Shown here piece by piece: positions 1 to 28,394 of a DNA stretch of 28,394 bases. A program made the position numbers and the translations under genes. The notes under the pieces were generated by a model. It did no database searches. It saw only the letters and a list, made by a program, of their open reading frames with translations, and was not told where the DNA came from. The stretch spans positions 1 through 28,394 of the forward strand of contig JBDRLB010000047.1 of NCBI GenBank assembly GCA_043813365.1. Direction: 5' to 3'. Position 1 is the stretch's first letter. Each line of letters begins with the position of its first letter. The DNA is from Candidatus Micrarchaeota archaeon (GTDB lineage: Archaea > Micrarchaeota > Micrarchaeia > Norongarragalinales > SBBD01).

Positions 1-315
1 CTTATGGTCGAACCATTCCAGAATTACGGAAACAACTTCGAGTTCATTTCCCTTAATAGTATAAATTAGCCGCCATAATTTGGATAGATCGTATTTCCAC
101 AAATTGCTTACACCGTATTTTTGAGAATATATCCTAGGCCATTGTTGATTTGGAATGTGTATTCCGCCTCTCGGATTTTGCTTGAGTGCTTCGATCGATT
201 TTTCAATATGCCCGGCAAGCTGCCTGTCCTCGAACCGCCCCTCCTTCAATTCGAGAAAAGATTCGCGGACACGTTCATCCGCGAATGCAACCCTTTTAAT
301 CCGGCCGTTCATCAT
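1..315 (-). CDS. RelE/ParE-like toxin of a type II toxin-antitoxin pair (3' end runs off the window)
   Basis: Not in the ORF track. Hand translation from ATG 315: MMNGRIKRVAFADERVRESFLELKEGRFEDRQLAGHIEKSIEALKQNPRGGIHIPNQQWPRIYSQKYGVSNLWKYDLSKLWRLIYTIKGNELEVVSVILEWFDHK. It has the RelE-like pattern L..NP..G / W-R-L-I-Y / ILEWFDH, and its start overlaps the upstream stop (ATGA, 312-315). Confidence 0.75.
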   Translation of the reverse strand, partial: MMNGRIKRVAFADERVRESFLELKEGRFEDRQLAGHIEKSIEALKQNPRGGIHIPNQQWPRIYSQKYGVSNLWKYDLSKLWRLIYTIKGNELEVVSVILEWFDHK

Positions 316-611
316 GCGACGATCAAGCCCCTTTCTTTCAGTTTCTTGATGCCCTCGGGATCCCATATCCAGGATATAGTCCGGTCTTTTTCAATAATGA
401 TTTTTCCGGAATACTCCAGATAATCCAGAATCGTGAGATAAGTGCGCCACATCACCTTTTGCGGCAGCAGTTTCCATATTTGCATGACGGTCTTGTCGCT
501 GCGGTATTTGTAAACCGCCTTTTCCACCATCAGCACCGTATCCAGCCTCGGGTAGCGGTCGATCCTGTGCTTGAAAACCCCCGGATGCGCCCTTTTTCCA
601 ATTCTTTTCAT
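312..611 (-). CDS. Winged-helix protein, putative antitoxin/autorepressor
   Basis: Track ORF 312..686, with a better start at ATG 611 (MKRIG...) downstream of a TATA box at 650-643. Sequence YPRLDTVLMVEK...QIWKLLPQKVMWRTYLTILDYLEYSGKI...ISWIW is wHTH-like. Translationally coupled to the toxin. Confidence 0.7.
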   Translation of the reverse strand: MKRIGKRAHPGVFKHRIDRYPRLDTVLMVEKAVYKYRSDKTVMQIWKLLPQKVMWRTYLTILDYLEYSGKIIIEKDRTISWIWDPEGIKKLKERGLIVA

Positions 612-650
612 ATGTATCAATTGATACATAGGCGGGAAGCGGTATTTATA
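611..650 (-). promoter_or_regulatory. Toxin-antitoxin promoter: TATA box plus perfect 20-bp palindromic operator
   Basis: TATGTATCAATTGATACATA (611-630) is its own reverse complement. TATAAATA on the minus strand at 650-643 puts the expected start site near 620, in the middle of the palindrome. Confidence 0.75.
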
Positions 651-750
651 CCTTCCCAAATGAGCGAACGGGCTGAATTGTCGCATGCAAATAGTCGGAA
701 AAAACGGATTTATAACCGGTTTCAGGGGTGGTTTCGGGTGATGAATAACT

Positions 751-1647
751 CTACTTCATATGCAGCTCAACAACATCCCCGTCCTTCAGCTGGTAATTGC
801 CGGAAACCTGCTGGCCGGGGAATCTGGATGAGCCCCACACCTTAGCGTATTTCAGGTTCTGGAACATGTCCTTATGGATCTGCTTTGCGATGTCGGAAAC
901 AGTTGAGCCGGACACTAGCACGAAAGGCTTCTCGCGGTCGATCCCGCCGTGGTGGCTCTTGGTGTAGATGCGGATGAGCTCCAAGTTGTCCCGGAGGATT
1001 CTTTTCAATTTGGAGAGGTCGTCATCGGAGAAAGCGTCATAGAAAAAAAAGGTAGGTTTGGCGTTAAGATCTACCAAATTCCTTTTTGAAATCACGAACA
1101 TTTTCTTCCCAACAAGGTCGGCAAAGAATTCCGCCTGCATCTCAATCGGGGAAAACGGGTCAAGAATTACCAGGGTGAGATCGGCATTCCTAGAGAGCGC
1201 GAACAATCTCGCCTTGTTCTGGTCGTTTATTGAAGGCAGATCAAGAATCTGGAAAGGGATCTTCTCGTAATCCATCATGCCGGGCTCCACTGCCCGTGTT
1301 TCGTATGCGACTTCCGAAGATTGGTGGCGTATGCCGCAGAGCCTGTTGAATAACGCGGTTTTGCCGCAGTTCACGAAGCCCATCAGCACTATTTGCGCAG
1401 CTCCTTGCTTCTTTACGAAATCGCCCCTCCCTTTCTGGCCGGCCTTCTTTTTCTTTTCTATCCGCTCCTCATCCCTAAGGGAGGAAATTTTCTTGCGGAT
1501 TTCCATTAGTATCGATTGGGAGCCCTTGTGCTTCGGGACGTACTTAAGCATCTCCTGCAGCGCTGCAAGCTTCTCCTCCCTGCTCCTTGCTGCATGGTAC
1601 CTTCCCTCAGCTGCGTAATATTCCGGACCGGCGTTCAATGATGCCAT
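751..1647 (-). CDS. DRG/OBG-family GTP-binding protein with C-terminal TGS domain
   Basis: PKHKGS N-terminal motif, G1 GFVNCGKT, FQILDLP, and TGS domain (IRIYTK...TVSDIAKQIH...YAKVWGSSRFPGQQV...LKDGDVVELH). ATG at 1647. Confidence 0.9.
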   Translation of the reverse strand: MASLNAGPEYYAAEGRYHAARSREEKLAALQEMLKYVPKHKGSQSILMEIRKKISSLRDEERIEKKKKAGQKGRGDFVKKQGAAQIVLMGFVNCGKTALFNRLCGIRHQSSEVAYETRAVEPGMMDYEKIPFQILDLPSINDQNKARLFALSRNADLTLVILDPFSPIEMQAEFFADLVGKKMFVISKRNLVDLNAKPTFFFYDAFSDDDLSKLKRILRDNLELIRIYTKSHHGGIDREKPFVLVSGSTVSDIAKQIHKDMFQNLKYAKVWGSSRFPGQQVSGNYQLKDGDVVELHMK

Positions 1648-1649
1648 TT

Positions 1650-2498
1650 TTACCACGAAATAAGGAATATGCCCAGCAGGATTAAAAATACCGAAATGAG
1701 CTGGTGTTTCTCAAGCCTCTCCTTCAGGAAGAGGTATGCGAGGATGACGGTAAAAATAGGGTATATGGATGAAATCGGCGCGAGGAGGGAAGTAAAGAAG
1801 GTTGCAGCGGCAATGTAATAGAAAACCAGCCCGATTGCATCGGTGCTTGCAAGGATCGACGGAAGCAGGTTGCTTATTCTTGAAGGCAACAGCCGCCTTC
1901 CAGAAGAGATGACGAGGAGCGTCGTGATGATGAATGAGAAGAAGGTATGGGAGAGCACGGTAACCTGGGGCGGATACGCTTTCGCAAATGGCACGAGCAT
2001 TACCATCGCAACCCCCCAGCAAACCATGGCGCCAACGGCCAATAAGGCGTCCTTATCGAATGCGGTTTTTTTCAAGTCCAAATTTTGAAGTGATAAGGAA
2101 AAGACGGAAGCAATAAGGATCAACGCGCCCAGGATCTGGATGGGCGAAGGCGCCTCGCCAAGGAAGATCATTGCCAATAAAAGCGTGATCAGCCCGTACG
2201 AGCCCCCTATAGTGCTTATGACGGATACTTTGCCCCTCTGCAAAGCGAGGTAGAAAAGCCACCAGCCGAACGCCATCAGGAAAGCAACCGGAGCTATTTC
2301 CGGCAGAATTGTGAGGAAGGGATAATTTTCCGGAGGGAAGAAATAATCATACAGGAGAATGATGAGGAAGCCGCAGAATGCGGATATGTGGATGGGAAGG
2401 TAGTTTTTCTCCCTGGTGGCGGCGATTTTTGCAAAGAAATCCGCTATTCCCCAGCCGAGTGCAGCTGCCAACCCCAAAAGTATGCCTTCTGATAGCAT
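1650..2498 (-). CDS. EamA/DMT family transporter
   Basis: About 10 hydrophobic segments in two internal repeats (WGIADFFAK / CWGVAMV; IFLGE / LFLKERL). Confidence 0.88.
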   Translation of the reverse strand: MLSEGILLGLAAALGWGIADFFAKIAATREKNYLPIHISAFCGFLIILLYDYFFPPENYPFLTILPEIAPVAFLMAFGWWLFYLALQRGKVSVISTIGGSYGLITLLLAMIFLGEAPSPIQILGALILIASVFSLSLQNLDLKKTAFDKDALLAVGAMVCWGVAMVMLVPFAKAYPPQVTVLSHTFFSFIITTLLVISSGRRLLPSRISNLLPSILASTDAIGLVFYYIAAATFFTSLLAPISSIYPIFTVILAYLFLKERLEKHQLISVFLILLGIFLISW

Positions 2499-2553
2499 TT
2501 TTAACCAGCATAAAACTAGTAATTTGCGCTTTTTAATTCAGGTGTTTTTGGAA

Positions 2554-2880
2554 ATGAAACTGATTTTGAAAGGGATTGGTGCAAGCGAAGGCAAAGTGAA
2601 AGGCAAGGTTAAAATCATCGGGAGCGTGAATGACCATTTCAAATTCCGCGAAGGGGATATTCTGGTAACAAGGATAACTGATCCCACGATGACTGTGATG
2701 ATGAACCGAGCTGCTGCAATTGTATGCGACATCGGCGGGATAACCTCCCATCCCTCCATAGTTGCAAGGGAGATGGGAATACCGTGCGTTGTGAACACCA
2801 AAGAGGCAACAAAGAAGCTCAAAGAAGGCGAAGAGGTAATGGTTGATGGCAAGAAAGGCGAAATCTACTCACTGGGTTGA
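2554..2880 (+). CDS. Stand-alone PEP-utilising enzyme mobile (phosphohistidine swivel) domain protein
   Basis: ATG 2554 after AGGTG. LKGIGAS.G.VKG, GDILVT..TDP, GGITSHPSIVAREMGIPCVV, VDGKKG; 108 aa. Confidence 0.9.
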   Translation: MKLILKGIGASEGKVKGKVKIIGSVNDHFKFREGDILVTRITDPTMTVMMNRAAAIVCDIGGITSHPSIVAREMGIPCVVNTKEATKKLKEGEEVMVDGKKGEIYSLG

Positions 2881-4048
2881 CGAATTCATTGATTTCCAAA
2901 TGGGAGCAACCGAATCGATGGACTTCCAGACGTTCAAGCCGTTCTCCCACCTGCAATTCCACCCGCTTTTTTCAAAGGAATGGTGCGATTGGATTGAGGA
3001 GATGATAGATGAATCTGCGAAGAAGGGGTTAGCAGCAAAGGAAGCGCACAAGCTCATTAACGGCGCCTGCATTTTGATGACCCAGTTCTTTTTCACTTCA
3101 ATTGATGTCAAGACGGCCGGATTGCCTTTTGAAAGAAGGAGGAAAATAATGGAATGGTTCGATTCGCTTTACCGTCAATACAGGAAAATCAAAACGTATG
3201 ACCGGACGAAGAACAGGGTGCATACGCAGGCGGAAGTGGATGCCATCATGAAAGAGGCGGAATTCAATGCGGGCGAACCCGAAACCGCAAAATTGCTTGG
3301 AAAAATCGTGAATGCGGGCTACCATCTCACCAACGGGATATATACGGACATTTACATGGACAATGCGTTCCAGTATTATGGCCCGTATGATTCAAAGCAG
3401 ATAAGAGGAAACCAGACGTTCATCATCAAGGAGTTCAACCACCTAAAGCCGCTCATGCTTTGGCCGGAAGCGAGGTCTTTTCCCGCGAACAACATCACAA
3501 TCTATTGCGTCTATGAGGATGTGAAGTTTAGGATCGACGGGATCGCATCGCACTCCATCTACGAGGGGGATGTGGTTAAGGGGCTTAAAAAATGGGCCGT
3601 CAAGGTTGATGGCGAATTCGTCCCGCATGCAAACAAACTGATCGGGCTGTATGAGCAGCTTTCCTTCAGGAGCCAGGAGCAATGGATAAAGCTTATTTCC
3701 CTGGATTTCGAGCAATTGAAGCAGAAGGGGCTTGAAATGCGGTGCTACGCATTCCGGAACCTGAGGCTGAAATTGGGATTGGACCCGGGGCCTTCGGAAG
3801 GGATGAAAAATGCGGTAAAGGGTAAACCTTATGCAGATAAAAAATACTGGAAAATACCGAATGGCCCTAAAAAAAATGCGGACTATTGGAGGAAAATGCT
3901 GGATTACAGGGAAGAGTTCAGCCCCGGAATCAAAGCCAAGCTATTTTATAAACGCAAAGCTCCTCAAAAAAGAACCTCTGGGATGAAACTTTCTCGAACG
4001 CCAGCTTTCGCTGTTTTAAAAAATCATGTGTTTTTTCATCGCCAGTAA
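2846..4048 (+). CDS. Hypothetical soluble protein coupled to the phosphohistidine-domain gene
   Basis: 400-codon ORF. ATG 2846 follows GAGGT and overlaps the previous gene by 35 nt. The 3' end overlaps the convergent methyltransferase gene by 119 nt. No family recognised. Confidence 0.8.
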   Translation: MARKAKSTHWVDEFIDFQMGATESMDFQTFKPFSHLQFHPLFSKEWCDWIEEMIDESAKKGLAAKEAHKLINGACILMTQFFFTSIDVKTAGLPFERRRKIMEWFDSLYRQYRKIKTYDRTKNRVHTQAEVDAIMKEAEFNAGEPETAKLLGKIVNAGYHLTNGIYTDIYMDNAFQYYGPYDSKQIRGNQTFIIKEFNHLKPLMLWPEARSFPANNITIYCVYEDVKFRIDGIASHSIYEGDVVKGLKKWAVKVDGEFVPHANKLIGLYEQLSFRSQEQWIKLISLDFEQLKQKGLEMRCYAFRNLRLKLGLDPGPSEGMKNAVKGKPYADKKYWKIPNGPKKNADYWRKMLDYREEFSPGIKAKLFYKRKAPQKRTSGMKLSRTPAFAVLKNHVFFHRQ

Positions 4049-4598
4049 GGGAGCTGTGCAAATACAGGAGAATTCCCCCGCCATTCAGATGCTCTTCAAA
4101 TTCCAATAAAAACCGGTCAATTATTTTCCTTCCGTCCCTGCCTCCGTCGAAAGCGCTGTTGATCTCCCCCTCCAGCTTTTCCTCCTTGCTAGTTGGGAGG
4201 TACGGAGGATTGAAGCAGATCGTGTCGAATTGCTGATTTATGAGGTTGGAAAACAGGTTCGATTGGGAAAACGAAACCTTTTTTTTCACGGAATTCCTTT
4301 TGCTGTTGAATTGCGCATTCTTAATGGCAAACCTCGAGGTGTCGGCGAAAACCACCTCAGTAACTGCCGCATTTTTTGACGCACAAATTCCCGCTATCCC
4401 GGTACCGCAGCCCAAATCCAGCACTTTCCCAAATGCGTGCTTTTCCGCAGCCCCTGCTAGAAGGAATGAATCCTCATGCGGGAAATATACGTCCGGGAAA
4501 ACAGCCAAATTAAGGGAGTTGAACTGGAGCGTTGAGCTGCCCTCCTTTTTTCCACCCTGCTCACCGCCTCCTTTTCCTTTTTTTCCTTGGCTGGTCAT
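3930..4598 (-). CDS. HemK2/MTQ2 (PrmC-like) N5-glutamine methyltransferase
   Basis: VYFPHEDSFLL, VLDLGCGTG, NPPYLP, GGRDGR..IDRFL, FFFEEL. Confidence 0.9.
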   Translation of the reverse strand: MTSQGKKGKGGGEQGGKKEGSSTLQFNSLNLAVFPDVYFPHEDSFLLAGAAEKHAFGKVLDLGCGTGIAGICASKNAAVTEVVFADTSRFAIKNAQFNSKRNSVKKKVSFSQSNLFSNLINQQFDTICFNPPYLPTSKEEKLEGEINSAFDGGRDGRKIIDRFLLEFEEHLNGGGILLYLHSSLTGDEKTHDFLKQRKLAFEKVSSQRFFFEELCVYKIAWL

Positions 4599-5097
4599 AG
4601 AAATACCATATTGCGTAGTAGGTTACGAGAATTACGATCAGGAATATGCGGAATAGGAAATCGTGGAGTGCTGCAGACCATTCGATTGCGCCCAAATTGA
4701 AGTAGTAGATGGTTGTTGAGATGCGCAGGGAATTGAAAATCAGGAGAAGGAGCAAGCCGGCTACGAATCCCTTGATGCGGTAACTGATTTTTTTTTCCAT
4801 GCTTGCGAATATGATCCCGAACATCACCGCAATCTCCAACGCGCCGGAGCACAGGTCTAGAATCGATGCGCTAATGTTGGGCGTGCGTATTTGGGGGAAT
4901 TGCGAGGAGTAATCGATCGAGGAATCCAGCCCGAAGAGCAGTTTGAGCGATAATTGGGAGCCGATTGCCGCAATGTGGTTGGGGAAGGGAGTGAGAGAGA
5001 GGAGGAAATAAGAGGAGATGAACAGCAATAAGAATAGCGAAACGAATTTAAAAGCGAGAACCGAAGTACTATCCTTCGGCCGGGGGTTAAACCACAT
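4561..5097 (-). CDS. Exosortase/archaeosortase family protein (short form)
   Basis: About 4 TM segments; Cys/Arg/His triad motifs LCSG, FNSLRI, LHD; basic C-terminal tail. Confidence 0.8.
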   Translation of the reverse strand: MWFNPRPKDSTSVLAFKFVSLFLLLFISSYFLLSLTPFPNHIAAIGSQLSLKLLFGLDSSIDYSSQFPQIRTPNISASILDLCSGALEIAVMFGIIFASMEKKISYRIKGFVAGLLLLLIFNSLRISTTIYYFNLGAIEWSAALHDFLFRIFLIVILVTYYAIWYFYDQPRKKRKRRR

Positions 5098-5153
5098 CCT
5101 ATTGAATCACTTAATATATTTACGGGGTCAGGTATTAAATCCGATCAGGAGGA

Positions 5154-6506
5154 ATGGGAAAAATGAAACGCAAGGAAGAAAAAAGGGGAATGGGCCTGAA
5201 TGGGAAGCTGCTTTTAATAGCAGTAATTGTGCTGGCTTCATTCATTTTCCTGGAGATAGCAATATCCACGCTGAACAATTTCCTGAAGGCGCCGCTGTTG
5301 CTGCTGACGCTGTTTGCTTCGGGAAAACTGATGGCAAAAATCGGGGGGCTCGAGAATTATTACGGCATCATCATCCTCAGGGGCGAGAAGGGGTTCTCTA
5401 CGATGCACAAGCTCGCAAGGCACCCGAAGCTGATGCGCGCACTGGCTGATTTCGGGATGAGCATCGGGTTCGGCCTGGTGTACTCGTTCTTCGTGTTCAG
5501 GAAACATCCGAAGAAATTCTTCGGCCATGCGTTGATCGTATGCACATTCTTCGGCACATTGCTTTACTCAAATTCAACTGCCCAATCCGGATGGGGAATG
5601 GCAGCAATCGGAATGCTGGGCGGGCTGCTCTTTTTCGGGATCGCATCACTGGTGATACAGGCGCTGAATATCATAACCGTGCCGGAAAGCACGGCTGGCG
5701 CAGCGCTCATTGTTCCGGGAGTCACAATACCTTTCTGGGAAGGGCTCATTGCAATTATCATTGCAGTTACGGTTCATGAGATCGCGCATGGCGTGCTCGC
5801 GATGATTGAAAAATTGGAAGTAAAGAACTCGGGCGTCATCCTGTTCGGGGTGCTTCCGGTGGGAGCTTTCGTGGAGCCCAATGAAAAGAAATTATCCGGT
5901 TTGGAGATGCACAAGAAGCGCAGGATCCTTATTGCGGGAACAACCGCTAATTTCCTCACTTTCCTGCTTTTTTCCGTGTTGATTATACCGCTGGTGCCCC
6001 TGGGAATGGGGATGGCAGATGGCGTTCAAGTGGCCGCGCTTTCCAAGGATTCGGCTTCACTGGGGATCCTTGCGGAGAAAGACATCATTACGGCAGTGAA
6101 CGGCCAATCCGCCACGAATTACCCCCAATTCGCCGAGCTGATGAAGGGGAAGAAGGAGGGCGATGTTGTCAAGCTTACAACTGACAAGGGCGAAAAGTCC
6201 ATCATATTGGGCGCAAACGGGAAGATGGGAATCGTGCCGGAGAACCATTTCCCGGAAAATATTTTTGCAATTGGCGCGTTTCTTTTCATTTTAGGGACGA
6301 TGTCGTGGGTGATCATCATCAACCTTGCGCTTGCTGTGATCAACCTTGTGCCGATTTTCCTCACGGACGGCTATCGGCTGGTATATGAGGAGGCGAGGGG
6401 CGTATTCCCGAGCAAGGGGGATACGAATGCGAAACGGATTGCAATTGCAGCGGGCGCGATCTGCGTGCTGCTGCTGCTTATTAATTTCCTCCCAAATTTC
6501 TGGTAA
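5154..6506 (+). CDS. M50 family site-2 metalloprotease with PDZ domain
   Basis: HEIAH zinc motif, GAFVEP, AG...N, NLVPIFLTDG; PDZ-like insert GILAEKDIITAVNG. Confidence 0.92.
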   Translation: MGKMKRKEEKRGMGLNGKLLLIAVIVLASFIFLEIAISTLNNFLKAPLLLLTLFASGKLMAKIGGLENYYGIIILRGEKGFSTMHKLARHPKLMRALADFGMSIGFGLVYSFFVFRKHPKKFFGHALIVCTFFGTLLYSNSTAQSGWGMAAIGMLGGLLFFGIASLVIQALNIITVPESTAGAALIVPGVTIPFWEGLIAIIIAVTVHEIAHGVLAMIEKLEVKNSGVILFGVLPVGAFVEPNEKKLSGLEMHKKRRILIAGTTANFLTFLLFSVLIIPLVPLGMGMADGVQVAALSKDSASLGILAEKDIITAVNGQSATNYPQFAELMKGKKEGDVVKLTTDKGEKSIILGANGKMGIVPENHFPENIFAIGAFLFILGTMSWVIIINLALAVINLVPIFLTDGYRLVYEEARGVFPSKGDTNAKRIAIAAGAICVLLLLINFLPNFW

Positions 6507-6511
6507 AAAAC

Positions 6512-7510
6512 CTAGTATTGAAGGAGCAATTTCTGCGCCCTGGGCTTCAGAATTGAAAGCGGCTCCGCATTGTACCCGCGCTTCTTCAGCTCCCTTGCAA
6601 ACTCCTTCTCAAATCCGTGCGTGGTGATGATGCGCTTGGGGTTCGCCTGCTCAACAAATTCAAGCGAATCGTTGAAATCGCAATGGTCCGAAAGGCAGAA
6701 CGCCTTGTCAACGGAACGGTTGCCGTCAAGCGCCCAGCCTGTTGCTACTGCACACCTCACATCGCACCCGTAAAATTCCGAAAGGCGCTTCGCATAAGTG
6801 AAATTCGCGAAATGGTGGGGGATGACAGCTACGAACTGCGTCCCAAGGACTTCCTTTGCCTCATCCGATGTCTCGCTCACCATCTTGAGATCGATTCCGT
6901 GCTTCCTGTAAATCTGGGAAATCCGGTAAATCTCTGAACTTACAACTGGAGTGATGTTGCAATAATCGTTCAGGAATTTGATTATTTCCTGCGCCTTCCC
7001 GAGGGAATAGCCGCCGATGATGATTGAGCTGCCTGCAAGCATGTGCTGCTCAACCCACATTTCCATCTCGTCATAAACCTGCTCGAAGGGGGGGAACTGG
7101 TAGGTTGGAAGGCCGTAGGTGCTTTCCATGAGCAGCAGGTCCGCCTGCCTGATTTCCGCGCCCTTGTTTGTCAGGGAGGGCCGCAGCTTGAAATCGCCGG
7201 TGTAAGTGAAGGAGAAATTGCTGTTGATGTGGAGCATCTTCGAGCCGAGCACATGGCCCGCGTCCAGCAGCTCGTATTTGAAGGAGGTTTCCCTTGCGAG
7301 CTTCAGCCTTGTTGCAACCGCGTCCCCGTAGTTCCTGCAGTGCAGCAAATCTATGGTTGCATCCGAGGAGATGATCTTCCTGCATGATTTTATCCCCCCC
7401 GCATGGTCGGAATGCGCATGCGAAATGAAAGAGAAGTCCCCCCTGCCATCTAGGGTCAGCTGCTCTTCCTCAAGCTGGAGGGCGATTCCTTTTGCGGTGG
7501 GCACCAACAT
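6512..7510 (-). CDS. Metallo-beta-lactamase/beta-CASP nuclease
   Basis: SHAHSDH, AGHVLGS, YTGD, MESTYG, YSLGKAQE, LSDHCD, THG. Confidence 0.9.
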   Translation of the reverse strand: MLVPTAKGIALQLEEEQLTLDGRGDFSFISHAHSDHAGGIKSCRKIISSDATIDLLHCRNYGDAVATRLKLARETSFKYELLDAGHVLGSKMLHINSNFSFTYTGDFKLRPSLTNKGAEIRQADLLLMESTYGLPTYQFPPFEQVYDEMEMWVEQHMLAGSSIIIGGYSLGKAQEIIKFLNDYCNITPVVSSEIYRISQIYRKHGIDLKMVSETSDEAKEVLGTQFVAVIPHHFANFTYAKRLSEFYGCDVRCAVATGWALDGNRSVDKAFCLSDHCDFNDSLEFVEQANPKRIITTHGFEKEFARELKKRGYNAEPLSILKPRAQKLLLQY

Positions 7511-7706
7511 GTTGCAAAAGGAGAACGCAGCCGGGTTAAAAAATCTTTTCGGTCAGGTGGCTTATGGTGGAAATGGCCGAAATGGGAACGGAAGCAGTCA
7601 AAGATCCGGTTTATCGGCCGGAAAACAGGAGCGGGCGCAATTCCTTCCTCTTGCCATCATTACCAACACCATTTTAAATGTGAAAAAAATATGATAATTG
7701 AAAACT

Positions 7707-8585
7707 ATGGTAGTCGAGTCGCTCATCGGCCCGCGCACTGCGGAACGCAACCCTACCGAAATAATCGTGCTCGCGTTCATATTCGTCTCCATGGCAGTAG
7801 GCGTCGTGGATTTCCTAAAAATCGAGCCGTATGGGGCGATGCTGCTGCTTTTCACGCTGATGCCGGCTGTGCCGTTCATCCTCAACCTCTTCAAGCTGGA
7901 AGAAGAAGAGCTCGAGCATGAGACAATAATGCATTCCCGCACCATAAGGAGGCATTTTTCGGTCGTATTGGTGCTGCTTGCCTTCTTCGCAGGGCTCGTG
8001 ATTGGGTTCACCTTCTGGTACCTTTTCCTGCAGGGGACGGATGATATCAAGGCGGAAAAATTCTTCGACATGCAGCTTGGCGAGCTCCAGCGCATCAATG
8101 ATTTGGGCTCGGAGATTTCTGGGAAGGTGCTTGAGAACGAGATTTCAGGCATACAGGCGGGCGCGGTTGGGTTCAGCACCATTTTCAACCTCATATTCTA
8201 CCAAAACCTCAAGGTTCTGCTGCTGGTGATACTGGGGTCGCTGCTTTATGGAGCGGGCTCCGTATTCATCCTTATCTGGAACGCGTCCGTGATAGGGGTG
8301 TTTTTGGGAAATGTGGCGAGGAAATACGTGTTCCATGAGGCACCTGCGTTCTCCCTTATACCGGGGCTGAGCTATGGAATACTGGGATTGATACCGCACG
8401 GCTCATTCGAGCTGATATCGTATTCAATAGGTGCGCTTGCGGGCGGCATTCTGAGCGCTGCGATAGCGAGGCGCGTGTATGGGACGATTGAATTCAGGCC
8501 GATCCTGATGGACGTAATCAAGCTGGTGCTGGTAGCAGTGATATTGCTTTTCGTGGGTGCGATCATCGAGAGCGCGACTTTCTGA
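7707..8585 (+). CDS. SpoIIM/DUF95-like integral membrane protein
   Basis: IFYQNLKV, WNASVIG, PHGSFEL, GAIIES motifs; multiple TM segments; ATG at 7707. Confidence 0.82.
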   Translation: MVVESLIGPRTAERNPTEIIVLAFIFVSMAVGVVDFLKIEPYGAMLLLFTLMPAVPFILNLFKLEEEELEHETIMHSRTIRRHFSVVLVLLAFFAGLVIGFTFWYLFLQGTDDIKAEKFFDMQLGELQRINDLGSEISGKVLENEISGIQAGAVGFSTIFNLIFYQNLKVLLLVILGSLLYGAGSVFILIWNASVIGVFLGNVARKYVFHEAPAFSLIPGLSYGILGLIPHGSFELISYSIGALAGGILSAAIARRVYGTIEFRPILMDVIKLVLVAVILLFVGAIIESATF

Positions 8586-8638
8586 AATGCGAAAATAATC
8601 TAAAGTTATTTAAATGGCGGGAACACTAAAAATACAAC

Positions 8639-9346
8639 TTGTCGAGTGATCTGATGAGACTAAGGAGCATTGCAATAATACCCGATGGGAACCGGAGGTT
8701 TGCAAGGAAGGGCGCACTCAGCGTCAGGAAGGCATATTCGCAGGGCTTCCGGAAAGTGGAGGAAGTGATGGACTGGGCGGAGAAGGCGGATGTGAAAAGC
8801 GTCGCCTTCTGGGCGCTTTCATTGGAGAATTACAGGAAGAGGAGCAAATTCGAATTGAGGATACTGTTTTCACTGATGAGGCACAAATTGCGCGAATCGC
8901 TGAATGAACGCACCTTCGAGAGGAACGGCATCAAAGTAAAATTCTTCGGCAGGACGGACCTCCTTCCCAAGGATTTGCAGGAGATGATGACTGAACTCGA
9001 ATCACGCACTTCAAAATACCAGAGGGAATTGGGGATTGCTGTCGCTTATTCGGGCAGGGAGGAGATACTTTCTGCTGCGAAGAAAATTGCAATTGATTTC
9101 TTCGGCAAACAGGAAAAAGTCGCCTCCTTGAATGAACACGATTTCGAGAAATACCTCTACCAGCCGCAATCGCCGGATCTTATAATCAGGACGGGTGACG
9201 TTTCCAGATTATCCGGCTTCCTGCCATGGCAGACCGCGTATTCGGAGCTGTATTTCAGCAAGAAGCTGTGGCCGGAATTCGGGGAGGCTGATTTCCAGCA
9301 GGCGGTCGAATTCTACAACGAGACCCAGAGAAGGTTTGGGAAGTAA
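8639..9346 (+). CDS. uppS: cis-prenyltransferase (polyprenyl diphosphate synthase)
   Basis: IIPDGNRRFA, ALSLENY, YSGREEI, PDLIIRTG..RLSGFLPWQTAYSELYF, WPEF, RRFGK. Start is either TTG 8639 or the nearby in-frame ATG. Confidence 0.95.
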   Translation: MSSDLMRLRSIAIIPDGNRRFARKGALSVRKAYSQGFRKVEEVMDWAEKADVKSVAFWALSLENYRKRSKFELRILFSLMRHKLRESLNERTFERNGIKVKFFGRTDLLPKDLQEMMTELESRTSKYQRELGIAVAYSGREEILSAAKKIAIDFFGKQEKVASLNEHDFEKYLYQPQSPDLIIRTGDVSRLSGFLPWQTAYSELYFSKKLWPEFGEADFQQAVEFYNETQRRFGK

Positions 9347-9393
9347 TTGCAACGACCCTCCCGCAATAATTTATTAATGCGTTTTCACATCTA

Positions 9394-9900
9394 ATGCATA
9401 TGCCCAGGGAAAATTGGGAGAACAAGCCGGAATATTCAAAAGCACTGGCAGAAAGAGTCAGAAGAAGTGGCTTCCGCCCAGACATCGTCGTAGCTATTAA
9501 GAGGGGAGGCACCGTGCCTGGCAAAATAATCGCCCAACAATTAGGTGCGGAATACGAGGAAATTACGGCCCAAAGGCCGGCGTCAGCCTCAGGCCGGGGG
9601 GGAAGAACGATCGGGGAGGCCCTCAAATTCTTCCAGAAGCCGGAAATAGACGAGGGGACAACTAGCCCGGTTTCGAATAAAAAAGTGCTGATTGTAGACA
9701 ATAGCATTAGTTCCGGAAAGACGACGGAACTGGTAAGGAGGCATTTGCTTGGCCGCGGAGCATTGTCCGCAAACATACGGACTGCTGCGCTATATTATCT
9801 CGCAGGCTTAAAACAAAGAAAGCCTCCGGATTATTACCTAACCCACAGGAATACCCGCCTATTCAGGCCAATGGCTCCTAAAATCCCGCGGCAAGAATAA
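9394..9900 (+). CDS. Phosphoribosyltransferase-fold protein with degenerate PRPP motif
   Basis: FRPDIVVAIKRGGTVPG, KKVLIVDNSISSGKT, IRTAAL, PDYY. Confidence 0.78.
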   Translation: MHMPRENWENKPEYSKALAERVRRSGFRPDIVVAIKRGGTVPGKIIAQQLGAEYEEITAQRPASASGRGGRTIGEALKFFQKPEIDEGTTSPVSNKKVLIVDNSISSGKTTELVRRHLLGRGALSANIRTAALYYLAGLKQRKPPDYYLTHRNTRLFRPMAPKIPRQE

Positions 9901-9923
9901 GCAATCAAAGCAACTAAAAATAC

Positions 9924-10607
9924 TTAGTGCGAGCCCGAAGCTGAAACAGCTTCCTCCGGGACAGGCTCCCCGCCCTCCTCCTCGCTTTTTACGGGCTCCT
10001 CGCCCTTGTCTATTTCGGAATAATTCTGGACGTCGAATACCTCGAAAAGCTCCGTCTTGTTGAGCTCCATCCTCTTGATGGGCGAGATCTTCTTGAGAAT
10101 CTTGAACATTTCCGCAGCAGTTTTTCCGTAAAGCGTATCGTAGATGAACTGGCCGAAATCCTTGGCTTTCACCCTCTCCTTCAGTTCGCGGACCATCGTG
10201 TTCCTCAGCAAGGTTTTTATCTTGCCCGAGCATGAGACGCCGGTCACGACAACGGCCTTTATGGTAAAATCGATGCCGTCCCTCGAGATCGCGCGGAACA
10301 CCACCTTCAAGGCATCGTTCTCCCGCCTCACGAGCGCATGTATGAATTCCCTTGAAACCTCGTGGCCGATGAACTTCGTGTAAGCGGTTTTTCCCTTGAT
10401 TTCCGTGATACGGAGGGAAATGTTCGTGTATGTGTGGGAGATGTCCTTCGTGACGTCCTTCAGGGGGATTATGATGATGCGGTTCAGAAGATGCTCATCG
10501 TCAATTGCAATGACCTGCGCGACTTCCACCTCGTTTAGGAATTTCGGCGCCATTACGGAATACCAGCTCTTGCTCTTCCAGTTGTCAACGATTTTTTTAG
10601 TTGCCAT
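9924..10607 (-). CDS. rps3ae: 30S ribosomal protein eS1 (S3Ae)
   Basis: DNWKSKSWYSVMAP, AYTKFIGHE, KKISPIKRMEL.K; acidic tail; adjacent to rps15. Confidence 0.93.
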   Translation of the reverse strand: MATKKIVDNWKSKSWYSVMAPKFLNEVEVAQVIAIDDEHLLNRIIIIPLKDVTKDISHTYTNISLRITEIKGKTAYTKFIGHEVSREFIHALVRRENDALKVVFRAISRDGIDFTIKAVVVTGVSCSGKIKTLLRNTMVRELKERVKAKDFGQFIYDTLYGKTAAEMFKILKKISPIKRMELNKTELFEVFDVQNYSEIDKGEEPVKSEEEGGEPVPEEAVSASGSH

Positions 10608-10631
10608 TAAATCACTTAGTTAACCATTCCC

Positions 10632-11084
10632 TTACTTAACCAATAACGCCGCCTGCTCGGGGTCGTATTTCCAATTCTTTGGAAGCTTCTTCCCGCGGTA
10701 ATAATTCACGAGCCGCTTGATCTTCGATTCGGTATCAACCAATTTCTTGCTGTTGAGCCGATCCTTCTTGTTCTCTGCCAGGTGCTTGCGCATCTTCACG
10801 GCCTTGCGGATGAGGTCTATCAAGTCTGAAGGGTATTTTGGGGAATGTCCCTTCTCCTTCAGCAGCTGGGAAACGGTTTTTCCGGTCATCGCCTTTATTG
10901 AGGGAACTGCAAATTGATCCCTGAGAATGAGGCCTATTTCCGCTTCCCTGCGGCCTTCCTTCGCTAGCTCAACCACTTTGTCCTCTATTTCCTCCTTGGA
11001 AATGGTCACCCACATGTTTGCGCTGGAACGGCTGGGCTTGTGGGACTTGCTCCTGCCCCTCCTGCGAGAATGCATCCTGGCCAT
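10632..11084 (-). CDS. rps15: 30S ribosomal protein uS15 (archaeal S15/S13e)
   Basis: MARMHSRRRGRSKS, IGLILRDQ, ESKIKRLVNYY, WKYDP. Confidence 0.97.
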   Translation of the reverse strand: MARMHSRRRGRSKSHKPSRSSANMWVTISKEEIEDKVVELAKEGRREAEIGLILRDQFAVPSIKAMTGKTVSQLLKEKGHSPKYPSDLIDLIRKAVKMRKHLAENKKDRLNSKKLVDTESKIKRLVNYYRGKKLPKNWKYDPEQAALLVK

Positions 11085-11192
11085 AAGCATCAACTTAGTC
11101 AATGCTTCTAATCGCTATAGGGAAATAACCCCCTAGCCATCTAAATCCATAGAACTAGAAGCTCAAATAGTTTCCAAGTAAAAGTATTTAAA
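11085..11192 (-). promoter_or_regulatory. rps15 promoter and structured 5' leader (candidate ribosomal leader)
   Basis: Minus-strand TTTAAATA at 11192-11185. The ~75-nt leader has several stems, including AAGCATTGAC-TAA-GTTGATGCTT directly against the ATG. Confidence 0.55.
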
Positions 11193-11231
11193 CGTTGACT
11201 TGGAGGCGTTTTTATAGGAACAATTTTATCC

Positions 11232-11873
11232 ATGGAGGACCGATCAATATTCATGGCAATGTTAGAAAGGCTCCAAAAGCGGCCGATTTGGCCGGAGATA
11301 GTTACAATTGTCAGCCAGAGTGGAAAACCCAGTCCCGCCATACAACAGGAATTGCGGGGGATCGGTTATAAAGTAAAAGCAAGTAGAGTCGTTTCTTTGC
11401 GTCAAAGATTGAGGAAAGCAGGCCATAAGGTGTATTCGGGAGGGGCGCCGGAAGGCGATATAGCAAAAAGGATCAAAAAGGATTTCGGCGAGCGGATAGC
11501 CCAGGAATTCGAAAAACATCCGGGGATCCACCCGGTCGAGCGCGCGAGCGCCCTAATTCCCCATCTGAGCGAAGTGCGGCTTTCCCAATTGACTGGTTTT
11601 GCCCGGAACACTGTCAGGAGCAGGCTGGCGATGCCTAGGAAATATATACCATCGGCCGGATCGGCTTTCGGCGAGTCAGCAAGGGCTGCAATTTCCCTTG
11701 CGCTTAAAAAAGGCACTCCAGACAAAACATTGCTTGCGAGGCTTAAAGAAACGACGGGAAGAGATTGGAACATCGATATGCTAGTTAGGGAAACACGAAA
11801 AAAAAGCAGCGCCTATTACAACCCAGATTTCAGCATCGAAAATCTTAGGGCCGTCCAAGAACGGAAGCAATAA
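11232..11873 (+). CDS. Orphan basic protein, possibly with HTH-like segments
   Basis: 213-aa ORF filling the rps15-trmJ gap. LSEVRLSQLTGFARNTVRSRL resembles a helix-turn-helix. Confidence 0.65.
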   Translation: MEDRSIFMAMLERLQKRPIWPEIVTIVSQSGKPSPAIQQELRGIGYKVKASRVVSLRQRLRKAGHKVYSGGAPEGDIAKRIKKDFGERIAQEFEKHPGIHPVERASALIPHLSEVRLSQLTGFARNTVRSRLAMPRKYIPSAGSAFGESARAAISLALKKGTPDKTLLARLKETTGRDWNIDMLVRETRKKSSAYYNPDFSIENLRAVQERKQ

Positions 11874-11905
11874 CGCCTGAAGAAAGCACCAACGCGTTAA
11901 TCTGA

Positions 11906-11962
11906 TTAACGTTTAATCCGCTTGCTTATGCCCCCTATCGCCACAAACAACGCCTTTATTTC
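11906..11962 (-). pseudogene. Synonymously recoded duplicate of the trmJ 3' end (18 codons plus stop)
   Basis: Translates to EIKALFVAIGGISKRIKR*, identical to the product of 12025-12081, with 17 differences in 57 nt. Confidence 0.93.
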
Positions 11963-12023
11963 CCTCGCCTTGCCCCTTTCTCCCGAGAAAGGTGCGATGG
12001 CTCCGCGCCAAAGAGGGAATTTG
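11960..12023. repeat. Double-hairpin dispersed element, homologous to part of the tRNA-Val intron
   Basis: Shares six ordered exact blocks (GCCTTG, CCTTTCT, AGAAAGG, CGATGGC, GCCAAAGA, AATTTG) with 15992-16045. Closed by the stem TTCCCTC/GAGGGAA. Confidence 0.85.
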
Positions 12024-12024
12024 A

Positions 12025-12715
12025 TCAGCGCTTGATTCTCTTGCTAATCCCTCCGATCGCAACAAAAAGGGCTTTGATCTCCTCATCCGATATCCTGGAT
12101 CGCTTCAGGATGTTCTCGAAGGCCCAGCCGACCTTCCTTTTGTCGCGGATTTCGAGCATCCCATCCAAAATTCCGGAAAAAATGCGCTGCATCACCTTGA
12201 CGTCCTTCCTCTTTGCGGGCCGGTAATGGATGAAGGTGCGGGAGGAAGTATAGAGCTCGTAAAGAAGTATTCCAACGGAATGGGAGAGGTTCAGGACGGC
12301 AAATTTGGGCGTTGAGGGGATTGTGACCAGAATGTCGCATTTTTTCAGGTCGGCAAGGGAGAGGCCGGTTCCCTCGTTCCCGAAAACAAGGGATACTTTG
12401 TCCTTTTTTGAAATTTTCGGGCAGAGATCCTTGGGGGAGATGCAGCTTTTGAGCGCATAGCCGAACCTTGCTGAGACACCGGTCGTTCCGACAATGATGT
12501 CCGTCCCTTCAGTTGCTTCCTCCAACGTGGAAACGATTTTCGCCTTTTTCAGTATGGTAACGCCGGATTTTGCAAACATCACAGCCTCCTGCGATTTGGG
12601 CGAGATTTGCGGCCTTACGAGCACGAGCTGCTTTGAGCCGAAATTGGCCATGATGCGGCACACCGAACCCAAATTTACAGGATATAATGGCTCAACGAGC
12701 ACGACCCCTCATCAT
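12025..12715 (-). CDS. trmJ: SPOUT RNA methyltransferase, TrmJ/TrmH family (start region appears frameshifted)
   Basis: LVEP..P.NLGSVCRIMANFG, VFGNEGTGLS, LNLSHSV.ILLYEL. The open frame begins at GTG 12702; ATG 12715 is out of frame by one base. Confidence 0.88.
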
Positions 12716-12776
12716 TTTCCCCCTCGCAAGAATCTTTTTAAAGCGCCGAACCGTACTTAATCAGGAGGTAACCATC

Positions 12777-14030
12777 ATGCTGAAAAGGTTTATTATTGGG
12801 TTGCTTATTTTCGCCATCCTTATCGGGCAAGCGCAAGCACTCTCATACGACAAGGTGAAGGATGCATCGCAGTATTATGCGAACAAGGGGGAAGAGCAGG
12901 TGGTCGTGCCTACTGAAATGAGCCCCCTGATCTACAATGACGTGAATTATTTCTTCGCATACCTTGCGCCGCAAGATGCGCAGGAGGTGAAGAACCTCGT
13001 GCTAATTATCAGAGAGGAGGGCGAGCAGGGAAGGCTGGAGACGCGGGAGGACGTGCTGAAGCTGATGTATTCCGTGGACTACGACCTTGACTCGATCAAG
13101 GCTCTTCGGGACCGCAAAATCGGGCTGGAGGATCTCAAGAACGTGGTTTCCTCGCTGAAGAACCAGATCGACAATTCCGAGAGCGCCATATTGGAGAACA
13201 TCAAGCGCCAGAGCGAGGATGACTTCACTTCCATAGATGACGCGTTGTATGACATGCAATCTTCCATCGATGATGCAGAGGCAGTGGTGGACGACGGGCT
13301 GATAGCGAAGGAGAATTTTTACGCAAGCGCCACCACTACTGAAATTTCACAAACGGATTTGCAGGATGTGATCTCCAAGAACGAGGACGCCATCAATTCA
13401 TTCTACAGGTTTGCTGCAGACGCGGAATTGTACCAGAAAGCGGTATCGCAGAAGCTGCTCGAGACCAAGGACCAGCAGGTCGCATCGGAACTCTCGAAAA
13501 TAGGGAACCTCAAGGTCGGGGATGCGATACTGAAATCCTACAATGCATCCCTTGCGCAGAAAAAGAAGGATTTCGACATCCGGAAAAGCCGGAAATCAGC
13601 ATTGCTGAACGATTCAATACAGAGTTTATACGCGAGGAAAGCAAAGGTGGAGGCAAGGAACGCATTCGCGGCCTCGCAGCAGAAGGGGCTGATCGATTCG
13701 CTTGTTTCATCAAAGAATGATTTGATAATAAAGCAATGCAAGCTGAGCAGCGAGGAGCTCAAGAGGAGGTGGGAAGCGATAAAAACCGCCATGGACATGC
13801 AGGAATACGAGCTGGTTCCCCTGAAGCTCATGGAGGCGGAAGAAATTGCAGACAACCTGAACTCCCGGCTGCAGGGCTGCGTTAGTGCGACAGCAACGCC
13901 AACTGCAAAGCCGTCTGGATTCGACTACAAGGGGCTCATCCTGCCGGCAGTTGTCGTGCTGGCAATCGTGTTTGCAGTCATCTATTTGGGGAACTACATG
14001 AAGCCCAAGGGGGATGAAATCCAGGAATAG
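12777..14030 (+). CDS. Secreted coiled-coil protein with C-terminal membrane anchor
   Basis: SD AGGAGGT then ATG 12777. Signal peptide ending AQA, long helical body, Thr/Pro linker, TM segment and basic residues. Confidence 0.85.
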   Translation: MLKRFIIGLLIFAILIGQAQALSYDKVKDASQYYANKGEEQVVVPTEMSPLIYNDVNYFFAYLAPQDAQEVKNLVLIIREEGEQGRLETREDVLKLMYSVDYDLDSIKALRDRKIGLEDLKNVVSSLKNQIDNSESAILENIKRQSEDDFTSIDDALYDMQSSIDDAEAVVDDGLIAKENFYASATTTEISQTDLQDVISKNEDAINSFYRFAADAELYQKAVSQKLLETKDQQVASELSKIGNLKVGDAILKSYNASLAQKKKDFDIRKSRKSALLNDSIQSLYARKAKVEARNAFAASQQKGLIDSLVSSKNDLIIKQCKLSSEELKRRWEAIKTAMDMQEYELVPLKLMEAEEIADNLNSRLQGCVSATATPTAKPSGFDYKGLILPAVVVLAIVFAVIYLGNYMKPKGDEIQE

Positions 14031-14082
14031 GTACGTTTATTAAATCGGAAAAAAATATTGATTGAGTTTTTGGGATGCAAAT

Positions 14083-14634
14083 ATGAATCTGCCAGCCGGA
14101 ACAGTAGTCAAGACAGCAATAGACTCCGCCACCATTGACTTTGCGGCGCTGCTCAAGGAGCTCAAGGACAAGGCGTTCAACGGCTACCTTACACTTACGC
14201 TGCAGGGGGTTGGAGGCGTGGAGGAGGGAATAACGGTTTTCGACAATGGTAAAATAGTCGCCGCGTTCTACGAATACCTGAAGTACAATAAGCAGGTGAT
14301 GGGCGACCTCGCATTCCAGAGGGTAATGAACGGCAGTGCCGCGAAGCACGGCATCATAGACATTTACCAGCTCACTAACGACCAGGTACAATTGATACTT
14401 GCTTTTAATGAGCAGGCGATCTGCCTGCCATCGGATGCGGACATCAAGAAGCTCAGGGCCGAGGAGTTCTCCCCGTTTTTCGAGGATCAGGTAAAGGAGA
14501 CCGCCGGCGTGGGCTCGAAGGGCGACCTGCTGAAGAAATTCAAATTGGGGGACGTTGACAAGAAGGATAAGGTGGAGGTCGTTGAGGACGAGGATGAGGA
14601 CCTCATGGCCGACCTGTTCAAGGGAAAGGGATAA
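14083..14634 (+). CDS. DUF2226-like protein
   Basis: MNLPAG...LLKELKDKAFNGYL.L...EEGITVFDNGKIVAA...IIDIYQL; acidic tail with DLLKKFKL. Family assigned from memory. Confidence 0.75.
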   Translation: MNLPAGTVVKTAIDSATIDFAALLKELKDKAFNGYLTLTLQGVGGVEEGITVFDNGKIVAAFYEYLKYNKQVMGDLAFQRVMNGSAAKHGIIDIYQLTNDQVQLILAFNEQAICLPSDADIKKLRAEEFSPFFEDQVKETAGVGSKGDLLKKFKLGDVDKKDKVEVVEDEDEDLMADLFKGKG

Positions 14635-14672
14635 TTTTATTATATAATGCTCAATAACAATCAGGACTGCAT

Positions 14673-15458
14673 ATGCGCACAATCATAATTGCATCGGGAA
14701 AAGGGGGTGTGGGAAAGACATCCATCGCAGTAAACCTAGGGATCGCACTATCGCAGATGGGCAAGCGCGTCATCGTTGTTGATGCGGATGTCAGCATGGC
14801 CAATGTGGGCATCATTTTAGGGATTGACAGGGCGCCGATTTCCCTCCACAATGTGCTGATGGGGGAGGTGAACATCCGCGATGCGGTTTACGAGGGGCCC
14901 GGGAAAGTCAAATACGTTCCTTCAAGCTTATCCCTTGAGCGCGTGAAAAAAATGGTCCTGGAGAAATTCCCCGATGCAATAAAGGATTTGGAGCCGGTTG
15001 CAGATTACGTCCTGATTGACTGCCCTCCGGGAGTGGACAGGATGGTGGAGGCGGCGATTTCAGCTGCAAAGGAAATGATCGTTATTGTGACGCCGGATCC
15101 CGCGAGCCTTGCGGATGCGATGAAAATAATCAGTTTCGCGAGCAAGAAGGGCGTTGCAACCGTAGGGTTCATAGAGAACATGGTTCTTAACGACAAATCC
15201 GAGATTAAGAAGGAGGAGATCGAAACGATGCTCTCGATGAAGATGATACATGCGATCCCGGAGGACATCGAGGTTAGGCGCGCTGCTGCTGTGCAGGTGC
15301 CGTTCATAATCCGGAACCCGAATTCCCCGGCCTCGAGGGAAATAAGGGTGCTTGCCGGAAGGATTACGGGAGAGCAAATCAAGGTTGAGCAGAAGGTTAG
15401 GAAGGGGTTCTTCGCATCGCTGATGGAGGCGATTTTCGGGAAGAAGAAGCAGCAATGA
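14673..15458 (+). CDS. minD: MinD family ATPase
   Basis: Deviant Walker A SGKGGVGKT, VDAD, IDCPPG, and C-terminal amphipathic helix GFFASLMEAIFGKK. Confidence 0.93.
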   Translation: MRTIIIASGKGGVGKTSIAVNLGIALSQMGKRVIVVDADVSMANVGIILGIDRAPISLHNVLMGEVNIRDAVYEGPGKVKYVPSSLSLERVKKMVLEKFPDAIKDLEPVADYVLIDCPPGVDRMVEAAISAAKEMIVIVTPDPASLADAMKIISFASKKGVATVGFIENMVLNDKSEIKKEEIETMLSMKMIHAIPEDIEVRRAAAVQVPFIIRNPNSPASREIRVLAGRITGEQIKVEQKVRKGFFASLMEAIFGKKKQQ

Positions 15459-15490
15459 GGATTATATTTTTTTAACAAAAGGGTGGGTAA

Positions 15491-15724
<234 letters not shown>

Positions 15725-15757
15725 GTTCCAAGCCCTTATTATCAGATAGCACTAGAG

Positions 15758-15864
15758 TGGACTCGGCGGGATTTTCGAGAGCATGCGAGCGAACCCGCAA
15801 AGCCCAATCGAACCCGCTGTCTCCTGCATGCCATGCAGGCGTGTTACCAGTCCACTACGAGCCC
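15758..15864 (-). tRNA. tRNA-Ala(GGC) with a 35-nt intron at position 59/60 (15772-15806)
   Basis: Acceptor stem GGGCTCG/CGAGTCC with G3:U70 and A73. Anticodon arm CCTGC-ATGGCAT-GCAGG. T stem GCGGG/CCCGC. BHB with helix TTCG/CGAA and bulges ATT and AAT. CCA not encoded. Confidence 0.93.
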
Positions 15865-15895
15865 AAGAATAGGGTACTTATTGTGCGCACAAAGG

Positions 15896-15903
15896 ATTTA
15901 AAT
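15896..15903. promoter_or_regulatory. Palindromic TATA box shared by the two divergent tRNA genes
   Basis: ATTTAAAT is centred in the 68-bp spacer, about 34-36 bp from both mature 5' ends. Confidence 0.65.
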
Positions 15904-15932
15904 AAATAGATTCGAATAGTTACTTCCTTTTC

Positions 15933-16096
15933 GGGCCCAGAGTCGGTCGGTAAGACGTTCGCTTGACGTGCGAAAGACGTGGGGTTCAATTGCCTTGCCT
16001 TTCTTTTCAAAGAAAGGCGATGGCGCCGCCAAAGAAAGAAATTTGTCGGCTCCGCCGAATTCATCGGCAAGGCATGGACAATTCCCTATGGGCCCA
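15933..16096 (+). tRNA. tRNA-Val(GAC) with a 92-nt T-loop intron (about 15990-16081, likely position 58/59)
   Basis: Acceptor stem GGGCCCA/TGGGCCC plus A73. Anticodon arm TTCGC-TTGACGT-GCGAA. T stem TGGGG/CCCTA. Removing 92 nt restores the loop TTCAATT. Relaxed BHB with helix GTTC/GGAC, followed by the stem TGCCTTGCC/GGCAAGGCA. Confidence 0.9.
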
Positions 16097-16187
16097 TCTC
16101 TGCGACGGGGGAAGTATCCCCCTCGACCAGATTGGTCGTTCCCCCTCTAGATGAATTTTTCGCTCCCCCCTCATTTATTGCGAAAAT

Positions 16188-16769
16188 CTAATTCTTTATT
16201 TTCAACAATTCCTCCAATACAACCGGCAGTTCCGTGCAGCCTTCCCCTCCGGAGAAGTGGCCGGCACCTTTCATTACAATCAGTTTGGCTCCCAGCTTCT
16301 GCTTGAAAACGGTGCCGTTCTTAAGGGGGATGAATTTGTCGTTATCGGAATGGATGGCGATGAAATGCGGGCAATGCGATTTGATTTTCTTCCAATTTAT
16401 GGGTTTTCCGTAAAACGATTTGAAAACAATGTAGCCGATATTATTGGCGAACCCCGCCACTATTATCACGCCCCCCACTTTCACGCTTTTCGGGAGGGTT
16501 TCCAAATAGCGGAGGATGGCGATGCAGCCGAGAGAATGGCCGATGAAGTAGCAATGCTTGTCGGGGAACGGTTTCTTTTCCGGCGAGGATAAACGCACCT
16601 CCTCCGAAATCTTTTTCACCCATTCACCCATTTTCGGGAGGGAAGGGTGCGGCATCTGGGGTATGATAACTGAATAACCTTTTTTCTCAAGCTCCTTCCT
16701 AAGCCAAGGCCTCCAGCCGCCTTCAGGTTTGGAGTTCCAGCCATGGATGATGAAGACGCGTTTTTTCAT
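16188..16769 (-). CDS. RBBP9/YdeN family alpha/beta hydrolase
   Basis: VFIIHGW, GHSLG nucleophile elbow, HSDND, GAGHF. Start at MKKRVF. Confidence 0.93.
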   Translation of the reverse strand: MKKRVFIIHGWNSKPEGGWRPWLRKELEKKGYSVIIPQMPHPSLPKMGEWVKKISEEVRLSSPEKKPFPDKHCYFIGHSLGCIAILRYLETLPKSVKVGGVIIVAGFANNIGYIVFKSFYGKPINWKKIKSHCPHFIAIHSDNDKFIPLKNGTVFKQKLGAKLIVMKGAGHFSGGEGCTELPVVLEELLKIKN

Positions 16770-16849
16770 GTTGGATCGTATCTGTTGCAAGTTATTGGCT
16801 AAAGGATGTTGCAACCATTTATTTAAACGTTGCAGGCGATAGGATTATT

Positions 16850-18076
16850 ATGCCCCCAAAAATCGCCAAGGAACTGATTCGCTCCGAAAGGGCCACCTAT
16901 ATACTGGCGGAAATGACCAACAGGTTCAATGAGGGAGAGCTGCAGGATGCGATCCGCACTGGGCTCGTGGTGCCATTGCAAGGCAACTTCCCAAGGGCGC
17001 AATAGGAACTCGAAAAGAGGGGTTTGGATGTCTCCAAAATATACCTCATCCCCCACAGGCATCCAGTTATGACGGGGCATAGGAGTTTCCACAATAGGAC
17101 GCTACTTTTCAGTCCAATTGACAACGGCAGCAAGCATTATGCGTTCAAGGGAGTGGGAACCAATGAATTCAACGTTCACTATCCCAAGGATTTTGGGAGA
17201 ATGCATCATTCAAACTACGCCTACATAAAGGAAGAAAAAATGATTGAAAGGCAGTTTTGGGGCGGTGCGCGGCACGTATCCAATCTGCACGCGGCAAAAT
17301 GGAGCCGTGCGGCAATTGATGAGCTGGCCAAAATGGAGTCTGAGCGGGATCCGGCGCTGGCTGTTGCGGAAAGTTACGGCGGAAAAATAAACATAATGAA
17401 CCCGTATGCCATTTTTAAGCCCCTGCAGGTTCCGATTTTATCTCTTAAGCCCAAAGGAAAAGTTGTGAAAATCGAACATAGCGAGGGGATGGAGAAATCT
17501 GGTATCCCGGAATCCCTTGCAAAATCGCACACTATTCTGGCATATACTGCGCCGAAAGGGGCAACGATAAGGCTTAAGGACGCGGATTACTTCGACACGC
17601 CCAGTGTCAGGACTGAGGAGCATATGGCAGTAGGAGCAAGCATGGGCCTCATGCTGCACATATTACACAACCGCATGAAATTATATGGTGGGGATAAAAA
17701 CGGCGGGACAATCTTTCATCCCAACAATGTGAGCGTCGAGCCTAATGGAAACCTAAGTTTCTTTGATTTCGATACAATCAACGATACGAGCAGGATAAAC
17801 CGGCTCACCGACCTACGGGTTGCCCTGAATTCCATACAGCATTCGGTGAGGTCAGTGTACGTAAAGCCTGCTATAATTGCGATGTTGGATGTGTATACGG
17901 TAGGAATGAGTAGGAGGCGCATGTCCCAAGTCATCAGAGAAATTGGGAAAGCCGGAAAATTCATAGGCTACAAAACTGACGATTTTCGCGATATAAAACA
18001 ATACCTAAGAAGTAAAATGCCTCCAAGGAAAGGGATCAGGGACTCGTTAAAGCGTCTGTTTCGAAAGCATCCATAA
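16850..18076 (+). pseudogene. Atypical protein-kinase/SelO-like fold orphan interrupted by one in-frame TAG (17003-17005)
   Basis: ATG 16850 lies about 30 nt after a TATA box and is in frame with track ORF 17024..18076; codon 52 is TAG. Motifs YAFKGVG, FWGGA, FHPNN, FFDFD. Confidence 0.65.
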
Positions 18077-20146
18077 AATCAGTATCAGGAGGAGGCCGAA
18101 AATAACGTACCTCCAAGGAAATTCATCTCCGGAGACAAGCTTCTTCATGGAAGGCAGGGAAACAAATTCCGTAACCTCCGCTCCCTGGTCGGACGTTATC
18201 TGGAATGGGACATTTGTGCTTTGAAGGTCCTGCAAAGGCTGCACCTGCAAACGGTATTGGCGCGTTTCACCCGGCGCAAGCTCCTTTACTGAATCAAGAG
18301 GGATGATGTTCAGGTCGCGTGCAGGCGAATTGACGCCCACATTGGTCAGTGCGATGTTGCCCGTATTTTTCAGCGTTATTGTGACAATCGCTTCCTTCAC
18401 TACGTCGCCTTCATAAACCTCCTCTATTGCGCTGTTGGCAGAAATCTGCTTGCTCTTCCCAACTACTTGGAGAACGGAGGAAAATTTCGAAATTTCCAAA
18501 CCGGAGGATGCAACTACGTTGATGTTGTATTTCCCAGCTGCTTTCGGGGTGAGGACAAGCCTGAAAGGCGCGGTTTTCCCGGTTTTGATCGTTTTGGCGT
18601 TATCGAGGGAAACCCAGGAGGAAGGTATCCCATCAATTGTGACTTCAGTGTTCTCCATATCCTCGCTCTTTGCATTGAGCACATTGACAACGAGTTTCTT
18701 CTGTTCCCCTACAACCGCATTTACCGAAGCAGGGAAATCTATCTTGAGGAAGGATTCCTCGGATTTATTGCTGGAAACAACGGAAAATTCAAAAGTGGAT
18801 GTTTCAGCCGCACCTTTCCGGGGGCGGAGAACGAATGATGCAAGCTGGCCCCCTAGGGGAGTGATGCAGGAAGTCTGCACAATGAAATTGAATGTCTCCG
18901 ATTCCCGGGGAGAAAGGGTGAATTCATCGGGCTCCGCATATGCATTGGCCTTCACAAGCGGCTTCGTTTCTATTGCATAATCGTCCTCCAGAGTGCCCAT
19001 GTTAGTGACCTTTACCTCGAACCCAGCAGTTGTGCAGCGCTTTACTGCCGGATAAATTGGCTTTTCTATTTTGACATTGCTGGTTCCCTGCACACGATAG
19101 CAGATTTCCTTGTCTATGAGCACGAACCCAAGGTATTTTGCCTGCAGCCTGAAATGGTAGTAATCGATGGGCATTGTGTCGCGAGGGAGAATTGTTAGGT
19201 TGAAATATTCCCGCTCGCCGGATTTAAGCTCGAAATTCCGCAATGGAAGCCTGACTGGTTCGGTGGAGTCGTCGTTCCCCACAATCTCAAGTGAAAACGG
19301 CTTCTCAATTTCGCCGTAATTCCTCACGCCCAGCTGAAGCACCTTCCTTTCCCCATGCTTCACTTCAATGCATTGGAGCGGCTCATTTAGCAGCGCAAGC
19401 TGCGCCTCCTTGTAATATGACCTTACTTTCACGGGAAGCAGGAATTCCTGCACGCAGCATGCGGAAGTGGTGCGCACGCGGAAAACAACCTCGTAATCGC
19501 CGCTGGGGGTGCCTGCGGGCAAAATGACATATGCTTTCACAACTTTTGCATCATTGGGGGAAATCCTGAAATCAGATTCGGCAATGGAAACGGATTTCCC
19601 GAGGGGATTCGAAGGCGCAGCTATGCTGGCAAAAATTTCCTCATTCAGGTTGTTGTAAATGGAAATGAAATACTCCATCTTTTCCCCGGGAAGAAGCTGC
19701 TTCAGCGAAGTCGGGTAAATTTCCGCGTTCACGCGGCCCTCCTGCACAGCTTCGGAGGCGGATGGCGTGACTTCCGCATTCAGGAGAAGGTTTTCGGAGC
19801 ACTGGATGCCCGCAGAGTCTGAGGAAATTTCAACCGGAAATTCATAAGTGCCCACTTCGGCGGAGGCGGTTGAGACGTAAAAGTTGAAAACCGTTTCCTC
19901 GTTCTGGGAAAGCGCGTCGTAACTCACATCAAAATATGCATCTATCTGCGGGAGGTAATCGTTGGCAGCTGATAAATATACGTTTGCGGGATAAATGCCG
20001 ATGTTCTTCACAACAAGCGGGTAATTCGCAACTCCGCCTTGGGAGATGGTCGCATTTGCAATGACGCCGATTTCGAGCGAAGGGCATGATGCGTAAAGAA
20101 TTGAGCTTAACAGGGCGAGCAAAATGGCCATTGGAAGCGCTTTCAT
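18047..20146 (-). CDS. Cell-surface protein with tandem Ig-like beta-sandwich repeats (COG1470/NEW3/CARDB-like)
   Basis: Signal peptide; about 6 repeats of V.N.G...L.PgE...f.v..P; C-terminal TM segment. Confidence 0.85.
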   Translation of the reverse strand: MKALPMAILLALLSSILYASCPSLEIGVIANATISQGGVANYPLVVKNIGIYPANVYLSAANDYLPQIDAYFDVSYDALSQNEETVFNFYVSTASAEVGTYEFPVEISSDSAGIQCSENLLLNAEVTPSASEAVQEGRVNAEIYPTSLKQLLPGEKMEYFISIYNNLNEEIFASIAAPSNPLGKSVSIAESDFRISPNDAKVVKAYVILPAGTPSGDYEVVFRVRTTSACCVQEFLLPVKVRSYYKEAQLALLNEPLQCIEVKHGERKVLQLGVRNYGEIEKPFSLEIVGNDDSTEPVRLPLRNFELKSGEREYFNLTILPRDTMPIDYYHFRLQAKYLGFVLIDKEICYRVQGTSNVKIEKPIYPAVKRCTTAGFEVKVTNMGTLEDDYAIETKPLVKANAYAEPDEFTLSPRESETFNFIVQTSCITPLGGQLASFVLRPRKGAAETSTFEFSVVSSNKSEESFLKIDFPASVNAVVGEQKKLVVNVLNAKSEDMENTEVTIDGIPSSWVSLDNAKTIKTGKTAPFRLVLTPKAAGKYNINVVASSGLEISKFSSVLQVVGKSKQISANSAIEEVYEGDVVKEAIVTITLKNTGNIALTNVGVNSPARDLNIIPLDSVKELAPGETRQYRLQVQPLQDLQSTNVPFQITSDQGAEVTEFVSLPSMKKLVSGDEFPWRYVIFGLLLILILWMLSKQTL

Positions 20147-20266
20147 GTTAGGGGTTATGCATTCACCTATTTAAAATCATTATTGATGCTCGCTTGGAAG
20201 GGTTGAAAACACTTCGCCGAAAGCAACCAAAGGCTTTAAAAATTCGGTCGGCTTTTTTTTACAATT

Positions 20267-20800
20267 ATGGACATCATTGAAATCATCCTTTTCATGCTAC
20301 CCGCTTATATAGCAAACAGCGCACCCGTGCTGCTTTCGGGCTGGGGGCCGTTAGACCGGAAAGCCTTGTTCGGCGACGGGAACCGCATCCTCGGTGACAG
20401 CAAAACGATCAGGGGCACGTTGGGCGGGATAGTTGCCGGAATTCTCGTAGGGGCAATCCTTTCTTATAATATTTCCATCTACTTGTTGAGCCCGCTTGGC
20501 ACGCCTGATTTCGGGTTTGATGACAAGATGCTAATTTCAAGCCTCATGGTGCTCGGTGCCATTCTGGGGGACCTGCTGGGCTCGTTCATAAAGCGGAGGC
20601 TGGAAATCAAGCCCGGCGAGCCGTTCCTGCTGACGGACCAGCTGCTGTTCATTTTAATGGCAATCGCATTCTCCACCATACCAAAGGGATTCTTCATCTC
20701 CCTCTATGACTTGGGCGCGGTACTGATAATCACCCTATTCCTGCATTTTGCGGCAAACATAATCGCGCACAGGCTCAACCTGAAAAAGGTGCCATGGTGA
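20267..20800 (+). CDS. carS: CDP-archaeol synthase
   Basis: PAYIANSAPV, RILGDSKTIRG, GDLLGSFIKRRL..KPG, DQL, LKKVPW. Confidence 0.95.
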   Translation: MDIIEIILFMLPAYIANSAPVLLSGWGPLDRKALFGDGNRILGDSKTIRGTLGGIVAGILVGAILSYNISIYLLSPLGTPDFGFDDKMLISSLMVLGAILGDLLGSFIKRRLEIKPGEPFLLTDQLLFILMAIAFSTIPKGFFISLYDLGAVLIITLFLHFAANIIAHRLNLKKVPW

Positions 20801-20810
20801 AAAGCCGGGA

Positions 20811-21314
20811 ATGAGCGACTCAAGAAAGCCGTTCCTGCAGAAAGGCGAAACAGAGTTCCTCACAAGGTTTTTCCTGATTTTTTTCGGCTTGTTTGCGGTA
20901 CTTAAAATCGCGGACCTTTCTTCCCTTTTGGAGCTGATTGCAGGCATAGAATATTCCCTCGCCATCCTTGCAGGGATCCCCGCAACGCTTAGTGCGCCTG
21001 CCATCATGCTCAACACGAGCAGCGTCGAAATAGTGGCGGAATGCAGCGGCTTTGTAATGATCATATTGCTTGCGGCGCTTCTTTGGTCGACCAATATCCC
21101 CAATGGCAGGAGGATAAGGTACATGCTGGTTTTTTCGCCGTTCCTCTTTGTTTTCAACATTTTGCGGATTTTTGCAACCCTGCTCACGCTTAACTCGCAT
21201 CCCTCGCTATTCGAATTCGTGCACATTTCCCTCTGGTTCGTTGATTCGGCTATAGTGCTGCTGATATGGATGAAGGCGCAGAATATGAACATCCGGAAAA
21301 CGCTTTTTTCCTGA
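20811..21314 (+). CDS. Second exosortase/archaeosortase family protein (short form)
   Basis: IVAECSG, FNILRI, VHISLW triad motifs; about 4 TM segments. Confidence 0.82.
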   Translation: MSDSRKPFLQKGETEFLTRFFLIFFGLFAVLKIADLSSLLELIAGIEYSLAILAGIPATLSAPAIMLNTSSVEIVAECSGFVMIILLAALLWSTNIPNGRRIRYMLVFSPFLFVFNILRIFATLLTLNSHPSLFEFVHISLWFVDSAIVLLIWMKAQNMNIRKTLFS

Positions 21315-21333
21315 AAAAAAATTGGTCGGAAAT

Positions 21334-22035
21334 ATGGATAAGGGAATCCTGCTCGCAATCCTGATCCTGTCTTTTGCAGCCATCGTGTTTTCCCTCAATA
21401 CCGGCAACTATTTCGTGGGCGACAAAGGCGAAAAAAGCGTTTCGATGATGGTGCCGGCGGTTGATGCGGAGGGGAAGGGATTCCTCCTAAAAATGGATGT
21501 GGAAGTCAGGAGAGGGGCAGGGATGCTGAACATCATTTCGGAAGGGGATGAAATCACAATAAGCGGCGGGACGGAAGATTCGTTCAAAACTGCAGTCGCT
21601 GCTGCGGCCAGAATATCGGGCGCGGATTTTGGGAAGATGGATGTAACGTTTGTGATCCATAGGAAAGGGTACATTGCGGGAAGCAGTGCGGCTGCGAGTG
21701 CTGTGGTGGGTCTCGTGTCCCTTGCGCAAAACCGAAAAATCAGGAAGGATGCGCTGATTACGGGAAGCCTGGATGAAAACGGGAAAATCAATAGGGTAGG
21801 CTTCATACTGGAAAAAGCGAATGCAGCTAAGGAAACTGGCTACGAAATTCTGCTCGTTCCGGAAGGGGAGGCGAAAGTCTGGGTGATTCCCGAAGGATGC
21901 AGGAGGGATGACGGTTCCTCGCTGCCCGGATGCAGGCCTGAGAAGGAAGAAGTGGATGTAATGGAAGCAACAGAAATTAAGATAATCGAAGTAAGCGATC
22001 TTGAGGAAGCTGCAGAATTCATGCTGGAAGGATGA
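21334..22035 (+). CDS. Membrane-anchored S16 (Lon C-terminal domain) serine protease, no ATPase domain
   Basis: N-terminal TM, VPAVD, AGSSA, ITGSL...G.I..VG.I.EK. Ser and Lys are exactly 43 residues apart, as in the Lon dyad. Confidence 0.85.
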   Translation: MDKGILLAILILSFAAIVFSLNTGNYFVGDKGEKSVSMMVPAVDAEGKGFLLKMDVEVRRGAGMLNIISEGDEITISGGTEDSFKTAVAAAARISGADFGKMDVTFVIHRKGYIAGSSAAASAVVGLVSLAQNRKIRKDALITGSLDENGKINRVGFILEKANAAKETGYEILLVPEGEAKVWVIPEGCRRDDGSSLPGCRPEKEEVDVMEATEIKIIEVSDLEEAAEFMLEG

Positions 22036-22080
22036 TCTAAGTTGGCAGGAAACCTTCTGCTGAATATATGCGGGAAAAAA

Positions 22081-24081
22081 TCATTGCCCTTGGAGCTCAT
22101 ACATCTCCATGATTTCCTGTTCGGTTGTCGCATCCTGGGGCTCCTTGTCGGTGCGGAAGGAAATCATGCGCGGGAAACGCAAGGCAAGCCCTTCATCCGA
22201 ACCCTCTGATTTTCCGGCAGTATGCGCGGGAGAACGCGTGATCTCGTCGGCATTCACTTCTATTACGAATTTGGGCTCCACCCAGACATCGGGAGAGAGT
22301 TCGCAATCAACATTCCTGGGCTTTTCCTTTACTGCGGTCTTTTCAAGCCTTGAGGCAAACTCCTCCATCTGCTCCTCTGAGAATCCGGTGCCGACTTTCG
22401 CGATGCTGCGGAAGCGCGAATTTTCAGGGTCGTATATTGCAGTAAGCACTCCCCCAAACTCGAATTGCGTGCGCTTCCCCTTCCCGAGGTAATACCCGAT
22501 TATGACAACATCGAAAGTGTCTGCGATTTTCCCGTAACTCTTCTTGAGCTTGATCCACGCGAATTTCCTCGCGCCCGCTACATAAGGAGCCTGCAGGTCC
22601 TTTGCTATAATGCCCTCCAGCCCGTCGGAGAGGCACTTATCGAAGAATTGCTGGAGCTGCCTTGGCGTTTCAGCGATGACGCGGTCGGAGAGCTTGAGCG
22701 TCCCCGCATTCCTGCCGATGAGATTCCCTAGCTCCTTCCTTCTTTTTTCATACGGTTCCCTGGTGTAATCCTTCCCTTCGGAATAAAGGAGCTCGAATGC
22801 GAACAGTTTCAGCGGGATTTCCTCCGCTTTTTGCTTCACGTCATGCTTCCTTTTCCTCTGAATGGTAACCTGGAAGGGAAGGAACCTGCCCTGCTTCTCG
22901 TCGAACGCAATTGCCTCGCCCTCGAATATCGCATCCTTTGCGGAGAATTCCTTTCTCACCGCATCAACGAGATCGGGGAACATGTGCGTCATGGGCTCCT
23001 CCTTCCGGGAGAAAATGCGCACCTCATTCCCCCTCTTATGCACCTGCAGCCGAAAGCCGTCGTATTTCCCCTCTACGGAGCATTTCCCTATTTTCCCGAT
23101 GATCTGTTCGGGCGTAAGCAGCCTTTCTGCGAGTGCGGGCCTTATTGGCGAAAATACTCGGGGGTTGATTTCCCCCAGCTCGCGGATTTTCCCGGCAATC
23201 ACCATCTCGGCGGTTTCACCGAGATCCGAGCGCATATTGAACGCCCTGTCGAAAATTTCGCGGTATTTGCGCTTTTCTTCCAAAATTTCTATTTCAATCG
23301 AGTAATGCGAATTTTTTTTGCATGAAACAAGCGTTCCGTGCAAACCTTCCTCACCTTTCAGAACCAGCTCGGTGCCTTTTTTCATGCCGGTAAGCGCGTC
23401 AAGGCTGCCTTTTGCATTAACAATAATGGAAGACGCTTCGCCCTTTCCCTTGCCCTGGATTTCGAATGAAGCCGACGGATCTTCCAGCTCGAGCGCTTTC
23501 CCGTTTGCCTCGAGCGACCTTGCGGTTCCGATGATTTTGCCCAGCCAGAAGAGCGAAAGCGAATCAAGGATGGTGGGCTCGCCTATTCCCAAACGGAGAT
23601 TGCCCTGAACGAACCGCACGATGTGCTTTGCCTCCGTAGGAGTTGCATTGGAGAGCAATTCGGCAAGCAGCTTCACCTTCAAGTCCTGCGAGCGCTCCCC
23701 GGAAGAGGTAGCGATCCGGTAAAAGTTTTCGTAAACCTTCCTGAGGGTGAGCTCTTCAGAGAGTAGCGTTGATTGCGCCTTCCTTTCAAGCAGCTTTTCA
23801 GCTGCAATGCCCAAATCGCCCTCCTTGCGGTAAACCGCCTCGATTTCCTCGACCGATTTCCCCGAAACCCTCGATATAGCATGCTCCGCAAGCTTGTCCC
23901 CTATCCCTATCTGGATGCCTGCTGATTCGGGGACGAGAATCCCCTGGCATAAATAAGTGAGATGCTTCACATCAGCCGGGGACGCCTTGAAATACACTTC
24001 CGCAAGCTGTTCCGTCAATTGCAGGCGCGAGGCTGTTTTTTCCATCAGCTCGAAAACAGTCGCAAGCTCAATGAAGCGCAT
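22081..24081 (-). CDS. lig: ATP-dependent DNA ligase
   Basis: LRLGIG, motif I EGKYDG.R, EGE, FELLY, EGIIAK, WIKLK, LRFPR. Confidence 0.97.
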   Translation of the reverse strand: MRFIELATVFELMEKTASRLQLTEQLAEVYFKASPADVKHLTYLCQGILVPESAGIQIGIGDKLAEHAISRVSGKSVEEIEAVYRKEGDLGIAAEKLLERKAQSTLLSEELTLRKVYENFYRIATSSGERSQDLKVKLLAELLSNATPTEAKHIVRFVQGNLRLGIGEPTILDSLSLFWLGKIIGTARSLEANGKALELEDPSASFEIQGKGKGEASSIIVNAKGSLDALTGMKKGTELVLKGEEGLHGTLVSCKKNSHYSIEIEILEEKRKYREIFDRAFNMRSDLGETAEMVIAGKIRELGEINPRVFSPIRPALAERLLTPEQIIGKIGKCSVEGKYDGFRLQVHKRGNEVRIFSRKEEPMTHMFPDLVDAVRKEFSAKDAIFEGEAIAFDEKQGRFLPFQVTIQRKRKHDVKQKAEEIPLKLFAFELLYSEGKDYTREPYEKRRKELGNLIGRNAGTLKLSDRVIAETPRQLQQFFDKCLSDGLEGIIAKDLQAPYVAGARKFAWIKLKKSYGKIADTFDVVIIGYYLGKGKRTQFEFGGVLTAIYDPENSRFRSIAKVGTGFSEEQMEEFASRLEKTAVKEKPRNVDCELSPDVWVEPKFVIEVNADEITRSPAHTAGKSEGSDEGLALRFPRMISFRTDKEPQDATTEQEIMEMYELQGQ

Positions 24082-24085
24082 CGTA

Positions 24086-24595
24086 TCACTCCTTCAGCCA
24101 GCGTTCCCACCACTCGGAATATACCCGGAGGGTTTCTGAGAACGCGGGGCTTAGTTTCAGCGGCGCGTTTTTTTCCGAGGCAGCCACAAGCCCGGATTTC
24201 TGCAGCGCAAGCACAAGCATGTACAGGGTGCTTTTTTTTGCCTCGAGCTTCTTCTGGAGCTGGATGAAGCTCATCTCGCCGTGCTTGAGCTCCTCCAGCA
24301 CCTTGATGGTGAGCTCCTTTTTAGTCTGGGAGAATGCGAACGAATTGTTGATGAAGGAATAAATGGTAAATTGGGATTGGCGCATCTTCTCCAAATCAGT
24401 CGGGTCAATGCGGAAATACGAGAATGCCTGTGACTTCTGCTTGTTGTAATGCTCCCGCGTCCTGCCGGAGCGCTTGGCTGCTTTCTCCCCCGAACCAGCA
24501 TCATTTTCCACCATTTCCGGCTCCCCTGCAAGTTTTTCCACTTCCAGTTCCCCTGCAACTGCTTCCCTCTCAGATTCCCCATTCAAATTTTCCAT
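24086..24595 (-). CDS. Winged-helix DNA-binding protein with acidic N-terminus
   Basis: SD AGGTGA; KVLEELKHGEMSFIQLQKKLEAKKSTLYMLVLALQKSGLV. Confidence 0.78.
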   Translation of the reverse strand: MENLNGESEREAVAGELEVEKLAGEPEMVENDAGSGEKAAKRSGRTREHYNKQKSQAFSYFRIDPTDLEKMRQSQFTIYSFINNSFAFSQTKKELTIKVLEELKHGEMSFIQLQKKLEAKKSTLYMLVLALQKSGLVAASEKNAPLKLSPAFSETLRVYSEWWERWLKE

Positions 24596-24605
24596 CAATT
24601 CTCAC

Positions 24606-25487
24606 CTAAACCGAAAAGAACAGCCTCAGGGCATCCCTTACGCCGGGCGCAAGCCCGAATATGGTTATCAGCGCCAAAACGTAAATCTGCTCCTCCCTGC
24701 TCGATGCCTCCTTCCTCAGCGCGAAAATCAACGCGAACGCGAATACCAGCTTCACGAGGAAGAATGCGAACGGCGACCCCAATGAGAATATTGTGTTCGC
24801 AACGACATGCTGCTCCGAATACCCCGCAAATGATACGCCAATAAAGGTTGCGGCGCCATCCAGCAGCTGGGAAAACACGGCAGTGCGTTCCATGTTCACC
24901 ATCTGCTTGTTTTCCCTCTTGTTGTAAAACCTTGTTTTGAAGAATTCGAACAGAGCAGAGCCCAGGAATGCGAGAAGGAGGATTGCTCCCAAAAGCAGGA
25001 CATTGGAAGGAGTTATCTTATTGAAGCCCCAAAGCGCCAATATTGCAAACAATGCTGCAGTCAGCCCGATGCCGGAGTCGCGGATTTTCCGGAGGAGCAA
25101 TGGAAAGTCTTTTCCCGCGGTAAGCGTTGAGACAAAATAAACTGCCGCCAGAACGGCAAACATCAAAATGTAGATGCCAGGGCTTATGAAGGGGTAAATG
25201 GTGATGCCCGCAATTTCAATGCCTCGCGGGAGCAGGCCCCCGTCCTGGATGACGCGCATTATGCCCCCCATGAAGATGAAAGGCAGGATCGCGAAGTAGA
25301 ATTCATTCGTTATGGGGATTTTCCTTTGCCGCAGGTATTTCCAAATAAGGTAAGCCGCAAGAAGCGCGATCAGGGCATACGCAGCCGTATTGAACAAATT
25401 GTATGGCGCATTAACCTCCGGATGCGCCATGGGCTGCACGAAATATTCGTCCAAAAACTCCCCCGCCTGGTCAAGAATGCCCACCAT
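24606..25487 (-). CDS. DUF63 family membrane protein
   Basis: YNLFNTAAYA, PFI..GG..RVIQD, ISPGIY, LDGAATF.G, YSEQHVV, GLAPGVRDALR. Confidence 0.85.
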   Translation of the reverse strand: MVGILDQAGEFLDEYFVQPMAHPEVNAPYNLFNTAAYALIALLAAYLIWKYLRQRKIPITNEFYFAILPFIFMGGIMRVIQDGGLLPRGIEIAGITIYPFISPGIYILMFAVLAAVYFVSTLTAGKDFPLLLRKIRDSGIGLTAALFAILALWGFNKITPSNVLLLGAILLLAFLGSALFEFFKTRFYNKRENKQMVNMERTAVFSQLLDGAATFIGVSFAGYSEQHVVANTIFSLGSPFAFFLVKLVFAFALIFALRKEASSREEQIYVLALITIFGLAPGVRDALRLFFSV

Positions 25488-25549
25488 GAGCTAAAAAATG
25501 CAGGCATCATTTTTAAGGGTATTCTTGGTAATCCTTCCCGAGTGGGAAA

Positions 25550-26590
25550 ATGCTCGCGTTGAAGGTTAAGTTCCGGGATGCGGAAGATGCAAAGGCATTC
25601 CTGCATAAAAGGCAGCTGTACGAAAGCAGGTTCCTGCCTTCCAAAGATGCCTCCCATATCTACTTCCCTTCAGTTGGAAAAACGAAACTGCCTTTTGAAG
25701 GAAAATTCGTCAGCCGCACTTTGGCAAAAAGGGAGGCGGGAGGCAGCCTGAGGCAGCTGGCGCTTAAGGAGAAAATGATCTCAAAAAATCAAATGGGAGA
25801 ATTCGTCTCCTCCTTTGATGTGATGGGAAACATAGCTATTGTGGAAATACCCCCGGAATTCGAAGGAAAGGAAAAGCGCATCGCAGAGCTGCTGATGCGA
25901 ACACACCCCAACGTCAAAACAGTTGCAAAAAAAACAAGCGCGGTGAAAGGGAAATACCGCGTGAAATCGTTGGAAGTGATTGCGGGCAAAAAAACGCTTG
26001 TCACGGAATACAGGGAGAACAATTGCCGTTTCAGGCTCGATTTGGGGAAAGTGTATTTTTCGCCGAGGCTGAGCTTTGAGCGCAACAGGATCGCAAGGAA
26101 GGTAAGGAAGGGCGAGAGGGTGCTGGCATTGTTTGCGGGCGCTGGCTTTTACCCGATCATCATTGAAAAAATTCAGCCGGGAGCAAATTGCATCGCAATT
26201 GAGCTGAACCCCATTGCAGAAAAATACATGGAGGAAAACATCAGGCTGAATAAAATGGAAGGGAAAATCAAATCAATCAGGGGGGATGTGAACCGCATAC
26301 TTACCAGCGCTTCATTCAAGCGATGGGCAACAAGGGCAATAATGCCCCTTCCCCATTCGGCCTACGAATTCCTTCCTGCAACAATAACTGCTTGCATGAA
26401 GGGCGCGGTTGTTCACTTCTACTACATCCCAAAAAACCGTGTGCCGGATGCATTCATTGAAGCGGAGGGCAAAATCAGGGAAGCATGCGTGAAATCCAAA
26501 AGGAAATACAAGGTAATTTTCAAGCGCTCCGTCAAAACTTACGCTCCGGGAATAGATGAAGTTGTTGTGGATTTCAAATTGCTAAACTGA
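25550..26590 (+). CDS. Trm5/Taw2 (Met-10+) family tRNA position-37 SAM-dependent transferase
   Basis: SFDVMGNIAI, G.YRV..LEVIAG, YREN, KVYFSPRLSFER, LFAGAG, ELNP, AIMPLP. Confidence 0.9.
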   Translation: MLALKVKFRDAEDAKAFLHKRQLYESRFLPSKDASHIYFPSVGKTKLPFEGKFVSRTLAKREAGGSLRQLALKEKMISKNQMGEFVSSFDVMGNIAIVEIPPEFEGKEKRIAELLMRTHPNVKTVAKKTSAVKGKYRVKSLEVIAGKKTLVTEYRENNCRFRLDLGKVYFSPRLSFERNRIARKVRKGERVLALFAGAGFYPIIIEKIQPGANCIAIELNPIAEKYMEENIRLNKMEGKIKSIRGDVNRILTSASFKRWATRAIMPLPHSAYEFLPATITACMKGAVVHFYYIPKNRVPDAFIEAEGKIREACVKSKRKYKVIFKRSVKTYAPGIDEVVVDFKLLN

Positions 26591-26740
26591 TGCGCAAAAT
26601 TCGCATCCTAATTCAATTTTCCCTCTTTTTACCACATAGACAATCGTCTAATTATCCATTTAATTTGTTGTCGGAAAATATACGACAAATTGATAACTAG
26701 TTTGCCGCCCATATAATTGTGGAAAGAAGGGGCGGTTCAG

Positions 26741-26836
26741 ATGGAGGGAATCACTTTGTTTGTTTTGGCGTTGGCCGCAATTTGGGCGGTGGGAGGGTCT
26801 GAAGGCATTTCGGATCACATTCCAATGTATCCGTGA
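26741..26836 (+). CDS. Small ORF, 31 aa, hydrophobic N-terminus
   Basis: MEGITLFVLALAAIWAVGGSEGISDHIPMYP. TATAAT starts at 26712, 29 nt upstream. Confidence 0.5.
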   Translation: MEGITLFVLALAAIWAVGGSEGISDHIPMYP

Positions 26837-26850
26837 AAGGGTGAGGTTGC

Positions 26851-27009
26851 ATGAGCCTTTTTGAGGACGTGCACGGCACCTATCATGGGGCACCGGCAAT
26901 TGCTGCCCTCCTGGGGGTGCTAGCATTGCAGGGAGGGATGCCGCTGGAGAGCCCGGTCGCTTTGCTTTTGGGGCTCGTGGTTCTTGTGGGAATGTCCGGC
27001 GGGCAATGA
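26851..27009 (+). CDS. Small ORF, 52 aa, two hydrophobic segments
   Basis: MSLFEDVHGTYHGAPAIAALLGVLALQGGMPLESPVALLLGLVVLVGMSGGQ, preceded by the SD-like GGGTGAGGT. Confidence 0.55.
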   Translation: MSLFEDVHGTYHGAPAIAALLGVLALQGGMPLESPVALLLGLVVLVGMSGGQ

Positions 27010-27076
27010 CCCGGCGGCGTGATGAGGAGAAACGCGATACCGATATAATTATTAACAACCGGAGATTATTTTTTAT

Positions 27077-27901
27077 ATGAAAGCAACAGCAGCCATTTTG
27101 CCAATCGCCCTGATATTGCTTTCGGGCTGCCTTCAGATAGGCCCGGCCAACAATGCTACGCCCATGATTACATTGCAAGCTACCCTCACCCCCACTCCGC
27201 AGGAGGAATTGCCCTGCGAGCAGCGGGCCACTGATTTGCGGGATGCCTGCCTTCTGGAGCGCGCGAAATCGGACAAGAGCGCGGACGTCTGCGCAATGAT
27301 ACAGAATACCGCATCCAAAAACGAGTGCTTCGCCTTCATCGCGAACTACACGAAAATTTATGAGATCTGCGACGGAATCGCATACCCGTCCGCAAAATAC
27401 TCGTGCTATTCGATGGTAGCGCAAGGGAAGGGGGACGCCTCCATATGCTACAGGATACCGGATGAGGCGTACAAGAACAATTGCCTCGTGGGCTTTTCGG
27501 ATCCTTCCGTCGAAGTTGAGCGCTGCAATTCCATCAGCTTGGATGCAAAGCGGAACGCGTGCCTGCTTGAGCTTGCGGAAAGGCTGAACCAATCGGCGAT
27601 CTGCAACGAGCTGCTGAGCCCGCAGCCGCGCGACAACTGCAGGGCGAGCATTGCGGAAAAGATGAATTACCTTTCCATCTGCGATGAGATCGAAAGCTCC
27701 GACAGGCTCGCTGCATGCTACAGCAAAATCGCATTTGCACGGAAAGACCTTTCGGTTTGCCAGAGCATTAAGGTGGAGGTGGAGGCGAAATACATCTGCT
27801 TCACGAACCTTGCGGCTGAGCTGAATAATCCGGCTGCGTGCGGCTACATAACCAACGAATACTACAGGAACAGCTGCTATGGGATGGTCGAGGCCAATTG
27901 A
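27077..27901 (+). CDS. Cys-rich 26-aa repeat lipoprotein
   Basis: Lipobox LLSGC, Thr/Pro linker, nine Cys pairs in C-x(10-12)-C-x13 periodicity. Confidence 0.88.
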   Translation: MKATAAILPIALILLSGCLQIGPANNATPMITLQATLTPTPQEELPCEQRATDLRDACLLERAKSDKSADVCAMIQNTASKNECFAFIANYTKIYEICDGIAYPSAKYSCYSMVAQGKGDASICYRIPDEAYKNNCLVGFSDPSVEVERCNSISLDAKRNACLLELAERLNQSAICNELLSPQPRDNCRASIAEKMNYLSICDEIESSDRLAACYSKIAFARKDLSVCQSIKVEVEAKYICFTNLAAELNNPAACGYITNEYYRNSCYGMVEAN

Positions 27902-27947
27902 GTCTCCATTCAAAAGCTATTTCAACACCTTCCGCTTAAGTAAATCC

Positions 27948-28394
27948 ATGATACGGAATGCCAGCCTGATCCTCGCCGCCATCCTGATCGTTTCGATGGG
28001 ATGCCTAAAGATGCTCGATGCTAAACAGCCAACTCCAACCCCTGATGCATTCCCCCAGAATACGATTGAGGAGATAATCATCACCCAAAAGGCGATTCCC
28101 ACCCAAAAATTTGCGACAACGCCCCCGACTCCTTCCTTTGCAGCCAAGAGGACGTTCATAGCAGGTGATGAGCAATCATGCACCAGAATCGGCGGCGCAT
28201 GGAAGGATGTTGGCGGAGTTTGGGGGTGCTACTTATTTACAAAAGATGCGGGGAGGAAATGCACGGATTCGAACCAATGCGAAGGGTATTGCATCTCCCA
28301 TTTGAAGGGCGCCACTTCCGGCCTCTGCGCCCAAACTATCCCCCTGCAAGGCTGCGACTACCGCATAGACAATGGAACGGAGAAGGGCAAGGTC
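27948..28394 (+). CDS. Cys-rich lipoprotein (truncated by the window edge)
   Basis: Not in the track. Open from ATG 27948 to the end: MIRNASLILAAILIVSMGC, a PT-rich linker, then CTRIGGAW...C...TKDAGRKCTDSNQCEGYC...GLC...GC. Confidence 0.85.
   Translation, partial: MIRNASLILAAILIVSMGCLKMLDAKQPTPTPDAFPQNTIEEIIITQKAIPTQKFATTPPTPSFAAKRTFIAGDEQSCTRIGGAWKDVGGVWGCYLFTKDAGRKCTDSNQCEGYCISHLKGATSGLCAQTIPLQGCDYRIDNGTEKGKV

Follow-up and report, generated by a model that had tools for sequence, protein, structure and literature searches.

A 57-nt module found in the window, by which we mean the whole stretch of 28,394 nucleotides analysed here, belongs to an apparently undescribed family of multi-copy, folded insertion elements of tiny Micrarchaeota archaea. 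We call the module element E. The window copy, at positions 11967-12023 of the plus strand, is of the short form, and its genome is referred to as G000. Copies of E form a family with a common fold, duplicated sequence flanks a part of them, and sites that are filled in one genome are empty in others. In our judgement E is probably a small, strand-specific, folded and non-autonomous DNA insertion element that supplies BHB tRNA introns and is inserted at gene ends too. The most unusual feature, absent from the earlier note on this DNA, is a duplicated gene end that is synonymously recoded.

The earlier note had compared the module with a part of the tRNA-Val intron of the window and proposed that they are homologous. 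Its reading of both stretches (11967-12023 and 15992-16045) agrees with the letters, and the similarity exceeds that of shuffled controls. The local alignment scores 39, and 2000 dinucleotide-preserving shuffles have a mean of 14.1, a standard deviation of 2.5 and a maximum of 30, i.e. 0 of 2000 reach 39. The module had been called intergenic, but it does not lie in neutral spacer DNA: the right end of E touches the stop codon of a SpoU gene (12025-12027) and the module is flanked by a 65-nt direct repeat, Table 1. A three-way junction closed by TTCCCTC/GAGGGAA had also been described. This closing helix is present in the window copy but absent from the flanks of the other copies, and the junction is not supported as a family feature. 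No tRNA was obtained from 10329 + 6075 deletion variants around the window copy, which is thus not classified as an archaeal BHB tRNA intron. Among 4227 Rfam families none has a match at gathering score anywhere in the window, and an identity of E as a known ribozyme, C/D-box or k-turn RNA was rejected with zero Rfam matches in the window. A k-turn reading made by eye is incompatible with the covarying P2 stem.

Table 1. Positions in the window of the element E copy, its helices and the neighbouring features.
Feature	Position	Strand	Evidence or remark
Element E, short form	11967..12023	+	Covariance-model match 11954-12030, 60.8 bits, E-value 1.5e-12; shuffle test; pair counts
P0 of the window copy	GCC 11967-11969 with GGC 11999-12001
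Hairpin P1 of the window copy	11975-11981 with 11986-11992
Hairpin P2 of the window copy	11991-11996 with 12004-12009		Loop of 7 nt, ATGGCTC
Tail of the window copy			AAAGAGGGAATTTG
SpoU-family RNA methyltransferase gene, host of the insertion	12025..12702	-	ORF list; Pfam SpoU_methylase E-value 2.8e-24
Gene-contiguous copy of the last 18 codons, stop TGA	12025..12081	-	ORF, Pfam, tblastn self-match
Detached second copy of the same 18 codons, stop TAA	11906..11962	-	tblastn match 11962-11909, 18/18 amino acids
Direct repeat, 65 nt	Left arm 11899..11963, right arm 12018-12082	.	Ungapped local alignment of the flanks
ORF of 213 amino acids, no family match	11232..11873	+	Between the S15 and SpoU genes in G000 only; outside the direct repeat
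tRNA-Val(GAC) gene, interrupted in the T-loop by an intron of 92 nt, 15992-16083	15933..16096	+	ARAGORN after deletion, 43 variants; covariance-model match 15979-16053, 68.9 bits

To estimate the size of the family, we searched the 1.34-Mb genome with nhmmer, seeded with both copies from the window, which gave 28 matches at an E-value of at most 0.0012. Three rounds of searching raised the number to 37 distinct copies, grouped in 28 clusters. The G000 assembly is a metagenome bin of 78 contigs, 88.6% complete. A covariance model (R1) was built from 29 copies and matches 32 times in G000 and 15, 18, 26, 32 and 15 times in its five congeneric relatives. Outside the genus but within the family, four genomes have 0, 3, 6 and 2 matches, and in other families of the order the matches are sporadic; overall, 15 of 40 genomes of the order contain at least one at an E-value up to 0.001. 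The covariance-model search that the earlier note had suggested has thus found further copies, of which 113 from about 12 genomes were aligned. A long form of about 130 nt is also found, with two additional hairpins within hairpin 1. The core of E hardly varies even between genomes with just 57% identity in their SpoU proteins, which fits a selected function, or homogenisation between copies, better than a decaying parasite. Full-text literature searches returned no published description of such an element in Micrarchaeota, in agreement with the earlier suggestion that it is undescribed.

The fold was evaluated by counting pairs in three helices over the 113 aligned copies, using an alignment that had been fitted to P0 and P1 and not to P2. 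In P0 the initial GCC contacts a GGC within the loop of hairpin 2; 99.1% of its cells are paired, and compensatory changes are seen in each of its three pairs (AU, AU/GU and UA/UG). For P1 93.5% of the cells are paired, and six out of seven pairs have changed on both sides. P2 is paired in 84.6%, and its length varies by matched insertions between subtypes. For all helices together the paired fraction is 92.2%, compared with 82.2 +/- 0.5 in shuffles (0 of 500 reach the observed value), and the covariation score is 0.340, compared with 0.172 for shuffles and at most 0.188 for slid partners. The covariation supports a fold of two hairpins joined by a 3-bp loop contact, and the claim that the structure is kept despite the sequence differences is supported by these compensatory changes. 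Its many G-U pairs restrict the fold to a single strand, namely that reading GCCTTGCC. The 7-nt loop AUGGCNC, presenting GGC to the upstream GCC, looks like an anticodon loop that reads a codon; the tRNA-Ala(GGC) gene of the window has the loop AUGGCAU.

Since its tRNA genes are interrupted, the intact window yields no tRNA with ARAGORN or with Rfam at gathering score. Only once the intron has been deleted does ARAGORN detect the tRNA-Val(GAC) gene (43 deletion variants). What had been taken as the whole intron, 15992-16045, is only the E portion of the full 92 nt. Within the intron E is followed by a small hairpin and by GGCAAGGC, the pairing partner of the initial GCCTTGCC. A CAATT repeat leaves the exact boundary ambiguous. 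In the fold of the precursor the T-stem is followed by a 5-bp helix, GUUCA/UGGAC, between bulges and then by the helix GCCUUGC/GCAAGGC. No BHB motif of this kind is seen in folds of the region around the SpoU copy. The orthologues of the tRNA-Val gene differ. In G000 and G004 a forward E is the intron. In G003 (locus L109) the tRNA-Val(GAC) gene has an unrelated 49-nt intron, then a 3' exon, a reversed long E and a second, identical 3' exon, the two 18-nt exons lying about 190 nt apart. The G003 locus may represent a stage between an insertion beside an intact gene and an obligate intron.

Two further observations concern the tRNA genes of the window. Divergent from tRNA-Val lies an interrupted tRNA-Ala(GGC) gene (15758-15864, minus strand) with a T-loop intron of 35 nt at 15771-15805, which does not contain E. 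It is missed by ARAGORN, and the Rfam tRNA model gives merely 27.5 bits, on the 5' part. Directly 3' of tRNA-Val, at 16097-16130, there is a GC-rich hairpin, CGACGGGGG-loop-CCCCCTCG. The same hairpin is found behind two tRNA-Leu genes (G000:C11 at about 5156-5190 and G000:C72 at about 29850-29888), and the motif GCTCCC(C)TC comes after it; together they may be a common tRNA trailer signal.

For 10 of the 28 clusters of G000, a tRNA is restored by deleting an interval that holds E, and for two more when a second canonical intron is allowed. Both in this deletion scan and in the search for flanking repeats the false-positive control consists of the remaining clusters only. Three more clusters have T-arm-like flanks in which no tRNA was resolved. 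The introns that carry E are found in tRNA-Val, Leu, Asn, Arg (three times), Ala, Cys, Ser and others, at T-loop and anticodon-loop positions, and in all the introns seen the GCCTTGCC end of E faces the exon. The introns of tRNA-Leu, tRNA-Asn and tRNA-Ser hold two units, usually of different subtypes, arranged as a head-in inverted pair. In two cases, on C2 and C42, the tRNA gene in front of the copy is complete, and a second tRNA 3' end with its trailer stands on the far side of E. The remaining G000 copies outside tRNA genes are located at gene borders. The EndA ORF of G000 has 392 amino acids and two tRNA-intron-endonuclease domains, which, judged from its sequence, is consistent with the placement in Micrarchaeota (DPANN). 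The endonuclease of ARMAN-2 is described in PMC3239211 as a three-unit enzyme that cuts relaxed motifs at 59/60.

At the SpoU locus the minus strand reads the end of the SpoU gene with its TGA (12081-12025), the reversed E, and then the 18 codons once again with TAA (11962-11906). The two gene ends are identical in all 18 amino acids and differ in 14 of the 18 codons, in every case synonymously, with 2/1/14 differences at codon positions 1/2/3. Their codon adaptation is alike, 0.70 and 0.66. The detached copy adjoins the outer, GCCTTGCC, end of E. In the SpoU loci of nine relatives there are zero element matches at an E-value of at most 0.01, i.e. the site is filled in one out of ten genomes, G000 only. 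An allele with an empty site was not found in the contigs of four DNA runs, which cover the region patchily. The S15 gene is within the fetched SpoU locus in six of the nine relatives and directly follows the SpoU gene in four. The 213-aa ORF that, together with E, separates the two in G000 has zero Pfam or NCBIfam matches and zero paralogues in the genome, and is therefore not a repeated element gene. Just past the detached copy we also note an inverted repeat, CGTTAATC..GATTAACG, at 11892-11915. Beyond the detached stop codon the sequence has a loose likeness to the inner end of E, as if it came from an older, eroded copy.

We surveyed 118 clusters for flanking repeats, taken from G000 and from fetched loci of G001-G035. 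A direct repeat of variable length, 15-65 nt, adjoins E in 25 of them. The other 93 are without a clear flanking repeat, having scores of 14-26 or a match at a distance. Thirteen of the 25 repeats are tRNA 3' ends, often plus trailer, and are nearly identical. Duplications of coding sequence are found at 11 loci in seven genomes: SpoU, FEN1, ProRS (G000, G003 and G004), RtcB (G000 and G004) and four unnamed genes (in G002, G004, G007 and G009). The hosts that Pfam identifies are SpoU, ProRS, FEN1/XPG, RtcB, S27a and PyrI. Relative to the host genes E occurs in both orientations. Read on the strand with GCCTTGCC, all the coding loci have one form, the duplicated stretch, E, and the duplicated stretch again. 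The duplicate in contact with the GCCTTGCC end is well preserved, be it joined to the gene or not. An unjoined duplicate on the other side is either decayed, as in FEN1 (two amino acid changes in 15 codons), or missing, as in the class where exactly 2 nt separate GCC from the stop codon of a long ORF in front of it, to which 8 of the 141 copies from all genomes belong. No single target motif is present at all junctions; a T-loop-like YRAAT fits many of them and does not fit the SpoU site. There were 27 candidate rows for genes split by E, which were judged to be open-frame noise.

Polymorphic sites, filled in some relatives and empty in others, had been expected if the family is mobile, and they occur at three genes: SpoU, ProRS and RtcB. 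At the ProRS site E lies upstream, with a duplicated ribosome-binding site, ATG and ten codons. The site is filled in three out of six genomes of the genus (G000, G003, G004), empty in G001, G002 and G005, and filled in none of four outgroups. Its insertion point, ...GAATTCAAC/GCCTTGCC (the slash marking the junction), resembles in sequence the T-loop junction. In the detached ProRS copy of G000 11 nt have been lost. The RtcB site is filled in G000 and G004, two out of six, and empty in G001, G002, G003 and G005, and also in G011. The nested pattern of these sites fits a presumed vertical descent of successive gains. At both rtcB loci, which encode the tRNA-splicing ligase (G000:C7:31021-31758 and G004:C46; L140, L162), a long E stands behind the stop codon, accompanied by a detached copy of the last ten or so codons. 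The FEN1/XPG locus (G000:C74:3790-3945, L142) has the duplicated tail TKQQNLQKWF, which resembles a PCNA-binding, PIP-box-like motif. Its second copy is followed by the first bases of another element, as if the site had been struck twice.

According to the model that we prefer, the main home of E would be the tRNA genes, above all T-loop position 59/60. There it would serve as the body of BHB introns, in some as a single unit with a short GGCAAGGC partner and in others as two inverted units, and these copies would presumably be removed by a broad-specificity three-unit splicing endonuclease of G000. E would also insert at the ends of housekeeping protein genes (SpoU, ProRS, RtcB, FEN1 and others), and each insertion would bring a direct duplication of 15-65 bp of the target. 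The gene would survive because one complete copy of its end stays joined to it. The window copy would then be an insertion made 18 codons before the SpoU stop. The long and variable duplications suggest insertion at the DNA level, by templated insertion that returns to an upstream point or by widely staggered cuts. Of the two origins offered in the earlier note, a REP/MITE-like family that colonises tRNA genes and is tolerated through (predicted) splicing agrees with the multiple copies, the filled and empty sites and the compensatory changes.

The other origin, in which an excised intron RNA returns to a non-tRNA site through reverse splicing followed by reverse transcription, appears very unlikely to us. 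E is indeed common to introns and non-tRNA sites, and archaeal BHB introns are known to circularise (PMC12558985). Against this, RVT_1 has zero matches in the 88.6% complete G000, the duplications extend beyond the mature tRNA end and hold trailer and 5' leader DNA that is outside the spliced product, and E is found in both orientations relative to the host gene. We give equally little credence to a REP/REPIN-like or IS200/IS605-derived (PATE) hairpin moved as single-stranded DNA by a Y1 (HUH) transposase. A strand-specific fold with many G-U pairs would suit it, as would a left end adjoining a short T-loop-like motif and the stop codons placed exactly 2 nt before GCC, and G000 does have one Y1 gene (G000:C8:179-523, IS200-like). 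However, the hairpins that flank this gene (G000:C8:1-600) are unlike E. Y1_Tnp is found in G000 and G003 only and not in G001, G002, G004 and G005, which carry 15-32 copies of E each, so the linked HUH/RAYT or TnpA nuclease that had been suggested is present in just two out of six element-rich genomes. A TnpB-type domain is not seen above cut-off in any of these six genomes; Y1_Tnp, RVT_1 and the TnpB-type domain are what our search for a mobiliser covered. To our knowledge the IS200/IS605-type Y1 transposases also insert without target duplication.

An immobile cis-acting RNA signal, for instance a 3'-end stabiliser, a terminator or a processing site, which arose once per site and was kept by function, would explain the near-invariant core over deep divergence, the well-supported fold and the frequent location directly behind stop codons. 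We nevertheless regard it as improbable. E is found in either orientation relative to the host gene and within tRNA introns, orthologous sites are filled or empty with target duplication, and near-identity over 55 nt at unrelated loci needs copying and not convergence. A signal function and mobility can both hold together. Finally, the differences between the SpoU copies look like allelic synonymous variation and G000 is a binned metagenome, as one would expect if two strain variants of the SpoU 3' end had been joined through a repeat by the assembler. Such an artefact is hardly credible, since 11716-12070 is covered without a difference by a 355-nt Logan contig, which another assembler produced from the reads of a public run, perhaps the source sample. 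Moreover, the architecture recurs at the 11 coding loci, and a chimaera requires a read-supported junction between E and mid-gene.

The persistence of both coding copies needs a separate explanation. Over the 11 coding loci the copies differ 13/6/69 times at codon positions 1/2/3. This deviates from equal thirds (P = 6e-18) and from the expectation for a free-drifting detached copy (P = 5e-10, and 7e-8 when the three ProRS rows, which are not independent, are left out), so a freely drifting detached copy is rejected. The amino acid differences between copies are two in FEN1, two and two in RtcB, three at L139 and one at L075. The SpoU copies are identical as protein and synonymously near saturation, although the tails of G000 and G004 differ at at least seven positions; hence either the synonymous change in the functional copy was driven, or both copies are used. 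In the former case the regenerated target would gain immunity, or it would have to be unlike the detached copy. We know of no prokaryotic insertion element for which coding-preserving divergence of duplicated gene ends is a described consequence.

Use of both copies would follow if E and the gene-contiguous copy formed a facultative mRNA intron, cut from some transcripts, so that both ends are translated and selected as protein. The mostly synonymous differences favour this, and the detached copy is always at the GCCTTGCC end, which is the end that faces the exon in tRNA introns. Detached N-terminal copies retain a ribosome-binding sequence and ATG, and C-terminal ones a stop codon. An EndA of the broad-specificity type is encoded, and the self-complementary GAATTC in the ProRS target could form a central BHB helix from both copies. 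However, no convincing BHB is seen around the protein-gene copies, and the minimum-energy folds of six C-terminal loci are without a common helix between the presumed splice sites. A strict BHB scan (3-nt bulges, 4-bp helix) also misses the known tRNA introns and is uninformative. The two amino acid changes in each detached RtcB copy and the 11 nt lost from the detached ProRS copy of G000 also speak against it, and we consider a facultative intron rather unlikely.

With the insertion element as the preferred reading, we put forward, with considerable doubt, that E is a site-seeking parasite of essential genes that regenerates its target beside itself, the contiguous copy being quickly recoded at synonymous positions for immunity, or else that the detached copies are real alternative exons. 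If E were such a parasite, the detached copy at the GCCTTGCC end would represent the former target, or might even determine the specificity of the machinery. By hand count the detached ProRS copies differ from the consensus of the three empty sites by 2, 2 and 1 nt and the functional copies by 8, 1 and 5 nt, i.e. the detached copy is nearer to the consensus in two out of three genomes. At RtcB both copies are equally distant from the empty-site relative, and the detached ones carry amino acid changes. A frozen detached copy as a general rule is contradicted at RtcB and was rejected. If the parasite reading is true, E is a natural counterpart of an engineered "home-and-rescue" drive cassette; if the detached copies are alternative exons, Micrarchaeota splice protein-coding mRNAs at many loci.

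A 2026 preprint on Asgard archaea concludes that the arrival of archaeal tRNA introns is still an open question. The E family offers intermediates of this process: an obligate T-loop intron, a module behind an intact tRNA whose 3' end is duplicated, and a module at the ends of protein genes, where orthologous sites are filled or empty. They give direct access to the arrival step. Among the hosts are the housekeeping genes for the tRNA ligase RtcB, ProRS, FEN1 and an RNA methylase.

The closest likeness among tRNA introns is to the transposed introns of Thermoproteales, where a similar intron sequence is found in tRNA genes of different identity and position. PMC4090602, a review that summarises this work (Fujishima et al. 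2010, Mol Biol Evol 27:2233), regards their gain as a DNA-level event of unknown mechanism. In comparison, E is a defined folded module with subfamilies, it is not confined to tRNA genes, its sites can be filled or empty and have long target duplications, and its host is a DPANN archaeon with a three-unit endonuclease and not a crenarchaeon. With REP, BIME and REPIN sequences, other small hairpin repeats and MITEs, E has in common that it is a short, multi-copy, non-coding and non-autonomous hairpin, often directly behind stop codons and polymorphic in its insertions. It differs from all of these in sitting within tRNA introns that are predicted to be spliced. REP/REPIN-RAYT and IS200/IS605 PATE systems have a Y1 partner, whereas no co-occurring Y1 gene flanked by E is found. 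The presence/absence polymorphism of a multi-copy family is MITE-like. However, a solo E has no terminal inverted repeats (inverted repeats are present only in the paired intron forms), its duplications are long and variable (15-65 bp) and not a fixed short target-site duplication, and no related autonomous element was found among the Y1_Tnp, RVT_1 and TnpB-type domains examined.

Introner elements of algae and fungi are transposons that create spliceosomal introns, with one splice site obtained from the target duplication. E resembles them as a mobile DNA insertion presumably made harmless by splicing, and part of the splice signal may come from the duplicated target. The splicing system is different, a protein endonuclease and a BHB, and for the protein-gene copies of E splicing is hypothetical. 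The duplicate of a tRNA 3' end behind an intact tRNA gene is also reminiscent of the att repeats of integrases and casposons. Here, however, only about 60-190 nt lie between the repeats, there is no integrase or Cas1 gene, and the same element duplicates the starts and ends of protein genes.

Follow-up and report, generated by a model that had tools for sequence, protein, structure and literature searches.

In the window (the whole 28,394-nt stretch of Candidatus Micrarchaeota DNA analysed here), the last codons of a trmJ-like gene are encoded twice in tandem. The two copies specify the same peptide, differ only at silent positions and are separated by a short spacer that carries a hairpin element, E1. 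The locus is one case of a structure (gene end, element, gene end) that recurs in this Micrarchaeota family: a small, conserved, ORF-less hairpin (E1 here, related families elsewhere) stands directly past the stop codon and is followed by a second terminal segment. This recurrence suggests that DNA can enter gene ends and leave them intact by a route not described so far. A full-text literature search, mostly at abstract level, turned up no account of archaeal gene ends that are duplicated and silently recoded next to hairpin repeats. By analogy with prophage e14 at E. coli icd, we tentatively favour a miniature, ORF-less gene-end replacement cassette, a reading to which we give somewhat less than an even chance.

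The trmJ gene occupies 12025..12702 on the minus strand and encodes 225 amino acids (ORF list). Its product belongs to the SpoU family of RNA methyltransferases by Pfam (PF00588, E 2.8e-24), homologues carry TrmJ/YjtD family names in a source, and a match was present in 37 of 40 relatives, this genome (G000) counted in. The functional frame closes with copy A (12025..12081, minus strand), which comprises the last 18 codons and TGA. Copy B (11906..11962, minus strand) comprises the same 18 codons and TAA, is offset from copy A by 119 nt (2 mod 3) and is out of frame with trmJ. Read from 12081 to 12025, copy A starts GAG ATC AAA and ends CGC TGA; read from 11962 to 11906, copy B starts GAA ATA AAG and ends CGT TAA. 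Both encode EIKALFVAIGGISKRIKR*. No ATG, GTG or TTG start was found upstream of copy B within its own open frame.

The copies differ at 17 of 57 nt, and 15 of the 19 codons are changed without a single amino-acid replacement, as the earlier note had read them and as a renewed reading and a script confirmed. Fourteen of the differences fall in third positions, two in first positions (Leu/Arg codons) and one in the stop codon (TGA/TAA); 9 are transitions and 8 transversions. Random placement of 17 substitutions on copy A left the peptide unchanged in 0 of 20,000 trials. Just 4 of the 18 sense codons are identical, where random draws of synonymous codons from genome usage would give 6.5, so the silent sites are saturated. 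Neutral decay of a local duplication cannot yield this pattern, in agreement with the earlier note. These substitutions bear the imprint of purifying selection on both copies, and the downstream copy B is therefore no decaying scar. The claim that both had been translated in separate lineages until recently stands in part: selection on both copies is supported, and separate lineages are just one reading of it. Alignment of 11899-11963 with 12018-12082 extends the likeness about 7 nt beyond each stop codon (TCAGATT at 11899..11905, minus strand, past stop B; TCAAATT past stop A), so the duplicated unit reaches slightly beyond the stop. A decayed second E1 behind copy B was considered and rejected, the additional likeness after the stops being weak (15 of 21 identical, P about 0.07) with nothing beyond it.

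A chimeric assembly, for which the earlier note had proposed a check, is unlikely since record 8 of public run X2, a 355-nt contig with no other letters, covers 11716-12070 and crosses without mismatch the end of an orphan ORF, copy B, E1 and 46 of the 57 nt of copy A; X2 may be the window's own sample, in which case the join was assembled from one run's reads and is not an independent replication. That two strains were joined at a repeat during assembly or binning is hardly credible. The genome assembly is fragmented (78 contigs, 3% contamination) and E1 is a repeat, but the X2 contig runs through it, a strain join at E1 would still require E1 inside trmJ in one strain, and the same architecture is present in the assemblies of other species. 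Neither an element-free trmJ allele nor an excision joint was found in low-depth contigs from six sequencing runs of four studies, which leave large parts uncovered, so that absence proves nothing. A search of metagenomes with the trmJ protein gave 86 pattern matches, 0 of them confirmed. The layout of gene end, element and gene end was also observed on metagenome contigs.

The spacer between the copies (11963-12024, minus strand, conserved core 11966-12014) is 62 nt long and contains no ORF. Genome search, BLAST and alignment showed that it matches a genome-wide repeat, so the breakpoint does coincide with a hairpin element as had been noted. A 301-nt query gave 10 matches in this genome, itself included, and in all at least 12 copies of E1 and at least 13 copies of related families are present there. 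The first 10 nt of the spacer (TCAAATTCCC) resemble a motif upstream of other E1 copies. The E1 alignment fits a model of three helices, in which 97.9% of cells are paired and 2 pairs are compensatory. In 9 of the family's 10 genomes its 26-nt core carries no more than 3 mismatches, and in most cases none, while the trmJ proteins of the genomes sharing it are only 45-58% identical; across genera, this 26-nt core of the 50-nt element is kept where proteins have diverged to 45-75% identity. Rfam searches of 23 element-bearing loci, with E up to 1-5, returned tRNAs and chance matches only and none for E1. On sequence grounds, this conservation without an Rfam match marks E1 as a probable undescribed functional RNA or DNA signal, whatever the mechanism. 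It also suggests that E1 itself serves some function; a purely selfish cassette would require none, which speaks against that reading. E1 also lies inside the intron of a tRNA-Thr(UGU), which has a 59-nt insert at the canonical site by the Rfam tRNA model, an arrangement conserved in the related genome G005, and, by eye, within a T-loop intron of a tRNA-Arg.

A peptide-repeat scan followed by inspection found nine further loci of the trmJ type in this genome, ten with trmJ. The nine are at stalk protein P1, a FEN1-like protein, RNA polymerase B'', DTD-like, TatD-like and deoxyhypusine-synthase-like genes, two more genes and the 5' end of ProRS. The generality that the earlier note had wished to see tested is borne out by these loci and by element-associated, silently diverged gene ends in relatives. 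Over all ten loci, 171 codons contain 67 nt differences, with 49 silent and 8 replacement codon changes. As far as sequence can tell, this 49:8 ratio is that of two functional alleles and not of a gene and a decaying copy; it equals the ratio between diverged orthologues. Stop codons are swapped yet kept (TGA/TAA, TAA/TGA, TAG/TGA), and at locus L169 a serine codon switches between TCG and AGC. By reading, the noncoding parts of the duplicated unit (P1 3' UTR, rpoB''-rpoB' spacer) are far more diverged than the coding replacement sites. A nucleotide test detected gene-end duplications at 8 of 27 element sites of this genome and at 8 of 26 E1 loci in relatives; they were also present at 10 of another 39 distinct loci, some of which are tRNA 3' ends beginning at the T-loop. 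Direct repeats of the tRNA 3' part surround E1 in relatives (18/18, 24/24, 17/17 and 22/23 nt), and in this genome a family-3 element lies beside tRNA-Thr and is followed by a copy of that tRNA's 3' end.

The repeats are about 21-98 nt long, the inserts between them 50-105 nt, and the offsets 88-152 nt with all three residues mod 3. Many copies of one family occur in this genome, as with a transposon or MITE, and a fixed short target duplication was not seen, since repeat lengths and offsets vary. The 3' end of the element shares 3-8 nt of microhomology with the gene sequence directly upstream of copy A (TCGATG at C72, ATG at C76 and GAGG at C47, the trmJ locus). The frame of copy B is open through the element at 7 of 8 3'-end loci inspected; read-through or frameshifting into copy B was ruled out as a general rule because the offsets vary mod 3.

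Removal by the tRNA-splicing endonuclease of the 119 nt that separate matching positions in the two copies would be frame-independent and would suit such offsets. Spliced mRNA would then end with copy B and unspliced mRNA with copy A, both giving the same protein. The position of E1 within the tRNA-Thr(UGU) and tRNA-Arg introns speaks for it, as does the broad-specificity splicing endonuclease that the available parts of PMC3239211 and PMC3488258 describe for Micrarchaeota. However, a scan for bulge-helix-bulge motifs at the exact offset was not above expectation for the positions tried; the best score at trmJ was 12/14 against 13 in the tRNA-Thr control, with P 0.20 by synonymous reshuffles. 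Motif score and A-B duplex energy were unremarkable at seven loci when compared with 400 synonymous reshuffles each (P 0.06-1.0), and the minimum-energy fold (221 nt, z -1.4) pairs each copy with itself and not A with B. E1 is also found in both orientations relative to the host gene. We consider splicing quite improbable.

Under the gene-end replacement cassette that we favour, the moving unit would be an alternative gene end together with the element. The inserted DNA would bring a working 3' end with it, and the native end, now displaced, would remain downstream, following the logic of e14 and icd, and the translated copy would be whichever one is joined to the gene body. Element-bearing and element-free states would alternate in a lineage or population; because of this alternation, both copies would be selected for the same peptide and drift only silently. 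At trmJ a direct terminal repeat lies on both sides of the insert, the upstream copy is in frame and the differences are mainly synonymous, as at icd, but the 62-nt ORF-less insert has no encoded or linked site-specific recombinase. A free double-stranded circle of 88-152 nt, which is physically awkward, speaks against the cassette.

Movement of the cassette would presumably be carried out by some enzyme. No recombinase linked to the elements was found in this genome, which is 88.6% complete, and neither was TnpB nor a reverse transcriptase (RVT_1). There is no integrase within the window, as the earlier note had stated; the sole match to Phage_integrase (tyrosine recombinase) in the genome lies at the end of contig C63, not on the trmJ contig. 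An IS200-like Y1 transposase is present in multiple copies. The gene is bordered by IS ends of its own, which recur at contig ends and show no likeness to E1 or its relatives; of the 10 family genomes, only 5 have Y1_Tnp, whereas 9 have E1. Mobilisation as REP/REPIN by the Y1 transposase was rejected, since Y1_Tnp is not flanked by E1-like hairpins.

Divergence between the copies forms a graded series over loci. Young loci have near-identical copies (1 difference in 96 nt at C53, 34/34 at C63, 51 nt at a locus of genome G002), and the same holds for the tRNA ends with repeats of 17/17, 18/18 and 24/24 nt. Young loci with identical copies suit duplication on the spot equally well, which tells against the cassette. 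In that alternative, a duplicative event, either a staggered break or a template switch mediated by microhomology, would have inserted E1 while copying the final 65 nt of trmJ, and selection would have kept both copies. Copy A would code, and copy B would be held at the nucleotide level by a cis role of the old gene end, for example in giving the convergent orphan its 3' end or terminator, or in providing signals for a neighbour; all visible differences would then be silent changes in copy A. The junction microhomology suits template switching, and where loci can be polarised the remnant is ancestral-like and the silent changes lie in the functional copy. In rpoB'', copy B, which abuts the start of rpoB', is 26/27 and 25/27 identical to two relatives against 21-22/27 for copy A. 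At the 5' end of ProRS in genome G003, the promoter-proximal remnant is 2/30 nt off the E1-free G001 and the real start 8/30 off. The ProRS duplication junction is common to G003 and G004, whose ProRS proteins are just 76.7% identical, so the remnant has stayed intact over a long time. This shared junction can mean an old insertion with its remnant kept by selection and no cycling, a further point against the cassette. Either copy can look native, copy B at rpoB'' and copy A at trmJ, which speaks for the cassette in that crossover at either repeat end would produce this; codon usage in copy A and copy B showed no consistent bias to either.

Several points count against duplication in place. 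For copy B of trmJ, which is located between convergent genes, no cis role is apparent, and 38 replacement positions stayed fixed while about 17 silent ones turned over, which needs constraint on the whole 57 nt. The trmJ tail is fast at the protein level: the nearest recorded trmJ, at 83% identity, already departs from it at 3 of the last 18 residues. Zero amino-acid change in copy A during silent saturation is therefore unexpected. The TCG/AGC serine switch at L169 is also hard to reach via silent steps in one copy. We regard duplication in place as a possibility, if on the unlikely side.

Older loci allow a further comparison. Identical codons number 4 against 6.5 expected at C47 and 2 against 4.1 expected at C75, at or below random. 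This is what might be seen if E1 were an RNA scaffold and copy B a guide to element-free alleles, with copy A driven to silent divergence so as to escape self-targeting, the translated copy being recoded for immunity. E1 is extremely conserved and directly abuts copy B, and at rpoB'' it is the remnant that agrees with relatives. Five older loci taken together, however, have 20 identical codons against 22.5 expected, which is not below random. Identical copies at young loci would self-target, the remnant at C74 is on the opposite side of the element, and the missing TnpB-type nuclease weighs against such homing too. We think guide-like homing very improbable.

Downstream of trmJ lies a convergent orphan ORF of 213 aa (11232..11873, plus strand), between copy B and the promoter of the ribosomal protein S15 gene (10632..11102, minus strand, by Pfam). 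In 4 of 5 same-genus relatives (loci L010-L014) the S15 promoter follows trmJ by about 0-250 nt, and at all five loci inspected the orphan is absent between trmJ and S15. It matched no Pfam family and has weak homologues in 3 of 39 other genomes. Its codon score is at the 9th percentile, and its GC3 is 0.52 against 0.65-0.73 in the neighbours. A predicted helix-turn-helix or transposase-N-terminal-like character, with a high score that is nonetheless below the atlas's own reliability bar, may serve as a lead. The absence in relatives and the atypical codon use fit an import. The earlier note had proposed, as an alternative to a scar of gene-end replacement, that the orphan was imported together with the donor's trmJ tail, and the orphan's half of that claim agrees with these data. 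For the tail, a silent-saturated donor with identical residues is an uneasy fit, because the 83%-identical trmJ differs at 3/18.

As a one-off event, such an import would have brought a fragment from a related Micrarchaeota, with the orphan and the last 57 nt of the donor trmJ, beside a resident E1, joined by homology on the ribosomal-protein side and illegitimately at the 3' end of E1; copy B would be a young untranslated passenger. The GAGG microhomology at the join and a silent/replacement ratio as in diverged orthologues agree with it. Copy A is nearer the G003 orthologue than copy B (41/51 against 34/51 identical, weak after multiple comparisons). The same architecture exists at nine other loci where copy B is not followed by an imported gene, which makes a special event of this kind unnecessary, and import leaves the join exactly at the element end at every locus unexplained. 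We consider it decidedly unlikely.

Insertion into essential gene ends is normally lethal. Here insertions are tolerated repeatedly at the ends of RNA polymerase B'', stalk protein P1, FEN1, ProRS and tRNAs, the reason being that the terminal segment exists in duplicate, with each copy behaving as though under selection. Should the cassette reading be right, this would be the smallest known self-compensating insertion system and would give compact DPANN genomes a new means of harbouring mobile or functional RNA elements. A wider proposal, which we consider unlikely, is that E1 and its relatives form a new class of mobile cassettes, miniature and ORF-less, that transport a synonymous version of the host gene's terminus. 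They would enter essential gene and tRNA ends harmlessly, selection would keep both copies, and T-loop insertion would lead to non-canonical archaeal tRNA introns. Through its link to tRNA introns, the structure provides a testable route to the origin of the non-canonical ones. For annotation, loci of this layout are liable to be miscalled as pseudogene fragments or assembly errors.

Several known systems resemble parts of this structure. REP/REPIN sequences and IS200/IS605 hairpin MITEs share with E1 short GC-rich hairpins after stop codons, many per genome, and the presence of a Y1 transposase. REP/REPIN and IS200/IS605-derived MITEs are not known to duplicate their target on insertion. The end hairpins of the IS200-like copy in this genome are unlike E1, and conservation of E1 across genera is unusual for selfish repeats. 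Diversity-generating retroelements also have a second C-terminal coding segment directly downstream of a gene. Their differences fall at template-repeat adenines and change the protein, whereas the trmJ changes are of all kinds and silent; with no adenine-specific differences and no RVT_1 match in the genome, this candidate was rejected. The core of the tRNA-Thr(UGU) intron is E1 itself, which recalls bulge-helix-bulge introns, and Thermoproteales 'transposed' introns have near-identical cores in different genes. To our knowledge, known bulge-helix-bulge introns are not flanked by duplicated exon ends, and the trmJ scan and reshuffles gave no splicing-motif signal. The tRNA 3' end from the T-loop onward is a classic attachment-site geometry of integrating elements, whose sites in tRNA genes of archaea and bacteria run from the anticodon loop or T-loop to the 3' end, and the tRNA 3'-part direct repeats that flank E1 in relatives resemble it. 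Known integrative elements that target tRNAs are kilobases long and carry an integrase, whereas the inserts here are 50-105 nt and members of the element family are found within tRNA introns as well.

Prophage e14 sits in E. coli icd, where phage 21 likewise integrates. It spans about 15 kb and has its own integrase and excision functions, whereas the E1 insert is 62 nt, ORF-less and without a linked enzyme; moreover, the present layout occurs at many genes of one genome, at a 5' end too, with repeats of about 21-98 nt. In the available part of PMC13626634, e14 has icd on one side, the gene reaching into the prophage, and the C-terminal fragment icdC on the other, and its excision entails multiple synonymous changes and two D-to-E changes. 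As far as that part of the source goes, both systems have an insertion in the 3' part of a gene, an alternative working end supplied by the insert, the native end downstream as a direct repeat, and ends with mostly synonymous differences; excision of e14 gives a chimeric but functional gene.

The trmJ-like gene (12702-12025, minus strand) encodes a 225-aa protein with a SpoU_methylase match (E 2.8e-24). Its last 18 codons and stop, EIKALFVAIGGISKRIKR-TGA, form copy A (12081-12025, minus). Copy B (11962-11906, minus), offset by 119 nt, encodes the identical 18 residues followed by TAA. The tandem recoded C-terminus described in the earlier note was recovered exactly: 15 of 19 codons were changed without any replacement, and all 17 differences in 57 nt were silent (14 at third positions, 2 at first positions of Leu/Arg codons and 1 in the stop). 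When 17 random substitutions were placed on copy A, zero replacements were reached in 0 of 20,000 trials. The silent/replacement ratio excludes a gene accompanied by a neutrally decaying copy, as that note had argued. The same codon was used at 4 of the 18 sense positions, while 6.5 are expected from random synonymous choice, so the silent sites are saturated. Copy B lies outside the trmJ frame, and no ATG, GTG or TTG precedes it in its own frame.

A 355-nt contig from the public sequencing run X2, possibly the source of the window itself, matched 11716-12070 with 0 mismatches. It joins the end of the orphan ORF (11232-11873, plus strand), copy B, the element between the copies and 46 nt of copy A. 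The chimeric assembly against which the earlier note had advised a check, a join of two strains at a repeat, is thus unlikely, and we give almost no weight to an assembly artefact in general.

The 62-nt spacer between the copies had nine other matches in the genome by repeat search and BLAST. The core of this hairpin repeat, E1, is TCTTTGGCGCGG-N-GCCAYCGCACCTTTCTT, followed by a variable loop and then AAGAAAGGGGCAAGGC. A three-helix model paired 97.9% of cells in nine copies, with two compensatory pairs, against 52-63% when the 3′ partners were slid by 1-3 columns; it was tested on the sequences from which it was derived, and the support is therefore weak. No family for E1 was found in Rfam. 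The 26-nt core was present with 0-3 mismatches (mostly 0) in 9 of 10 family genomes, at 1-8 copies per genome. Because trmJ proteins of the listed family genomes are only 40-58% identical to that of the window, and ProRS 62-77% identical with third positions near saturation, the near-invariant core indicates that E1 is strongly constrained, unlike an ordinary decaying repeat. The exact core occurred in 37 metagenome stretches and in 23 stretches of the species-genome collection, the latter titled Candidatus Micrarchaeota or Norongarragalinales.

Long E1 variants (G000:C75:17958-18057; L072, L082, L091, L095, L099, L130) have an apical loop that encloses a nested two-hairpin module, which can face either way. 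The relatives G003 and G004 carry it in opposite orientations at their orthologous ProRS loci, as if it were a further small element or a segment able to invert. Ahead of many E1 copies stands a 16-nt palindrome (TTGATTTGCAAATCAA-like), with a conserved A/T hairpin and a GGCGCCGCAAAAGAAAAA block farther upstream (G000:C11:5023-5110, C26, C72:29812-29840, C9; L073, L074, L082, L096, L100). These upstream features could serve a free-standing E1 gene as a promoter or a protein-binding module. An IS200-like element (G000:C8:1-620, L135) encodes a Y1 transposase (Pfam Y1_Tnp, E 2e-27, HVHVV motif) and has hairpins at both ends; it was rejected as a relative of E1, its hairpins being unlike those of E1. 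Its 140-nt left flank recurs at 100% identity at nine contig ends (C8, C59, C50, C49, C18, C11, C43, C10, C62) and its 59-nt right flank, also at 100%, at seven further ends (C76, C65, C20, C71, C56, C53, C31). This IS is present in multiple copies, was active recently and breaks up the assembly.

Recoded gene ends beside hairpin elements, sought elsewhere as the earlier note had proposed, recurred at nine more loci of the genome and in relatives. Peptides recurring within 500 nt, whatever the frame, were sought across the whole genome, and the 882 raw runs, mainly surface-protein repeats, were then inspected. In the nine loci a small GC-rich hairpin, E1 or one of the related families 2-4, has a copy of the gene terminus on either side, an arrangement we call X-E-X. 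Apart from trmJ and S15, genes were named by reading translated sequences. The loci comprise stalk protein P1 (C71, offset 142 nt), a FEN1-like gene with E1 on the opposite strand (C74, 110 nt), RNA polymerase B'' (C43, 108 nt), DTD-like (C57, 139 nt), TatD-like (C76, 88 nt) and deoxyhypusine-synthase-like genes (C53, 152 nt), unnamed genes on C72 (107 nt) and C63 (100 nt), and the 5′ end of ProRS with its ribosome-binding region (C75, 132 nt). Pooled over ten loci, 171 codons held 67 nt differences, with 49 silent and 8 replacement codon changes; stop codons were swapped in identity and retained. By reading, non-coding stretches of the duplicated units had diverged far more than replacement sites of the coding part.

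A nucleotide test free of coding assumptions found gene-end duplications at 8 of 27 element sites of this genome; the ninth site flagged was a repeated composite, and scores were weak at C43, C75 and one tRNA end. In relatives, duplications also flank 8 of 26 E1 loci and 10 of another 39 distinct loci. Among these, a protein end from another genus (L078) showed 10 differences, all 10 silent; a separate locus, L169, showed a serine TCG/AGC switch. Stop codons of genes on the same strand or convergent with the element also adjoin many copies that lack a duplication, and in families 2 and 4 the element starts with a conserved motif containing TAA/TAG. A second hairpin element of the window, from family 4 (16106-16147, minus), shares 86% identity over 42 nt with the copy at C76. 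It lies 43 nt beyond the stop codon that closes a 218-codon open frame, and its flanks showed no duplication.

tRNA genes are also involved. An E1 copy forms the intron of tRNA-Thr(UGU) (G000:C70:10970-11098; L003:1457-1585), a 59-nt insert at the canonical position by the Rfam tRNA model, and the same-genus relative G005 has an E1-core intron in this gene (L081). Downstream, a family-3 hairpin is followed by a copy of about 20 nt of the tRNA 3′ end (C70:11100-11235, L047), an X-E-X at a tRNA. By eye, a tRNA-Arg(GCG)-like gene (C40:37780-37960, L002) has its T-loop split by about 110 nt containing E1, with the acceptor 3′ strand after the element; neither ARAGORN nor Rfam's tRNA model called it. 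In relatives, several E1 duplications are tRNA 3′ ends from T-loop to end (identity 17/17, 18/18, 24/24 and 22/23). The intronic copies suggested splicing between equivalent positions of the two copies, which would account neatly for selection on both; a motif or pairing signal looked for at X-E-X loci was not found, and we regard splicing as very unlikely. Guide-like homing seems even less probable.

At the junctions, the element's 5′ side adjoins the stop-codon region, and 3-8 nt are common to its 3′ end and the gene sequence directly upstream of copy A (TCGATG at C72, ATG at C76, GAGG at trmJ, a longer patch at C43). On C53 (11130-11445) and upstream of ProRS in G002 (L126), the order is X-E-X-E′, in which the second gene-end copy is followed by a diverged same-family element with compensatory stem changes; the first element is young and the second older. 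After trmJ copy B, only 15 of 21 nt resemble the E1 start (P 0.07).

In same-genus relatives, whose trmJ is 55-58% identical, E1, the second copy and the orphan are all absent from the trmJ locus, and in four of five the S15 promoter lies within about 250 nt after trmJ. The rpoB'', FEN1 and P1 duplications are likewise absent from them. A single import event that brought in the orphan together with the trmJ tail of a donor would agree with the orphan's absence from relatives and its atypical codon use, but leaves recurrence at other loci unexplained. An ordinary donor with saturated silent sites would also hardly have an identical tail, since the closest trmJ on record (83% identical, ending ...GGIGKRIRK) already differs at 3 of the last 18 residues. 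We consider such import quite unlikely. The orphan protein shows internal similarity to a tandem pair found in a G005 frame of 319 aa; as a lead, this suggests a DNA binder with tandem helix-turn-helix units that is transposase-N-terminal-like.

Polarity tests used 27-51 nt each. For rpoB'', copy B was identical to two relatives at 26/27 and 25/27 and copy A at 21-22/27, so the translated copy is the changed one. For trmJ against G003, copy A matched 41/51 and copy B 34/51, a difference that carries little weight once ten comparisons are allowed for. The ProRS 5′ duplication with E1 occurs in G000 (the window's genome), G003 and G004, species that are deeply diverged by sequence; it is absent in five other genomes, and G008 has an N-terminal duplication with a different 46-nt insert. 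Against the E1-free G001, the promoter-proximal remnant of G003 differed at 2/30 nt and the real start at 8/30, all silent (hand count). In the three genomes a short upstream ORF opens with a copy of the ProRS N-terminus and runs into the E1 reverse complement (G000:C75:17943-18100; L127, L130, L131), ending in G000 6 nt ahead of the real start. If gene ends were duplicated in place, one copy being retained because it is coding and the other because of a cis role, this would fit the polarity at rpoB'' and ProRS, the remnant-E1 junction common to G003 and G004, and the young loci with identical copies. Such a reading requires constraint over all 57 nt and offers no role for trmJ copy B; we consider it possible but less likely than not.

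We tentatively favor a gene-end replacement cassette, by analogy with prophage e14 at icd. The inserted unit would consist of an alternative gene end plus the element. If states with and without the element alternated, both copies would come under selection, and crossover at either repeat end could make either copy appear native. Against this, the unit is very small, no recombinase linked to the elements was found, and no element-free allele was seen in low-depth contigs of public runs. The sole tyrosine recombinase match of the genome (C63:4212-4980; L071:1126-1893), open at the contig end, shares a 5-kb contig with an X-E-X locus that has a 34-nt identical repeat (C63:975-1108).

A full-text literature search returned no description of duplicated, silently recoded gene ends beside hairpin elements. 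New features are that they recur across one small genome at many essential genes, at tRNAs and at one 5′ end, that the repeats range from identical copies to complete silent saturation, and that there is a link to tRNA introns; that the elements form a new class of mobile cassette is rather unlikely. According to PMC13626634, icd extends into e14 with an icdC fragment at the other end, and excision causes many synonymous changes and two D-to-E changes in icd. Replacement gene ends follow a principle already known for prophages and integrative elements; what is also new here is that the insert is miniature, ORF-less and highly conserved.
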